A stretch of DNA of 64,000 nucleotides from an uncultured Acidobacteriota bacterium (GCA_963804995.1 CAWDSK010000003.1:1408001-1472000), one strand, 5' to 3'; shown: positions 1 to 64,000, counted from the first letter of the stretch. The notes: generated from the sequence alone by a model not told the origin. Numbers and translations: made by a program.

Positions 1-1
1 C

Positions 2-577
2 TTCGAGCGTGCCACAACCTTCGGCAACTACGAACTGCCACACACATTTCCGGCGGACAGTCAGTATAGAAAGTACGAAGGAACCGGCATGGGGCCCAAG
101 CTGCGTATCCACCCTCTAGCCGCTGCCATCGCTCGCAAACAGTTGCCCAAGGTTACAGCGCAGAACGCTATGGTCGACAAGCAATTAAGCCACCTGAACC
201 AGCGGCTTGCCGAGCTGCCGGGCATATCGTATCCGTATGTACGCCCGGATGCGAAGCGCGTCTACTGGGCATCCAACAAGATTTTCATTGATGAGCAAAA
301 GGCTGGAGCCCCCCTCGGCGAGCTGATCAAAGCCCTGAAAGCTGAGGGCGTGCAAGCCAGCCCCGGACCCTACGATGAGCAGCACAAGTACGCGCTCTAC
401 CATGAAGCCAAATGGTGGCACCACCCGGTGGTGATTCCGGATGATCTCAAGGGCACCACGCAGGTGAACAAACAGGCCGTGAACCTGCCGATTTTCCGCA
501 CCGAGGCCTCGGAGCTGATCGAACAGTACATTAAGGCCTTCGAGAAAGTCTGGGCGCACCGGACGGAACTATCCTAG
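2..577 (+). CDS. DegT/DnrJ/EryC1/StrS family PLP aminotransferase, C-terminal part (5' end outside window)
   Basis: Frame is open from position 2. The G-x-K-L-R-I-H-P-L-A-A-A-I-A-x-x-Q-L motif and the C-terminal 'LP' segment are typical of DegT-family C-domains. Confidence 0.75.
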   Translation, partial: FERATTFGNYELPHTFPADSQYRKYEGTGMGPKLRIHPLAAAIARKQLPKVTAQNAMVDKQLSHLNQRLAELPGISYPYVRPDAKRVYWASNKIFIDEQKAGAPLGELIKALKAEGVQASPGPYDEQHKYALYHEAKWWHHPVVIPDDLKGTTQVNKQAVNLPIFRTEASELIEQYIKAFEKVWAHRTELS

Positions 578-597
578 GTCGGAACGGTAAGACAGAT

Positions 598-646
598 TCG
601 TCGAACGCGGGAAACGGGAAGTTTGTATCCGTCCCGCGTTCGACGA
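598..646 (+). terminator. Hairpin (15-bp inverted repeat) after the aminotransferase; possible terminator
   Basis: TCGTCGAACGCGGGA (598-612) pairs with TCCCGCGTTCGACGA (632-646), followed by a weak T-rich tail. Confidence 0.45.
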
Positions 647-974
647 TCGTTGTTGAGAAACGCTGACGTCCTTTTCTCTCCCATCAAACTTGGAAGTATT
701 AGCGGCACAATTTACGAGTCCCTCCACAACAACGTCCTCACTTCCAACGGTTGGTCTCTGAACCGGTCCGTGTACACAGCCGTTAAGGTCGACTCCAACT
801 TCAATGCCGTCAAACAGCGAAATACTCTTGGAGACAATTTCGCGAGGCTTAAACGGGATTTAGAACCCCTCTGACCCGCCGCCATGCAAGTCCACTTTCC
901 TTTCTGCCCAAAGTGCGGTAATTTCTCGGTGCACGGGCGGAATCCCACATTGACTCTATCCAAAGGAGAAAGAC

Positions 975-2288
975 ATGGCGAAGCATCTGGCGCGAAGAAA
1001 CTTTCTGAAAACTGCGGGCATGGGAGCCTTAGGGGTAGTAGGAAGTGCAAGTCCTGCCTCTAGTCTCATACCGCCTGCGACCGCTGCGGCAATCAATGAC
1101 CTCGAGCCCATGAAGATTACGAAGATTGAAGCGGTGAGATTTCGAAAGGGGCTGACCATTGATGGCGAAGCTCCTGCCTGGATGTGGGTGCGGCTCCACA
1201 CCAACACTGGCATCGTCGGAGTGGGCGAGACTTATCCCTACTCGGATGCTGAGATCGGCGCGCTGCGGGATCTGGTGGGGGATGAGCGCGGTTCACCCGC
1301 CGGACTCTTGGGATTCGACCCGCGCGATATCGACCGCACCTGGTATGAGATTTATGATCGCACCGCCTTTAACGTCATCGGTGGTGCGGAGATGCGAATT
1401 CTCTCCGCCATCAATATCGCGCAATGGGACATCCTGGGTAAATCGTTGGGGACGCCCGTCTACCGCCTTTTGGGCGGAAAAGCTCGCGACAAAATCCGCG
1501 TTTATAACACCTACACGCGCGGCTGGATCATTAACGGTTGGCAGATGGATACGGATGCGGAGAAGGTTTGTAACTTCCTGCGTGGCCGGGGAATCAAAGC
1601 CGTCAAATTCTACCCCTTCGACCCTATCGGCCGTCGCAACGAGGGAAACTACATCTCTCCCATGGAGATCGACAAAGCGCTCGAACCGATCAGGCTGATT
1701 CGCGATAAATTTGGCGACGATATGGAGATTGCCATCGACGTTAATGCGCAGTGGAATCTCACCGCCGCCCTGCGCATTGCCCACGCGATGGAGCCCTACA
1801 AGATCATGTTCCTGGAAGATGCGCTGTACCAGGGCAACATGGAGGCCTACTCGATATTGACCCGGGAAACTTCCATCCCCATCACCGTCAGCGAACGCCT
1901 GGCCACGCGCTACCAGTTCCGGGAAGTGCTGGATAAGAAGGCTGCCAAGATCGTGATGTTTGACGTCACCTGGTGCGGAGGCATCTCCGAAGCGAAGAAG
2001 ATTTCAGACCTCGCCGACACCTACTATATCCCCGTCGCGCCGCATACCTGTGGCGGGCCGCTCCTATGGTTCTCCTCGATCCACACCGCCACCGCCGTTA
2101 AGAACCTCTGGATTATGGAAAGTTGCTACCATTTCTATAATTTCCAGTACCCCTACTTCATCAAAAACGTGCCGGTCCCTCAGGATGGCTACGTGACGGC
2201 GCCCGAGGGCCCCGGATTGGGGGTGGAATTCCGCACCGAGCCCTTCGAGCGCGGCGATGCGATTGTGGAGACGATTGCCGAGTTATAG
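975..2288 (+). CDS. Mandelate racemase/muconate lactonizing enzyme family (enolase superfamily acid-sugar dehydratase-like) with Tat signal
   Basis: ARRNFLK twin-arginine leader; G-x-G-E, AQWDILGK..PVYRLLGG, KxK (KAVKF), metal ligands D/E/E, and P-x-G-P-G-L-G at the C-terminus; AAGGAG RBS. Confidence 0.9.
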   Translation: MAKHLARRNFLKTAGMGALGVVGSASPASSLIPPATAAAINDLEPMKITKIEAVRFRKGLTIDGEAPAWMWVRLHTNTGIVGVGETYPYSDAEIGALRDLVGDERGSPAGLLGFDPRDIDRTWYEIYDRTAFNVIGGAEMRILSAINIAQWDILGKSLGTPVYRLLGGKARDKIRVYNTYTRGWIINGWQMDTDAEKVCNFLRGRGIKAVKFYPFDPIGRRNEGNYISPMEIDKALEPIRLIRDKFGDDMEIAIDVNAQWNLTAALRIAHAMEPYKIMFLEDALYQGNMEAYSILTRETSIPITVSERLATRYQFREVLDKKAAKIVMFDVTWCGGISEAKKISDLADTYYIPVAPHTCGGPLLWFSSIHTATAVKNLWIMESCYHFYNFQYPYFIKNVPVPQDGYVTAPEGPGLGVEFRTEPFERGDAIVETIAEL

Positions 2289-2648
2289 CACGTCGTTCAA
2301 GAACCTGGCGAGCAGGTCATCCTGGGTCTACCGTCAGGGGCCGGAATGATTTGTGTCTGTACAAACCGGCTGGCTCGTCTTGTGCCCGATTTCAGTTAAC
2401 CTAGGAATTTGATGCGACGACTCGTCTGCACTTTTGCATGCTTGCTTGTAGCCTGTAGCCGCGCGTTCGGGCAGGGTTCCCGGGGCGAACCGGACCAGGA
2501 GTGGCGGTATTAGGGCCACGATCCTGAAGATATTTCCATGAATACCTGCGTCAATTGCCATAAGCTCCGCAAGGCTCCACTCTCCTGTGATTGCTGTCAC
2601 GACATCGGGCATTGAGGAAGGTGTCAGGTGCCAGCTATCGGCTAACTA

Positions 2649-2721
2649 CCCTCGCCCCCTTGGGGGAGAGGGTGGACCGCTGCCGGGGGTTTCATCAGCC
2701 GGAGCGGGCCGGGTGAGGGGG
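2649..2721 (+). repeat. REP-like palindromic element, CCCTC(T/G)CCC...GGGAGAGGG...GGGTGAGGGG family
   Basis: Related copies at about 40773-40904, 48423-48555, 52825-52872, 53076-53147, 60496-60563, 60612-60660 and 62629-62719. Confidence 0.7.
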
Positions 2722-2804
2722 TCACCCAGGATCGAATTGAGAAGTAATCTCTTGAAACCCATTGAGTGCACAGCCTTGAGGCAAGCCCGCCAACGGAACA
2801 TCTC

Positions 2805-4863
2805 ATGAAGCTGAAAACCACGCTCCTCGTCATCGCGACACTTCTGAGCCCCTTATTACTCACTTCGCAGGAGCCCGCCCGCGACCCTTTTCTCCTCTGG
2901 ATGAACGACATCGCGCAGCAGCAACTCGATCAGCGTGAAAAGGCCATCGCCGCTATTCATACCGTTCCTGAGGCGGCGAAACGGCAACAACTGGTGTGCG
3001 AAAAGGTCTTGGCGGCTATGGGCGGTCTACCAGATTACAAGGGGCCGCTCAACGCCCGGATCATGGGTCATATCCAGGCGGATGGCTATGTCATCGAGAA
3101 AGTGATCTTTGAGAGTCTCCCGCACTTCTACGTCACCGCCAATCTTTACCGGCCCAACCAGCCCGGCCGCTATCCCGGGATTCTCCTGCAATCAGGCCAT
3201 GTGCAGGAAGGCAAGCCGGAATCGCAAAGAGTCGCAGCCAATCTGGCTTTAAAAGGCTTCGTGGTCTTGGCGTTCGATCCCCTGGGTGGCGGGGAACGGG
3301 AACAAACCTTTAACCAGCAGGCTAGCCGGCCATTGGCGGGCGGGGCAACCAATGAACATATCCAGGCGGAAGCTCAGAGTCTGCTGATTGGTGAGGGAGT
3401 AGCGCGATTCTTCATCTGGGATGCCATGCGCTCCCTCGACTACCTGCAAAGCCGGCCGGAAGTTGACGGTGCGCGGATCGGTGCCGTGGGTTGCTCGGGC
3501 GGCGGGGCCACGTCAACTTGGATTCGGAGCTCTCGACCCAAGAATCAAAGCAGTCGCTTCGGCCTGTTCTACCAATTCGTTTCGATTAATGTTTGCGCGG
3601 CCGGTTCCGCACGGCGAATTCCACGGTGAGATGGGCCTGCACAGGTTTTTGGCCGATGGGCTGGACACGGCGGATCTTGTGGAGGCGCGCGCCCCAACCC
3701 CCTGGCTTATCCTGGCCACCGAGGGTGACTTCTTCACGCCGGACGCAGCCGAGCTGGTGTATAAGGAAGCGCAACATTGGTACAGCCTCTATGGCGCCGA
3801 AGACAAGGTTCACCTCTTCGTCGCACCCGGCCCTCATGGCATGCCTCTTCCCACGCGCGAGCTGATTTATGAGTGGATGATCCGCTGGCTTAAGGACGGT
3901 AAAGGTGATTTTCACGAACAGCCCGTACACCAGTATCTCAGCCACGAACTCGTGGTAACCAGGAGCGGACATGTCGATGACGAACCCGGCAGTCGCAAGC
4001 TCTATCAGGTAATTCTTGACGACTTTCACGCCAAAAAACGGCAAGGGACGGTTCCAGAACTCATAGCCGAACTTCGGAAATGGGAGGTTCCCACGGCAGG
4101 CGCCCCTCCGGACGTGAAAGTCTTGGAGGAGTCGAACACCCCGGAGGGTCGCGTGCAGCACATTCGCTTTGAGAGTGAGCCCGGCGTGAACATTGAGGGC
4201 AAGCTGTATCTTCCGGGTTCTGCGGGGCAAAAACCTGCCGTCCTACTTGTGGCTGATAAGATCAAGACCTACTATATTCCGTCGACAGAGATGTTGGCGG
4301 AAAGGATGGTCAAGCTGGGCCGAGTCGTCCTCACCCTGGAGGTGCGTGATGATCCCTCGGGGATTGATAGGCGGGAACATATCGGCAATTGGATGGCGAA
4401 CACCCGGGCCGATCATATTGGGCGTAATCTGGCGGCCATGCGGGCTCATGACATTCTGCGCGGTGTAGATGTTTTGAGCGCCACGAGCGACGCCGATCCT
4501 GCTCCGCTTCATGCCGCAGCCCGGGGGGTCGCCGGAGTCTGGCTTTTGCTGGCGGCGGCTGTTGACACCCGTATCAACAAAGTCTGGTTGGATCGAACCC
4601 CCTACAGCTTGCGGGCGGCTCTCAACACCACGATGAACGATAGCCTGTTGGACGCCATGATTCCCGGCTTTGCGCTGCATTGGGACCTCGAGGATTTGAC
4701 TCGGGCCATGGGAACCCGTCCGGTCTTATGGACTGACCCGACCAACTGGATGGATAGGATTATTCCTCTCCATCCCCCCTTTCAGTATCGCTATGTTCTA
4801 GGTGATGCGACGGATTTCTATGATACACAAGATAATATGTATATGGGGGAGTTCCTGAAATAA
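2805..4863 (+). pseudogene. Secreted acetylxylan esterase-like double alpha/beta hydrolase, split by a +1 frameshift at about 3523-3525
   Basis: The two ORFs (2805-3629, 3421-4863) align consecutively with the intact paralog at 44445-46502. Removing one base from TGG ATT C GGA restores GCSGGGATSTWI-GALDPRIKAV (paralog: GCSGGGALTTYIGALDTRLKAV). Confidence 0.8.
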
Positions 4864-4883
4864 TCCTCAAGGAGAGGTCAATC

Positions 4884-6833
4884 ATGCTGCTCACAAATAT
4901 TTCGCGCCGCCTGCTCCGTGCTTCGCTGGTGGCCGGCTTGTTACTCGTCGTGGTGTCTTCTGCCAGCATGCAGCAACGTTCTGCCCCGGACACGGCCGAG
5001 GATCTCCGCACCTGGATCAAGGCTAATTATTTAAAGTACGAGTACCGCATTCCCATGCGCGACGGCATCAAGCTCATGACTGCAGTCTACATTCCCAAGG
5101 AGGCCTCGGCATGGCGGACTTTTCCAATCCTGATGCTCCGCTCGCCCTACGGGATAGGTCCCTACGGGACTGATAACTATCCGGGCATGCTGGGGCCGTC
5201 GGAACTGTTTGCGCGGTCGAAATACATCTTTGCCTACCAGGATGTGCGCGGGCAGATGATGTCGGAGGGGGAATACGTCAACATGCGCCCGCACAATCCG
5301 GCCAAAAAAGGCACGGAAACGGATGAGGCCAGTGACACCTATGACAGCATCGATTGGCTTATCCACAACGTTCCCTTTCATAGCGATAAGGTTGGAATAT
5401 GGGGCATTTCCTATTCGGGCTTTTACGCGGCCGAGGGCATGATCGATGCTCATCCCGCGCTGCGCGCCGTTTCCCCCCAGGCGCCTATTGCCGACTGGTT
5501 TATCGGCGACAACTTCCACCACAACGGCGCGGTATGGCTTGCGCACTTTTTCAACTTCATTTCCGGTTTTGGAGTCCCACGAGCGGGACTGTCCACGACG
5601 AGAAGCCAGGGGGGGGTTGAGCCAGGTACCCCCGATGGATACGAATTCTTCAAGGGCATCGAACCCCTCTCCCTGGCCGACGAGAAATACCTGAAGCACC
5701 ACATCGCCTATTGGGACGAATTTTTGCAGCACCCCGACTACGATGCCTTTTGGAAAGCCTGCAACCTGGCGCAACACGTGAAGAATATCCGGCCCGCGAT
5801 ATTGACGGTGGGCGGCTGGTTTGACGCCGAAGATCTCTACGGCACCTTGCACATCTTTGGAGCAGCGGATAAGAACGATCCGCGGGGGTCAATCCGGCTG
5901 GTGATGGGGCCGTGGCACCACGGTGGCTGGGCAAGCAGTGAGGGAGATCGTTTGGGCGACGTGCAGTTCGGTTCCAAAACCTCATTGTTTTTCCGCGAGC
6001 ACATTGAGTTCCCCTTTTTCGAGTATTACCTGAAAGACCGCGGTGAGATGAATCTGCCACACGCCTATGTGTTCGAAACGGGAACGAATTCGTGGCGCAC
6101 ATACGATTCCTGGCCACCCAAGAACGTCAGCCGGAAATCACTCTACCTCAAGCCCTCCCACAAACTCTCCTTTGATTCGCCCCATCAGACGGGAGAGCCT
6201 TTTGACGAGTACACGAGCGATCCGGACAAGCCCGTCCCCTATTACGACAAACCGAATATCGACATGGTCCGCGAGTACATGGCCGGTGACCAGCGGCTCC
6301 AAGGCCAGCGGACGGACGTGCTGGTGTATGAAACGGAGCCCCTGGACGCTGACGTTACCGTGGCCGGTCCCGTCGAGCCCAGCCTGGAGGTTTCTACGAC
6401 CGGGACCGATGCTGACTGGGTTGTAAAGTTAATCGATGTGTACCCGGGGAATATGCCGGATGCCGACCCTCGACCCAGCGGGTATCGAATGGGTGGCTAC
6501 GAGCAACTTGTGCGCGGTGATCTGATGCGAGGCCGCTACCGCAACAGCTTCGAAAAACCGGAGCCTTTCGAACCAGGCAAGATTACCAAAGTGGAGTTTG
6601 TGATGCCCGATGTCAATCACACCTTCCGCACCGGACATCGCATCATGGTACAGGTGCAAAGCTCCTGGTTCCCGCTCGCAGATATCAACCCGCAGGTTTT
6701 CGTAAATATCTACACGGCCAAAGCCTCGGATTTCCGGAAGGCCCAGATGCGGGTGTACCACTCGGCGGCCGCCGCTTCGCACGTGGATGTTTGGGTGCTG
6801 CCCTCAAAGCCCGCGGCCGAGGCCGGTCAGTGA
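4884..6833 (+). CDS. CocE/NonD family hydrolase (alpha-amino acid ester hydrolase / glutaryl-7-ACA acylase-like)
   Basis: IPMRDG-x-L, RSPY, QDVRG..SEG, nucleophile GISYSG, MGPW-x-H, and a C-terminal PepX_C-like domain; signal peptide. Confidence 0.9.
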   Translation: MLLTNISRRLLRASLVAGLLLVVVSSASMQQRSAPDTAEDLRTWIKANYLKYEYRIPMRDGIKLMTAVYIPKEASAWRTFPILMLRSPYGIGPYGTDNYPGMLGPSELFARSKYIFAYQDVRGQMMSEGEYVNMRPHNPAKKGTETDEASDTYDSIDWLIHNVPFHSDKVGIWGISYSGFYAAEGMIDAHPALRAVSPQAPIADWFIGDNFHHNGAVWLAHFFNFISGFGVPRAGLSTTRSQGGVEPGTPDGYEFFKGIEPLSLADEKYLKHHIAYWDEFLQHPDYDAFWKACNLAQHVKNIRPAILTVGGWFDAEDLYGTLHIFGAADKNDPRGSIRLVMGPWHHGGWASSEGDRLGDVQFGSKTSLFFREHIEFPFFEYYLKDRGEMNLPHAYVFETGTNSWRTYDSWPPKNVSRKSLYLKPSHKLSFDSPHQTGEPFDEYTSDPDKPVPYYDKPNIDMVREYMAGDQRLQGQRTDVLVYETEPLDADVTVAGPVEPSLEVSTTGTDADWVVKLIDVYPGNMPDADPRPSGYRMGGYEQLVRGDLMRGRYRNSFEKPEPFEPGKITKVEFVMPDVNHTFRTGHRIMVQVQSSWFPLADINPQVFVNIYTAKASDFRKAQMRVYHSAAAASHVDVWVLPSKPAAEAGQ

Positions 6834-6909
6834 ATGTGCGCCACTCTCTCGGGGGGACGATCCCGCCGCGGTGATCTATTGGTGGGAGCGGAAATGCGGG
6901 CAGATGCCT

Positions 6910-7797
6910 CTAGGCCCGCGCGAGCGATTTGGCAATCATCTTCTGCCAAATCTGATGTTCCTCGATCAGCGCCTGAGCCGGGTCGGGAACCTCCACCGAC
7001 TCCTCCACGATGCACCACCCGTCCCATCCCATGTCGATGAGAAGATCGAATTGCAATTGGTAGGGAAACTCCGTGTCACGATACGGGCGCATGTGGAGGG
7101 TATTATCCAGCCGGTCCTTTACCAGGGCGAAGTTCTGAGCGAACTTGCCGTCGGCGTTGTCTTTAGCGTCGCAATTGAGCTTGATGCGCACATTTTTCTG
7201 ATCAACCAAATCCATAACCTTGCGTAAGGTGGTCAAGCGGCCGGCGGAGCCGTGATTTTCCAGGCGAATGATCTGGCCATAGTCCTTCGCGTAGCGGCCC
7301 AAGGCGTTCAGTGATTCGGCAATTCCGGCGATGGTGTCTGTCTCCGGTACGCCTTCGTGCAGGTCGTTCGGGAAAACGCGGATCCCGCCGGCTCCCGTGT
7401 CGCGGGCAAGCAACACATATTCTTTAGCTTTCTCCACAGCCGCCTTCCGCACTGACGGGTCGGGCGAGTCAAACCGCTCGCCGCAGTTGATGGTGAGTAG
7501 CTTGACCGGGCTGGCAGCGAACCGTTGCTTCACTTCGCGGCGCTGCGCCTCGTTCAGACTCAACTCCACACCATGCTTGTGCTTCTCGTCGGTCCGCACT
7601 TCCACGCCGAAAGCTTTGGCCTTGGCACAGTTGGCAATCAAAGTGGGAAGGTCCCAATCCTTGCCCCACTCGTAAGTGGTGAAGGCAAACTTCAATTTGG
7701 AAACTCGCTTGGCCAGGGCGTTCATCGGTACCAGGGCCGCACAGGCAGCCAGGAAAGTCCGTCGGTCGAACAGAAAGGATTGTTTGTGGTTTGTCAT
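6910..7797 (-). CDS. Sugar phosphate isomerase/epimerase (xylose isomerase-like TIM barrel) with Tat-like leader
   Basis: DRRTFL leader; G-V-E-x-R, IRVFPN, and the LENHG metal motif. Confidence 0.8.
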   Translation of the reverse strand: MTNHKQSFLFDRRTFLAACAALVPMNALAKRVSKLKFAFTTYEWGKDWDLPTLIANCAKAKAFGVEVRTDEKHKHGVELSLNEAQRREVKQRFAASPVKLLTINCGERFDSPDPSVRKAAVEKAKEYVLLARDTGAGGIRVFPNDLHEGVPETDTIAGIAESLNALGRYAKDYGQIIRLENHGSAGRLTTLRKVMDLVDQKNVRIKLNCDAKDNADGKFAQNFALVKDRLDNTLHMRPYRDTEFPYQLQFDLLIDMGWDGWCIVEESVEVPDPAQALIEEHQIWQKMIAKSLARA

Positions 7798-7981
7798 AGC
7801 GCACAGAACCTACCTATTTGGAACCATCCTTGTCAAGCGAGAAAACTTGCTCCCTGATTGTAGGCGCACGACTTGCCGCACCCTCTTGGTTCGGTCGCGC
7901 GCGGTCATAAAAAGTGAACTGCAACCCGTACCCCCACAACCGGGGCGGCAGCGTCGCTGGCCAATTTTCAGAAATCGCGAG

Positions 7982-9172
7982 CTAATGAGCCAGCCTGTAA
8001 ACCTCACTTCCAGAAAGCAGGAAGGTTCCGGTGACGTATTCGTGCGTGCTTTCCCGCGCCACGAGGTGCGGCTCGCCGTCCACCTGCTGACCCCAAAGAA
8101 CCATTCCCTCCGGGCTGAGGCTTTGGCTCAAGCCGGCCCAGGCCTTTTCGACTGCGGGGAGGTACTCTTTGCGATTCAATATTCCATGATTGATACCCCA
8201 AGCCAGTCCGAAGCAGAAGAAGCCGCTCCCGCTGGTCTCGGGATTCGGAAACTGGTCCGGGTCCTCGAGGTTCACGCGCCACAGGCCATCAGCCCCCTGG
8301 CGCTTGACCAACTCCGCGGCCTGACGGCGGAAGATATCGACATAGTGCTGCCGGCTGGGGTGATTCTTCGGCAGATATTCGAGCACCCGCGCGATGCCGG
8401 CAAACGCCCAACCATTCCCGCGCGACCAGAAGATCTTCTTCCCATTGGCGGTCCGCTGGCCGATGAATCGAGGGTCGCGGTAATACAAGCCGGCCTCCTT
8501 ATCGAGCAACTGTGCTGTGACATCATCGAAGAAGGCATTCATGATGTCGATATATTTACTGTCCCCGGTGGCTTTGGCGAGCATGGCGAGCGCCGGAGCA
8601 CCGTAAAGGGAGTCCACATAGACCTCGTCGCTATTCAGGTGGTAATGGTCGGCATACCAGTGCTTCGAGCCCGCCGGCGTGAGTGGGTCCGGCGTAGCCA
8701 GCCACTTGAGGGCAGGATCGATCATCGCGTGGTCCTTCTTCGCAAGGTAAAGCTCGGCCCAAGTCTCCACACAGAACAAGCGGTTGGCGCCATTGGGCTC
8801 AGTGCCCACTTGCCATTCGTGCAGGCGGCCCCACTCCAGCGCCTGGTCGAGAAAGGTTGGGTCATGGGTTGATTTCCATGCGGCCATGACACCCGTGTAC
8901 CACGTACCTCGTTCCCAATTGCGATCGTCCGGGTTCATCACCGGGTGCGCCAACTGCCAGGCGTTTGCCCTTTTGAGGAGATTCAGGACTTCCGGTCTTT
9001 TCGGGAGCGCCGGAGCAGTCGTCGCCTCCTGGGTCCCCGCCATGGTCCCGGCAGCATGAACCACGTACCCGCCTCGCGGTTTGCCAGTCATGAGCAAAGG
9101 ATTATTGGTTTGAATGATTGCTATAGAGAATAACATCACAACGCGTATGAGCCATCGTTTCGCTTCTTCCAT
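7982..9172 (-). CDS. Glycoside hydrolase family 88/105 (unsaturated rhamnogalacturonyl hydrolase-like)
   Basis: WSRGNGW, YVDSLY, Q-x-x-DGLW, ETSGS and YVTGTFLL motifs. Confidence 0.88.
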   Translation of the reverse strand: MEEAKRWLIRVVMLFSIAIIQTNNPLLMTGKPRGGYVVHAAGTMAGTQEATTAPALPKRPEVLNLLKRANAWQLAHPVMNPDDRNWERGTWYTGVMAAWKSTHDPTFLDQALEWGRLHEWQVGTEPNGANRLFCVETWAELYLAKKDHAMIDPALKWLATPDPLTPAGSKHWYADHYHLNSDEVYVDSLYGAPALAMLAKATGDSKYIDIMNAFFDDVTAQLLDKEAGLYYRDPRFIGQRTANGKKIFWSRGNGWAFAGIARVLEYLPKNHPSRQHYVDIFRRQAAELVKRQGADGLWRVNLEDPDQFPNPETSGSGFFCFGLAWGINHGILNRKEYLPAVEKAWAGLSQSLSPEGMVLWGQQVDGEPHLVARESTHEYVTGTFLLSGSEVYRLAH

Positions 9173-9301
9173 ACCTCGCCTCCTCGTTTAATTTGAGCCC
9201 GCGCAGCATACCACTTCAGGCGAGCAGGAAACAGGAGGATATCGCTTGGCGGGGGGCAACGTCTGCGAGTTGGTCCGGAATGCTGATTACGCGGCAGGTC
9301 T

Positions 9302-9431
9302 CTAGCAGGCTGTCGAAAAACCCTTACGGTGCGACGTAGCGGCGGGTCTATCCCGCCATTTTATGCCACGCGATCGCGGGCAGGATGGCGGGGTAAACCC
9401 GCCGCTACCTCATTTTTCATCAGCCTGCTAG
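9302..9431. mobile_element. MITE/REPIN-like element: terminal inverted repeats enclosing a GTAG-REP doublet
   Basis: CTAGCAGGCTGTCGAAAAA (9302-9320) / TTTTTCATCAGCCTGCTAG (9413-9431). Inside: GTAGCGGCGGGTCTATCCCGCCA and the inverted TGGCGGGGTAAACCCGCCGCTAC. Confidence 0.65.
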
Positions 9432-9463
9432 GGAGGGTTGGTCGGGGTCAAGGGGGGAAATCC

Positions 9464-10345
9464 TCAAGCCTGGTAGCCTTTTTTCCGCAGGCTGGGGGCT
9501 AGTAATCTGCGCGCATTCCCGCCCAGGATGAGTTCCTTGGCGGAGTCCGGGATGTTGGCGCCCAGAACCTTGGCAAGTTGCGAACCGAAGCTTCGGCCTC
9601 CGCAATCGCTGCCATAAATGACTCGTTCCGCACCCAATTCGCGCACCGCCATTTCTGTGACTCCCACCATCGAATCGCCACCCGCGATTCCGGCATACAC
9701 GTTTTCCGTTTCGCGAATAATGCGCACCGTCGGCTCGATCGTGTGGGCGCATATGATCTGAAGCCGAGGGTGCCGCTTGGCGAGTTCCACCACGTCGTAG
9801 GGCGTGGAATTGCCAGGGGCATTACCGAGGGTATTAAGCCCGGCGTGTTGCAGAATGGGCACATTCAAAGCGACGGCCCGCTCCGCGATGGGATCCATTT
9901 CCGGAACGTTGCAACGCAGGTCCGCCTCGATCTCTCCCACCATAACCATGGGGCCGTCCCGCACACATCGGTCAAACTCCTGCAAACTGAATTCGAGATG
10001 GGCGGGGCTCAAGTACACCGACCCATAGGCGCGGTCGGGAAAGGCTCGCACCGCCCGCATCACCCGATTGTTTTCCTCGCGGAGTTGGTCCGGGGTGGGG
10101 TGTTCGTCGGCAGAGTAGCCCTGGGAAAGGATAAGGCGCTCAACGCCCAAACAATCCATGCATTTCACCAGGAAGGCCATGCGCTCTTCGGGGGTATCGC
10201 CGGGCACTTCGTGAAGATGGCTGTGGAGATCCCAAACGCGAAAGTGCTGAGCCGAGTCCGAGGCAACCGCCTGAGTGGGCATCGCACCGACGAGCCCCAA
10301 GGGCAATCCTGCGCAACAACTTTTTAGAAGGGTTCGGCGGTTCAA
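9464..10345 (-). CDS. Amidohydrolase_2 family protein (tandem copy 2), Tat-like leader
   Basis: D-x-H-S-H, GEI, AH, YGSD and ILGGNA motifs; close paralog of 10390-11292. Confidence 0.85.
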   Translation of the reverse strand: MNRRTLLKSCCAGLPLGLVGAMPTQAVASDSAQHFRVWDLHSHLHEVPGDTPEERMAFLVKCMDCLGVERLILSQGYSADEHPTPDQLREENNRVMRAVRAFPDRAYGSVYLSPAHLEFSLQEFDRCVRDGPMVMVGEIEADLRCNVPEMDPIAERAVALNVPILQHAGLNTLGNAPGNSTPYDVVELAKRHPRLQIICAHTIEPTVRIIRETENVYAGIAGGDSMVGVTEMAVRELGAERVIYGSDCGGRSFGSQLAKVLGANIPDSAKELILGGNARRLLAPSLRKKGYQA

Positions 10346-10389
10346 CGGAGAGAGACCTCTTGGCTAGCACCTAAGGTTGGCGTCGACGG

Positions 10390-11292
10390 TCAAACTTTGT
10401 ATCCCTTCCTTTGCAGCATGGGCGTAAGCAGGCGGCGCAGGTTGCCTCCCAGGATGAGCTCCTTGTGGGCATCAGGGATGTTTGCGCCCAGAACCTTAGC
10501 CATTTGGGACGCGTAGCTCCGGCCACCCTCGTCAGTGCCGTAAATGACTCTTTCCGGACCGAGCTCGCGCACGGCCATTTCCACGAAGCCGGAGGTGGGA
10601 TCCGATCCCGCGATCCCACAGTACACGTTCTTGGTGGAACGGATGGCGCGAATTCCCAGCTCCCAATTGCCTCCCGTGTGCGCGCAGACGATCTGAAGTT
10701 TGGGGTGCCGCTTGGCAAGTTCGACCACGTCCATGGGTGTGGATTCATTAGGCTCATTACCCTGCGTCTTCAGCCACTCGTGTTGCAGGATTACCACATC
10801 CATGGCGACCGCCCGCTCGGCAATGGGATCCATATCCGGGATGTTGCAGCGGGCGTCCGCTTCAATCTCACCGATCATAATCATCGGTCCGTCGCGTACG
10901 CAGCGATCAAATTCCTGCAAACTGAACTCCAGCTTCTCAGGAGTCAAATAGACGGAGCCATAGGCGCGGTCAGGAAAGGCTTTTACCGCGCGCATCACCC
11001 GATCGTTCTCTTCACGAAAATTTTCCTCGGTAGGGTGCTCCATGGAAGAGTAGCCCTGCGAAAGGATGAGCCGCTCGACGCCCACTCGGTCCATGCACTT
11101 CACCAGGAACGCCATGCGCTCTTCGGGGGTGTCGCCGGGGACTTGACCCATATGGCTGTGCTGGCTCCAGATGCGAAAACGCTTACCGGGCGCCGCAGGG
11201 TCCATGTCCCAGGGTTCGGCGTGAGCCAGAGCCAACGATGCCCCCGCCGCAATACCTTTGAGCAATGACCGCCTGGTGAGCGTCATGGTCAT
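10390..11292 (-). CDS. Amidohydrolase_2 family protein (tandem copy 1), Tat leader
   Basis: TRRSLLK leader; HSH, CAHTGG, YGTD and ILGGNL motifs. Confidence 0.85.
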   Translation of the reverse strand: MTMTLTRRSLLKGIAAGASLALAHAEPWDMDPAAPGKRFRIWSQHSHMGQVPGDTPEERMAFLVKCMDRVGVERLILSQGYSSMEHPTEENFREENDRVMRAVKAFPDRAYGSVYLTPEKLEFSLQEFDRCVRDGPMIMIGEIEADARCNIPDMDPIAERAVAMDVVILQHEWLKTQGNEPNESTPMDVVELAKRHPKLQIVCAHTGGNWELGIRAIRSTKNVYCGIAGSDPTSGFVEMAVRELGPERVIYGTDEGGRSYASQMAKVLGANIPDAHKELILGGNLRRLLTPMLQRKGYKV

Positions 11293-11298
11293 CTCCTC

Positions 11299-13734
11299 CT
11301 AATGGCCTATGTTGTGACAAGTATCGCACGTAACCGGCGCCTTGTGCAGTTTATGGCAATCCACACAGGCGACCATTGAAACATCCTTCTCCTGCCACAG
11401 ATGGTCCCGGTCCTTCACCGGGCTATGGCACACCGCGCATTCCACCTTGGCGCTCAGGTGTTTCTGGTGACTAAAGAAAACAAAATTGGGAAGTTTATAC
11501 AATCGATTCCAGGAAAGCGGCTGGTGGTCATTCTCAAGTTGAGCGAGTTTCTGGATCTCGGGGCTGTCGGTTTTGACACTTTGATGACAGGCCATGCATT
11601 CAGCGACGCCTGGAATTTGCAGCTTTTCGCCAGCCCCCACTGCCTGGTGACACCCCTCACATTCCATTCCTCCCTGCACATGCAGTTGGTGGTTAAACGG
11701 AATTGGCTGCAACAACGGGTGGCTGGGTTCTTTTAAATCCTCCGGCTCTCGCCCCGGCCCTGGTGAAATCGTCCGGGGCTGTTTTGCCAAGCTTGCCGGG
11801 CTGGTCACTCCCTTGGGGAACAGCGTGTAGGCGGCCAGAACCGTCGGGGCCGTGGTGTCGGTATTGAAATACCCTCCCGGCCCGACGGCAATCACGACGA
11901 ATTGCCTTTTCGTTTTTGCCCCCAAATAAGTCATGGGAGTGGCGTGCCCGTTGGATTCGAGCTGGGTGACCCAGACCTCGTCTCCTGTCTTGGCATCGAA
12001 CGCCCGGAAGCGGTGGTCATTCGTTCCGGCTATGAACACCAGCCCACCTGCCGTGGCAATAGACCCTCCGAGGCTGTAGATACCGGTTTTGGGAATCCCC
12101 TTCGCGACCAGTTCATCCACAACCCCCAGCGGAACCTTCCAGGCCAGCTTGCCGGTTTTCAAATCGACGGCGTTCAGGTCTCCCCAGGGCGGCTGCTGAC
12201 AGGGGTAATGATGGTCATCCCATAAGCGCGCATAACCTCCCCACTTGCTGGTGCGGACGTAAGGCTCTTCAGACTCCGGCCGCCCCGGGCTCATCTGCCC
12301 GACGGCGCCGACTTCGCTCACATTGACGAAGAGATAGTCCAGCGCGGGATTGAACGAAACGCCTGACCAATTGCCGCCGCCGAGCGAACCTGGAATAACC
12401 AGGGTAAGTTCCTCCAAGCCCCAGGGCTTAAAGATCTGGGCAGGCAGGGCGGACCCAAAGTTATCGAGGCAGTACTGGCGCGATTCCGGAGTGACCGTGG
12501 TGATGTCATCCAACGTTACCGACGTCTTGGCAAGCTGCAAGGATTGAATGGGGAAGGGTTGCGTGGGCCAAGTCGCCTCGCCGGGCACCACACTTTGCTT
12601 CACCGGGCGCTCTTCAATGGGATAGAGCGGCTTGCCGGTCAGGCGGTCGAACAGGTACAGGAATCCCATCTTGGTTGTTTCCGCCACAGCCGGAATGTCC
12701 TTTCCATCGCGGCGGACGGTTACCAAGCTAGGCGCGCCTGAAACGTCGTAATCCCAAATGTCATGATGCACCATCTGGAAATACCAGATTAGTTTCCCGG
12801 TCGCGGCGTCAAGCGCCACCAGGGAATTGCCGAAGAGGCCTTGGCCCTTGCGGTCGGCGCCATAAAAGTCATACGAAGGTGACCCGAGGGGAACGAAAAC
12901 CATTCCGTGCTCTGTATCCACCGACATGATGGACCAAGCGTTGGTTCCCGAGCGATCGACCCAGGAGTCGCCTTCCCAGGTTTCGTGCCCCAATTCCCCC
13001 GGCCTCGGCACGGTGTGGAATGTCCAGACCAGCTTGCCTGTCCGCACATCGAAAGCGCGAATATCTCCGGCCGGCCCTTTGGAGGGAATCTCCTGGAGAC
13101 CGGTTCCGACCATCACCAGGTCTTTGTAGATGACGGGAGGCGAAGTGGGTTCGTACCTTCCGTTAGGAAACTTGTCCGCAACGCCCACGCGAAGATTAAT
13201 GGCGCCGTCGTCTCCGAAGCCCTTGCAAGGCTGGCCGGTTTGAGGGTTCAACGCAAAGAGGTGCCCATCCATAGTGAAATAAAGGAGGCGCTTGTCGGTC
13301 TGGTGTTCCTTGCCGCCGCAGGTTACGGGCGAGGTTCCCTCCCAGTAGGCCATGCCACGATTGGGCGCCGGACGGCGCGTCTCTCCCTTGCCGTAAAAGG
13401 GATCGAAAACCCAGATTTCCTTTCCCGTGTCTCCATCCACCGCGATGGCGCGGCTCTGAGGCGTGGTGAAATAAAGCACGCCATTAACCATCAAGGGGGT
13501 GCTTTCGAAGGCGTCGATTCCACTGTTGGCAGTGCGCTTCAGTTCGTAGGTCCAGGCCCTTTGCAATTGCCGGACATTCGACCGGTTAATCTGCGTGAGC
13601 GGCGAGAATCTTGCGTCGCCCGCGTCATGGCCGTAGTAACGCCACTCCGTACCGGCCGATCCCGTCGAAGCTTGCCCGAAGGCAATGCCGCAGGTTGGAA
13701 CCAAACAAAGCAGAAGGTATAGGAGTCGCCTCAT
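11299..13734 (-). CDS. PQQ-dependent (glucose/quinate-type) dehydrogenase fused to a C-terminal pentaheme cytochrome c domain
   Basis: PQQ propeller motifs (YGHD..RFSPL-x-QIN, STPL, HHDIWDYD, PPWG-x-L-x-A-x-D, ATPMTY), followed by five CxxCH motifs (CEGCH, CMACH, CAVCH, CVDCH, CDTCH) at about 11302-11709. Start placed at ATG 13734 with a GAGG RBS. Confidence 0.88.
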   Translation of the reverse strand: MRRLLYLLLCLVPTCGIAFGQASTGSAGTEWRYYGHDAGDARFSPLTQINRSNVRQLQRAWTYELKRTANSGIDAFESTPLMVNGVLYFTTPQSRAIAVDGDTGKEIWVFDPFYGKGETRRPAPNRGMAYWEGTSPVTCGGKEHQTDKRLLYFTMDGHLFALNPQTGQPCKGFGDDGAINLRVGVADKFPNGRYEPTSPPVIYKDLVMVGTGLQEIPSKGPAGDIRAFDVRTGKLVWTFHTVPRPGELGHETWEGDSWVDRSGTNAWSIMSVDTEHGMVFVPLGSPSYDFYGADRKGQGLFGNSLVALDAATGKLIWYFQMVHHDIWDYDVSGAPSLVTVRRDGKDIPAVAETTKMGFLYLFDRLTGKPLYPIEERPVKQSVVPGEATWPTQPFPIQSLQLAKTSVTLDDITTVTPESRQYCLDNFGSALPAQIFKPWGLEELTLVIPGSLGGGNWSGVSFNPALDYLFVNVSEVGAVGQMSPGRPESEEPYVRTSKWGGYARLWDDHHYPCQQPPWGDLNAVDLKTGKLAWKVPLGVVDELVAKGIPKTGIYSLGGSIATAGGLVFIAGTNDHRFRAFDAKTGDEVWVTQLESNGHATPMTYLGAKTKRQFVVIAVGPGGYFNTDTTAPTVLAAYTLFPKGVTSPASLAKQPRTISPGPGREPEDLKEPSHPLLQPIPFNHQLHVQGGMECEGCHQAVGAGEKLQIPGVAECMACHQSVKTDSPEIQKLAQLENDHQPLSWNRLYKLPNFVFFSHQKHLSAKVECAVCHSPVKDRDHLWQEKDVSMVACVDCHKLHKAPVTCDTCHNIGH

Positions 13735-13932
13735 GGACGTGTGCCTCTTCAGACTGGCGTGGATCGCCACGTGATTAGTTGTTGCAAAGCGGAAGATGGT
13801 GTTCCCTGAATGCTCGTGTGTTGTTAGCCTGACCCTGCCGCGAGCTGCTCATTAAAACACTTTCGCTACGGCACGGCAACTGGAACTAAGCACGAAATCT
13901 GATCTGATCGCTGGGTGGTAAACCAATGCAGG

Positions 13933-16290
13933 CTAGTTTTCGCGGTTGATAGTGACCTTCTTCCACGACCCGCCCAGTTCGATCGCTTCCCTGCTTGCAT
14001 CCCATTTCCAGTTATCTGTTCCAGAGACCGTTACTTTGGGCGTCGTACCGGCTGGGGTTGGCGGTAGGCGGAAAAATACTCTCAATTCTGGGTGTGGCGA
14101 CTCAAGTTCAACCTGCGCCCTGAGCCCGTTCGCAAGTGGCGTCACCTCAAAGCTCACCGCTCCCCAGCGTGTGGGAATGCGGTCAGCGGAAAACCCGTCC
14201 TCAAACCATTTCCTTGGCGCCGCCCGTGCCAGCCACAACTCCTGCTTGTCCCATGGCTCCCACACCAACATCCACCGCAGTAGCTGCGGCACCACCAATT
14301 GCGCCGGCACGCAGTAGTCGCTCGAATAATCCCGCTTGCCATCACCTTTTATCGCCACTGACTCGTAGGCCGTAAAGGTTCCCGGTGTCTGGTGAAATGC
14401 CAGGTGGCCGTAAAATCCCAGGAGGTAATGCGATGTCTGATCGCCCTCGATCAGCCCCCACGCGTAATGGGCGTACGGCCAGTCATCCAGAACATCTTCG
14501 AAGCGAGTCGTTCCTGCCAGCTCTCCGCCGTGGGTCGTCCGGTACTGGATGATCGCATCCCGCATGTCGGGCGTCAGCATGCCTGCGGACAGCATCTCCG
14601 GCCAGTACCGGTAATTCGTATAGGAGGCGATCTCGTCGTTGGTCATGCGGCCGAATGGCTCTGCCAAACCAGCAATCGGCGGAAGAAAAGGCGGGACCGT
14701 TTCTTTCCTCAACGCCCGTCGCAAAGCCGTTTGGACGTCCCCCTGAAAAGTCTCTGCATCTTCGAGCAGGCTCTTCCCAAGCTGCGTGACAGCAGCATCC
14801 CCTGCCCGGCGTCCCTCATCACTCAGCAGGTTTGCCAGTTCCTCCAGCCCGCGCCAGCACCAAACGTCGCTCGAGAAATAAAACTTCGTGTCGTGGCGAG
14901 TATCGGCCTCCGCCGATCCGAAAAGCAGGCCGTAATAGGGTGACCCAGGCGGAAAGCGTTTGCGGCTGGCATCCATCTGCGCCCGTAGCGAATCGGCAAT
15001 CCGTTCGAGTGCCGGCAGGTGTTCTCGCAGCCAACCCGTATCATCGGTCACCCGGACGTACTGGACCGCCAGCGCCAGCATCTGCCCATATTCAGAAATC
15101 GCCGGCCCGTAGTAATCAAAGGTTCCGTCTGGCTTCACATAGTGGGAAAGATAATATCCGAGGCGTGCCTTGACTTCCTCCTTAAATCCCCAATCCAACA
15201 GGCACCGATTCAGAAGAATCGTGGTGGGAGGGAAGGTATCGTGCTGATCGGCCCAGTACGTACCCGCTCCGTACTTGGGATGAAGCCCGACCTCCGAAAT
15301 CAATGCCCGCACGATCGCCGCCTTGCTCGTATCGTTCACCCGAGCCTCAGGAACCTCTAACCGAATTCCCTCCGCAAAGAACCTTTCCCACTCCTGGTGC
15401 ACGCGCAGGAGTGCTTGGTAAAACCCAGTTCCATTCTCAGTTGGCGGGAGCCCCGGCAGCCGCCAATAAGTTCGCTTTCCGCCTGCGGAGCGCAAACGGA
15501 CGTAAGTTGCCAGTTCGGCCTGGCCGGTCGAAAAAGCAATCTCCTCCCAACCTGCGTGCGCGGCGGCATCGAAGAAACCATAATCAATGACCGGCAGGTA
15601 CCGCCCGATCAGGCCTTGCTTAGTGACTGCTGACGCGAGACTCGGATTTCCGAGAACGCTGGCTGGGTCAAACAGCACCTTCTCCAACTGACGCTCCCGC
15701 ACGCCAAACCCCAGACGCCCATCCGGCCACACGATGACCTTCTGGCGCGAGGTCGTTGTCCCCAGAAACGTATAGGCCTCGATTGGCGGAAGGAGGCCGG
15801 CAGCGGCTTCGTAGGAAGGGTCTTGTCCCTTGGCGAGAATCTCCTGGCCCAGCACATCCTCTTGGGCGCTGAGGATCCGATCGAAATACTGTGGCGGGAA
15901 AGTATTCGCGGGGCGCAAGCTATTCAGTTCGCCGACGGCCTTGCGTAATGTGGCGACCAGCCCTGCCATCCCTACGTAGCCCAGGACGCCCCAGCGGTGA
16001 AAATCCCTCTCCAACACCGCTAGCGGTGCTGCTTGGGGAATAATGCCCACCAGCTCCCAACCGCGGTATCGGTCCCCCACGCGCAGTGCACGCGAGGATT
16101 CACCCGGCCATTTCAGCACTATTTGGTGCGCCTGCAATTCCACCAGGCGAGGCCAGACAAGAGTACGGTTTTCCGCCGCCTCTTCAGCCGGGTAGAATTC
16201 ATCTGCTCCCGGCTTGGCGAACCCTGATAGCTGGCCGACCACCATGAGGGCCGCAGCAAAAACAATAAAGTGGGGTTTGAGGCGGTTCAT
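13933..16290 (-). CDS. Secreted hypothetical protein, probable (alpha/alpha)6 six-hairpin glycosidase-like
   Basis: 785-aa ORF with signal peptide. Helical core (EYGQ, GD..WL..H, GLL-x-G-x-x-E-A-D) and a C-terminal 'LARAAPRKWF..PTRWG-x-VSF' beta module are typical of GH-like proteins. Confidence 0.55.
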   Translation of the reverse strand: MNRLKPHFIVFAAALMVVGQLSGFAKPGADEFYPAEEAAENRTLVWPRLVELQAHQIVLKWPGESSRALRVGDRYRGWELVGIIPQAAPLAVLERDFHRWGVLGYVGMAGLVATLRKAVGELNSLRPANTFPPQYFDRILSAQEDVLGQEILAKGQDPSYEAAAGLLPPIEAYTFLGTTTSRQKVIVWPDGRLGFGVRERQLEKVLFDPASVLGNPSLASAVTKQGLIGRYLPVIDYGFFDAAAHAGWEEIAFSTGQAELATYVRLRSAGGKRTYWRLPGLPPTENGTGFYQALLRVHQEWERFFAEGIRLEVPEARVNDTSKAAIVRALISEVGLHPKYGAGTYWADQHDTFPPTTILLNRCLLDWGFKEEVKARLGYYLSHYVKPDGTFDYYGPAISEYGQMLALAVQYVRVTDDTGWLREHLPALERIADSLRAQMDASRKRFPPGSPYYGLLFGSAEADTRHDTKFYFSSDVWCWRGLEELANLLSDEGRRAGDAAVTQLGKSLLEDAETFQGDVQTALRRALRKETVPPFLPPIAGLAEPFGRMTNDEIASYTNYRYWPEMLSAGMLTPDMRDAIIQYRTTHGGELAGTTRFEDVLDDWPYAHYAWGLIEGDQTSHYLLGFYGHLAFHQTPGTFTAYESVAIKGDGKRDYSSDYCVPAQLVVPQLLRWMLVWEPWDKQELWLARAAPRKWFEDGFSADRIPTRWGAVSFEVTPLANGLRAQVELESPHPELRVFFRLPPTPAGTTPKVTVSGTDNWKWDASREAIELGGSWKKVTINREN

Positions 16291-16437
16291 TCGTGAAGCT
16301 CGGGACAGTCTTTCAGCGATCCTTAACTTGTGGTTTCTTGCCAGTGGATTTAGTGTGGCGCGCCGTGACCCTTCCTCAGCATTCTGCTCGAATAATTGCG
16401 CCGTGGCCGGGCTGGAACAACTTCCCAGAATTATCTA

Positions 16438-17598
16438 TCAGACTTTAATGAAGATTCGCTTCTTATACATCACAGCCAGTATTGCCAGCCACAGTAATAC
16501 GTAGGTAAAGGCGAACAACTCCGAGCCATGCAAGGGACCGGCCCAGGAAGCAAAGACTCTGGAATAAATCAGCGTATACAAAGAGACCTCGCCGCCCGCC
16601 TGGCTCAGCTTTATATCTTCCAGAGTGTTGTGAAGAAGGATTGTCCCCATCCAGACCGTGAGGGAATTAACCCCGAAGATGACGAACGGTTTCGTCCACC
16701 AGGTGACCTTTTTAACGTCCACCAGATAATAGCAGCCGGCGAAGATCACCATCGCCATACCACACATGAAGACCACCAGAGAGCTCGTCCAGAGGTGTTG
16801 ATTAATTGGGAACCAAACGCTCCACAGAATTCCGAGAAACATCCCCACATTCCCGAGCAAGAAGAAATCCGCGATTTTCTCGAGGGCCGCGCGAGATGAC
16901 CTGAGGTACTGTCCCACCAGCACCCCAATCAGGCAGTTGGCAATAGCGGGCAGCGTGCTCAACAGGCCTTTCGATTCAAAGTTTGCGCTTTGCATATGGC
17001 CCGCCATAAGATGAAGGTCGATATACTGTACCCAGTTACCGTTTTCCTCCAGGATGCCGGCGCCGTGGCCGGGAACCGGCACGAATTTCATCCAGATAAA
17101 ATAGAATACGAGGAGCGATGCGGTAATAAGAGCTTGTCCACGCTCCTTCACGTTCAGATAAATCACGGAGGTAAAGAGGTAGCACAGGGCGATTCTTTGC
17201 AAGATTCCCATAATGCGCAGGGTGGAAAGATGGAACCAGGGAAAGCCGTTCAGGAAGAGACCCAGGGCGAACAGGATGACCGCACGGGATAGGATATGAA
17301 TGTAGAGCTTTCTCTTGTTTTCCCCACGTTCAAGCCGGCCGGCAAACGCGTAGGGAATGGCCACTCCCACAATGAAAAGGAAAAAAGGGAAAACCAGATC
17401 GGTAGGGGTCCACCCGTGCCACCCGGCATGTAGGAATGGTGGATACCCAAGGTTCGGATCTCCATGATCGTTGACGAAAGTCATCAACACCAGAGTAATG
17501 CCGCGAAAAACGTCCAGGGAAAGCAACCGCTCCTTGACACGCGCCGGAGGAGGGGGTGATACCACAGGAATGGCAACTGGCTCCGTTACGGTGCTCAT
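16438..17598 (-). CDS. Heparan-alpha-glucosaminide N-acetyltransferase-like membrane protein (DUF5009/NagX-like)
   Basis: RLLSLDVFRG, H-x-x-W-H-G-x-T-x-T-D-L-V-F-P-F-F, GILQRIAL, PIN-x-x-LWTSS; multiple TM segments. Confidence 0.88.
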   Translation of the reverse strand: MSTVTEPVAIPVVSPPPPARVKERLLSLDVFRGITLVLMTFVNDHGDPNLGYPPFLHAGWHGWTPTDLVFPFFLFIVGVAIPYAFAGRLERGENKRKLYIHILSRAVILFALGLFLNGFPWFHLSTLRIMGILQRIALCYLFTSVIYLNVKERGQALITASLLVFYFIWMKFVPVPGHGAGILEENGNWVQYIDLHLMAGHMQSANFESKGLLSTLPAIANCLIGVLVGQYLRSSRAALEKIADFFLLGNVGMFLGILWSVWFPINQHLWTSSLVVFMCGMAMVIFAGCYYLVDVKKVTWWTKPFVIFGVNSLTVWMGTILLHNTLEDIKLSQAGGEVSLYTLIYSRVFASWAGPLHGSELFAFTYVLLWLAILAVMYKKRIFIKV

Positions 17599-17840
17599 AG
17601 CCGTCTCCGAATTGAAGGGATTCAGGGCCTCAAACCGCTTTTCCGAACCTTGCCGCGAAGCAATCCGTCGCCCCTGGTTCGGGCAAGCGCCGCCATCATA
17701 CATTATTCGCTTGGGCAAGGGAATCGGATGCGTGTATGGTTAGCGCGTGATCAGGCGGTTGGCCGTGAGGTTAGGGTCAGACCACTTGCATTTCTAGTTG
17801 AATGAGGATCCTGCCGAAATTCTAAATGGAGGTTGGATTA

Positions 17841-20045
17841 ATGGAAATGATCAGCCGACGTGAACTCTTCGAGCGCGTGGGTGTGGGTGCGGTAGTAACC
17901 ACGCTTGGAAAGAACGTGGGTTACGCCGTGGCCCCGGCTGCGAGCGAAGTATCTTCTTCTCTAAAACCTTCTTCTGAGTGGATCCGGTCCGCCCGGCTGT
18001 TAATCGCCGAGGCTTACTGCCCGCCCTTTTACCCTTCCCTCGACTACGACCCGGAAAAGGCCCTGGCCATCGCTCGCCGCCTGAACTGCGATTCAATCCG
18101 TTATCCTACGTTTTCGTATGTGTCGTTTTTTCCAACCAAAACCAGACTTCCGCACCACCCTGAACTGGGCACGAAAGACCCCTTCCAGCGCACGATGGAA
18201 CTGTTTCATGGCGCCGGCCTGAAGGTGGTGGCCTACAACCCGCTCATTCATCCCTTCATGGACGTGCACTCGAACAATCCCGATTATCCAGATTGGATGC
18301 GCTACGGCGCGGATGGCAAACCCTACATCACCCGGCATCTGGGGTGGACTGAATTTTACGAAGGGTGCGTGAACAGCCCCCTGCGCGATCAGGTCAAGGA
18401 ACGAGTCAGGGAAGTTGTCACCAACTATCCCGTCGATATGATGTACTTCGATGGCCCCTATGAGGGTATGGATCAGAGCTTGCGTTATTGCCATTGCCAA
18501 TATTGCAAAGCAGCCTACCAGAAGGCGCGGGGGAAAAACATTCCCTTGCAAAACGGCGCCGACACCTTGGAAGACCTTATCGAATACGAGCAGTGGATGA
18601 CGGAAGACGTTGTCCTGGCTTTCATGCAGCAGATTTGCGACATGGTGCGCAAGGTGCGCGACGTGCCCATTGTGTACAACGATACGGATCTGTTGAATCA
18701 CGACGTGAGGGCGCGGGCGTTCCGCTCTACGGATGGCTTCATGTTCGAGGCGGCCGACACGCCGGAGGAGAAGCTCTTTAATATGCGCCTCGGCCAATCC
18801 ACCGGCAAAGTGATTTGGACCTACGTCAGCTCGCATACGGAATACAATTGCGAGCACCTTAAGGACAAATCCATGCGCGGGTGGTACAGCACTTCGGTGG
18901 ACGGTGAGCGCTTGAAGCTGGATGCGGCCGTGGCCACCGCCGCCGGCGTCGGCTATTGTTACTGGGGCCTGAATCGCCTCTTCTACTCGACGGAAGACGT
19001 CCTGAACGACCCCTCCATTCGGGGCATGAAACAGGTCTTCGATTTTGCTCAGCAGAATAAACAACTCCTCATGTCCGTCCACCCCGTCCCCCAGGCGGGA
19101 ATCCTGGTGGGAACGCAGACCTTTTCGTGGTACCGGAGCGATATGTTTGTTCCGGACTCATATTGGAACTACTATTACGGTGCTTGTCAACTCCTGAAGG
19201 ACCTCGCTTACGATGCGGAACCTTTTCTGGATTTTGAAACCACGGCAGACCGTTTGGCAAAATACCAGCTCGTCTATGTGCCCAACGCTCCCTGCTTGAG
19301 TGCGGCCCAGTGCGCCCTGCTGGCAAGTTTCGTAGAGGCCGGCGGCACCCTGGTGGCGACTCACCTGACCTCAGTGGCAGACGAATACGGAAGGCTGCGT
19401 CACAATTACGGCCTTTCCGAGCTCCTCGGCGCCAGCTTCAAGTCAGTGGAGCCCGAGGAACATCCGGATCTGTACCTGCGCATTCTCTCGACTGGTGAGC
19501 TTATTCCGCAAGATCCCCAGGTGATGTCATTTGAAGCGACGGGCGGGTCAGAGGCAATCGCGGAAACCTTCGATCGTGGCCATCGCCGCGCGCTCGGGCC
19601 GGCGGTCATCTCCCGCCAGCATGGCAAAGGCCGGGCGATTTATATTGGCTCCGGCCTCGAGGCTGTCTATCTGGAAACTCTGAACAAGTCTATCCGCGGT
19701 TACTTCCACTCGTTGTTGGATCCGATCTTGGGACCCTCACGAACCTATGAAGTTGACTACCGCGCCGGCCTGATGACCCAGTTCACCGTTTCACAAAACG
19801 CTTTGCTCTTGCACTTGATTGCCAATACTGGAAGTATTTGGAAGAAGCTCCTTGTGCAGGAGGAATTCTTGCCACTCCCCAATGTGCAAGTACGCCTTCG
19901 CCTCCCCCAGGGCCGGACCGCGAAATCCGTGACGCTAATGTGGAGCCGGGCAACGCCGGCCTGGAAGGTACGGGATGGCTGGGTCGAACTCACCGTTCCC
20001 CAGGTGCACCCTTACGAAGTGGTCCATGTGGATCTTAGCGCATGA
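17841..20045 (+). CDS. Putative glycoside hydrolase (GHL6-like TIM barrel plus beta-galactosidase trimerization domain), Tat leader
   Basis: SRRELF leader; YPVD-x-x-YFDG, CHCQYC, and a GATase-like 'YQLVYVPNAPCLS..FVEAGGTLVAT' domain. Confidence 0.7.
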   Translation: MEMISRRELFERVGVGAVVTTLGKNVGYAVAPAASEVSSSLKPSSEWIRSARLLIAEAYCPPFYPSLDYDPEKALAIARRLNCDSIRYPTFSYVSFFPTKTRLPHHPELGTKDPFQRTMELFHGAGLKVVAYNPLIHPFMDVHSNNPDYPDWMRYGADGKPYITRHLGWTEFYEGCVNSPLRDQVKERVREVVTNYPVDMMYFDGPYEGMDQSLRYCHCQYCKAAYQKARGKNIPLQNGADTLEDLIEYEQWMTEDVVLAFMQQICDMVRKVRDVPIVYNDTDLLNHDVRARAFRSTDGFMFEAADTPEEKLFNMRLGQSTGKVIWTYVSSHTEYNCEHLKDKSMRGWYSTSVDGERLKLDAAVATAAGVGYCYWGLNRLFYSTEDVLNDPSIRGMKQVFDFAQQNKQLLMSVHPVPQAGILVGTQTFSWYRSDMFVPDSYWNYYYGACQLLKDLAYDAEPFLDFETTADRLAKYQLVYVPNAPCLSAAQCALLASFVEAGGTLVATHLTSVADEYGRLRHNYGLSELLGASFKSVEPEEHPDLYLRILSTGELIPQDPQVMSFEATGGSEAIAETFDRGHRRALGPAVISRQHGKGRAIYIGSGLEAVYLETLNKSIRGYFHSLLDPILGPSRTYEVDYRAGLMTQFTVSQNALLLHLIANTGSIWKKLLVQEEFLPLPNVQVRLRLPQGRTAKSVTLMWSRATPAWKVRDGWVELTVPQVHPYEVVHVDLSA

Positions 20046-21274
20046 AACTCACTCACCCTTCCTGGCGATGGTTGATGATCGCGCTGGCGTTCTTCGCCAC
20101 CACCATCAATTATCTGGACCGGCAAACGCTGTCGGTGACGGCGCCCGTCCTCATCGACCAGTTCCGCATGACCCACGAGACGTACTCGCGCGTGGTTTTC
20201 GCCTTCATGCTCGCCTACACGATTGCCAATGGCATTTCCGGTCCTCTCATCGACAGGTTGGGGACCCGGCTGGGATTCGCCCTGACCATGGCGTGGTGGT
20301 CTGGGGCCAGCATGTTGAAAGCCCTGGCGCGCGGGCCGTGGTCGCTGGGTGTTTACCAGTTCCTGCTGGGGCTGGGCGAGGCCGGCAATTGGCCGGCCAG
20401 CGTCAAAGTTGTGGCGGAGTGGTTTCCGGCGGAAGAGCGGGCGCTGGCTTCCGGAATCTTCAACAGCGGTTCCGCCGTGGGAGCCATCCTGGCGCCCCCC
20501 ATCGTGGTATGGATCTTGCTTCGTTACGGCTGGCGGCAGGCCTTCTTTTGGGTGGGATTGAGCGGCTTCGTCTGGATCGCGGTCTGGGCCTGGCTCTACC
20601 GAACTCCCCAAGGCATCATAAAAGAGGTAGCGCCCCCCAAGGTATCAACGTGGAAGTTATTTCGCACCCGGTTTGTCTGGACCTTCACGCTCTCCAAAGT
20701 TCTCCTGGATCCCGTGTGGTACTTTTATATCTTCTGGTTTCCGGAGTATCTCAGCCGCGCCCGCCATTTCAGCATGGCCAACATCGGGAAATACGCCTGG
20801 ATTCCCTTCGGAGTAGCGGGCCTCGGAAACCTTCTGGGTGGGTGGGTATCGGGTTGGATCCTGCGGCGGGGTTTTTCGCTGACCGTGGCTCGCAAGGGAG
20901 GAGTCACGCTGTTTGCTATTCTGATGACGAGCGCCATTCCTGCCGTTCTGGTCGAGGATGTGCGAACATCCATAGCGCTTGTTTCCGTCGCCATGCTCGG
21001 GTATACAGGGTGCTGTTCCATCATGCTGGCCTATCCTGCTGACATCTTCCCGAAGAACCTGGTGGGCTCGATCTGGGGAATCGCCAGCATGGGATCGGGT
21101 TTCGGCGGGATGATCTTCGCTCCCATCACGGGCTGGGTGGTCGACCACTTTTCCTTTACGCCCGTCTTTATTGGTTTCGGGGTCATGCCGCTGCTCTGCG
21201 CGGCCATCCTCTGGACCCTGGTAGGCCCCATTTCGCCCGCATCTTCAGGATTGGATTTGAAGGAGGTTCTATGA
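20042..21274 (+). CDS. MFS transporter, ACS family (ExuT-like hexuronate transporter)
   Basis: INYLDRQTLS, GLGEAGNWP, EWFP-x-x-ER, FYIFWFP; ATGA overlap with the upstream gene. Confidence 0.88.
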   Translation: MKLTHPSWRWLMIALAFFATTINYLDRQTLSVTAPVLIDQFRMTHETYSRVVFAFMLAYTIANGISGPLIDRLGTRLGFALTMAWWSGASMLKALARGPWSLGVYQFLLGLGEAGNWPASVKVVAEWFPAEERALASGIFNSGSAVGAILAPPIVVWILLRYGWRQAFFWVGLSGFVWIAVWAWLYRTPQGIIKEVAPPKVSTWKLFRTRFVWTFTLSKVLLDPVWYFYIFWFPEYLSRARHFSMANIGKYAWIPFGVAGLGNLLGGWVSGWILRRGFSLTVARKGGVTLFAILMTSAIPAVLVEDVRTSIALVSVAMLGYTGCCSIMLAYPADIFPKNLVGSIWGIASMGSGFGGMIFAPITGWVVDHFSFTPVFIGFGVMPLLCAAILWTLVGPISPASSGLDLKEVL

Positions 21275-22038
21275 CGCAGGAAAGTGAATTTCAGGGAATG
21301 ACGGCATTGGTTACCGGAGCGAGCCGCGGCATCGGCGCTGAAACCGCGGTCGCCCTGGCGGCGCACGGCGCTTTTACGCTCATCCACTACCACACGAGTG
21401 AACTGCATGCGGTCGCTGTACTCGAAAGGATTCGCCAAGCCGGGGGTGAGGGAGGGCTGCTTCAGGCTGATCTCAGTAGTTCGGAGGGCATCCATAAGTT
21501 CCTCGAGCTGCTCCATAAAACCGGGCGGCCTATTGACATTCTGGTTAACAATGCCGGCTCGCTGATCCAGCGCACTCCGTTCCTCGACCTGACGGAAGAA
21601 TTATGGAATCGCGTCTTCTTCCTTAACCTTACCAGCGCCTTTATGATCTCCCAGGCCGTGATCCGCGGCATGGTTGAGAGAAAGCGCGGCGTCATCGTCA
21701 ACCTTTCTTCCGCCGCCGCGCGCAATGGCGGAGGGATCGGCGCCACCGCCTATGCCGCTTCCAAGGGTGCGATGTCGCTCATGACGAAAGGGATGGCGAA
21801 GGAATTCGGCCCCCTCGGAATCCGCATCAACGCTGTCTCTCCCGGAGTCATTGACACGGATTACCACCGCAAGTTTTCGAGCGCCGCGGTCCTGGAAGGA
21901 GTCATCAAATCGACGCCCCTGGGTCGGCTGGGGGAATCGGACGAGGTCGCGGACGTGATTGTTTTTCTCTGCTCCGAAGGTGCGCGCTTCATCCAGGGCC
22001 AGGTCATCGAAATAAATGGCGGGCTCCTGATGGTTTGA
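21271..22038 (+). CDS. SDR family oxidoreductase
   Basis: TGASRGIG, NNAG, YAASK, and INGG at the C-terminus. Confidence 0.92.
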   Translation: MTQESEFQGMTALVTGASRGIGAETAVALAAHGAFTLIHYHTSELHAVAVLERIRQAGGEGGLLQADLSSSEGIHKFLELLHKTGRPIDILVNNAGSLIQRTPFLDLTEELWNRVFFLNLTSAFMISQAVIRGMVERKRGVIVNLSSAAARNGGGIGATAYAASKGAMSLMTKGMAKEFGPLGIRINAVSPGVIDTDYHRKFSSAAVLEGVIKSTPLGRLGESDEVADVIVFLCSEGARFIQGQVIEINGGLLMV

Positions 22039-22085
22039 GATCGGGGGCTAGGGGCTACTTGCACGCGGGGCGCCCGCGGTCGCAT

Positions 22086-22113
22086 TTGACGAATTCGCGA
22101 TCCCTGTTAAACT
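22086..22113 (+). promoter_or_regulatory. sigma70-type promoter of the TA operon
   Basis: TTGACG (22086-22091), 16-bp spacer, extended -10 TG-T-TAAACT (22105-22113). Confidence 0.55.
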
Positions 22114-22135
22114 AATAGCGAAGAGTAAGCTTCTG

Positions 22136-22441
22136 ATGACCGTCACCGTTAGAAACAAAACACCGTTGGTGGTACCCCGCGCGATTCGTCGCCGTGCCGG
22201 TTTCAAGGGCGGCGAGGAGTTGGAGGTGAAGGCTTCCGGTGGGGTCATCACGATACTCCCCAAATTGCCCACTGCTCGCGACGAGTACACGCCCGCCCAG
22301 CGCCGCGTCATCGATGCCCGTTTAGCCGAAGCCCGCAAGGGTCCTTATCATGGGCCGTTCAAAACCGCTGACGAAGCCATTCAGTTTGTCCGCAAAGAAA
22401 TCAAAAGCCGGAGAGGCAGCAAGCGCGGGACAGGAACCTAA
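22136..22441 (+). CDS. AbrB/MazE/SpoVT-family antitoxin
   Basis: N-terminal swapped-hairpin motif 'LVVPRAIRRRAGFKGGEELEV..G-x-ITILPK'; C-terminal 'A..G...GPF-x-TADE' tail. Confidence 0.8.
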   Translation: MTVTVRNKTPLVVPRAIRRRAGFKGGEELEVKASGGVITILPKLPTARDEYTPAQRRVIDARLAEARKGPYHGPFKTADEAIQFVRKEIKSRRGSKRGTGT

Positions 22442-22444
22442 TCG

Positions 22445-22690
22445 ATGAAGGTCGCTCTATCGGACCGTGCGATCGAATCATTGGCAGAGGCTCCACCCAG
22501 CGTCCAGCGGGCTTTTGAAAAGCAGATCCGGTTCTTAATGAACAACCTGCAGCATCCGTCCCTCCACGCTAAGAAATACGACGAATCCCGAAGCCTCTGG
22601 CAGGCGAGAGTTAACAAGGACTGGAGGTTCTACTTTAAAATTTCCGGTGACATCTACCTAGTCGAGGATGTCATTCCGCATCCAAAATAG
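22445..22690 (+). CDS. RelE/ParE-superfamily toxin
   Basis: 81 aa; HPSL-x-x-KK, W-x-ARVN-x-x-WR-x-YF and a terminal H; 3 bp after the antitoxin. Confidence 0.75.
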   Translation: MKVALSDRAIESLAEAPPSVQRAFEKQIRFLMNNLQHPSLHAKKYDESRSLWQARVNKDWRFYFKISGDIYLVEDVIPHPK

Positions 22691-22900
22691 CGGGTAGCGC
22701 AATGCCGCCAAGCCGTTGTGCCCGCATACACGCCAAAATACAGCACGTATGCGCCACCCGCAATAATTCCTCGTAATCGAGTCATCCTTCTGTGCAGACA
22801 ACCGTCCTCCGCAATGACGAAAAAACCACTTGCTTGTTCGCGTTGAAAAGGCGATAAATTTGGAGGGCAATAATAAGACAATCTCGCTTGAGGTGCCGCC

Positions 22901-23833
22901 GTGAAGCCGGACTCCGACCCTCCCCTTCCACGATCTCCCGATGATCCCGACAACCTTCGTCGCCTGCGCGAGGATGCCTTACGCCGCCTGGAAGATGAGG
23001 AGCGCCCATCCCCGGCCGCGGTGTATGGAGGACCGCCCCCGGTCGACAACCTACCAGCCCCAGTGTACGGCGGGCCGGCCCCGGTGTATGGCGGACCGCC
23101 CCCGGTCAACCGCCGGCGGACTCTGTGGGCACTTCTGCTGCTGGCGCTGGGCATGGTGGGGGCCTTCGTCGCCCGGCTGTTCAGAAGGCGCCGCATTGTC
23201 CCTGATGGGTATGGGCAGTCCAGGCCGCCGGCGCCGGTGTATGGAGGGCCTCCGATACCACCGCCGCAACCAACCCCGGTGCAGCCTGACGGCGGAGCGC
23301 AGACCTTGACCGGGGCCATACAAACTCACAATGGCCATTTGTTGACCGCCGTGAACGGTGGAGGACTCGGAGACCCCAAATCGGCGCCCCAGGGAGTGGC
23401 CCTCTCAACCGGTGCAACCACCGCCGGGCCCTTCGAGACATTTACGCTGGTTTGGGTGGATAAGTCTGCGAACACGTTTGCGCTAAAGACCCACGACGGC
23501 CACTTCGTCACTGCCGTGAAAGGCGGCGGCATCGGCGGACCTGACAGCGACCAATCTCCCGTTCATACGGACGTTACAGCGATCGGGCCTGAGGAAACGT
23601 TTACCATCACTCTGCTGGCCGACAACATCCACGCCACGATTCAGACAGCGGATGGCAGGCATTTCCTCAGCGCCGTCAACGGAGGAGGTGTGGGTGGTTC
23701 GAACCAAGTGCCCATTCACACCGATGCCACCACCATGGGAGCGGGGGCAGTATTCCAGCTTATCCTGGCTCGGCAGCCGGAGCGTATGCCGGCGCCCGTG
23801 TACGGAGGGCCGCCTCCCAAGCGTCCCGGCTAA
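22901..23833 (+). CDS. Membrane-anchored fascin-like beta-trefoil protein with five (A/P)VYGGP motifs; putative radical SAM (splicease) substrate
   Basis: GTG start with GAGGT RBS. VYGG codons at 23021, 23063, 23084, 23237 and 23798; TM helix TLWALLLLALGMVGAFVARLF; three repeats of (A/F)(I/L)xTxxG-x-(L/F)(L/V)(T/S)AV-x-GGG...(E/A)xF-x-(L/I). Confidence 0.75.
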   Translation: MKPDSDPPLPRSPDDPDNLRRLREDALRRLEDEERPSPAAVYGGPPPVDNLPAPVYGGPAPVYGGPPPVNRRRTLWALLLLALGMVGAFVARLFRRRRIVPDGYGQSRPPAPVYGGPPIPPPQPTPVQPDGGAQTLTGAIQTHNGHLLTAVNGGGLGDPKSAPQGVALSTGATTAGPFETFTLVWVDKSANTFALKTHDGHFVTAVKGGGIGGPDSDQSPVHTDVTAIGPEETFTITLLADNIHATIQTADGRHFLSAVNGGGVGGSNQVPIHTDATTMGAGAVFQLILARQPERMPAPVYGGPPPKRPG

Positions 23834-23913
23834 AGCTCCGCCCCCGGACTGATGCAGGATTGGCGGCCTGTCAAGCCCATCAAGACTCGCCCGACTAGTT
23901 TTTTTGAATTCCT

Positions 23914-25164
23914 ATGAAGCCTTTGCGCTACGTCTATGCCGTCTGGGAACTTACCCTGCAATGCAACCTCGGTTGTGTGCATTGCGGTTCACGGGCGGCA
24001 AAGGCACGCGCCGAGGAGCTTTCTACGGCTGAAGCTCTCAACCTGGTTCGGCAAATGCAAGAGGCCGGGGTCACGGAAGTTACGCTCATTGGTGGTGAGG
24101 CGTTTCTGAGGCCGGATTGGCTGGTCATCGTCAAGGCGATTCGCGAGGCGGGACTATCTTGCACACTCACCACGGGCGGGTATGGCATCTCCGCCACGAC
24201 CGCGGAGAACATGCGCGAAGCTGGGATTCAGCAAGTCTCCGTATCCATCGACGGCACGCGTGAAACACATGACTGGCTGCGCGGGAAAAACGGGTCTTGG
24301 GACGCTTGCTTTGCCACCTTGCGCCATCTGCGACGGGCGGCGATTCCAATTTCCTGCAATAGCCAGATTAACCGGCTTTCAGCGCCGGAGTTGCCTTTGA
24401 TCTACGCGGATATTGTTGAGGCCGGTTGCCGGGCGTGGCAGCTCGCCATGACCGTACCCATGGGGCGTGCGGCGGACCGGCCCGAAATCCTGTTACAGCC
24501 ATCGGAATTGCTGGAGGTGTTCCCGCTCCTGAACGAGCTTGCCGGTTGGGCCAAGCGCGACGGATTGCTTTTCTATCCTGGCAACAACATCGGATATTAC
24601 GGGCCCTATGAGCGGCGTCTGCGGAGTATGCAAGGGGCTGGCGCGATCTGGGCAGGCTGCCAGGCGGGTATGAATACCCTTGGCATTGAAGCCAATGGGG
24701 CCATTAAGGGTTGCCCTTCTCTGCCGACGTCGACCTATGTCGGAGGCAACATTCGAGAAAAACCGCTGCGGGAAATTCTTGACACCGCGGAGCTTGAAAT
24801 CAACGCGCACCAGGGAACGCCCCAGGGCGTCTCGCACTTGTGGGGCTTTTGCCGTAATTGCGAGTACGCGGAGTTGTGCCGCGGGGGCTGCACCTGGACT
24901 GCCCATGTTTTCTTCGGCCAACCAGGAAACAATCCGTATTGCCATCATCGAGCCCTGATGCGGAAAAAAGACGGCATGCGGGAGCGGCTGATTCTTGAAA
25001 CTCGCGCCCCGGGGGAGCCGTTTGACCACGGCAGATTCGCTCTCAAGGAAGAGCCCACCCGCGCACCTTGGCCGGACGAAGATCCCCACCGCTTTGTCGC
25101 GGATCGTATTCAGTGGTCGCGCTCTTCATCGGCGGCCAGCGCCGTGCTTCCCATTCTGGGTTAG
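23914..25164 (+). CDS. Radical SAM/SPASM peptide maturase, PlpX-like (Nif11-class maturase 3 / Y-X10-GDL-associated tyramine splicease family)
   Basis: YAVWELTLQCNLGCVHCGSRA (CxxxCxxC), GGEAFLRPDW, GNNIGYYGPYE, and SPASM cysteines CQAG..IKGCPSL..CRNC..CRGGCTWT-x-H..GNNPYCHHR. Confidence 0.85.
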   Translation: MKPLRYVYAVWELTLQCNLGCVHCGSRAAKARAEELSTAEALNLVRQMQEAGVTEVTLIGGEAFLRPDWLVIVKAIREAGLSCTLTTGGYGISATTAENMREAGIQQVSVSIDGTRETHDWLRGKNGSWDACFATLRHLRRAAIPISCNSQINRLSAPELPLIYADIVEAGCRAWQLAMTVPMGRAADRPEILLQPSELLEVFPLLNELAGWAKRDGLLFYPGNNIGYYGPYERRLRSMQGAGAIWAGCQAGMNTLGIEANGAIKGCPSLPTSTYVGGNIREKPLREILDTAELEINAHQGTPQGVSHLWGFCRNCEYAELCRGGCTWTAHVFFGQPGNNPYCHHRALMRKKDGMRERLILETRAPGEPFDHGRFALKEEPTRAPWPDEDPHRFVADRIQWSRSSSAASAVLPILG

Positions 25165-25167
25165 CGG

Positions 25168-25579
25168 GTAGCCACGGTGTCACCGCGGCTGAAAGTCCAC
25201 CAATCTTAATGGCGGGCGACTTTTTCTGACCGTGGGCTTTTCCCTCGATGCCACACCCCAAATCGATCGTGGCCGCAATGACTGCGTTCCCTGTGAGCGG
25301 GGGTAGCCACGGTCAGCGTTTTTTCTGACCGTGGGCTTTTCCCTCGATGCCACACCCCAAATCGATCGTGGCCACAATGACTGCGTTCCCTGTGGGCGGG
25401 GGTAGCCACGGTCAGCGTTTTTTCTGACCGTGGGTTCTTCTCAGCCACGATGCTCCAGCGGCAGGTCGTCAATCGGGATGGAACACGCCGCCACCGTTGC
25501 CCTGTACAAAGTAAGTTTGCCGTTACTCGACAACCGACAGGAAGGACCCACGGTCAGAAAATCGCTGACCGTGGCTACT
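25168..25579. repeat. BIME-like cluster: 99-bp tandem repeat containing GTAG-REP hairpins, plus an inverted copy
   Basis: CTGACCGTGGG recurs at 25226, 25325 and 25424 (period 99). Hairpin GTAGCCACGGTCAG-N-CTGACCGTGGG, with an inverted copy at about 25547-25578. Confidence 0.8.
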
Positions 25580-25657
25580 ATCTGCCTTTCCCGACTCCGT
25601 CGGGACTCGCACAAAGCGCTCGCTGCCTACTGGTCTTCCATGTCGCTTATTAATGCA

Positions 25658-26527
25658 CTAGAGACCCGCGGCCTTAAGGAACTCTTCTGCGATTTCAGGG
25701 GTGGGTGCCACGATGAAGGGTTGCTTCTTGACGGTCCAAACCGGCGGGCGGCGGTCAACTCCCCAAACGGTCATGCCGGCTTCCTCCGCAATCACCTGGG
25801 GCGGAATCAAATCGAGCTCATCGCCCGCCCCGAAGTTCGCGTAGACGTGCTGGCCGCCCAGGATGGTCATCATCACGTTGCCGCCTGCCCCGCCCGTGCC
25901 GGTGGTGGAAGCGATAATCCCGGCCTCGTAAACTCTTATGGTGCGGTCCCGCTCGGCAGGAGTCATCTTCGTGCTGAACGGAACGCAGGAGACGTAGGTC
26001 CGGGTCTTCGGCAAGACTCTCCTGGTAAGGCGGCGCGCCTCGGCAAAGTCGAAAGTATTCCCCCTAAACAACGATCGGCGCACGAACGCGCCCTGGCCAC
26101 GAATGGCGAACGCCATCCGCCCGACGCATTCCTCCGCTTCCTCCAAAGGAAGGTAAACCTCCGGCTGGAAGACGACGCCCACCCGTGGCACTCCTTCTTC
26201 CACATAATGGGCCTGGACAGAATACAGGTTGCCGCCGGCCGCGAAGTGATTGGTCCCATCGAGCGGATCGGCCCCAACCTTCTTATTACTGGGAGCGCCG
26301 AAGCTGCCGGACTCTTCGAGCTGGAACGTAATGGCCGGGCCGATCTGTGGCAGTCGCTCTCGAAACACCGCAAGAATCGCGGCGTCCGAACGCTTGTCCG
26401 CCGTGGTCACGAGTTCCTTCGCGTCCTTATACTCGGCCACCATTGATCCCGTGCGCTTTACCATAAGCACCTGAACCGCGCCCAGCGTGACCGCTGCCGT
26501 CAGCACATCCAGAATTTCTTCGAACAT
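25658..26527 (-). CDS. Inositol monophosphatase family protein
   Basis: LVTTAD, EE, DPLDGTNHF and I-x-EEAG motifs. Confidence 0.85.
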   Translation of the reverse strand: MFEEILDVLTAAVTLGAVQVLMVKRTGSMVAEYKDAKELVTTADKRSDAAILAVFRERLPQIGPAITFQLEESGSFGAPSNKKVGADPLDGTNHFAAGGNLYSVQAHYVEEGVPRVGVVFQPEVYLPLEEAEECVGRMAFAIRGQGAFVRRSLFRGNTFDFAEARRLTRRVLPKTRTYVSCVPFSTKMTPAERDRTIRVYEAGIIASTTGTGGAGGNVMMTILGGQHVYANFGAGDELDLIPPQVIAEEAGMTVWGVDRRPPVWTVKKQPFIVAPTPEIAEEFLKAAGL

Positions 26528-26570
26528 GGCGTAAGAGCCTCTCTCTCGGAAGCTGTAGGAAAATCCCGTT

Positions 26571-26714
26571 GTAGCAGCGGGTTTACCCCGCCATGTGGCG
26601 AGGTGAACTCGCCGCTACGTACTGGCGTGGCGAGGTGAACTCGCCGCTACGTACTGGCGTGGCGAGGTAAACTCGCCGCTACGTGCTGCGGTGGCGAGGT
26701 AAACTCGCCGCTAC
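26571..26714. repeat. GTAG-REP array: one inverted copy plus four direct copies at 32-bp period
   Basis: TGGCGAGGT(G/A)AACTCGCCGCTAC starts at 26596, 26628, 26660 and 26692; inverted variant at 26571-26593. Confidence 0.85.
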
Positions 26715-26832
26715 ATCAAACTGACCCACCGCCCCCGCGAATAGTCTCTTTTTAACGGGCCAAAAGTAAAGTAAAGTATTCACCCATTGGGCGGGCTACA
26801 TTCAACAAAATGCTTTGAGAGGAGGCAACAAA

Positions 26833-27873
26833 ATGGACAGAAGGCAATTTGTAAAGGGATCTGCGGCGGGGATGGGCGCTTTGGCCAGCGGGCTGGGCAT
26901 CAAGAACCTCGAAGCCGCGCCAGTCGCCGCGCCACGAGTGGTCCCCGCAGCTCCCACGGGCGACAAGATTGGGCGGCCGGTTCGAGTGGTCAGCATCGCG
27001 TTCACCGATGGCCATCCTCTGAATCAGATCGCTGAGTTGGTGGACCAGGAAGGCGCACGCGGTACGGACCTCATCGCGCTGCCCGAGACTTGTCAAGGTC
27101 AGCACGAAAAGAGTCAAGAACCCCTGGACGGCCCGACCATCACGACCATCTCCCGCTTGGCAAAGAAGCATCAGACCTACATTGTCTGCCCCATCGACCG
27201 CGTCACGAATGGACAGCGCTTCAACTCGGCCGTGTTCATCGACCGTGAGGGGCGCGTGGCCGGCATTTACGACAAGCTCTACCCCGTCTGGCAATCGGAG
27301 TGCATGGTGCGGAAAGTTAATCCCGGGGACTCCGCCACCGTCTGCCAAACTGATTTTGGGCGCGTGGGCTTTGCCATTTGCTTTGACGTGAATTGGGTCG
27401 ACCTGTGGGAGCGCATGGCGAATCAAGGGGCGGAACTGGTGATTTGGCCAAGCGCTTACTCCGCAGGCCGCACGCTCGGGGCGCGCGCCGTTAATTACAA
27501 CTATTACATCGTCAGTTGCACCTGGATCCCCGACTGCCTCGTTTTCGATATCGATGGCGAGCAACTTGTGCACGAAGAAAATAATCGCGGTAACGGCGTC
27601 AACGTCACCCGAACTACGCTGGATTTGGACCGCTGCATTTTCCATCTGGACCTCAACTCTCCTGAAAAGCGAACTAAGTTGCTGACCGAGCACGCCGAGG
27701 ACGTCGCGCTGGATAAGGATCTGCGGCTGGAATCCTGGTTTGTGCTGAAAGCCAAGCGGCCGGGTGTGAGCGCGCGCGAATTGTCCCGACAGTATGGGAT
27801 GGAGGAACTGCGCTCCTACGTGAACCGCGTCCGTTGCGAGATCGATAAGTGCAGAGGGTGGGAGTTTTCCTAG
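26833..27873 (+). CDS. Carbon-nitrogen hydrolase (nitrilase superfamily) with Tat leader
   Basis: MDRRQFVK leader; catalytic E (LPE), K (YDK) and C (AICFD); GGAGG RBS. Confidence 0.88.
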   Translation: MDRRQFVKGSAAGMGALASGLGIKNLEAAPVAAPRVVPAAPTGDKIGRPVRVVSIAFTDGHPLNQIAELVDQEGARGTDLIALPETCQGQHEKSQEPLDGPTITTISRLAKKHQTYIVCPIDRVTNGQRFNSAVFIDREGRVAGIYDKLYPVWQSECMVRKVNPGDSATVCQTDFGRVGFAICFDVNWVDLWERMANQGAELVIWPSAYSAGRTLGARAVNYNYYIVSCTWIPDCLVFDIDGEQLVHEENNRGNGVNVTRTTLDLDRCIFHLDLNSPEKRTKLLTEHAEDVALDKDLRLESWFVLKAKRPGVSARELSRQYGMEELRSYVNRVRCEIDKCRGWEFS

Positions 27874-28138
27874 GGGGGATTGCCCATCTTAGCGAACACA
27901 GTGATCTGAGCGGGGGCGGTTCGAGCAAACCGCCCCTGCTTCTGTTGCCCGCCGATTCAGGCTCGGCGGCGCGAGCTTTCCGACTCGATTTCTGCGGCTC
28001 CGGGACCTTTTTTTGTCAATGTGGGACATGTCCCACTTGTTACTCTCCGCGCGGCATAGCGCGCGACGTCCCACCAACTTCCCCATCCTTATGCGTTTTT
28101 TTCCTATGACTTTTGATGGGTGGTTCCGCCGCACTGCG

Positions 28139-31100
28139 CTACCCGGTTTTGCGCGGCACACCTGAAACAAACCGGTAACTTCCCGAACCAATCTCGTAGA
28201 CCTCTACCCCCGGCTCCGTTCGCAGATACTTAACTCCAATCGCGCCGCGCGCCGCTTTTCCACTTTCGGTCACCGCTTCTGAAGCACTCGCCGGAACGTA
28301 AATGGTCGCAGTGGTATTGGCGGGCACAGTTATGTTCCAGATGAACTGACCAGCGCTAATTTTCCACTCGCTCACAATCCTGCCGTACGGAGAATCGTGC
28401 GATGCCCGCACTGAAGTCAAATCACCCACCGGCGTCGGGCGCATGATGATGTGCTTGAATGCGGGATGCTCGGGGTCAGGACGAATGCCTGCCAGATTTT
28501 CGTAGAACCAGGTGATGAGGTCGCCCACGAGCATCAAGTGATTGCCTGAGTTCATAGCCGGATTCGCGGTGTCACCGTTCCATAGTTCCCAAATCGTGGT
28601 CGCCCCTTTGCTGATCATGTAACCCCAGCTCGGGTAAGTTTTCTGCGACGCGATTTCGTACGCGACGTCCGAGTGGCCACAATCTGAAAGCACTTGCATC
28701 AGCCATTGGCCGCCCACCAGTCCGGTTCCGATGTGCCCTTTGTTCTGCTCCTCGATCTTGCGCATCAGGGCTTGCGAAACGTTCTGCCGGTCCTCATTCG
28801 GGACCATTCCGAATGCCAGAGGGAGCACGCTGGAGGTCTGCGAGCCATTGCTGTACTGCCCCGTTGGGGGATGGAAATATGCCTTGTTGAACGCTACCAA
28901 TATCCTGTCGGCAAGCTGGTTGAAATCGTTTGCTTCGCCCTGCTTCCCCAGCAAGGTCGCGAAGCGCGCCATCAATCGCAGCAGGTGATAGTAATAGGCC
29001 GTGCCCAGGACTGTGCCATCCGTCTTGCGCGCGGGGTCATTCGAGTGGATCAGCTCAGGAGACTCCGGCGGAACACACCAATCGCCATATTGATCCCGCG
29101 GCATCAGGCCGTCTTTCAAGTACGTTTGCATGTGGGTGATCCACATCTTCATGCCGTCGTAATGCTTTTCTATGACGCGCAAATCACCGTACTGATCGTA
29201 GAGATGGTCGGGAATAATAATGAAACTCGAAGGCCAAGTGACGTTATCGTTGTAGAGGGGCCAATACGCCGGGGACACATCACTGATGCTGCCGTCGCCG
29301 TTCTGCGAATCCGCGAAATCGTCCACCCACTTGGCATACAGGGCGGCAACCCCAAACATGTAAGGCTCGCCGCGGCTCTCCGCTGACCGGTCGCCCAGCC
29401 AACCCTGGCGCTCGTCGCGTTGCGGGCAGTCGGTGGGCATGCTGCGATAGTTGTCTTTGGCGCCCCAAACTACGTTCCTGTAAATCTGATTGAGTAAGGC
29501 ATTGGAGGTCTTGAAATCCGCGTGCTGGTTGACATCATCGTGAACCGCTCGCCCCTCAAGTGAAGCGAGGGTAGGCTTCCCAGGAAAGCCCTGCACCTCT
29601 ACATAGCGGAAGCCGTGATACACGAATCGCGGCTCATAAACCTCCGTGCCTTTACCCTTGAGGATATAGGTGTCGGTCACCTCGGCAGAGCGAAGGTTGT
29701 TGAGATAAAGTGTGCCGTCGGGTCGCAGCCTTTCGGCGTGGCGAAGGGAGACCATGCTGCCCTGCGGTCCCGAGACAGTAAGGCGACACCAACCCACCAA
29801 GTTCTGGCCCATATCGAATATGTAAACGTGGGGGCGCGGTTCGGTCACGGCGATGGGCTTAAGAGTTTCTGTGACCCGGATGGGTTCATTCGGCTGGGCC
29901 GCCAGGGCGCCGGACGGACCTTGCACAATCTGCGCGGGCTGCCATTTATCGTCACGGAAGCTGGCGCGACTCCAGCCATCCATCTCGCGGCGTGCATCGT
30001 AAACCTCGCCGTCATACTCGTTATTCTCCCGGATGGGCCCCGCCGTCGTCAGCTTCCAGCTTTCGTCGCTCGCCACGCGCGTGATCGTTCCGTCCGCCGA
30101 TTCCATTTCGAGTTGTAGAAGCAGCTTGGGATAGCCATAGGTCCGTGTGAAGGTAGGAACCTTGTGGCGCGGGGCGAAGTACCGTCCGTTGCCCAGGATC
30201 ACTCCGAGAGCGTTGTTGCCCGGCTTCAGGAACTTCGTGACGTCATAGGTCAAATAGAAGACGCGCTTGTCGTAATCGGTCAGCCCGGGCACCAATGCGT
30301 CACGGCTGACCTTTTCTCCGTTCACGTAGGCTTCGAATAGCCCCAGGCCCGAAACATAAAGTGTGCCGCGCTTCACCTGATTCTTAACTTCGAAATCCTT
30401 GCGGAGCAGGCGCGCCGGAAGGACAGTGCGCTCCTTAGACCCCACTTCTCCCCAGGGAGCTATGCCGTAAACGCCCAGGATCTTTGCGGTCTCCCACGAC
30501 GCGTCGCCAAAATCACGCCTGTTCCAATTGGGTGCTTCGGTGGAGCTAACCCGCCACTGCTGGTCAGTCTTGACAACCAACGCTTCACGGTCCGCCCGTT
30601 CCAATTCGACCATCCCAATGAGCCCCGGGGAATCGTTGCCTGAAGTCGTGAGGGCAATGGCCAGAACATTTGCGCCTGGGTGCAGCGCCTGAGTGACATC
30701 AGAGGAGATTGGGTCGCCAACCCCCAAGCCTTTTCCCTCCTCTTGCCCATTGATATAGAGCACAGAAGCGCCAGAGCTGACAAAGTATACGAGGGCGTCC
30801 GTTACGGAACTGCCCCGCGGAATGTCAATCGTGCGACGGAAGTATTTTGTCCCGGCGCCGGCATCGGAGGAACCAATCCACTGGGCATTCCTCAACTGTT
30901 CCGGTTTCCCTTCACCGCCGTCGAGCCCGATCCATTTCCCCTTCCAGTCGGTCGCAGCGAGCAAGCCCATGGACCACCGTGCCGGCTCACTCCAAGCCGA
31001 GGCCTTTCCATCCTTATCCCACACTCGCACCTTCCACCAAACTTGCTCACCTGACGACAGGGGCTTGCCGCCATACGGTAGCTGGATGGACTGATCGGAG

Positions 31101-31381
31101 CTCATCTTTCCGGTGTCCCAAAGGTCGCCCTGATCGTGACCCAAAAGGTCTTCGCGGCTCGCCACCAGAATTTGGTAAGCGCTCTCGACCCAACCTCGCC
31201 CACTCGGAATCCTTGACTCAACCTTCCAGCTCAACCGCGGTTGTAATGAGTCGATGCCGAGGGGGTTCTGGCGATACTCACATCGCAGGTCCGTGGGCCG
31301 TATGGCGTTTTCCGCGGCAGTGGCGGAGAAAATTAGGATCAAAAAGGATAGGAAGGAAAAGGCCAGAACCAATCTATGCAT
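28139..31381 (-). CDS. Alpha-L-rhamnosidase, GH78
   Basis: LRCEY..PLGID, DMGQN-x-x-G, PTDCPQRDERQGWLGD, GDWC, GATTIWE and NSGNH motifs. Start placed at ATG 31381 (signal peptide). Confidence 0.93.
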   Translation of the reverse strand: MHRLVLAFSFLSFLILIFSATAAENAIRPTDLRCEYRQNPLGIDSLQPRLSWKVESRIPSGRGWVESAYQILVASREDLLGHDQGDLWDTGKMSSDQSIQLPYGGKPLSSGEQVWWKVRVWDKDGKASAWSEPARWSMGLLAATDWKGKWIGLDGGEGKPEQLRNAQWIGSSDAGAGTKYFRRTIDIPRGSSVTDALVYFVSSGASVLYINGQEEGKGLGVGDPISSDVTQALHPGANVLAIALTTSGNDSPGLIGMVELERADREALVVKTDQQWRVSSTEAPNWNRRDFGDASWETAKILGVYGIAPWGEVGSKERTVLPARLLRKDFEVKNQVKRGTLYVSGLGLFEAYVNGEKVSRDALVPGLTDYDKRVFYLTYDVTKFLKPGNNALGVILGNGRYFAPRHKVPTFTRTYGYPKLLLQLEMESADGTITRVASDESWKLTTAGPIRENNEYDGEVYDARREMDGWSRASFRDDKWQPAQIVQGPSGALAAQPNEPIRVTETLKPIAVTEPRPHVYIFDMGQNLVGWCRLTVSGPQGSMVSLRHAERLRPDGTLYLNNLRSAEVTDTYILKGKGTEVYEPRFVYHGFRYVEVQGFPGKPTLASLEGRAVHDDVNQHADFKTSNALLNQIYRNVVWGAKDNYRSMPTDCPQRDERQGWLGDRSAESRGEPYMFGVAALYAKWVDDFADSQNGDGSISDVSPAYWPLYNDNVTWPSSFIIIPDHLYDQYGDLRVIEKHYDGMKMWITHMQTYLKDGLMPRDQYGDWCVPPESPELIHSNDPARKTDGTVLGTAYYYHLLRLMARFATLLGKQGEANDFNQLADRILVAFNKAYFHPPTGQYSNGSQTSSVLPLAFGMVPNEDRQNVSQALMRKIEEQNKGHIGTGLVGGQWLMQVLSDCGHSDVAYEIASQKTYPSWGYMISKGATTIWELWNGDTANPAMNSGNHLMLVGDLITWFYENLAGIRPDPEHPAFKHIIMRPTPVGDLTSVRASHDSPYGRIVSEWKISAGQFIWNITVPANTTATIYVPASASEAVTESGKAARGAIGVKYLRTEPGVEVYEIGSGSYRFVSGVPRKTG

Positions 31382-31493
31382 ACCAACACTCCTTGCTAAT
31401 AAGACGCTGGGTAGCGGTAAGGTTGACGTTTGCCGGACGCGCTCGCCCCACAAACGTGGAATCACAAATTGAAATCTGAAATTGCAGGGTCAG

Positions 31494-32615
31494 TTAGGTG
31501 TCGTAGTAACCATACTTTTCGATTTCATCCCACATGGCCAGGACGTTTTCAAGTTTGGCAGCCGGATGGATCTCCGTCGTCGAACCAATCCAGAGGCGCC
31601 CCGTCGCACCGGCCTCATCGATGGTCCTCCGCACGGTCGTCCGCACATCCTCTTCGCTACCGAAGGGCAAGAGTTGCGAAACGTCGATCCCGCCCATTAG
31701 TATCCAATCTGGATATGCCTTATGGACGTTGCCCGCGTACATCCTGGAAAGTGGCTCGAGAGGGTTGATGCCATCAATCCCAACTTGGCGGAAATCCTCC
31801 AGGACCGCCCAGAGGTTTCCGTCGGAATGATAGATCACCTTGACGCCGTGCTGATGCCACGCGTCCACGAGCTTTGTCAGCCGGGGAAAAAATTCCTTCC
31901 GCAGGAAGGCCGGCGAAAACATCAATTGGTCGGTGCCCGCGATGTCCGAATAGACCAAAGCAACAGGAGAAAGGGTAGGGTCGGCAGTCTCATGAACACG
32001 CTGGATCTCCGCCCAATTCAGGGCCTCCAGCCAGTCCGATACCAGCCCGGGGTTTTCCGCATAGGCGTAGGAGAGCAGGTCCAGCCCTGCCCGGACGTGC
32101 GCCGTGTCCAGCCCCACTGGACTCTCGTTCGGGAAGACCACGGTGTTCTCGCCCACTTTTCCCTGCAATTCCAGGAATTGGTCGCGGGGTGATTTGGAGG
32201 AGGCGCCCCAAACGTTGCTCTTCCCCGCGAAGGTGAACATGTCGCCAAATTTTCGATTGTGCATTTCCTCGATGTTCCGCGGGATGTAATCGAGTAACCC
32301 CGCCGCATCGTGGAACGGCCGGTCGATCAACCAGGTGGTCCACCACTCCTGCTTGTAAACAAAACCGTCAGCGTGGCGGATAATCTTCTCTTCCGCCGGC
32401 GCTGATATGCCTTGAGTAATATCCAGCCGCTCGCCAATCGTCTTGCACACCAGGTCCAACCCGTTCTCAACAGTCACTTTTTCGCCGGTGACCAGTTCAA
32501 TGAGTGGAATGTGCTGGATCAAATCAAAGACTGGAACGCGGTCAGGGAGTTCGTGCCGCAAAGTGCATTCGATGCGCTCGCGCGCTGTCATACGATCTCG
32601 GGGTAGTTTGCGCAT
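31494..32615 (-). CDS. Uroporphyrinogen decarboxylase-like (MtaA/CmuA/URO-D fold) protein
   Basis: MT-x-RER..PDRVP, SD-x-A, HSDGN, GGID and EN-x-x-AM motifs. Confidence 0.8.
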   Translation of the reverse strand: MRKLPRDRMTARERIECTLRHELPDRVPVFDLIQHIPLIELVTGEKVTVENGLDLVCKTIGERLDITQGISAPAEEKIIRHADGFVYKQEWWTTWLIDRPFHDAAGLLDYIPRNIEEMHNRKFGDMFTFAGKSNVWGASSKSPRDQFLELQGKVGENTVVFPNESPVGLDTAHVRAGLDLLSYAYAENPGLVSDWLEALNWAEIQRVHETADPTLSPVALVYSDIAGTDQLMFSPAFLRKEFFPRLTKLVDAWHQHGVKVIYHSDGNLWAVLEDFRQVGIDGINPLEPLSRMYAGNVHKAYPDWILMGGIDVSQLLPFGSEEDVRTTVRRTIDEAGATGRLWIGSTTEIHPAAKLENVLAMWDEIEKYGYYDT

Positions 32616-32929
32616 GCTTTATCACCTCAGCAACAAGGTCGGACGGGAGTGGAGGCCGTACCGGTATCGGCCAGCGATTTCCTGAAAAGGTTTCAGCCAT
32701 TGCTTTCCCCTTCCTGGCATGAAACGCGCAGGGTGAGATTCGCGGAGGCAGGAATCCGGTCGTCGGCAAAGCCCCGTCTACGGCGGGGGTAAAGGCGAAT
32801 GAAAAAGTACTGAGACGGTTGCAGCCAGGGGCGAGTGTCCCCCCCTTGCAAGGGTTGAAGTCGAGGGTCAATCTGCAAGGGCGCGATCAATGCACCTCAT
32901 GCCTGCGGCTCACAACACTCCAGCTCGCC

Positions 32930-33934
32930 TCAAGCCATGCAGGTCCCATGCGCATCGTCGAGGCCGTCGCGGTGCACGTGCAATCTCTCCTCCATCCCCC
33001 CGCGATTGGGCGCGAGCTTGCTGCGCACTTCTTCCATTTCCGCCGGAGTCATGGGCACGAAGTTGCGCGCGATCTCGATGTTATGCTCGAGCATCGCCAG
33101 CGTGGGCATTCCCACCACCGCGGCGCTGACCGGGAGGCTCATCGAGTAACGCAACAACATATCGATATCAGCTTTGGCAGGGGCATCATTACTGACCAGG
33201 AAATCCTGCCCCACCACTTTCATGGCAATCACGCCCATGTTCTTGCGCTTGGCCACGGGCAGGGCGACCTCTTCGAAATGGCCGTTCTTCGACCCGTTCA
33301 AGGCGAACTGCGTGCAATTCAGGTCGTGGCGCTCCAGGGCCTTGGCCAGAATCCTCCCGTCTCCATGGCAGCTCATGCCGATGAAGCGAGTCATCTTCTG
33401 GTCGCGGGCTTCCAGCAACCCTTTCAACGCGCCGTCGGGAGCTTCAATCTTCGCCAAGTCCTCTTCGCTTCCCAACTCGTGGATGTGCAGCAGGTCAACG
33501 TGGTCCACCTGTAAGCGCTTCAGGCTTTCCTCAAAACGCTTCATGAACCCATCGCGGGTGCGATCGGGAATTTTATCTGCCAGCCACACTTCATTGCGGC
33601 GCGTGGCCATTACTTTTCCCACCCAGGTCTCGCTCACGCCGTTGCCATACAAATAGGCGGTGTCAAGATAAGTAATGCCCAAGTCGATAGCGTGATTGAT
33701 GGCCTCGACTCCCTTATCTTCGTCTTTGTACATCAGCAGGCGACTGCCGCAGCCGAATGCCAGGATGGAAACTTTCGCGCCCGTCTGCCCTAACACGCGG
33801 TGCGGCAACTTGGTGCGGCGCGGGGGTTCAGCTTCCGCGAGGCTGGTCAAAAGTGGAAGGCTCGCCCCTGCCGCGGTACCCACTCCGAGACGCTCAAGAA
33901 ACTTTCTTCGGGAAAGATCATTGCTCATAGCCAA
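32930..33934 (-). CDS. Aldo/keto reductase with Tat leader
   Basis: SRRKFL leader; R-x-LG-x-TG, G-x-x-Y-x-DTA-x-x-YG, SL-x-RL-x-x-D-x-x-DL and IAMK motifs. Confidence 0.9.
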   Translation of the reverse strand: MAMSNDLSRRKFLERLGVGTAAGASLPLLTSLAEAEPPRRTKLPHRVLGQTGAKVSILAFGCGSRLLMYKDEDKGVEAINHAIDLGITYLDTAYLYGNGVSETWVGKVMATRRNEVWLADKIPDRTRDGFMKRFEESLKRLQVDHVDLLHIHELGSEEDLAKIEAPDGALKGLLEARDQKMTRFIGMSCHGDGRILAKALERHDLNCTQFALNGSKNGHFEEVALPVAKRKNMGVIAMKVVGQDFLVSNDAPAKADIDMLLRYSMSLPVSAAVVGMPTLAMLEHNIEIARNFVPMTPAEMEEVRSKLAPNRGGMEERLHVHRDGLDDAHGTCMA

Positions 33935-33976
33935 CTCCTTTATGATTTCAAGTGTCAGTTCGTCATGAAAACTTTT

Positions 33977-34702
33977 TCAGTGCGTGGACGCCGGACGAAG
34001 CTGGAGGCCCCCCTGGGAGCAACCCGCATCCCCCGAAGTCAACTTGACGTCGGTGAAGTCCCCGGTTTCGTCGAACGATCCCAATCCAATCTGGCCGCAG
34101 GTAAACGTGCTGTCGTGGGTTGAGAAATAGGGCGTTCGATCGCCATCCACGTAAACCTCAATCAGGCCCGAGGTCACGTCCCTATGCAATCGTACGCTGT
34201 GCCAAGCCTTATCCGGAAGCGCCGCACGGTCCGGAATGGGAGGGATGCGTTTCCGAGGTTCACCATTAACAATAAAGATGCCGTTGTGCATGACCTTATC
34301 GGTGCCGGGATGCTCGGCCAGGTGAGCGTAATAGAAGTGCAGATCGTCGACGTAATTGAACACGATCATCATCGCTTCACTTTCGCGGCGCACCTCAGTT
34401 TCCAAATCAAAACTGCCGACCCGCGCTTTTCTCAGGAGCGCAAACTGCACCGGGCGGCGCGGCACTCCCGGCTCGCGACTTCTTTTCATGTGCAGGAAAT
34501 GCTGCGGCCCTTCAGACAGGATTTCCCAATCCTCCGGGTGCTGGAATTCCCAGGGGTCCAGTTTCCCGGAGGAGAAATCTTCGTAGAATTGGATTCTGCG
34601 TATTACCGGGGTGGCAGGAGTAAGAACGAGGGAAGCGGATACCGTCGAGGCCAGAACCAATAGTGCCAGGGATAGTAATGCCCACCAGGGTCTTACATGC
34701 AT
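33977..34702 (-). CDS. Secreted hypothetical protein, ConA/LamG-like beta-sandwich
   Basis: Signal peptide; WH-x-V-x-L, I-x-VY-x-D and G-x-IG-x-GSFD-x-TG-x-F-x-D patterns. Confidence 0.55.
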   Translation of the reverse strand: MHVRPWWALLSLALLVLASTVSASLVLTPATPVIRRIQFYEDFSSGKLDPWEFQHPEDWEILSEGPQHFLHMKRSREPGVPRRPVQFALLRKARVGSFDLETEVRRESEAMMIVFNYVDDLHFYYAHLAEHPGTDKVMHNGIFIVNGEPRKRIPPIPDRAALPDKAWHSVRLHRDVTSGLIEVYVDGDRTPYFSTHDSTFTCGQIGLGSFDETGDFTDVKLTSGDAGCSQGGLQLRPASTH

Positions 34703-34815
34703 TCCAGACCACCTTCGCGCGTCGGACGCAATGTCCGCGCACGTATTTCGCGCTTATCCTAGTTCACCGGTGCGCGCCTGTCAACAACGCAGCGCCTAAC
34801 GACGGTCATTGAGTT

Positions 34816-34863
34816 GTAGCGGCGAGTTTACCTCGCCATATGGCGAGGTAAACTCGCCGCTAC
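34816..34863. repeat. GTAG-REP doublet (head-to-head)
   Basis: GTAGCGGCGAGTTTACCTCGCCA-TA-TGGCGAGGTAAACTCGCCGCTAC; same family as 26571-26714. Confidence 0.85.
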
Positions 34864-34889
34864 AACATCAGATTGGCCCACTCCCCCCC

Positions 34890-35954
34890 TCAGGCCTGTT
34901 GCGGCAGGATTTGGACCTTCGTGGCGGTCCCAGCCGCCTGCACCTCAAAGGCTTTTTTAAACTCCGCCAGGGGAAATGCAGCGATGCGGAGTTTCTCCAA
35001 TCCCATCTGGGGCAGAAGGTGCACGGCCCGCTCATGGGTAAAGGGATTGATCAACGCGCCGACTACGGTGAGTTCGCCGGAAAAAATTTCGTAGGGCCGG
35101 ACGCTGGCCGTGGCATTCATGGGGGCAACACCGAACACCAGGATCGTCCCCCCACGGGCGGCGAGAGAAACCCCTTGCTCAAAGGTTCGAGAGCTGCCCA
35201 CGGCATCGATAACGGCGTCAAAGCCTTGCCCCTCGGTCGCGTCCGTTATGGCGGACTTCCAATCTGGATCCTGGGGGTCCAAAGCGCGATCGGCGCCAAA
35301 CGCCAAGGCATCCTGCCGGCGCAAGGCACCCGGCTCACTCACTACGATCAACCCTGCGCCCGCGAGCCGCGCCAATCGCATCAGCATCAGCCCAATCATT
35401 CCGGCGCCCAACACCACGACCGTAGACCCCGACACCAATCCCAGCTTGTCCATGCCGTGAATGCAACACGCCAGCGGCTCCGTGAGGCAGCCCACGCGAG
35501 GCTCAAGCGTGGTGGGCAGATGATAAACAACCTTCGCGGTTACGATTTGGCCCTCGGCAAACCCGCCGTTCATGTGGACGCCAAAACCCCGCAACTGAGG
35601 GCAGAGATGCTCGCGGCCCGTACGGCAAAAACGGCAGACGGTGCAAAAGGTATTGGGTTGGACCGTAACGAAATCACCCTCGCGAAAACCCTGCACGTCC
35701 GCTCCCACGGCGTCGACGAACCCGGCAACCTCGTGGCCTAGCACCACCGGTGGCGCTGCCGGAAACTCTCCGTGCAGAATGTGCGCGTCGGTCCCACAGA
35801 CCCCGACCGCCACAGGTCGAATCCGCACCTCGCCCGGTCCCGGATTGGGTGCGGGCAGCTCTTCCAAGCGCAAATCTTCGCGACCGTGGAAGCGGAGCCC
35901 TCTCATTTTGGAGCCGAGGGGTCTAAGCCTTGAAGCATCAGCACAAGTAGTCAT
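34890..35954 (-). CDS. Zn-dependent alcohol/polyol dehydrogenase
   Basis: CGTD, GHE, CxxCxxC..C structural Zn site, EPL-x-C and GAGMIG motifs; downstream of the polyol ABC genes. Confidence 0.9.
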   Translation of the reverse strand: MTTCADASRLRPLGSKMRGLRFHGREDLRLEELPAPNPGPGEVRIRPVAVGVCGTDAHILHGEFPAAPPVVLGHEVAGFVDAVGADVQGFREGDFVTVQPNTFCTVCRFCRTGREHLCPQLRGFGVHMNGGFAEGQIVTAKVVYHLPTTLEPRVGCLTEPLACCIHGMDKLGLVSGSTVVVLGAGMIGLMLMRLARLAGAGLIVVSEPGALRRQDALAFGADRALDPQDPDWKSAITDATEGQGFDAVIDAVGSSRTFEQGVSLAARGGTILVFGVAPMNATASVRPYEIFSGELTVVGALINPFTHERAVHLLPQMGLEKLRIAAFPLAEFKKAFEVQAAGTATKVQILPQQA

Positions 35955-36096
35955 AGGTAATCCTTTTCTACAGGAAATGAATACAAATAGTAACCTGGTC
36001 CGTCACCATCCCAGGCTGTTCAAATTAGCAGGAAAGCGTCACACTTCATTCGGCTCCGCCGTCCCGCTGTTATGAAAATAGCCTGTGCTGAAGGCA

Positions 36097-36203
36097 CTTT
36101 GGAGTGCGGTCGCAGCAGCTACCGCCCTTTTCCTCCATCCTTTGCGCACTCGCGGCATGAACTACAGGCGGAAGGCGGTAGCTGCTGCGACCGCACTCCA
36201 AAG
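36097..36203. repeat. REPIN-like 30-bp perfect inverted repeat
   Basis: CTTTGGAGTGCGGTCGCAGCAGCTACCGCC (36097-36126) / GGCGGTAGCTGCTGCGACCGCACTCCAAAG (36174-36203). Confidence 0.8.
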
Positions 36204-36253
36204 CGCTGCGCGCATTTTCATCATAAGGGGTGGCGCCGGAGGCGGCGGGGTGG

Positions 36254-37354
36254 TTACGCGAGCGCCCGCGCACCGCGCCGGGTCAAAGCCTTCCCCGCTC
36301 TGTCGAAGAGGTGTGCGGCCTGACAGCGGATTCGAAACGCCACGCGGTCACCGATGCGAATCGAAGTGTCACCGTCAGTCTGCACTATAAGCCTCTTTCC
36401 ATCCGGCAGCCCGGCGTGGAGATAAGCGCGTGGCCCGAGATGCTCCAGCGCGTCGATTTCGCCTTCGAGTTCACCTCCCGCTTCCACTGCCACGTGCTCA
36501 GGCCGAACCCCCAGCTTGATTCCCTCCCCTGGCTTCAACGCCTCGACGGGCGCCGGTACGGTCACACTCGCACCGTTTGAGAGGACCAGGCAAAGTTCGC
36601 GATCGCTCGCCGTTTTGACCACGGCGTCCAGAAGATTCATCTTGGGGGCGCCGATGAATCCGGCCACGAAGAGAGTCTCCGGATTCTGGTACAGCTCGAG
36701 TGGCGATCCCAATTGCTCAACTCTCCCTTCGTTGAGCACCACAATCCGGTCGGCCATGGTCATCGCTTCCAACTGGTCGTGCGTGACGTAGACCATCGTC
36801 GTCTTGAGTTCGCGGTGCAGGCGCACCAATTCCAGCCGCATCTGGGCTTGCAGCGCCGCATCAAGATTCGATAACGGCTCGTCGAGCAGGAAGGCTTTGG
36901 GCTGCCGCACCATGGCACGCCCAATCGCTACGCGCTGCAACTGCCCTCCGGAGAGCTGGCGCGGCTTGCGCTCGAGCAGCGGTTCCATCTCCAGGATGCG
37001 CGCGACGGCGCGAACCTTCTGCTCCCGTTCTTCCTTCGCAATGCCCGCCAGGCGCAAGCTGAAGCTCATGTTCTCCGCCACGGTCATGTGCGGGTACAGC
37101 GCGTAACTCTGAAACACCATGGCCAGGCCGCGCTGCGAAGGCGGCACATCCTGGGCGGCAGCGCCGTCAATCAGGACTGCGCCATCGCTGACCTCTTCCA
37201 ACCCGGCGATCATCCGCAGCAGAGTTGATTTGCCGCTCCCGGAAGGCCCCACGAAGGCGATGAATTCCCGGTCCTTGATCAGCAGATCAATGCCATGGAT
37301 TACCTCGTGAGCGCCAAATCTCTTCCGCACATTTTTCAACTCGATGGTCGCCAT
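36254..37354 (-). CDS. smoK: Polyol/sugar ABC transporter ATP-binding subunit (SmoK/MtlK/UgpC-like)
   Basis: Walker [22 protein letters not shown], and a TOBE domain. Confidence 0.85.
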
Positions 37355-37390
37355 TGCTCGGAAACTCCGGTAGTCGGTCAATTGGATACT

Positions 37391-37465
37391 GTAGCGGCGA
37401 GTTTACCCCGTCATATTGTAGCGGCGATTTTACATCGCCATATGGCGAGGTAAACTCGCCGCTAC
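37391..37465. repeat. GTAG-REP triplet between smoG and smoK
   Basis: Two direct GTAGCGGCGA(G/T)TTTAC..CG(T/C)CA copies plus one inverted copy. Confidence 0.8.
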
Positions 37466-37469
37466 GAAA

Positions 37470-38291
37470 TCACTTCACCGCACCAAACGAGAGGCCGCGT
37501 ACCAACTGCCGCTGGCTGAGCCATCCGAATATCAGGATGGGCGTGATCGATAACGTTGACGCCGCTGACAGCTTCGCCCAGAACAGGCCTTCGGGACTGG
37601 CGAAGGACGCCGTGAAGTTGGCCAGTGTGGCGGCCTTCACGGTGGTCAGGTTCAGACTCCAAAACGCCTCGTTCCAGCTAAGGATGATGGATAGCAGCGC
37701 CGTGGCGGCGATGCCGGGCGTGCACAAGGGCAACAGGACATGCACCAGTTCATCCCACGGCGACGCTCCGTCCATGCGGCTGGCCTCCAGGATCACCGCG
37801 GGCACTTCCCGGAAGAAGGTAAAGAGCATCCACACCACAATCGGCAGGACGCTGGCGCTATCAATCAGAATGAGCCCGGAGACCGTGTCCAGCAGGTGGA
37901 GATCGCGCCACAACAGGTAAATCGGAACCAGGACGCCCACCGCAGGCAACATTTTGGTCGAGAGCATCCAAAGCAGCATGTCCCGCGTGCGCCGCGTGGG
38001 GAAAAAGGCCATGCTGTAAGCCGCAGGGATGGCCAGCGCCAGGGCCAGCAGAGTCGACCCCAGAGAAACCAGGATGCTGTTTCTTGCGAACGCCACGTAG
38101 TCAGCCCGCTGCAGGACCGCGGCGTAATTCTCGAGGGTCGGCCGGAAGAGCAGCACGGGAGGTGTCGCAACCGCAGTGATCTCCGTCTTAAAGCTGGTCA
38201 GGAACATCCACAAGATCGGGAAAAACATTCCCAACCCGACGGCCCAACCGGCTATCGTCAAACCCCATCGCTGCTGCCAAGTGCTTCTCAA
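37470..38291 (-). CDS. smoG: Polyol ABC transporter permease (SmoG/MtlG-like)
   Basis: WMLSTKMLPAVG, EAA-like loop, WNEAFW, SPEGLFWAKLSAAS, QLVRGLSFGAVK. TTG start overlaps the smoF stop. Confidence 0.85.
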   Translation of the reverse strand: MRSTWQQRWGLTIAGWAVGLGMFFPILWMFLTSFKTEITAVATPPVLLFRPTLENYAAVLQRADYVAFARNSILVSLGSTLLALALAIPAAYSMAFFPTRRTRDMLLWMLSTKMLPAVGVLVPIYLLWRDLHLLDTVSGLILIDSASVLPIVVWMLFTFFREVPAVILEASRMDGASPWDELVHVLLPLCTPGIAATALLSIILSWNEAFWSLNLTTVKAATLANFTASFASPEGLFWAKLSAASTLSITPILIFGWLSQRQLVRGLSFGAVK

Positions 38292-39181
38292 CGGTAATCC
38301 TCCAGATTGCGCCCCACCACTCGCATGAAGAAAAAGGCGACGATATTCGCCAGGATGATGGCAATCACTCCGCCCGCGGAGGCGCGCCCTACGTCCCATC
38401 CCAATAACGCGTCGCGAAAGATCAGATAAGCGAGGTTCGTGGAAGCAAGCCCCGGGCCTCCGCCCGTCGTAACATAGATCTCCGCAAAGAGGCTGAGAAA
38501 GAAAATCGTTTCCATCATCGCTACGACTGACATGGGCCGCAGCAGATGAGGCAACTCAATGTGATAGAAAAGCGCCACAGGCCCCGCGCCATCCAGGCGG
38601 GCCGCCTCTTTCAGTTCCGGGTTCAGCGACTGCAGCGCCGGAAGCAGGATCAGCACCGCAAAAGGAGTCCACTCCCAACTGACAATCAGAGCGATAGAGA
38701 GCAGCGGGACGTGGGAGAAGAATTCGATGGTACCGAGCCCGCAGGAGCGGGTGATCCAGGCGAAGAGCCCGAACACCGGGTTCATCAGCATGTTCTTCCA
38801 GATCAATGCGCTCACCGTGGGCATGACGAAGAACGGGGCAATGACCAGCCAGCGGCAGAGGTTGCGTCCCGGAAAATCCTTATCCAGCAGAACGGAGAAG
38901 AGCGTCCCCCCTACCAGTGTGACCAGCAGAACCAGCCCCACCAGAAACAGGGTGTTGCCCATGGCCACCCAGAGGGCGCGGTTGGTGAGGAGAGAGCGGT
39001 AATTCTCCCAGCCGGCGAAGGCGCTTTTTCCGGGAAGCAGAAGGTTATAGCGCTCCCCGGAAAACCAGAGCGTCATCGCCAGAGGTACGATCATCCACAA
39101 AAACAAAAAGGCGACGCAGGGCGCAAGCAGCGGCGCTGTGCGAAAACGGCGGTGCGATTTTTCGAGGCTGATCCCGTTCAC
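38288..39181 (-). CDS. smoF: Polyol ABC transporter permease (SmoF/MtlF-like)
   Basis: WMIVPLAMTLWFS..YNLL, APFFVMPTVSALIWKNM, EAARLDGA, TTGGGPG. Confidence 0.85.
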   Translation of the reverse strand: MNGISLEKSHRRFRTAPLLAPCVAFLFLWMIVPLAMTLWFSGERYNLLLPGKSAFAGWENYRSLLTNRALWVAMGNTLFLVGLVLLVTLVGGTLFSVLLDKDFPGRNLCRWLVIAPFFVMPTVSALIWKNMLMNPVFGLFAWITRSCGLGTIEFFSHVPLLSIALIVSWEWTPFAVLILLPALQSLNPELKEAARLDGAGPVALFYHIELPHLLRPMSVVAMMETIFFLSLFAEIYVTTGGGPGLASTNLAYLIFRDALLGWDVGRASAGGVIAIILANIVAFFFMRVVGRNLEDYR

Positions 39182-40548
39182 TTCCGTTGCCTTCCTGCGA
39201 TGGCGCGTTCGGTGTCCGCCTGCGCCCGCGCCAACGCTTGCTCCACCGTCACCGTCCCTGCCAATGCCGCGCTGATTTCCTGGCCGACTTCCGTGCCGAT
39301 GGCCTGAAACTCCGGAATGCCCACGTACTGAATCCCCACGTAAGGAACCGGCAAGGCGCTGGGCTTCCGATAATCCGCGTTCAGAATCCCCTCGCGTACC
39401 AGCGTTGCAAAGGGGGCGGCGCGCTGGTATTCAGGATTATCGTAAGTGGATTGCCGCGAGCCCGGGGGGACCCACAGCCAGCCATACCGCTCCCCCACCC
39501 GGACAATGTAACTGCGGCTGGTTGCCCACTTGACGAACTGTTTGGCGAGGGCGCTGCGCGGGGACGAGGTGGGAATGGCCAGCGCCCAGCTCCACACCCA
39601 GGCCGCGCCGTTGGGAAATCTGGCGACGGGCATCTTGGCGAAACCCGTGGTCGTGGCGACGCGGCTCTGGCGCGAGTCCAGAAAATAGGGCGCGGCCGAA
39701 GTAGCGTCCACCCACATGGCGCAGTTGCCGTTGGCGAACAGGGCGCGGTTTTCGTTGTAGCCGTTGGTAATGGCCCCCGGCGGCCCGTAGTTGCGCAGCA
39801 AGTCGACATAAAAACTTACGGCTTCAATCCAAGCCGGACTGGTGAGCTGCGGTTGCCAGTCAAGGTCGAACCAACGGCCGCCAAACGTGTGGACAAGGGT
39901 GCTGACGTAGCTTGTGTTCTGCCCCCAGCCGGGCTCGCCGCGCAGGCAGATGCCGTAGACGCCGTGCTCCGGGTCATGCAGCTTTTCGGCAAACTGGCAG
40001 ATCTGCTCGTAACGGGGCGCGAGGGGCATTTCGATCCCGGCCTTTTGGAACAGGTCCTTGCGGTAGTAAGTAAAGCTGCTCTCTCCATAAAAGGGCGCCG
40101 CGTACATTTTCCCTTGATACGAAAGGCCCTGGCGGATCACCTGAAAGATGTCGTCATATCCATAGTCCGCGCCCAGGTCGTCCACAGCAACCAGCCAGCC
40201 GCGCTCTCCCCAGAGGGGGGCTTCGTAGGATCCGATGGTAATTACATCAAAGGTGTTGCTGCCGGTAGAAATATCTACCGTCAATCGTTGCCGCAGGACG
40301 TTCTCGCCCAGGACCACCCAATTCAATTTGACGCCATTCTGCTTTTCGAATTCCTTGGAAAGCTGCTGCATCAGGATCATGTCAGCGTTGTTCACGGTGG
40401 CAATGGTCAGCTCCGGCCGAGAAGGCGGCGGATAGAGAATCCACGCCAGCAGCGCCGCGCCCAGCAACAGTCCAAGTTTTTTCCAAGTCAGATTTGCGGA
40501 TGCCATGTCATTGTGATCGGCAGTCGTCCCACCCGCTGGCCAGGACAT
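39178..40548 (-). CDS. smoE: Sorbitol/mannitol ABC transporter substrate-binding protein (SmoE/MtlE-like)
   Basis: LTIATVNN-x-DMI-x-MQ, LNWV-x-L-x-EN-x-LRQR, PFYGESS, GICLRG-x-x-GWG, IPEFQ-x-IGT. Confidence 0.87.
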   Translation of the reverse strand: MSWPAGGTTADHNDMASANLTWKKLGLLLGAALLAWILYPPPSRPELTIATVNNADMILMQQLSKEFEKQNGVKLNWVVLGENVLRQRLTVDISTGSNTFDVITIGSYEAPLWGERGWLVAVDDLGADYGYDDIFQVIRQGLSYQGKMYAAPFYGESSFTYYRKDLFQKAGIEMPLAPRYEQICQFAEKLHDPEHGVYGICLRGEPGWGQNTSYVSTLVHTFGGRWFDLDWQPQLTSPAWIEAVSFYVDLLRNYGPPGAITNGYNENRALFANGNCAMWVDATSAAPYFLDSRQSRVATTTGFAKMPVARFPNGAAWVWSWALAIPTSSPRSALAKQFVKWATSRSYIVRVGERYGWLWVPPGSRQSTYDNPEYQRAAPFATLVREGILNADYRKPSALPVPYVGIQYVGIPEFQAIGTEVGQEISAALAGTVTVEQALARAQADTERAIAGRQRK

Positions 40549-40566
40549 AGCGGCCTCGCGCTGGTC

Positions 40567-40745
40567 GGCTGGCGCCCCGACGAGTCGGGGCGATTTCCCA
40601 ACCGGATTTGTGCGGGCCTGCGGCTCATCCCAGTGGGCTGATAGTACGGCGTGCGGTCGGAAAGTCTATCCGCGTCCAGCCCTTGCCTGAAGAGTGTCCC
40701 TTCGGAACATCGCAGACCCCCAAGTGCCGGGGTCTGCGCCAGCCA
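40567..40745. repeat. REPIN/MITE-like element, degenerate paralog of the intron-interrupted element at 41073-43170
   Basis: Shares the GGCTGGCG left end, the CGATTTCCCAAC..TGCGGCT.ATCCCAGTGGGCTG core, and the TCGCAGACCCCCAAGT.CCGGGGTCTGCGCCAGCC right arm. Confidence 0.75.
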
Positions 40746-41080
40746 GCGGCACTCGGATGACCATGAAGCTAGCCCTCTCCGTTGGGGAGAGGGTGGACCG
40801 CAACCGGCGCTTTCACCAGCCCGGGCGGGCCGGGCCTACGCCCGCCGAAGGGGCTCGGGCAATACCTAGACCACTTCGGCTTCGGCCCGCAGGCGGGTGA
40901 GGGGTCACTTCCAGGCCGGCCAGCGAACACTCGGACTTTTTTCATCAGCTTGCTCATCCGACTGCGAGCGGGAGTCTACATCACGGCGAGCACTGCTTGC
41001 AAATTCCATTCAAAGTGCCGATTATGAGCGGTGGCAACAGTACCGATGTTGGATATAACGTTGGTGTCCGACGGCTGGCG

Positions 41081-42993
41081 GTTGCGGTAGGGATACCGGT
41101 TACCCGGTACCCCCCGCACGGATCCGTACGTGCGCTGGTTAGCGCATACGGCTCTTATCTCGGATGTGTGGCGGCGAACCGTTGGGATGGCCAAGGATGC
41201 ACAACGTGCGGAGCAGGCAACCAGCAGGCCGCAAGCTTCCCCAGTCGGTCCCAGTTGAGGCGGTGGCGTTGACTGCGTTGACGCAGTTGTGTTCGCCACA
41301 GTCGGGTCAACCGTTCCCGAAAGATTCGCAGGCGGTCGAGGTTTCCCGGTACCGCGTGATAGTTGAAGTAGCCTTGCACGACCGACCGGAGCCATTTACC
41401 CGTATCCGCGATGGGATCGTGCCGACGCTGCCGGAGTTGTTGCTTGAGTTCCTGCAACTTCCCCCGCAGGCGCTTGCTGATCGTCTTCCGCTTCACGGTA
41501 AATTGCCCCCTCCGGTTCTTCCCGCTGATATGCGTGAAGCCCAGAAAGTCGAACGTCTCCGGCTTACCTTCTCCTCTCCGTTTCCGGTAAAGTTCGGCAA
41601 ACGGCCCGAACTCGATCCGGCGCGTTTTGTCAGGATGCAGTTCCAATCCAAACTTCCCCACCCGCTCCCGGAAATCCTCCAGAAAGCGGTCGGCTTCCGT
41701 CTGCGATTGGAATCCAAGGACCGTATCGTCGGCATACCGCACCACGACCACGTCTCCCCGGGCGTGCTTCTTGCGCCACGCCTGCACCCACAGGTCAAAG
41801 ACGTAGTGCAGATAGATATTCGCCAGCAGGGGCGAGACCACCGCCCCTTGTGGCGTACCCATCTCCGTCTCCGACCATTCGCCTTCCTCCCTCACCCCGG
41901 CTTTCAGCCATTTCTGGATGAGCCGGAGAATCCGGGGGTCGGCGACGCGATGCTGCACGAACTTGAGCATCCATTCGTGGGATATCGAATCGAAAAATCC
42001 ACGAATGTCCGCGTCAAGAACGTAGTTCACGTGCTTCACCGTGAGCGCGTACGAGAGCGCGTCCAGCGCTTGATGCTGGCTGCATCCCGGTCGAAAGCCA
42101 TACGAGAAGCCCAGAAAGTCTTCCTCGTAAATCGCATTGAGGATGGTGACCACGGCCTGTTGGACGATCTTGTCCTCCAGTGCCGCAACCCCCAACGGAC
42201 GTTGCCGCCCGTCGCCTTTCGGGATATACGCCCTTCGCGAGGGCTTCGCTCGGAATGCTCCGCGGTGGACCCGGCTGTGCAGATCGACGAGTCGACCTTC
42301 CAGCCCGCTTTCATACTCCTGCCACGTCATGCCGTCTACTCCCGGTGCAGCTTTTCGCTTCAAGGCGTAAAAGCTTTCCCGCAGCAGATCGACCGTTAAG
42401 TGGTGGAGCAAGGCCGTGAACTTCATCTCCCTGTGTTCCTTCGCGGCTTTCCGCACACCCGCGAGTCCCTGGGACACGCGTGCCCCGCTCTGTGTCGGGT
42501 GCGTGTTAGGCCAACGGGTGTTCTCCTTGATCAGCGGCCTTCCCTCCTCATTCTCCGCCAACGGCTTCCCGTCTTTGTTCAAATGATTCATCGGTACTGT
42601 TCCGCTGTCCGACTCCTCGAAAGCGTGCAGGCGGGCTGTACGGCCATCGCCTTTTCCCGCCGTCCGGCCACGATCTACGGCGGCCGGCGCCTCCGAGGTC
42701 TCCCGGTTCTCGTGCAGAAAGTGTCTAGGCGTGTCTGGGGTCTACGACTACGCAGGACTGTGCCGGAACTCGCGTTGGCGTCCCGGCCTCATGTTGCCTT
42801 CCGTTTAGTCTGAAAACGTCGGCGTCCTGATTGGACATTTTCGAAGCTCAATACCCAGCCCACCTATTCCCCTGTTTACGCTTCACCGTGCGCCTCACGA
42901 CGCCCAGCGCAAAACTCGGGGCCGAGTGGATCGCTGCTCCTTCCTCGTGAGAAATTTTCATTCTCTGCTTTCTGCCGGTTTATCCCGGCGCAC
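41081..42993 (-). mobile_element. Group II intron (IIB-like, endonuclease-less), about 1913 nt
   Basis: Minus-strand 5' end GTGCG at 42993. Domain V/VI GAGCCGTATGCG..CGCACGTACGGATC..GGGGGGTACCGGGTAACCGGTATCCCTACCGCAAC ends at 41081. Internal RT ORF; EBS1 loop CAGACU at 42812-42807. Confidence 0.92.
41155..42591 (-). CDS. ltrA: Group II intron reverse transcriptase/maturase
   Basis: APGVDG, RPLG..EDKIVQ, SYGFRP, DI-x-x-FFD, GTPQG, RYADD, FDFLGF, and domain X (GYFNYH); no HNH domain. Confidence 0.95.
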   Translation of the reverse strand: MNHLNKDGKPLAENEEGRPLIKENTRWPNTHPTQSGARVSQGLAGVRKAAKEHREMKFTALLHHLTVDLLRESFYALKRKAAPGVDGMTWQEYESGLEGRLVDLHSRVHRGAFRAKPSRRAYIPKGDGRQRPLGVAALEDKIVQQAVVTILNAIYEEDFLGFSYGFRPGCSQHQALDALSYALTVKHVNYVLDADIRGFFDSISHEWMLKFVQHRVADPRILRLIQKWLKAGVREEGEWSETEMGTPQGAVVSPLLANIYLHYVFDLWVQAWRKKHARGDVVVVRYADDTVLGFQSQTEADRFLEDFRERVGKFGLELHPDKTRRIEFGPFAELYRKRRGEGKPETFDFLGFTHISGKNRRGQFTVKRKTISKRLRGKLQELKQQLRQRRHDPIADTGKWLRSVVQGYFNYHAVPGNLDRLRIFRERLTRLWRTQLRQRSQRHRLNWDRLGKLAACWLPAPHVVHPWPSQRFAATHPR

Positions 42994-43170
42994 CAGACCC
43001 CGGTACTTGGGGGTCTGCGATTTCCCAACGGGACTTTTAAGGGCTTGCGGCTGATCCCAGTGGGCTGGTAGTAGGCATGCTGTCGGAGAGTCCACTTGTG
43101 CCAATCCCGTGCCGGAAGAATGTCCTTTCAGGAAATCGCAGACCCCCAAGTACCGGGGTCTGCGCCAGCC
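42994..43170. repeat. REPIN-like element (right portion); its left arm is split by the intron
   Basis: 41073-41080 joined to 42994-43025 gives GGCTGGCGCAGACCCCGGTACTTGGGGGTCTGCGATTTCC, the exact reverse complement of 43131-43170. Confidence 0.9.
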
Positions 43171-43205
43171 AGCCGCCATAATCCAGCGGACCGGGGAGAA
43201 TCGAA

Positions 43206-44231
43206 ATGCTTCGCGCCACCATGACCAGTCCGGGGAAAATCGAGTTTACGGAAGTGCCGAAGCCTTTACTCGGCGACCACGACGTTTTGTTGCGCATCCG
43301 CCGGATTGGAATCTGCGGGTCTGATATCCACGTTTATCACGGTAAACATCCGTACACTTCCTATCCGGTTGTGCAGGGCCACGAATTCTGCGGGGAGGTT
43401 GCGGAAATTGGCCCGAGCGTCCAATCCTTTCACAGAGGCGATCTGGCCACGGCTCCTCCGCAGATTGTTTGTGGCGAGTGCCTGCCTTGCCGCGAGGGGC
43501 GCTATCACATCTGCGAGCGCCTGAAGGTAATGGGGTTTCAAGCCCCGGGAGTTGCGCAGGAGTTCTTCTCCCTCCCGGAATCTGCCTTGTTGAAACTGCC
43601 GGCAGGGTTCACGCTGGAATCGGGCGCGCTGGTTGAGCCGACGGCGGTCGCGATCCATGCCGTGGGCCGGGCGGGCAGTGTGGCGGGACTGAACGTGCTC
43701 GTCCTGGGTGCGGGACCCATCGGTAACCTGGTCGCCCAGGTGGCACGGTGGCGCCATGCTCGACGGGTAGCGATATCCGACCTCAGCAACCCGCGCTTGG
43801 AAATCGCCCGGCAATGCGGAATCGAACACACCATTAATTCCCGCGAGGCTCCTCTCGAAAATTACGTGGCGGAGGTGTTCGGCTCGAATCGCGCGGACGT
43901 GGCCTTTGAATGCGTGGGGGCCGCCGAAACCGCGAACCAGGCCATCCACAACGTCAGAAAGGGTGGCACCATTGTCGTGGTGGGGGTGTTTGGCGATCGC
44001 CCCCAGGTTGACTTGGGACTGGTGCAGGATCGCGAGCTCGAGCTGCGAGGGACCTTGATGTACCAGCGCCAGGACTACGTGGAGGCGATTCGCTGCCTCA
44101 GCGAGGGAGGTATCACGGTTGGCCCCCTGCTGACCAGGACATTCCCCTTCCGCCAATACCCCGAGGCGTATGCCTTCATCGAGGACAACCGCGAGAAGGT
44201 CATGAAGGTCATGCTGGAGTTTGACGAGTAA
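43206..44231 (+). CDS. Zn-dependent alcohol dehydrogenase (sorbitol/threonine dehydrogenase-like)
   Basis: GICGSD, GHE, CGECLPC..C and GAGPIG motifs; GGAG RBS. Confidence 0.9.
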   Translation: MLRATMTSPGKIEFTEVPKPLLGDHDVLLRIRRIGICGSDIHVYHGKHPYTSYPVVQGHEFCGEVAEIGPSVQSFHRGDLATAPPQIVCGECLPCREGRYHICERLKVMGFQAPGVAQEFFSLPESALLKLPAGFTLESGALVEPTAVAIHAVGRAGSVAGLNVLVLGAGPIGNLVAQVARWRHARRVAISDLSNPRLEIARQCGIEHTINSREAPLENYVAEVFGSNRADVAFECVGAAETANQAIHNVRKGGTIVVVGVFGDRPQVDLGLVQDRELELRGTLMYQRQDYVEAIRCLSEGGITVGPLLTRTFPFRQYPEAYAFIEDNREKVMKVMLEFDE

Positions 44232-44444
44232 GTTGAGCGGGGCGGAAAGAAAAACGGTGTATACTTTGACCGGGTAAAACGACCAGAAGGGATTTTCGGT
44301 CAAGACGTCAAGGACCTACGGACCAAAACACTATTGCGCGTGACCGTTCTCAGGCACATTTTGTCGCTCGCCCACCGCTATCCGCCTCTGTCTTCTGTCA
44401 AAGGCCTGATTCTCCAAGACTTCTCCCCAGTGCGAGGAAGCCCT

Positions 44445-46502
44445 ATGAACAGCAGTATTCGCTTATTCAGTTTTGTCATGCTTTGTACAGCTTTGTCAAC
44501 TTCACCGCGGCTTGTTGCCCAAGAACGGCCAGACCGGGATCCGTTTCTCCACTGGATGGATGAGATTGCGCAGCGGCAACTTCGCGATCGGGAAAACACG
44601 ATTGCCGCCATCCACACTGTGGCTGAGGCGGAGCACCGAAAGCAGTACGTCCGGGAAAAGCTAATCGAGATTCTGGGTGGCCTGCCAAACTACAGCGGTC
44701 CGCTGAACGCCAAGATCACGGGTCAAATTCAGGGGGACGGTTACACCATCGAGAAGGTAGTTTTCGAAAGCTTGCCAAACTTCTACGTGACGGCCAATGT
44801 CTATCGGCCGAACCAGCCCGGGCGCTACCCCGGTGTGCTGCTTCAAGCGGGCCATACGCAGGAGGGAAAGCCGGAGGATCAACGGCTGGCCGCTAATCTG
44901 GCTCTCAAGGGATATGTCGTGCTGGCTTTCGATCCCATCGGTCAAGGCGAAAGGGAGCAGACCTATGACCGGTTGACAGACCGGGCTGCCGCGGGGTGGT
45001 CCGTACCCGAGCACATTCAAGGGGGGGCGGAAGCCCAGCTTATCAATGAGGGCATGGGCCGCTGGTTCATTTGGGATGCCAAACGCGCGATCGACTATCT
45101 GGAAAGCCGCCCGGATGTGGACGCTTCACACCTGGGAGCCGCGGGTTGCTCCGGCGGTGGAGCCTTGACAACCTATATTGGCGCTCTCGATACGCGGCTT
45201 AAGGCAGTGGCGCCTTCCTGCTTCACTCAATCCATGCACGTGTTGTTTACCGGCCCTGACCCTGATTCCGAGATGAGCTTCCCGAAATCTCTCGTGAGTG
45301 GCCTGGATCACGCAGATTTTGCGGAATTGGCTGCTCCCACTCCCTGGCTGTTCCTCGCGACTGAGGGTGATTTCTTCACCCCCACGGGAGCCAAGATGGT
45401 TTATGACGAGGCCCGGCGCTGGTACGCGATTTACGGGGCGGAGGATAAAGTTCGCTACTTTGTGGGGCACGGCCCTCATGGCACACCGCTCGAAACCCGG
45501 CAAATCATGTACGAGTGGTTCAACCGCTGGCTCAAGAATGGCCAGGGGGATGACCATGAGCTGCCGGTACATCAGTACGCCAACTTTGAACTTCTGGCGA
45601 CGCCCACGGGTCATGTGGATGACTTGCCGGGTAGTCGTAAGGTCTATCAATTGATCATGGATGAGCTGCGTGCCAAGGAGCAGCCCGGAACAATTCCCGA
45701 TCTCTTGGCGGAGCTGCGAAAGTTGGGGGTCCCCACCGACGGTACTCCTCCCGATGTGAAGGTTGTCGATGATTCAAGAGTTCCCGAGGGCCGGCTTGAG
45801 CGCATCCGTTTTGAGAGTGAACCGGGCGTGGAGATTGGCGGAAAGCTCTACATTCCGGATTCCGCGGGGCGGAAGCCGGCAGTGCTGCTAGTGGCGGATG
45901 AATCCAGGAACTATTGGGTTCTGCCTACTGACGCGTTAGCTAAGAGGATGGCGAAGTTGGGGCGAGTCGTTCTCGAACTGGAGGTCCGTGACTCTCCGGG
46001 TGAACAAGGGCGGCCGTTTATCGGAAATTGGCAGACTAATGCCCGTGCCGATCAAATTGGGCGCAACCTTCCGGCGATGCGCGCGCATGACATTCTGCGT
46101 GGCATCGATGTGCTCACCGCACGCAGCGATGTTGACCCGGCCTCAATTCATGCGACTGCGCGGGATGCGAAGGGAGTTTGGCTCCTGCTGGCAGCAGCGA
46201 TGGACACCAGGATCAGCAAGATCTGGTTGGATAAGACCCCGTACAGTGTGCGGGAGGCTTTGAATCGGCCCATGAACGAAAACCTATTCGACGCGGTGAT
46301 TCCCGGCTTCGCGCTGCGTTGGGACTTGGAGGATCTGACCAAGGCTATGGGGAACCGTCCAGTGTTGTGGACCGACCCAAAGAACTGGCTGGGCAAGATT
46401 GTTCCTCTCGGTTCCACCTATCGGTACCGGTACGTGACTGGGGATACGACGGACCTGCTCAATGCACAAGACGACGAGATTATGGATGACTTCCTGAAGT
46501 GA
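44445..46502 (+). CDS. Secreted acetylxylan esterase-like double alpha/beta hydrolase (intact paralog of 2805-4863)
   Basis: IEKVVFES-x-P, DPIGQGER and GCSGGG nucleophile; signal peptide from ATG 44445. Confidence 0.8.
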   Translation: MNSSIRLFSFVMLCTALSTSPRLVAQERPDRDPFLHWMDEIAQRQLRDRENTIAAIHTVAEAEHRKQYVREKLIEILGGLPNYSGPLNAKITGQIQGDGYTIEKVVFESLPNFYVTANVYRPNQPGRYPGVLLQAGHTQEGKPEDQRLAANLALKGYVVLAFDPIGQGEREQTYDRLTDRAAAGWSVPEHIQGGAEAQLINEGMGRWFIWDAKRAIDYLESRPDVDASHLGAAGCSGGGALTTYIGALDTRLKAVAPSCFTQSMHVLFTGPDPDSEMSFPKSLVSGLDHADFAELAAPTPWLFLATEGDFFTPTGAKMVYDEARRWYAIYGAEDKVRYFVGHGPHGTPLETRQIMYEWFNRWLKNGQGDDHELPVHQYANFELLATPTGHVDDLPGSRKVYQLIMDELRAKEQPGTIPDLLAELRKLGVPTDGTPPDVKVVDDSRVPEGRLERIRFESEPGVEIGGKLYIPDSAGRKPAVLLVADESRNYWVLPTDALAKRMAKLGRVVLELEVRDSPGEQGRPFIGNWQTNARADQIGRNLPAMRAHDILRGIDVLTARSDVDPASIHATARDAKGVWLLLAAAMDTRISKIWLDKTPYSVREALNRPMNENLFDAVIPGFALRWDLEDLTKAMGNRPVLWTDPKNWLGKIVPLGSTYRYRYVTGDTTDLLNAQDDEIMDDFLK

Positions 46503-47659
46503 TGACTCAAGTGCAGCAGGCAAAGCGTTCTCGAAGGATAGTGGGCGCAATGGCACCGGCGATATTGCTGGTGGCGGCGGCATCCGTGTTGACCTTACCG
46601 CCACAAAAAGGAATACAGGCGGGTGTGACCCAAGCCTCACTGGATGGGAAGGAAGGCGCCGCAGTAACAGAGCGGGCCGGGGGCAATCCGTTCGTCCCCA
46701 TTGTACTTTCTCAATCGGGGCCGTCCCCGTACCGCTTGGCATCGATGTCCACGCTGAGACTCACGATGACCGGGCACACCGACCGTGTTTTCAGTGTGGC
46801 CTGGAGCCCTGACGGCAAGCGCCTGGCGACGGGGAGTGCCGACGGCACCGCCAGGGTTTGGGATGCCAATAGCGGGAAGGAATTACTCGTCTTACGCGGC
46901 CACCCCGACTTTGTTTGGAGCGTTGCCTGGAGCCCTGACGGTACGCGCTTAGCCACCGCCAGCGAGGACAACACGGTGAAGGTTTGGGACGCCGCGAGCG
47001 GTATGGAATTGTCGACGTTGAGGGGCCACACCGAATCCGTCCAAAGTGTGGCATGGAGTCCAGATGGCAAGTTCTTGGCGACCGCTAGCCGTGATACCAC
47101 GGCGAAGGTGTGGGATGCCGCGAGTGGTAAGCTACTCCAGACCATGAAGGGCCACATTGACTACCTGTGGGACGTGGCCTGGAGCCCGGACGGCACGCGC
47201 TTGGCGACGGCCAGTTGGGATACCACGGCGAAGGTGTGGGACGCCGCTAGCGGCAAGCTTCTTGTGACCCTGACCGGCCACGTTGCAATTGTTTACTGCG
47301 TGGCTTGGAGTCCCGATGGCAAATTCCTGGCCACGACGAGTGACGATCACACCGTGAAGATCTGGGACGCGGAAAGCGGCAAGGAATTGCGCACCCTCAA
47401 CGGCCACGAGGGCTTTGTCTTGAGCGCGGCTTGGCGCCCTGACGGCAGGCTCCTGGCGACGGGCAGTGTTGACCACACCGTAAAACTATGGGATCCGAAG
47501 GATGGAAAGCTCCTGGATACCCTGGAGGGCCACGGCGGGGTCGTTTGGAAAGTGGCGTGGAGCCCGGATGGCTCGCGCCTGGCGACGGCCTGTGGAGACT
47601 TCAAGGTCAGAGTGTATAACGTCGGGGCCGGCAGTGCAGCGCGCACACCCGTAACTTAA
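46502..47659 (+). CDS. WD40-repeat (7-bladed propeller) protein with an N-terminal hydrophobic signal/anchor
   Basis: Seven 42-aa GH..V-x-x-VAWSPDG-x-x-LAT-x-S-x-D-x-T-x-x-x-WD repeats; TGATG overlap with the upstream stop. Confidence 0.9.
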   Translation: MTQVQQAKRSRRIVGAMAPAILLVAAASVLTLPPQKGIQAGVTQASLDGKEGAAVTERAGGNPFVPIVLSQSGPSPYRLASMSTLRLTMTGHTDRVFSVAWSPDGKRLATGSADGTARVWDANSGKELLVLRGHPDFVWSVAWSPDGTRLATASEDNTVKVWDAASGMELSTLRGHTESVQSVAWSPDGKFLATASRDTTAKVWDAASGKLLQTMKGHIDYLWDVAWSPDGTRLATASWDTTAKVWDAASGKLLVTLTGHVAIVYCVAWSPDGKFLATTSDDHTVKIWDAESGKELRTLNGHEGFVLSAAWRPDGRLLATGSVDHTVKLWDPKDGKLLDTLEGHGGVVWKVAWSPDGSRLATACGDFKVRVYNVGAGSAARTPVT

Positions 47660-47687
47660 TTTTGAAAAATCAGGCGCGGAGAGAATC

Positions 47688-48302
47688 ATGAGTCTTTCCC
47701 GAAGGCGGATGATGTATAGCCTGGCGGGCTTGGCAGGCATGACCCGGAATTTTACGGCCCTCCACGCTCACCATCACGCTCCGCGGTTTGGCAAGCGTGC
47801 CCTCGAAGCGTCTCTCGCCGCATCCGGCAGCATGGCGGACAAAGCTCCCGGCGTCAGCGGCCAGGGAGACATGAAATTCAAAGTTCTATACACATCTGAC
47901 CATCTTCCCCCCGAGGCCCAGAAAGCGCTGGTGAACGCGCATGGCGGGTTTGCCGTGGATCGCCGACCCGGGCATGACGAGGCTTATTTCGCCCTTCCCG
48001 GAGCAGGCATTCTCCAGATTAGTTCGGATTTTAAAACCATTAACCTGCTCAACACTCCGGATGAAATGCGCAAGGTAAACCTGCACGACACCAACATCTG
48101 GTACGACAAGGAGGGAACGCCTTACCTGGTTTTCCCCGCCAATAGTGAGGGTAAGATCTTCACCACCATGATTAAGGAAGACCTGGGATTGCCGAACTTC
48201 CTCCACATCCACAATGCCGCCCTACGGAAGATCGGGAGCAAGTTTTACATCCTGGCGCTGGCATGGAATCCCGGCGACTTCGCCATCCTGGAACAGGCCT
48301 GA
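47688..48302 (+). CDS. Hypothetical protein with Tat-like leader; possibly a truncated beta-propeller
   Basis: SRRR leader, His-rich linker, beta-rich body (AHGGFAVD..., HIHNA); GGAG RBS. Confidence 0.5.
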   Translation: MSLSRRRMMYSLAGLAGMTRNFTALHAHHHAPRFGKRALEASLAASGSMADKAPGVSGQGDMKFKVLYTSDHLPPEAQKALVNAHGGFAVDRRPGHDEAYFALPGAGILQISSDFKTINLLNTPDEMRKVNLHDTNIWYDKEGTPYLVFPANSEGKIFTTMIKEDLGLPNFLHIHNAALRKIGSKFYILALAWNPGDFAILEQA

Positions 48303-48976
48303 AGATCGGGGCGTTGGGTGGTGCATTTTGGAATGTATGTGACGGGCTGGCGCATCAGAGCGAGCCCAGCTCTGCGATTCACGTGTCTGACCTTGCCCGC
48401 TGATCATTGGGTGGTGAAGTAACCCCTCACCCGCCTGCGGACCGAAGCTGATGTTGTTTACATCTCACGGGTACCCCTTCGGTGGGCGTAGGCCCGTCGC
48501 GCTTCCCGATGAAGTACATCGGGACAGCACGCCACCCTCTCACCTCGGAGAGGGCTATGAATTCAACTTCTAACCCGCCGAACCCGTACGCGCTATGCTT
48601 GCTGACTGGAAGCCAACGCGTCCTCAGAAAGCACAGAGAGATAACATCCCACCGAACCAAGTCGTGCGTAGCGAGCATTCCCCCGCAACCTTCACGCCGG
48701 GCCAGGTTGACATTATGTCGATACCAAAAGAGTACTTGACAGAGGTCAAAGTCAGGAGTATTCATGTAGGCGGATAATCAAGACATACCCCTTCCGCCCA
48801 CCCCACACCGGTGGGCCCGCGATCGGGTTGAGGTTTGGTGTAGTCCACGTTTTAGGTTCACGAATCGGCGTGCAAGCGCCGAAGATGAAACGGTCCTCAG
48901 GTTAGTTTAACACTGCTTTTTGGTAGTCAACTTTATCGCGTCGGGTCTGGGTCACAATCGAAGGAGGACAATCATT

Positions 48977-51900
48977 ATGAGAAGGCTGAGCCTTCTATTT
49001 TTGCTTTTCTCTTTACCTCTCTTTTTCCTGGTTCCTGCAATGGCTCAAGATACGGCGAGCATAGTGGGAACCATCACCGATGCTTCCGGCGCGGCAATGC
49101 CGAACGTGAAAATAACCGTTGCCAACCCGGCCAAAGGTATCGACCGTCCTACCGAGTCAGATTCGGTCGGTGCGTTCAGAGTGGGATCTTTGCCTATCGG
49201 AACCTATTCGGTTACCGCCGAGGCGCCGGGATTCCAGAAGTACCTGCAAACCGACATCATTTTGGATATCGGCCAAGTTCAGCGCGTCGATGTGCAGATG
49301 ACAGTCGGAACCACCACGCAGGAAGTCACAGTAACCGGAAACGTGGTCAAGGTGCAGACGGACTCCGGCGAGCAGTCCTCGACCATCACCGGCAATCAGA
49401 TTCAAGCTCTGAACCTGAACGGCCGGCAGTTCGTGGGCCTGGCCACATTGGTGCCGGGCGCGGCCGTTAATAACGGCTACAACCCGACCGCCGTTGGTAA
49501 GAAGCTGCTGGCCTACATCGAGTTCAGCGGCAACCGCCATGACTACAATGACTGGCGGCAGGACGGCGGGAACATCTACAACTGGCAGGCGAACGGCAAC
49601 TTCCACACCACCCCCAGCCTGGATGCCATCGGGGAATTTAAGATTTCGACCTCGAACTTCGGCGCCGATATGGGCGCGCGCGCCGGCATCCTGGTGGAAA
49701 TGTCCACCAAGTCGGGTACGCGGGATTTCCACGGTGACGCGTACGACTATGTCCGCAACAACGTCATGGACGCCAACCCGTTCTTCACCAATCGTCAGAT
49801 CGGCGTCCAAAACGCCCCCAAAGTGCCCTTGAAGTGGAACGATTTCGGTTTCACTTTCGGTGGCCCACTCTACATCCCGGGTCACTACAACACCGACAAG
49901 ACCAAGACGTTCTTCTTCTATTCGCAAGAATGGCGGAAGGTGCGTGCCGGGACGGAACTCAGCGCCAACGCCCCCACGGCGCGCATGCGGGCTGGCGACT
50001 TCAGCGAGTGCGATCCGCTTTCTGTCAATCGCAACCCTCTCATCACCGGCTGCGGCTCCATCAACTCGGATGGATCTGTGGCGGACCTCCCGGTGGACCC
50101 CGCTACCGGCCAGTACTTTACGCGTGAGGGGAATGGGCTGGTGCCGGTCAGCACGCAAGCACAGACATTCCTGAACGCCTGGGTGCCGCTGCCCAATAGC
50201 GGGCCGATAGACTGGCTAAAATCCCCCAGCGTGCCCACCGAGTGGCGGCAAGAAATGATCCGTGTGGACCAGAACGTGGGGAGTAAAACGCGAATCTACG
50301 GACGTGCCACATGGGAAAAGTTTTTCGCCACCTTCGTTCCCGTTTTCTATACCAGCTCGTCTTATGATTCCATATCCAGCGTCTATGGTGGGCCCAGTTA
50401 CAACTGGGTGGGCCACGTTACACACACCTTTACGCCCACTATTGTGAATGACATCATGGTCCATTACGACATGTTCCACAACCAATGGGCTAACTCCGCG
50501 GGACCGAGCGCCGGCCCCAATGCGGTTAGCAAACCCTCCGACTGGTCGATGAAGTACCTCTTCGCGCCGAACGCCGCGCAACCGATTCTGCCCGGCATCA
50601 ACGTGTCGGACGACGTGATGAGCTTTTCGGAGGATTATGGTCCCCGACCCTACATCGCCAACGAACACAACTTCGAGTTGAAAGAGAACCTGGCGATTAC
50701 CAAGAGCAACCATTTCCTCAAGATGGGCTTCGATTACATGCAGATCGGGGACAACGACTGGAGCATCTACACGGTCATCAGCACCAACGCGACGACGCAA
50801 GGCGAGTTGGCGTTCAGCAATGGTTCCGCGGTCACTACGCATAACGCGCTCGCCGATATGGATCTGGGCCGGATTGCCACTTACGCGGAAACGTCTGCCA
50901 CCCGTGGCGGAGTGCCCATAGGGGGCTACCCGCACGGCAAGTACTTCCACTGGGCCCTGGAACCCTATTTCCAGGATGACTGGAGAGTAACCCGGCGCTT
51001 GACCCTCAACCTGGGCGTCCGGGCTTATTACCTTACCCGTTCGCATGATCAGTTGGGGGAAAATGACGTGGCGTTCGTACCCCAACAGTTCAACCAGGCG
51101 GTGCAGGCTCCCCTCATTTCGGTCAATGGTGCGGCGGTCGTCGCCCCTAATGCTGCCACCGGGCAGATTTACAACTTCACGATTTTCGGCAATGGCTTGG
51201 TGCAATGCGGGGTAGGGCAAATTGCCCGAGGCTGTCAGATTCAAGATGGCGTGCGGCCCACGCCACGTTTCGGGTTTGCTTATCAGCCTTTCAGCACCCC
51301 CAACACGGTAATCCGCGGCGGTTATGGGATGTTCTACGACCAGTTGACCACAAATGAACCCGGCGCGGAAGGCGTGGCCGGGAACGTTCCGGTCAACCTG
51401 GTCAGCAACGCCAGAGACATCATCGGTTACGGGTCGATCAGCCCCTCGGCTGCCGGTCCGGCCCCCTTCGCGATGATCACCGCCAACCAGCAGTATCCCC
51501 GCACCCAGCAGTTCAGCTTGGGCGTGCAGCACGAGTTCCGCTCGGACTGGCGCCTGAGTGTGAGCTATGTGGGGAATATCAGCCAACACCTCTCGCGCAC
51601 CCGGCAGTTCAATATGATCCCCATCGGCACTACCACCAAGACAGCTCCAGCCCTGGCGGGCACGCAGTATTGCGATGTAAACGGCGTCTGTGATGTGCAG
51701 GCAAGCATGATCAATGCCGCGCACCCGGCCGTTTTCTTCTACCCCTATCAGGGATGGGACACCATCGGTCTGACGGAGACCTCCGCAGCTTCCAACTACC
51801 ACTCCCTGCAATCGGAGTTGCGGCATAATTTTGGTCATGGCCTGACGATGCAGACCTCCTACACCTGGTCGCACATGATTGACGACGGCTCGAACTACGG

Positions 51901-52585
51901 CTCAGACCCGTTCGTGGACGACTCCAACATGCGTCGTTACTACGCCACTTCGAGTCTGGACCGCCGCCAGGTGTTCAACATGAACTACGTTTACGAATTG
52001 CCCTTCCTCAAGAACGCGTCGAACCATTATGTCAAGAACGCTTTCGGAGGTTGGCGAGTCAGCGGCATCACTAGCTTCTTCTCCGGACCGCCGGTGGACA
52101 TGGGCTGCATGCCTTCGGGCATGAGTACGGGGATTGGCGGGAACGCGTATTGCAACGCGCTAGCCCCGATCAAGGTCCAGAAAAGTGTGGGTAACCGTGC
52201 CCCGTACGGTCCTACTGCCAAATGGTGGGATCCGAGCCAGGTGGGCATGTTGTCCTTGGACCAACTACAAGCTAACGGCCAGTCAGGGATGTTCGGTTAT
52301 ATGGGCCGGAATATGTTACGTGGCCCCGGCCGCAACAACTGGGATGTTGCCCTGCACAAGGACTTCCTTATGCCTTGGTTCAACGGCGAACACTCCACCA
52401 TCCAATTCCGCTGGGAGACTTTCAACACCTTCAATCACACTCAGTGGAAAGGGTTCTCGTCCGGATGCAGCGGTTCAACTACGCCCGGGACCGCTTGTAC
52501 GGGCAGTGCCAACGCAAACACAGGTTTCGTGAGCAGTGACTGGGGTCCTCGGATCATGCAACTCGCGTTGAAGTACATCTTCTAG
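48977..52585 (+). CDS. TonB-dependent receptor, Oar-like, with N-terminal carboxypeptidase-regulatory-like domain
   Basis: G-x-I-x-D-x-SGA, LNGR-x-F, KSGT-x-x-FHG, YFQDDWRV..LTLNLG-x-R, R-x-E-x-FN-x-FNH, terminal MQLALKYIF; AAGGAGG RBS. Confidence 0.93.
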   Translation: MRRLSLLFLLFSLPLFFLVPAMAQDTASIVGTITDASGAAMPNVKITVANPAKGIDRPTESDSVGAFRVGSLPIGTYSVTAEAPGFQKYLQTDIILDIGQVQRVDVQMTVGTTTQEVTVTGNVVKVQTDSGEQSSTITGNQIQALNLNGRQFVGLATLVPGAAVNNGYNPTAVGKKLLAYIEFSGNRHDYNDWRQDGGNIYNWQANGNFHTTPSLDAIGEFKISTSNFGADMGARAGILVEMSTKSGTRDFHGDAYDYVRNNVMDANPFFTNRQIGVQNAPKVPLKWNDFGFTFGGPLYIPGHYNTDKTKTFFFYSQEWRKVRAGTELSANAPTARMRAGDFSECDPLSVNRNPLITGCGSINSDGSVADLPVDPATGQYFTREGNGLVPVSTQAQTFLNAWVPLPNSGPIDWLKSPSVPTEWRQEMIRVDQNVGSKTRIYGRATWEKFFATFVPVFYTSSSYDSISSVYGGPSYNWVGHVTHTFTPTIVNDIMVHYDMFHNQWANSAGPSAGPNAVSKPSDWSMKYLFAPNAAQPILPGINVSDDVMSFSEDYGPRPYIANEHNFELKENLAITKSNHFLKMGFDYMQIGDNDWSIYTVISTNATTQGELAFSNGSAVTTHNALADMDLGRIATYAETSATRGGVPIGGYPHGKYFHWALEPYFQDDWRVTRRLTLNLGVRAYYLTRSHDQLGENDVAFVPQQFNQAVQAPLISVNGAAVVAPNAATGQIYNFTIFGNGLVQCGVGQIARGCQIQDGVRPTPRFGFAYQPFSTPNTVIRGGYGMFYDQLTTNEPGAEGVAGNVPVNLVSNARDIIGYGSISPSAAGPAPFAMITANQQYPRTQQFSLGVQHEFRSDWRLSVSYVGNISQHLSRTRQFNMIPIGTTTKTAPALAGTQYCDVNGVCDVQASMINAAHPAVFFYPYQGWDTIGLTETSAASNYHSLQSELRHNFGHGLTMQTSYTWSHMIDDGSNYGSDPFVDDSNMRRYYATSSLDRRQVFNMNYVYELPFLKNASNHYVKNAFGGWRVSGITSFFSGPPVDMGCMPSGMSTGIGGNAYCNALAPIKVQKSVGNRAPYGPTAKWWDPSQVGMLSLDQLQANGQSGMFGYMGRNMLRGPGRNNWDVALHKDFLMPWFNGEHSTIQFRWETFNTFNHTQWKGFSSGCSGSTTPGTACTGSANANTGFVSSDWGPRIMQLALKYIF

Positions 52586-52633
52586 ATCTGCTGGGAGAAT
52601 GCACTTCGTGTTTTTTAGTGGTTATTGAAGAAT

Positions 52634-52672
52634 GCCCCGCCGGGCTTGCTGTTCCGGCGGGGCGTTTTGTTT
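52634..52672 (+). terminator. Rho-independent terminator of the TonB receptor gene
   Basis: GCCCCGCCGG...CCGGCGGGGC stem followed by GTTTTGTTT. Confidence 0.8.
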
Positions 52673-52690
52673 GTGGAGGACTCTTGCGAA

Positions 52691-52810
52691 GGACCCCGAA
52701 GGGGTCCAAGATAACTAGCCGTGGGTGCAACCTACGGAAGACTGTGCCCCTGGTGAACCCGACCCCGAAGGGGTCCGAGATCATTACAATTGTGGCCCCT
52801 CAAAGGGGCC
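52691..52810. repeat. REP-like hairpin cluster (GACCCCGAAGGGGTC family)
   Basis: GGACCCCGAAGGGGTCC at 52691, GACCCCGAAGGGGTCC at 52761, GGCCCCTCAAAGGGGCC at 52794. Confidence 0.65.
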
Positions 52811-52977
52811 GGACAAGCAAGAGCCCCCTCACCCGACCTCGTCCCTCGGCCACCCTCTCCCCTCGGAGAGGGATGGGGTCTGCTGGGTGCGCCTCCGGTG
52901 GTTGCTGGGGGCGCCGAACGTCGAAAACCCGACTGGCCATTGTACTCAGAGGCGGTCAGGCGTATGCTGACGGCCTA

Positions 52978-53184
52978 GTGTGGTGTCCCGGATAATATTT
53001 GACAAGGCTGTCCGACCCCCTCACCCCCCATCCCCTCTGTCGCCGCGGCGACCGAGGGGAGAGTTAATTCCCTTGCCCTCGCCCCTTTGGGGGAGAGGGT
53101 GGCTGGTCGAGGCGTTCTCATCAGCCGAGGCCAGACGGGTGAGGGGGTTCTACCCATTGTCAACTCTAGCACGGGACACCACAC
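52978..53184. mobile_element. MITE-like element with 13-bp terminal inverted repeats, carrying REP-like hairpins
   Basis: GTGTGGTGTCCCG (52978-52990) / CGGGACACCACAC (53172-53184), plus an internal TTGACAA/TTGTCAA pair. Confidence 0.55.
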
Positions 53185-53259
53185 GAGAATCAAAAAAGGA
53201 AATTCCGGCTTGCATCAAGTACCGTTATCCAGTGCGATTCAGGCAGGCGGAGCGAATTC

Positions 53260-54478
53260 ATGGCGGGTCCAATTCTCGGTGCAATTCTCCTCGCGGCGTT
53301 TCTGGCACCCCTGGTTCCTTCCCCCCAAACCGGTAGACAAAAGGAGCCAACGTCTGCGGGTCAAGCTGGGGAGATAAACAAACTTGCGAAGGACGCCACG
53401 GACGCCCTGCGCAAAGGTGATTACACAGCAGCCATCCCGCAACTGGAAAAGCTCACCGCGATGGCTCCTGATGTGCCCGAGTATCAGGCCGACCTGGGTA
53501 TGGCCTATTATTACGCCCGGCGTCCGCAAGATGCCGTCGCCGCGTGTCGCAAGGCTCTAAAGTTGAAACCTTCCCTCGCCATCGCCCACTATTACCTGGC
53601 GATCAGCCTTTCGGAAGCAGGGGATTGTGCCGGCGCGCTCCCACTCCTCGAAAAAGACTACCCGCGCCTCGAGGATCCTTCCTTACGTCGCGTCGTAGGG
53701 CTGGATGGTGCGCGATGCGCCATGGCGGTCGGTGAGCCCAACAAAGCAGTCAACTTCCTGCAATGGCTCAATCGCGATTTCGCCAAGGACCCGAGACGTC
53801 CTCTACCTGCGCACGGTTGTCTTTTCGGAGCTCTCCACTCGCGCCTCCGAAGAGTTGCTGCACGGCATGCCCGACTCCTATCAGGCGCGACGAATAAGGG
53901 CGGAAGTACTGGAAACGCAGGGAAGAATCTCTGAGGCATTTGATGAGTATCGCGCCATCCTCGCGATGGAACCCCAGTTGGCCGGGATTCACTATCACCT
54001 CGGCCGCTTGCTCCTGGCAGGCAAGCGCGATCCTGCAACGGAGGATGCGGCGCGAAGAGAATTTGAGGAGGAGTTGCGACTCAACGCGGCTGATGAGGGA
54101 GCTGAGTACGAACTGGGAGAATTGGCGCGGGAGGCTCAACAATGGGACGAGGCGATCGAGCATTTCGGACGCGCCGTCAAAATCGACCCGCGATTCTACC
54201 AGGCTCTCATTGGTTTGGGAAAATCCCTCCTTTCCGCGGGCCGCACGGCCGAGGCCATCGGGCCGTTGGAGAAAGCTGCAAGCGTCGCTCCTGATGAGGC
54301 GGTGGCACACTACCAACTGTCGTTTGCCTACCTCCGCGTAGGGCGGGAAGTAGAGGCGAAGAAGGAAATGGCGCTCTTCCAGGAAATCCAGGAGAGACAG
54401 GCACACGAGAAACAAGTGGTTCACCAGGGGGCCATGGACAGCATCACGCGGCCACAGATTCCTGAACCGCCGGAATAG
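53260..54478 (+). pseudogene. Secreted tetratricopeptide-repeat protein split by a +1 frameshift at about 53794
   Basis: TPR helices in both ORFs (53260-53934, 53705-54478). Deleting one A in GAC CCG A GAC GTC CTC TAC restores 'KDPDVLYL'. Confidence 0.78.
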
Positions 54479-54487
54479 ACCGACGTT

Positions 54488-54823
54488 CTTTGCCGGAGCG
54501 AAGGACCTCCGTAGTTCCGGAGGCTGAGCAAAACGAACCGCATAAAGACACCACCAAGACACAAAGAAGAAACCGTGCGGCTGAGCGAACTACGGGGGTT
54601 CTTCGCCCCAACTGCGGGCTCAGAATGACAGGGTGGGTACGTCTTGACACTAACCAGGACGCGGTCCTGAACCTCTACGACTGCCCATTGTCCATCACTG
54701 TCATCCTGAGTTCCGGCGCTCTGTGCCGGGGCGAAGGACCTCCGTAGTTCCGGAGGAATGTGCGGAGCGGAAACTGCCGGGGTTCTTCGCCCAAACTGCG
54801 GGCTCAGAATGACAGGGTGGGTA
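54488..54823. repeat. Duplicated REP-like units (TGTCATCCTGAG...GCTCAGAATGACA family)
   Basis: GCGAAGGACCTCCGTAGTTCCGGAGG occurs twice, and GGGGTTCTTCGCCC.AACTGCGGGCTCAGAATGACAGGGTGGGTA occurs twice. Confidence 0.8.
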
Positions 54824-54933
54824 AGCAGGGGAATGAAGAAGGACGCGGTGCCCTCCATCTTAGCTTGGTTGCGCCAAGGTGGCTGCGTCGGGAGCGTGAA
54901 CGCTTCTGGTCCCGACGCGGCCAGCCTTGCCAC

Positions 54934-57048
54934 CTATCTCGCTTGGTCCATCTCCTGGGCGCCTTCGAGTGCCATGGGGTTGCGCGGATCGAGTGCAAGA
55001 GCGCGCTGGAAGGCTTCGCGCGCGCCTGCCCTATCTCCGCTCGCCAGGCACGCCGCACCGAGTTCGGCATACGCCTGAGGCTGCCGCGGATCGAACTGAA
55101 TCGTCTCCCGCATCAGCCGTTCGGCCTCCGCAAAACGTTTCAACCGGAGATACAGCAAGCCCAGGTTGAGCCTTAACGGCACGGCCCGCGGCGCCGCCGC
55201 CACCCCACGCTCGAGGAGAACAACCGCGTCCTGATAATGCTCCTGGCGCACCGCAGCTTCACCGAGCGCATTGAGCGCAAACACGTCTGTGGGGTCTAAC
55301 TTCAGCGCCTGCTTAAGCAGCACCTCCGCCTGGTCCAGCGTGCCATCGTCAAGCAGCAGAATCCCCAGCTCGCGCGGGGCGCGAGGGTTGGAGGGATCCA
55401 TCATGATGGCGCGCTGGTAGAGACGCTCGGCTTCCGCGCGATTGCCCAGCAGAGCTTCGGTATAGCCCAGCTCGATAGAGGCCGTGGCATAGTACGGCGC
55501 CGCCTGGAGCAGCCGGGCGTACGTGTCGCGCGCCTGCCGAATGTCGCCGCGCAAGAATTGGGTGGTACCGAGGTAATCGAGCGCCAACGGCTGCTGAGGG
55601 TCTTTTCCGAGCACCTCGCCGAGGAGGCGCGTCGCCGCGTCGTATTGACGCGTCCGGAGTGCCTGTACGGCGCGCAGCAGTTGCTCGTGTTCACCGACGC
55701 CTTCTTTAGGATCACGTCGCGAAGTTGTGAACGCCGGCGCTGCCGCCCCAGCCTCGCCCACATAGCCCAGGCTCGCAAACATCTCGGCGGTTTCCGCGCT
55801 CACAGGAGCGCGCGCCGACGAAGACTTCGCGGGAGTGTGCGTGCTGACCAAGGCTTCAAGCCGATCTCGCGCCGCATTGGCTACGGTCTGATGCGAGGAA
55901 TAATCGTTGTGCAACTCCCCCGGGTCGCGGTGCAGGTCATAAAGTTCCGGGTGCGGCGCTTGAATGTATTTGATCCCGTCCCAGGCGTCGGGCTGCGCCG
56001 CCGTCTGCGAGATCAGCGCCCGCAGCGGGTTCCAGCCCAGGTGCAACAGCGGGTACATCGTTTCCGCGTACACCGGATGGGGCTTCGGTTCTTCGCCGGA
56101 AATCAGGCTCCCGCCCAAGTCCGTCCCTTGCATGCTGGAAGGCACATGAAGTCCTGCAAGGCGGAGCAGGGTGGGCGCCAGGTCCACCAAGCTGACGCAG
56201 GTTTTTAAGTCTGCGGTCCGCACCGGAGAAGCCGGCTTCACAAGCAGGGGGACGTGAAGGGTCGAATCGTAGAGAAAGTAGCCGTGCGTCGATTCACCGT
56301 GGTCACCCAGCCCTTCGCCGTGGTCAGCGGTCAAAGCAATGACGCTCGAGTCATATATCCCCCGGCTGCGCAGGCCGGCAAACAACGTGCCCAGGGCTGA
56401 ATCGGTGTAGGCGATTTCGGCGTCGTAGGGGTGGGCGGCAAAGCGGGTGCGAAACGGCTCCGGGGTGCGATAGGGTTGATGCGGATCGTAAAAGTGCAGC
56501 CAGAGGAAGAACGGCTTGCCAGGGGATTTGCGGTCGAGCCACGCCAACGCCAGCCGCACCACCAAATCCGCCGGTCGCTTGATGTTAGGTAGGCCGGTGT
56601 CCTGCTCTGGGGTGGACCCACCAAAGCGATCATCGTAATCCTCGAAGCCCCGGTCCAGGCCGAAGCGCCTCAACAGCACGGGCGAGCCCAACACCGCCGC
56701 GGTCGTGTAACCGGCTCGTGAAAAATACTCGGCGAGAGTGGGAATGTCGTCCGGCAGACGAAAACCGGGCTGGTCGCGCACACCGTTGTAAAATGGATAA
56801 GTGCCCGTGAGCAGTGCCGCATGCGACGGCAGCGTCAACGGAACGGGTGCGTAGGCGTGCTCAAACTTAACCGATTCCTTGGCTAGCGCATCCATCGTCG
56901 GAGTCGCGGCGCCGCGGTATCCATAACAGGCGAGATGATCGGCACGAAGCGTGTCGATGGTAATCAGCAGAACGTCGCCGGCCGCTTTGGCCTGCGCGAC
57001 CGCGACCAAAGCGCAGAGGACCGGGAATACCATGCGGCTCCAGCGCAT
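54934..57048 (-). CDS. Sulfatase-like (alkaline phosphatase superfamily) hydrolase with C-terminal TPRs
   Basis: LITIDTLRAD, TLPSH, HFYDPH, ADHGE-x-LG-x-HGE-x-THG and LGY motifs, followed by several TPRs. Confidence 0.88.
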   Translation of the reverse strand: MRWSRMVFPVLCALVAVAQAKAAGDVLLITIDTLRADHLACYGYRGAATPTMDALAKESVKFEHAYAPVPLTLPSHAALLTGTYPFYNGVRDQPGFRLPDDIPTLAEYFSRAGYTTAAVLGSPVLLRRFGLDRGFEDYDDRFGGSTPEQDTGLPNIKRPADLVVRLALAWLDRKSPGKPFFLWLHFYDPHQPYRTPEPFRTRFAAHPYDAEIAYTDSALGTLFAGLRSRGIYDSSVIALTADHGEGLGDHGESTHGYFLYDSTLHVPLLVKPASPVRTADLKTCVSLVDLAPTLLRLAGLHVPSSMQGTDLGGSLISGEEPKPHPVYAETMYPLLHLGWNPLRALISQTAAQPDAWDGIKYIQAPHPELYDLHRDPGELHNDYSSHQTVANAARDRLEALVSTHTPAKSSSARAPVSAETAEMFASLGYVGEAGAAAPAFTTSRRDPKEGVGEHEQLLRAVQALRTRQYDAATRLLGEVLGKDPQQPLALDYLGTTQFLRGDIRQARDTYARLLQAAPYYATASIELGYTEALLGNRAEAERLYQRAIMMDPSNPRAPRELGILLLDDGTLDQAEVLLKQALKLDPTDVFALNALGEAAVRQEHYQDAVVLLERGVAAAPRAVPLRLNLGLLYLRLKRFAEAERLMRETIQFDPRQPQAYAELGAACLASGDRAGAREAFQRALALDPRNPMALEGAQEMDQAR

Positions 57049-57211
57049 CAGCGAATACCCGCCATCGGCAACTCGGAGCTTTCAGCGAACCTGTCTTGGC
57101 TCGGCGTGAAATAGAGAGTCGCCTTCCGCTCTACGCTACTATATCCGGCCGCTGCGCAGCGCAAATTCTTAGCCCCCGGGTAGTGACCTCATTTGAACCG
57201 GAATTTCCATT

Positions 57212-57239
57212 TTGCCTTGCCGGCACCCGCTAGTATAAT
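57212..57239 (+). promoter_or_regulatory. sigma70-like promoter
   Basis: TTGCCT (57212-57217), 16-bp spacer, perfect TATAAT (57234-57239). Confidence 0.5.
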
Positions 57240-57331
57240 CCTGAGCGCCCCCGTTGGAACCGTTTTTTCATCCTTTACATCCGGAGCGACGCCGATTGCG
57301 CACGACAAGGCCAGCCCGCCTCTTCCGGTTT

Positions 57332-57448
57332 AAGGAAATGGCGCTCTTCCAAGAAATCCAGGAGAGACAAGCACACGAGAGACCAGTGATTCGCCAGGGG
57401 GCCATGGACAGCATCACGCGGCCACAGATTTCTGAACCGCCGGAATAG
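57332..57448 (+). repeat. 117-bp direct repeat of the TPR gene 3' end (54362-54478)
   Basis: Same length; 7 mismatches by manual alignment. Confidence 0.9.
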
Positions 57449-57473
57449 CAAGCCCGGCGGGGCGTTTTGTTTT
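57437..57473 (+). terminator. Rho-independent terminator-like hairpin
   Basis: CCGCCGG-N10-CCGGCGG followed by GGCGTTTTGTTTT; nearly the inverted sequence of the 52634-52663 hairpin. Confidence 0.65.
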
Positions 57474-57600
57474 CGGGAACCCTCTGGGGGGGGCCGCCCG
57501 AACAGAGTAAACATCATCGGGACGGGCTTTAATTCCGTGATCGGTTTTCCTCGAAAGAAGGGGGGAGGTTCTGGACTGTCCGGGGAGCCAACTCGATCCT

Positions 57601-58266
57601 TCACACCTCATCATCCCCGTTTACCTCAACCTCCTCGGACACACCGTTGCCCGTAGACATATTGAGGGGCTCGCCGGGAGGGATCAAGGACTTGCTCGCC
57701 GCCACTCCATCTGTGGCGGAGGCTCCCGCGCCACCGGTCAGCAGTCTATTCAGAAGCGCAACCTTAACGCGGTTCGATTCCACGAAGTCCACGCCCAGTG
57801 CCGTAAGTGCGGAAGCTGCGTTGTCCCCCAGGGTGATGTAATTCTTGCTCTTGAGGTACCACATCGTGAAGTGCAAATAATCGCGGGGAAACCCCATGCG
57901 CATTTCAACTTCGGCAAGTGAAACTTCCGGGGCATGGGGGGTTGTGCGGCGCTGCATATAGAGCACCGCGAGCACCGCCAACCGCCGGTTCAACTCCCCC
58001 TCGTGGATATCCATAAAATCAATCGAAGTGGAGAGCGGGGCCGGCTTGGGCGCCTGGTTTTTGTAAGTCGCATCGTATTGGGCGCGGCGCTCTGGATCGG
58101 ACAATACGTCATAGGCTTGCTTCAACAGGATGAATTTTTCAGGATCGCCCGTCTCCGGGTTGTCCGGGTGAAAGCGCCCCGCCAGAAATCGATAAACGCG
58201 TTGGATCGTGGTGAACTCGGCGTTGGGGCTGATTTGCAGGAATTCGTAGTAATCCGGGATTTTCAT
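57601..58266 (-). CDS. DnaJ-domain protein
   Basis: DYYEFLQI, HPD motif (RFHPDN), AYDVLSDPERRAQYD. Confidence 0.88.
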   Translation of the reverse strand: MKIPDYYEFLQISPNAEFTTIQRVYRFLAGRFHPDNPETGDPEKFILLKQAYDVLSDPERRAQYDATYKNQAPKPAPLSTSIDFMDIHEGELNRRLAVLAVLYMQRRTTPHAPEVSLAEVEMRMGFPRDYLHFTMWYLKSKNYITLGDNAASALTALGVDFVESNRVKVALLNRLLTGGAGASATDGVAASKSLIPPGEPLNMSTGNGVSEEVEVNGDDEV

Positions 58267-58341
58267 TTTGGCTCTTCGAGTTACTGGGAGTATACACCAC
58301 AGTGCCCTGCGGGTCCACGGGAGGGGGTTCCCGCCGCGCCT

Positions 58342-60444
58342 TTAGGGTTGGATGTTGGTCACGCCCTCTTGTCCAGGGTGGGGGAAATGTTTCTCATACC
58401 ACGCGATGCTGCGGTCGATGGCGTCCGCCAGGTGCCGAGTCTCGTCCAATCCGTGGCCCTCGCGCGGATAGCGCACAAAGATAGTTTCCACGCCCACATC
58501 CTTGAGGGCGATAAAGAACTGTTCGGAATCCGCGATGGGCACGTCCGCGTCGTTCTCACCATGCATAATCAGCGCCGGGGTGTGGACGCTTGCCACATGC
58601 TTCAGCGCGGAACGCTCCCAGGCGAAGTCCATCCAATTGCCCTGGTGCAGAAACTGGCCGAATTCCATCGCTTCAAATTGATTGGCATAGGTCAGGTAGT
58701 TAAAGCTGACCAGATTCGCCACCCCGCGGATGGGCACCGCGGCCTTGAACTCATTCGTCTGGGTGATGAGCCACATGGTCAACTGGCCGCCGTAACTCGT
58801 GCCTTCGAGGCCCATGCGCTCCCGGTCGAGCCACAGATAGCGGCGCAGCGCGGCGCTGACTCCGTAAAGCACGTCCTGGGCTTCATTTCCGTTCTGATCA
58901 CCCAGGACCGCGTCCATGAACTGCTGGCCGTAACCCGCGGAGCCCCGATAGTTCACTTGCAACACGGCCCAGCCGCGCGCGGCGTAAATCTGATTCTTGA
59001 TGGTGAAGGCCGGTCCGCTCTGGGCGTGGGGACCGCCATGCAGGCTCACAATGAGCGGATGCTTGGGAGCAAGCGCCATATCGGGCAGCCCTGCGGTGAT
59101 GCCCAGGGGCTTGGTAAAAAAAGCTTCCACCTCGTATTTATTATCGTTGCTGATGAAGGTGAAGGGCTCAACCTCCGCAATTTTCTTGTGGGCGAGAACT
59201 TCGGCGTTCAAGTCGGTCAGCCTCTCGGCAGGCGCGGCGCCGGTTTGGAGATACAGCTCGGCCATGTCGCGCGGAGTTGTGAGGGCATAGGCAATGGTGC
59301 CACCTTTGCCTACTGACCACCCGCCGACGGTGCCAAGCTCAGCCACCACAACCTGCGGCGCACCCGCCGAACCAGACACGGAAATCGGCAGGCGAGCCAA
59401 GTGAATGCTGCCGCGTTCTTCCTTGGTGAAATAAACCGCGTTGCCCTCCGGAGACCACTGCGGCAACCCCTGGCGGGTGTCAATCCCCGACCCGATTTCG
59501 CGGCGATGGCTGCCGTCGGAATCCATAATCCAGACGTGGCTGGCTGCCGCAATCATGCTCGCGGTAGTCTCCTGGTTCGTCAGCCCACGCCGGTTGGCGG
59601 AGAAGGCAATACGTTTTCTATCCGGTGACCAACGCGGAGCATACTCGCAACTTTCCGTGGCCGTCAGGCGGCGGACTCCTCCATCCGTAACCTTAACCGA
59701 AAACAGGTCGTAATTAAGAAACTCGTCTCGGTTAGGTTCGTGGTTCGAAACAAAGAGGATCTCCTTTCCATCCGGCGACCAGTCGATGGAATGCTCATCG
59801 GTAGTCCCCTGAGTCAACTGGCGAACTTGCCGGGTGGTGATGTCGGCCACGAAGATGTGCATTCGGCGGTTGTCATTGAAATGGGTCATGCCTTCCGTCA
59901 TCGTGGGCTTGTAAAGGTAGCGCGTGATCACCATGGGGTCGCCCGTGGCCTCAGCCGTCTCAGGCCCCGGAGTCGAAGAGATGAAGGCAATCTGCTTGCT
60001 ATCGGGCGACCACGTGACGAGTGCCCCCTGGCCAGGAAGCGGTGAATTTGAGCCTGTGGCCGGAGCGATAAACGTTGCGCTGGAGCCGTCCGCATGCGCC
60101 ACCCAGAGCCCTGCCTGATCGCCCGTGCTGCCAAAATAGGCCAGCCACTTGGAATCCTGCGACCACACCGGCGTTGCTCCCTTTTCTTGGCTGAGGACTG
60201 TAGTCTTGCGGCTCGCGAGGTCCATAATCCACACCTGCGAATAGGGCCGTCCGGGGCGATCGAACCTCGTCACGGTGTAAGCGACGCGCTGATTGTCAGG
60301 AGATAATGCCACCTCGCCCACCGAACGGAAGCGGTAGAGGTCAGCCGTCCCGAGACCTTGCGCCCGTAGGGGAGCGGTCAACACCAGGCTCGCGAGCAAG
60401 GCAATGAATGGAATCGGAATTTTCCCGACAAGTCGCGGTTGCAT
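58342..60444 (-). CDS. S9 family peptidase (acylaminoacyl/dipeptidyl peptidase-like) with PD40 repeats
   Basis: WSPD repeats, HGGP, NYRGS-x-GYG, GTSYGG, HGE-x-D and YPREGH motifs. Confidence 0.92.
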   Translation of the reverse strand: MQPRLVGKIPIPFIALLASLVLTAPLRAQGLGTADLYRFRSVGEVALSPDNQRVAYTVTRFDRPGRPYSQVWIMDLASRKTTVLSQEKGATPVWSQDSKWLAYFGSTGDQAGLWVAHADGSSATFIAPATGSNSPLPGQGALVTWSPDSKQIAFISSTPGPETAEATGDPMVITRYLYKPTMTEGMTHFNDNRRMHIFVADITTRQVRQLTQGTTDEHSIDWSPDGKEILFVSNHEPNRDEFLNYDLFSVKVTDGGVRRLTATESCEYAPRWSPDRKRIAFSANRRGLTNQETTASMIAAASHVWIMDSDGSHRREIGSGIDTRQGLPQWSPEGNAVYFTKEERGSIHLARLPISVSGSAGAPQVVVAELGTVGGWSVGKGGTIAYALTTPRDMAELYLQTGAAPAERLTDLNAEVLAHKKIAEVEPFTFISNDNKYEVEAFFTKPLGITAGLPDMALAPKHPLIVSLHGGPHAQSGPAFTIKNQIYAARGWAVLQVNYRGSAGYGQQFMDAVLGDQNGNEAQDVLYGVSAALRRYLWLDRERMGLEGTSYGGQLTMWLITQTNEFKAAVPIRGVANLVSFNYLTYANQFEAMEFGQFLHQGNWMDFAWERSALKHVASVHTPALIMHGENDADVPIADSEQFFIALKDVGVETIFVRYPREGHGLDETRHLADAIDRSIAWYEKHFPHPGQEGVTNIQP

Positions 60445-60461
60445 ATGTTCCCCTCCGGTCG

Positions 60462-60751
60462 GTAGTGTCCTAGTTTGGGAAAAAGCCCCAAATGACCCCT
60501 CGCCCGTCCCGCCCCGGCTGATGAAAACGCCGGCTGCGGTCCACCCTCTCCCCTCGGAGAGGGCGGTTGCTCAAGGTAAGGTGCGGCGCCGGAGCCACCC
60601 TGAGATCATAGCCTTCTCCCTAGGGGAGAAGGTGGCTGACGTAGGAGGCCGGATGAGGGGTTACTTACAGCCGCAGGGCGTCGAAACAATTTGCAACTTA
60701 TAAAAAATTCAAAAACCATTAACCCGGCGCTACGTCAAACTAGGACACTAC
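60462..60751. mobile_element. MITE-like element with 16-bp perfect terminal inverted repeats
   Basis: GTAGTGTCCTAGTTTG (60462-60477) / CAAACTAGGACACTAC (60736-60751), enclosing two CCCTCTCCC-family hairpins; no ORF. Confidence 0.7.
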
Positions 60752-60913
60752 TCTCCGGTCAGCGCCCCTTGAGAGATGGAATTGGTCGACCATGTTAAAT
60801 GCGCGGCGGGATTCCGGTCAATCCAAAGGTGGAAGCTTGTGGCAAGCGAAGTGTGGCCAAGCCGCATTAGCCCGGATTTCTCATCACGGGTTTGGAAGAG
60901 CGGTGCTACCGGC

Positions 60914-61447
60914 TCATGACTCCTGCCCGCCCTGGAGGCGGCCGATGGTTATGAAAACTACAGAAGGCACTAGGAAAACGAGGATCATCTTCAAATCATC
61001 CGGCACCTGAGGTCCGGACTCTGGCATGTCACCTCCATCGGGTACGGCCTTATTGTGGTGGTTGGGGTCGTAACGAATCGGCAGTGGCGAACCTGGCGGG
61101 TGCTGTGCAACCCACCGGCGCATCAGGGCCGCCTCTTGTGCGGAATACGTAACGCGCGAGCGGAGGCTCGTCGTCACTTCTTCACCGTCCACGGTATAGC
61201 GCAGGCCGGATTCGATGCGCCAGACATATCGCGAGCTGCTGTGCCGACCTCGGGCTAGATCCCGTTGAACGAATTGCTGGGTGATGGTGGCAACCACGCT
61301 GGGCCATTTCGCCTGCCGGCTTTCCTGGTAGGTGTCGATGGCGATTTTGACGATTGACACCAGAGTGCAAAGGGCAAAGAAGTAACCCAGCACCGTTGCC
61401 CATCCAAGTGACCGGCCTGGCTTGCCGCGTCGCAGCACTATTTCCAT
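60914..61447 (-). CDS. DUF3592-like membrane protein
   Basis: TM helix, WPSV-x-A-x-I, Y-x-VDG, G-x-x-x-x-I-x-YDP, then a C-terminal TM helix. Confidence 0.7.
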   Translation of the reverse strand: MEIVLRRGKPGRSLGWATVLGYFFALCTLVSIVKIAIDTYQESRQAKWPSVVATITQQFVQRDLARGRHSSSRYVWRIESGLRYTVDGEEVTTSLRSRVTYSAQEAALMRRWVAQHPPGSPLPIRYDPNHHNKAVPDGGDMPESGPQVPDDLKMILVFLVPSVVFITIGRLQGGQES

Positions 61448-61632
61448 GTCCAAACCCTTAACAAACTCACTAAATCCGGCTTATTTGTGACGAGTCTATG
61501 GCGCTGTGCAATCGATTGCGTTACGGCATACTTTCAGCCCACCTAATATTGAGAATATAAATCCAATTCGCTCCCTCTGTGCACGATTTCTTTTTCGGGA
61601 GGGTCATCACCGCCGCTTTCGATTTCGGCCGC

Positions 61633-62382
61633 CTACCGGTTCATTCCTGCGAACACGGTTTTCACGGTCTCAGGGTGGGTGGCAGCAACCAGTTTCTTGG
61701 CGTCTCCGATGGCGATTTCGTCGCCGCCGATTTCGAGCTCCCTCATGGTCTCCGCGATGAAGGCTTCAAGGGGCATAGGCGGGGGGCCACCGGCCGTCTT
61801 GCGGGGCCCGCCCAGCTCGGTACCGACATAGGGGGGAATCAACTCCAGCACCTTCACTCCCGAAGCTTTCAACTGGTGGCGCAAGGAGAGGGTAAAGGAA
61901 TGAACGGCGGCCTTCGAAGCGCAATAGACGGGAAAGCGCGCCAGGGGAACAAATGCCAGGCCGGAGGAAACGTTGACCAGCACGGCGTTCGCTTGCCGGG
62001 TCAAATGCGGAAGGAACTCGGCCGCCACTCGAATCACTCCCAACACGTTGGTATTGATCTCGTCGAGCAGCCCTTCCTCATCGAGCGGCATGCCCGGAGC
62101 GAGCTCCAGCCTCCGCTGCACGCCGGCGTTGTTAAACACGCAGTTAAGGGATGGGAACTCCGCCACAATTCTTCTGGCGACGCTCCGAATTGCCACGGGG
62201 TCGCGCACATCAAGCCTGAAGTAGCGCATGCCTGGGCACGCCGCCGCGATTTCCTGGAGGCGATCCTCACGCCGTCCACTGATAATGACCTGGTTTCCCA
62301 GCTTATGAAAAGCCTCAGCCAGACCCTTACCAATCCCCGACGTGCCGCCAGTAATGAAGATAGTGTTCGCGTGCATTTGCAT
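61633..62382 (-). CDS. SDR oxidoreductase, DltE-like
   Basis: NTIFITGGTSGIG, NNAG, NVSSGLAFVP and YCASKAA motifs. Confidence 0.88.
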   Translation of the reverse strand: MQMHANTIFITGGTSGIGKGLAEAFHKLGNQVIISGRREDRLQEIAAACPGMRYFRLDVRDPVAIRSVARRIVAEFPSLNCVFNNAGVQRRLELAPGMPLDEEGLLDEINTNVLGVIRVAAEFLPHLTRQANAVLVNVSSGLAFVPLARFPVYCASKAAVHSFTLSLRHQLKASGVKVLELIPPYVGTELGGPRKTAGGPPPMPLEAFIAETMRELEIGGDEIAIGDAKKLVAATHPETVKTVFAGMNR

Positions 62383-62773
62383 GGATTCATCTCCAGATGC
62401 GCTGAACGAGAACCTGTCTTGGCCCGAGCTTTGCGGCCTCGAACCACAGGCCCGATGAGGATATACCAGATTTCTCACCACATGATTGGAAGGGTGAGGC
62501 TGAAGTCATCGCCTAACAACAGAACTTGTGAACTTGAAGGACAGATTCGCCGAGAGTTTCAATCTTGAATTGAGGTTTGTGTGACTGGCCCTGGGCCCCC
62601 GGAAGGGGATGAAAACCAGAAATCATAGCCCTCTCCCGTGGGGTCGCAGATCCGCCGCGGCAGAAGAGGGTGGCGCGCTGCCGACGCTTTCACCAGTCGG
62701 AGTGAAACAGGTGAGGGGTTACTTGGTCTCTTTGGGCAATCTCCGCCCCTCGCCGGCAAATGGAAACATCAGG

Positions 62774-62833
62774 CGTATCCCGTACCCCGTATCCCGTGTC
62801 CCGTACCCCGTATCCCGTGTCCCGAATCCCCGA
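62774..62833. repeat. Heptamer tandem repeat, about 8 units
   Basis: Units ATCCCGT / ACCCCGT / GTCCCGT in succession. Confidence 0.85.
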
Positions 62834-62847
62834 ACAAAGGTCCAGCG

Positions 62848-64000
62848 CTACTTTGCGGGCAACGCAAATGCAACGATATTGGGACCGATGGCCGCGGCCA
62901 CAAACTGTTTCCCGCCAACTGTATAAGTCATCGGAGAAGCCTTGTTTTCCCCATTCGTCACAAAGTGCCACAAAGACTTGCCGTTGCGTTCATCCATGGC
63001 CACAAAATCTCCATCCGGGATACTGTAGAAGATCAGGCCACCCGCAGTCGCCAACAATCCCGCGTCCCGTTTGCCCTCTGCAGTTCCGATTTGCGGCTGC
63101 TCCCAAACCAGTTGGCCAGTTTCAATATTAAGGGCGCGCACGTACTTCTTGGCAGGCTCCTCTGGAGGAGGTTTTTTCTTCCAGTCGCCGGAAGAAAGTA
63201 GGGCCACGCACTTCTCAATCGCCACGAAATAGTAGAGCCGAGTTTTTGGGCTGAAGGCGCTGGAATTCCAATTCGCAGCGGTTTCCGGACAGCTTTCGTC
63301 GGTTTCCTCAAGCAACTGAGGGCGGCCGTCGGGGCCAATCCCGCTCGCCCAAGTGATCCTGTTTATGAAAGGCTTGGCCAGCAGGACCTTGCCGTTCGTC
63401 CGGTCGAGCACATAGAAGAACCCGTTGCGATTGGCGAGAATCAGAATTTTCCGGTCTTCTCCACGATAGCGTGTGTCGACCAAAACCGCCGGCTCCGTCG
63501 CGTCCCAAACGTGAACATCATGAGGAGTGAATTGGTAGTACCACTTTATTTCGCCGGTATCGGGATTGAGAGCCAGGACGCAATCCGTGTAAAGGTTGTC
63601 GCCCATGCGATCGCGGCCGTTGGTCCCGGGAAAAGGAGTGGCGGTGGTCCAGTACAATGTATCGGTTTCCCCGTCATACGACCCAGTGACCCAGGTGGAT
63701 CCGCCTCCCTCTTTCGGTTCAGGGCCCTGCCAGGTTTCAATACCGGGCTCACCCTTGGCGGGGACGGTCCAGCGTCTCCACACGCGCTCGCCCGTATCGA
63801 CGTTGTAGGCGGAGATAAAACCGCGAATCCCCCAGTCAGCCCCCGCCACGCCCCCAATCACCACGTTCTTAACCACCAAGGGCGCCACGGTTGATCCGTA
63901 ATGCTGAGGCTCATCAACCATGTTCTGGTCCCAGACCACTCTGCCTGTGGTACGATTCAGGGCGATGAGGTGAGCGTCGTCGGTGCACATGAACACCTTG
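62848..64000 (-). CDS. PQQ-dependent alcohol dehydrogenase-like protein, C-terminal part (5' end outside window)
   Basis: APLVV, RGFI-x-AY, YQFTPHD-x-x-x-WD, ANRNGFFYVLDR, TAGGL and SPMTY..GKQFV motifs. Confidence 0.88.
   Translation of the reverse strand, partial: KVFMCTDDAHLIALNRTTGRVVWDQNMVDEPQHYGSTVAPLVVKNVVIGGVAGADWGIRGFISAYNVDTGERVWRRWTVPAKGEPGIETWQGPEPKEGGGSTWVTGSYDGETDTLYWTTATPFPGTNGRDRMGDNLYTDCVLALNPDTGEIKWYYQFTPHDVHVWDATEPAVLVDTRYRGEDRKILILANRNGFFYVLDRTNGKVLLAKPFINRITWASGIGPDGRPQLLEETDESCPETAANWNSSAFSPKTRLYYFVAIEKCVALLSSGDWKKKPPPEEPAKKYVRALNIETGQLVWEQPQIGTAEGKRDAGLLATAGGLIFYSIPDGDFVAMDERNGKSLWHFVTNGENKASPMTYTVGGKQFVAAAIGPNIVAFALPAK

Follow-up and report, generated by a model that had tools for sequence, protein, structure and literature searches.

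Several described systems come close to the locus presented here, and we cite them from the available portions of the respective papers. RmInt1 homes via the template of the lagging strand (PMC8914252, PMC4424553), and RmInt1 and RmInt2 have ISRm2011-2 and the ISRm17 inverted repeat as targets, with 10 and 7 copies in GR4 (PMC5894124, PMC3552965). Introns of class E have a 5-nt domain V loop and carry alpha' at the tip of the Id3 stem-loop; their EBS2 is dispensable for splicing in vitro and has been proposed to serve homing (PMC3753933). In the targets of IIC introns a hairpin precedes IBS1; a IIB intron beside an attC site has also been described, and the same paper remarks that no role of upstream structure is reported for IIB introns (PMC7923331). 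IIC-like targeting of terminators and expansions of class E introns in some genomes have been described as well (PMC8919778). On the side of the repeats, TnpA-REP requires both the foot and the stem of a REP (PMC8266576), and two of nine group II intron copies in P. putida are listed as associated with REPs (PMC1525189). The passage on Acidobacteria in PMC3733652 deals with TIR-flanked transposases, not with GTAG REPs.

In a search of mostly open-access literature, with the intron database outside its range, we found no published description of group II introns homing into REP stems; the supplements of PMC8919778 may list such genomes. No REP targets of class E introns are given in the available text of PMC3753933, PMC4244168 and PMC5894124, nor REP targets of introns in that of PMC8643678, PMC12584367 and bioRxiv 10.64898/2026.09.22.753630. 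The overall finding described here is real and well supported: ordinary class E retrohoming onto an unusual, abundant target that is owned by another mobile system.

The intron and the REPIN that it splits

The analysed window is a stretch of 64,000 nucleotides from an uncultured Acidobacteriota bacterium (GCA_963804995.1 CAWDSK010000003.1:1408001-1472000). On its minus strand lies a group II intron of 1,913 nt (41081-42993) with a class E intron-encoded protein (IEP) and a IIB-type ribozyme, one of 39 full copies and one partial copy in the genome. It possesses GUGYG...AY ends (GTGCG at the start, AAC at the end), a domain I core (42738-42958, minus strand; Rfam RF02005, 170 bits), a domain V with AGC triad and a non-GNRA loop readable as 4 or 6 nt, and a domain VI whose bulged A at 41088 is, from its sequence, the putative branch point. 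Domains V and VI (41081-41156, minus strand) score 39.2 bits against RF00029, just below the 40-bit cut-off (E 1.6e-6). The reading frame for a reverse transcriptase/maturase of 478 aa with a YADD motif (41155-42591, minus strand) is placed in domain IV, its stop codon abutting domain V. It matches TIGR04416 above cut-off, and Pfam gives RVT_1 alone and no HNH, so the original prediction was right that an endonuclease domain is absent.

The proposed EBS1, CAGACU (42807-42812, minus strand), is the terminal loop of the d3 stem-loop (42802-42818; delta U 42813) both in the Rfam alignment and in the minimum free energy fold. With the exon sequence GGTCTG it forms five Watson-Crick pairs and one U-G pair, and it is identical in 39/39 copies. 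A candidate short EBS2, UGUCC (42833-42837, minus strand), would pair with exon positions -9 to -13 in the REP loop, as suggested by covariation in 48 relatives and by compensation in mismatched targets. The G of EBS3 (42745, minus strand) pairs with C at exon +1 (41080).

IIB-type exon recognition by EBS1, EBS2 and EBS3, a trait of class E, is seen by covariation. The IEP groups with three class E references (SH-aLRT 98) in a quick maximum likelihood tree with long branches that also held two class D, two F/g3 and one g1 reference. These references were picked by replicon, place and size (PMC5894124, PMC4244168, PMC3552965), not by accession match; six of 38 relative loci were dropped for a length below 150 aa, and L282 was left out as a spurious match to reverse transcriptases. 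Identity of the IEP amounts to 57% with the disrupted pRmeGR4b intron, taken as S.me.I4, and to 35% with RmInt1. Membership in class D (RmInt1-like) was rejected given this 35% identity and a separate branch in the tree, and membership in class C (IIC) given a 6-bp EBS1, a covarying EBS2 and insertion within the stem.

When the intron is removed, 41073-41080 and 42994-43025 join to a 40-bp arm that matches the reverse complement of 43131-43170 at 40/40 positions. The intron thus splits a REPIN arm as originally described, and it does so without target duplication. The 5' exon (42994-43025, minus strand) is the hairpin part of the split REP, with IBS1 at 42994-42999, the loop at 43002-43009 including IBS2 at 43002-43006, and the 5' stem arm at 43010-43019; IBS2 of this copy is interrupted and forms three pairs. 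The 3' exon (41073-41080, minus strand) consists of the final 2 bp of the REP stem and the CTGG foot (41075-41078 on the plus strand). A spacer of 105 bp (43026-43130), whose halves align with the inner ends of a RAYT REPtron on contig C6 (L011), leads to the second REP arm (43131-43170, plus strand), which is empty and has its usable face on the non-permissive strand. Since the rejoined element aligns with both ends of the L011 REPtron (75 nt at the left and 117 nt at the right), the REPIN of the window is best read as an internally deleted RAYT REPtron. An adjacent REPIN-like element of the same family (40567-40744, plus strand), 81–86% identical, has a degenerate left arm and an empty right REP (40705-40744).

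Intron and REPIN are located between a divergent gene for a Zn-dependent dehydrogenase (43206-44231, plus strand), which points away from the intron, and a sugar ABC-transporter operon, whose binding-protein gene (39178-40548, minus strand; weak UgpB match) lies 3' of the intron in the same sense. A scan of 40500-43300 returned no promoters and two terminator-like sites, with 2.4 expected. Contigs from four of 20 sequencing runs, which mix relatives, contained no exon-exon joint, and this weighs neither way.

Copies, targets and replication strand in the genome

The genome (7.55 Mb in nine contigs) contains 39 full or nearly full copies of the intron and one fragment at a contig end, all more than 99.6% identical; the partial copy at the start of C2 and the copy at the end of C9 may be one locus. 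The reading frame is intact in 38 of the 39 copies, and the EBS1 stem-loop is invariant. As the copies have distinct flanks and fall into 33 haplotypes, an assembly artefact was rejected. Forty near-identical copies point to mobility of the intron in this genome.

All 37 copies with both flanks are inserted at GTCYG^CGCYA, the same bond of the same repeat, which is much more than chance would produce, and what is visible of the flanks of the remaining three is consistent with this. Of the expectation that each copy would lie at GGTCTG^CGCCAGCC, the single bond of a single repeat stands for 37/37 copies; the motif itself is wider, with 23/37 sites in a GTAG-footed subfamily (^CGCTA) and 4/37 reading GGTCCG. 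On the opposite strand the target is a REP with a GTAG or CTGG foot, a 10-bp stem beginning CGCAGACC and a loop of 7–8 nt, and the insertion point lies two bases above the base of the stem. REP stems vary by a compensatory A-T/G-C pair. Some of the copies are found in tandem REP arrays (C6 end, C7 start). According to a crude codon model 36 of the 37 sites lie outside genes, so the dispersed intergenic palindrome family is indeed the target set. It may also be harmless and renewable, as was proposed, although about half of the usable sites are already occupied and each of two RAYT genes has a neighbouring REP split by the intron.

For a census of targets we collected 1,200 GTCYG^CGC sites in the intron-free genome and counted as a hairpin any site with at least 8 of 10 stem pairs. 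Where hairpin and motif coincide 35/253 sites are filled, compared to 1/73 for the motif alone (a decayed REP), 1/71 for the hairpin alone and 0/803 for neither. The 253 sites with hairpin and motif have GTAG (203), CTGG (38) or other feet (12), and 239 of them are outside crude gene calls. No copy of this intron is found in two further abundant repeat families, which have 248 and 437 pattern matches. A separate ORF-less intron resembling IIC introns is located at about 98,300 on C3 of the same genome, with IIC geometry at another REP.

Filling depends on the match to EBS1: sites with the fully matching T-type stem are filled in 33/143 cases, C-type sites with one mismatch in 4/112 (p 4.6e-6). 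The best loop match, GACG, is present at three of the four C-type sites that are filled and at 6/108 that are empty (p 0.0014). Among T-type sites the link to EBS2 is weak, with 25/64 filled when the full EBS2 core is present and 5/25 without it.

We assigned putative replication strands by GC skew. On the four contigs with one-signed skew the sense strand of 26/27 copies is on the G-rich strand, compared to 60/162 empty sites (p 2e-9). This strand normally serves as the template for the lagging strand. T-type sites on these contigs are filled in 23/44 cases on the permissive strand and in 1/64 on the other, meaning that 23 of 44 usable sites are already occupied. When local skew is used over all contigs the bias is weaker (26/37 or 28/37) because C1, C2 and C9 have only a faint skew; a single copy, C3:231098, is clearly against the skew. 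The direction of the upstream gene shows no link to intron orientation (18 vs 16, p 0.85).

Related introns and the RAYT system

The closest relatives of the intron are found in Acidobacteriota genomes, and its 5' end is matched in 19 of 28 genomes of the same genus. Junctions were taken from 79 loci of a contig collection and from genomes of the genus and family. Of 178 candidate junction rows 114 were kept; the other 64 were dropped (false starts, short flanks, or G000 itself). In a fixed register EBS1 and exon form 5.48 of six pairs across 64 distinct stem-loops with 44 hexamers, versus 2.75 ± 0.14 after shuffling, and EBS2 of 48 introns forms 2.73 of three pairs versus 1.80 ± 0.09, although the relatives are kin and not independent, so that both shuffle statistics overstate. 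EBS3 is paired in 41/42 relatives. On these sequence comparisons EBS1 (CAGACU) is genuine: it covaries with the exon, and mismatched REPs are filled far less. The EBS1-IBS1 pairing proposed at the outset is therefore supported.

A hairpin in this register occurs at 18/114 junctions, namely at 17/27 in which EBS1 starts with CA or CG and the exon ends in G, and at 1/87 others. Pairs of EBS1 and REP are CAGACC/GGTCTG in genomes G009 and G029, CGGACU/GGTCCG in G008 and G009 (L023, L270), CAGACU/AGTCTG in G005 and at L016, CAUACU/TGTATG in G021 and G014 (L250, L289) and CAGAGC/GCTCTG in G008 (L324). The CAGAGC lineage uses both hairpin faces (L324 vs the remnant at C1:441114). Some of the REP-targeting relatives are ORF-less, with a length of about 650 nt. 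L279 and L240 are REP-using introns at weak or non-hairpin sites. For the CGGACU intron of G008, the T at -4 is substituted or missing in five of six sites, in three different ways, and 31 perfect sites are empty; a change after insertion or a consensus error are possible explanations.

REP-targeting introns fall into two groups, that of the window intron and one that is 61–63% identical. A single clade of such introns was rejected in a tree with 21 relatives (p-AU 1.2e-8), and the trait was therefore either gained repeatedly or is old and often lost. By this comparison REP stems are targeted in the same register by no fewer than two lineages of introns within the genus. The simpler statement that the intron of each species fits its own REP variant was rejected: T- and C-type REPs coexist in 5/5 sister genomes counted, the empty motifs of G029 are C-type in 137 cases and T-type in 37 although its intron is T-type, and introns for both types are present in G009. 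We also scanned the contig collection widely for the intron end next to a REP foot. Nearly all of the at least 116 loci are chance matches (among the matches listed, one has a reverse transcriptase match and four resemble intron 3' ends), and we therefore make no statement on a spread outside Acidobacteriota.

The repeats have the properties of REPs: a short intergenic palindrome with a 4-nt foot, more than 100 copies, and a RAYT gene with such repeats next to it. Testing 14 Y1_Tnp matches identified two, L011 and L012, as REP-associated tyrosine transposases, both with scores above the NF047646 cut-off. L011 is bracketed by CTGG REPs and L012 lies among GTAG REPs, and beside each of the two genes one flanking REP is broken by the intron. 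By analogy to TnpA-REP (PMC8266576) these RAYTs would cleave and mobilise the REPs. As the insertion places foot and hairpin 1.9 kb apart, it should destroy the REP as a RAYT substrate.

Recognition of the target and comparison with known systems

We consider it probable, at roughly two chances in three, that REPs of a RAYT/REPIN system are the retrohoming targets of a young and likely still mobile class E intron and that the hairpin is mostly a by-product. By analogy to RmInt1, the excised intron RNP would reverse-splice into the single-stranded lagging-strand template at the fork, and the nascent strand would prime reverse transcription, as for this endonuclease-less intron. The site would be read mainly as sequence: EBS1 would pair with exon positions -6 to -1 in the 3' stem arm, the EBS3 G with C+1 and an EBS2 of 3–5 nt with the REP loop (-9 to -13), while foot bases +2 to +5 of the 3' exon are probably contacted by the protein. 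The hairpin is taken to be mostly a by-product because IBS1 and IBS3 lie within the stem, which would therefore have to open for pairing with EBS1 and EBS3. About 40 copies could be reached since some 250 such REPs are present between genes, and with changed EBS letters relatives would reach other variants of the REP or unrelated sites.

A control for the contribution of the hairpin is given by the repeats themselves, as each palindrome presents IBS1 and IBS3 on both strands. The mirror face has the same stem, IBS1 and IBS3, with another loop and no 3' foot. Every copy occupies the face that runs from the tail through the hairpin to the foot. Among T-type hairpins of the permissive strand, the intron is found at 0/66 foot-to-tail faces and at 21/49 tail-to-foot faces, a count that omits two filled copies, one with a weak hairpin and one with a short flank. 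Hairpin, EBS1 and EBS3 are therefore insufficient. Hairpins of the foot-to-tail face without 3' foot are likewise unfilled (0/76), and the candidate EBS2 reaches 2.7–3.0 pairs on the face that is used, compared to 1.0 on the other. Conversely, 93 non-hairpin sites on the permissive strand combine IBS1, the IBS2 core and IBS3. The lone one with a 3' foot is filled (C6:834341); the other 92, all without a foot, are empty, 21 of them outside crude gene calls. This fits recognition by sequence alone with protein contacts at +2 to +5, on the thin basis of one case, and hairpin and 3'-foot sequence are nearly fully confounded in this genome. Beyond the original prediction, the EBS2 that appears to read the REP loop, EBS3, the replication-strand bias and the mirror-face control are new.

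A tentative alternative, with clearly lower odds, takes up the original suggestion that the exon hairpin may help recognition and assumes the same homing with the folded hairpin itself being recognised: the exposed loop would act as a toehold for EBS2, and EBS1, whose CAGACU copies CAGACC of the REP 5' arm, would displace that arm. The position of IBS2 (-9 to -13) within the 7–8-nt loop beside the stem suits this idea, and so does the occupancy of sites with IBS1 and foot but poor IBS2, 0/13 without and 4/14 with a hairpin. Stable hairpins are not avoided either, although stability does not predict filling (-11.6 kcal/mol for filled vs -11.1 for empty sites, p 0.083), and a 10-bp stem of about -12 kcal/mol would compete with a 6-bp EBS1 duplex. 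That two lineages outside a single clade cut REP stems at the same register, and that the CAGAGC lineage occurs on both hairpin faces, also speaks for a role of the fold; the common register may, however, result from the EBS3 G that both share and from the best conserved segment of the stem. Most introns of the clade, moreover, use non-hairpin sites, and weak or absent hairpins are tolerated by the same intron (L279, L240, C6:834341). Somewhat more doubtful still is a broader version in which a IIB-type lineage lives as a hyperparasite of REPIN/RAYT systems and reads the folded REP, with EBS2 as toehold and EBS1 mimicking the 5' arm. Its register would have been reached repeatedly, its insertions would inactivate REPs and REPtron ends, and the A-T and G-C stem variants would be escape alleles chased by EBS1 CAGACU and CGGACU, respectively.

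The mirror face also bears on the idea that insertions arise at many sites matched by the EBS and that purifying selection spares only those in intergenic REPs. Of 2,095 RGTCTG^C sites 340 have a hairpin; most of the sites are outside REPs and many of these in genes, and relatives with copies off REPs exist (L240, L279). On the permissive strand, however, intergenic matches outside REPs are empty (0/21), as is the mirror face (0/66), and selection cannot separate these sites from the filled ones, which makes this account improbable. That a single unit of REP and intron was carried along as a passenger, through RAYT-driven REPIN movement, gene conversion or recombination rather than by retrohoming, would suit the copies in tandem REP arrays and relative L278, whose 3' flank mismatches its 5' REP, but is highly improbable, given that the flanks vary (two REP subfamilies, T and C stems with their own compensatory pairs) around an intron constant to more than 99.6%, that the strand bias agrees with reverse transcription at forks, and that insertion parts foot from hairpin, both required by TnpA-REP (PMC8266576).

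Under the preferred reading of retrohoming guided mainly by sequence, RAYT-maintained REPs would join IS elements, terminators and attC sites as safe landing sets for group II introns, and an ordinary EBS-programmed class E intron would multiply to copy numbers similar to those of IIC introns once an abundant repeat fits its guides. The genome offers about 250 sites, filled or empty, with two faces, two strands and natural mismatches, from which the target rules of a class E intron can be deduced directly. The census thereby bears on whether EBS2, which class E splicing in vitro can do without (PMC3753933), serves homing. The locus further illustrates how one selfish element can use up the substrate of another.

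Compared with the class E introns S.me.I4, Ac.ma.I1 and Cl.be.I2, as described in the available text of PMC3753933, PMC4244168 and PMC5894124, the intron is alike in the grouping of its IEP, in a reverse transcriptase with domain X and no endonuclease, and in its use of EBS1, EBS2 and EBS3. It differs in that a single genome has about 40 intact copies, each of them in a REP stem, and in an EBS2 of 3–5 nt. Class C (IIC) introns inserted after terminators or attC sites likewise reach high copy numbers in intergenic positions near a DNA hairpin with a bias for the lagging strand (PMC8919778, PMC7923331); they have no EBS2, an EBS1 of 3–4 bp and a hairpin wholly upstream of IBS1, whereas the present intron has a 6-bp EBS1, a covarying EBS2 and a cut within the stem. 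The REP-targeting insertion sequences ISPpu9, ISPpu10, ISPa11 and ISPsy8 (PMC1525189) also have every copy at one REP position, but use DNA transposases instead of an RNA-guided retroelement. The target itself resembles the REPIN/RAYT systems, GTAG REPs and REPtrons described in PMC3733652 and PMC8266576 in its 4-nt foot and hairpin, inverted doublets, tandem arrays and repeat-flanked RAYT genes, with the difference that one subfamily here has a CTGG foot. RmInt1 and RmInt2 of S. meliloti (class D, IIB3) are likewise endonuclease-less and EBS-programmed and home via the lagging-strand template into a multi-copy selfish element. The IEP described here is of another class (35% identity to RmInt1), and its target is no IS element but a non-coding REP of 30–40 bp, present in some 250 copies and maintained by RAYTs.

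Copies in repeat arrays and truncated remnants

In two tandem arrays of short hairpin repeats (REPs) in the window's own genome, G000 (contigs C1–C9), C6:2168574-2172663 and C7:1-3886, two intron copies were found in adjacent units. Neighbouring copies are spaced 264 bp apart in the former array and 69 bp in the latter. Intron copies also coincide with several of the contig ends. Related introns with other targets are represented in G000 by six truncated remnants (C1:441114, C6:842676, C5:460087, C2:652257, C1:206552 and C9:36920), the first of which carries CAGAGC as EBS1, the guide hexamer, and lies within a REP-like hairpin.

Other introns and reverse transcriptases in the genome

A second intron type, IIC-like and ORF-less, lies on the forward strand of C3 (~98,300-99,060). 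It occupies the foot of another GTAG-type hairpin, which is located entirely upstream of the intron; similar 3' ends occur at C3:45924 and C6:2113826. We further identified three RT families with 33-38% identity to the intron-encoded protein: one of six copies (C1:25388, C6:293848, C6:295804, C5:1086943, C5:1126093, C4:160577), one of three (C1:97964, C1:288722, C3:1125492) and one of a single copy (C9:153987). The three-copy family clusters with class F/g3 and has a conserved target of its own.

Other repeats and genes in the window

Another family of dispersed palindromic repeats, with 437 matches to its pattern across the genome, is found in the window at 2658-2713, 40779-40911, 48416-48502, 53084-53146 and 60496-60553, one copy being situated between the two REPIN-like elements (inverted REP doublets). 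A further GTAG REP family, present as doublets and tandem arrays at 9333-9416, 26568-26726, 34813-34871 and 37390-37473, is not used as a target by the window's intron at any of its 248 genome-wide pattern matches. The gene at 46499-47659 contains seven 126-bp repeats and, judging from the repeat pattern, presumably encodes a WD40-type repeat protein.

5' ends and targets of the relatives

Many relatives (loci L015, L016, L033, L238-L241, L246, L270, L311, L324) start with the non-canonical sequences GUAAGCG, GAAAGCG, GAUAGCG or GAGCG instead of GUGCG, these 5' ends having been placed with the help of EBS1 pairing. In the sister genome G008 (L233-L237, L023, L024) position -4 of IBS1, the exon partner of EBS1, is substituted or deleted in five of six copies, in three different ways. 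A large sister intron group (73-78% amino acid identity) from many Acidobacteriota loci (L019-L022, L035-L091) uses a single conserved non-hairpin target motif in either direction, with a consensus near ATCGCCATTACA^CTCAT.
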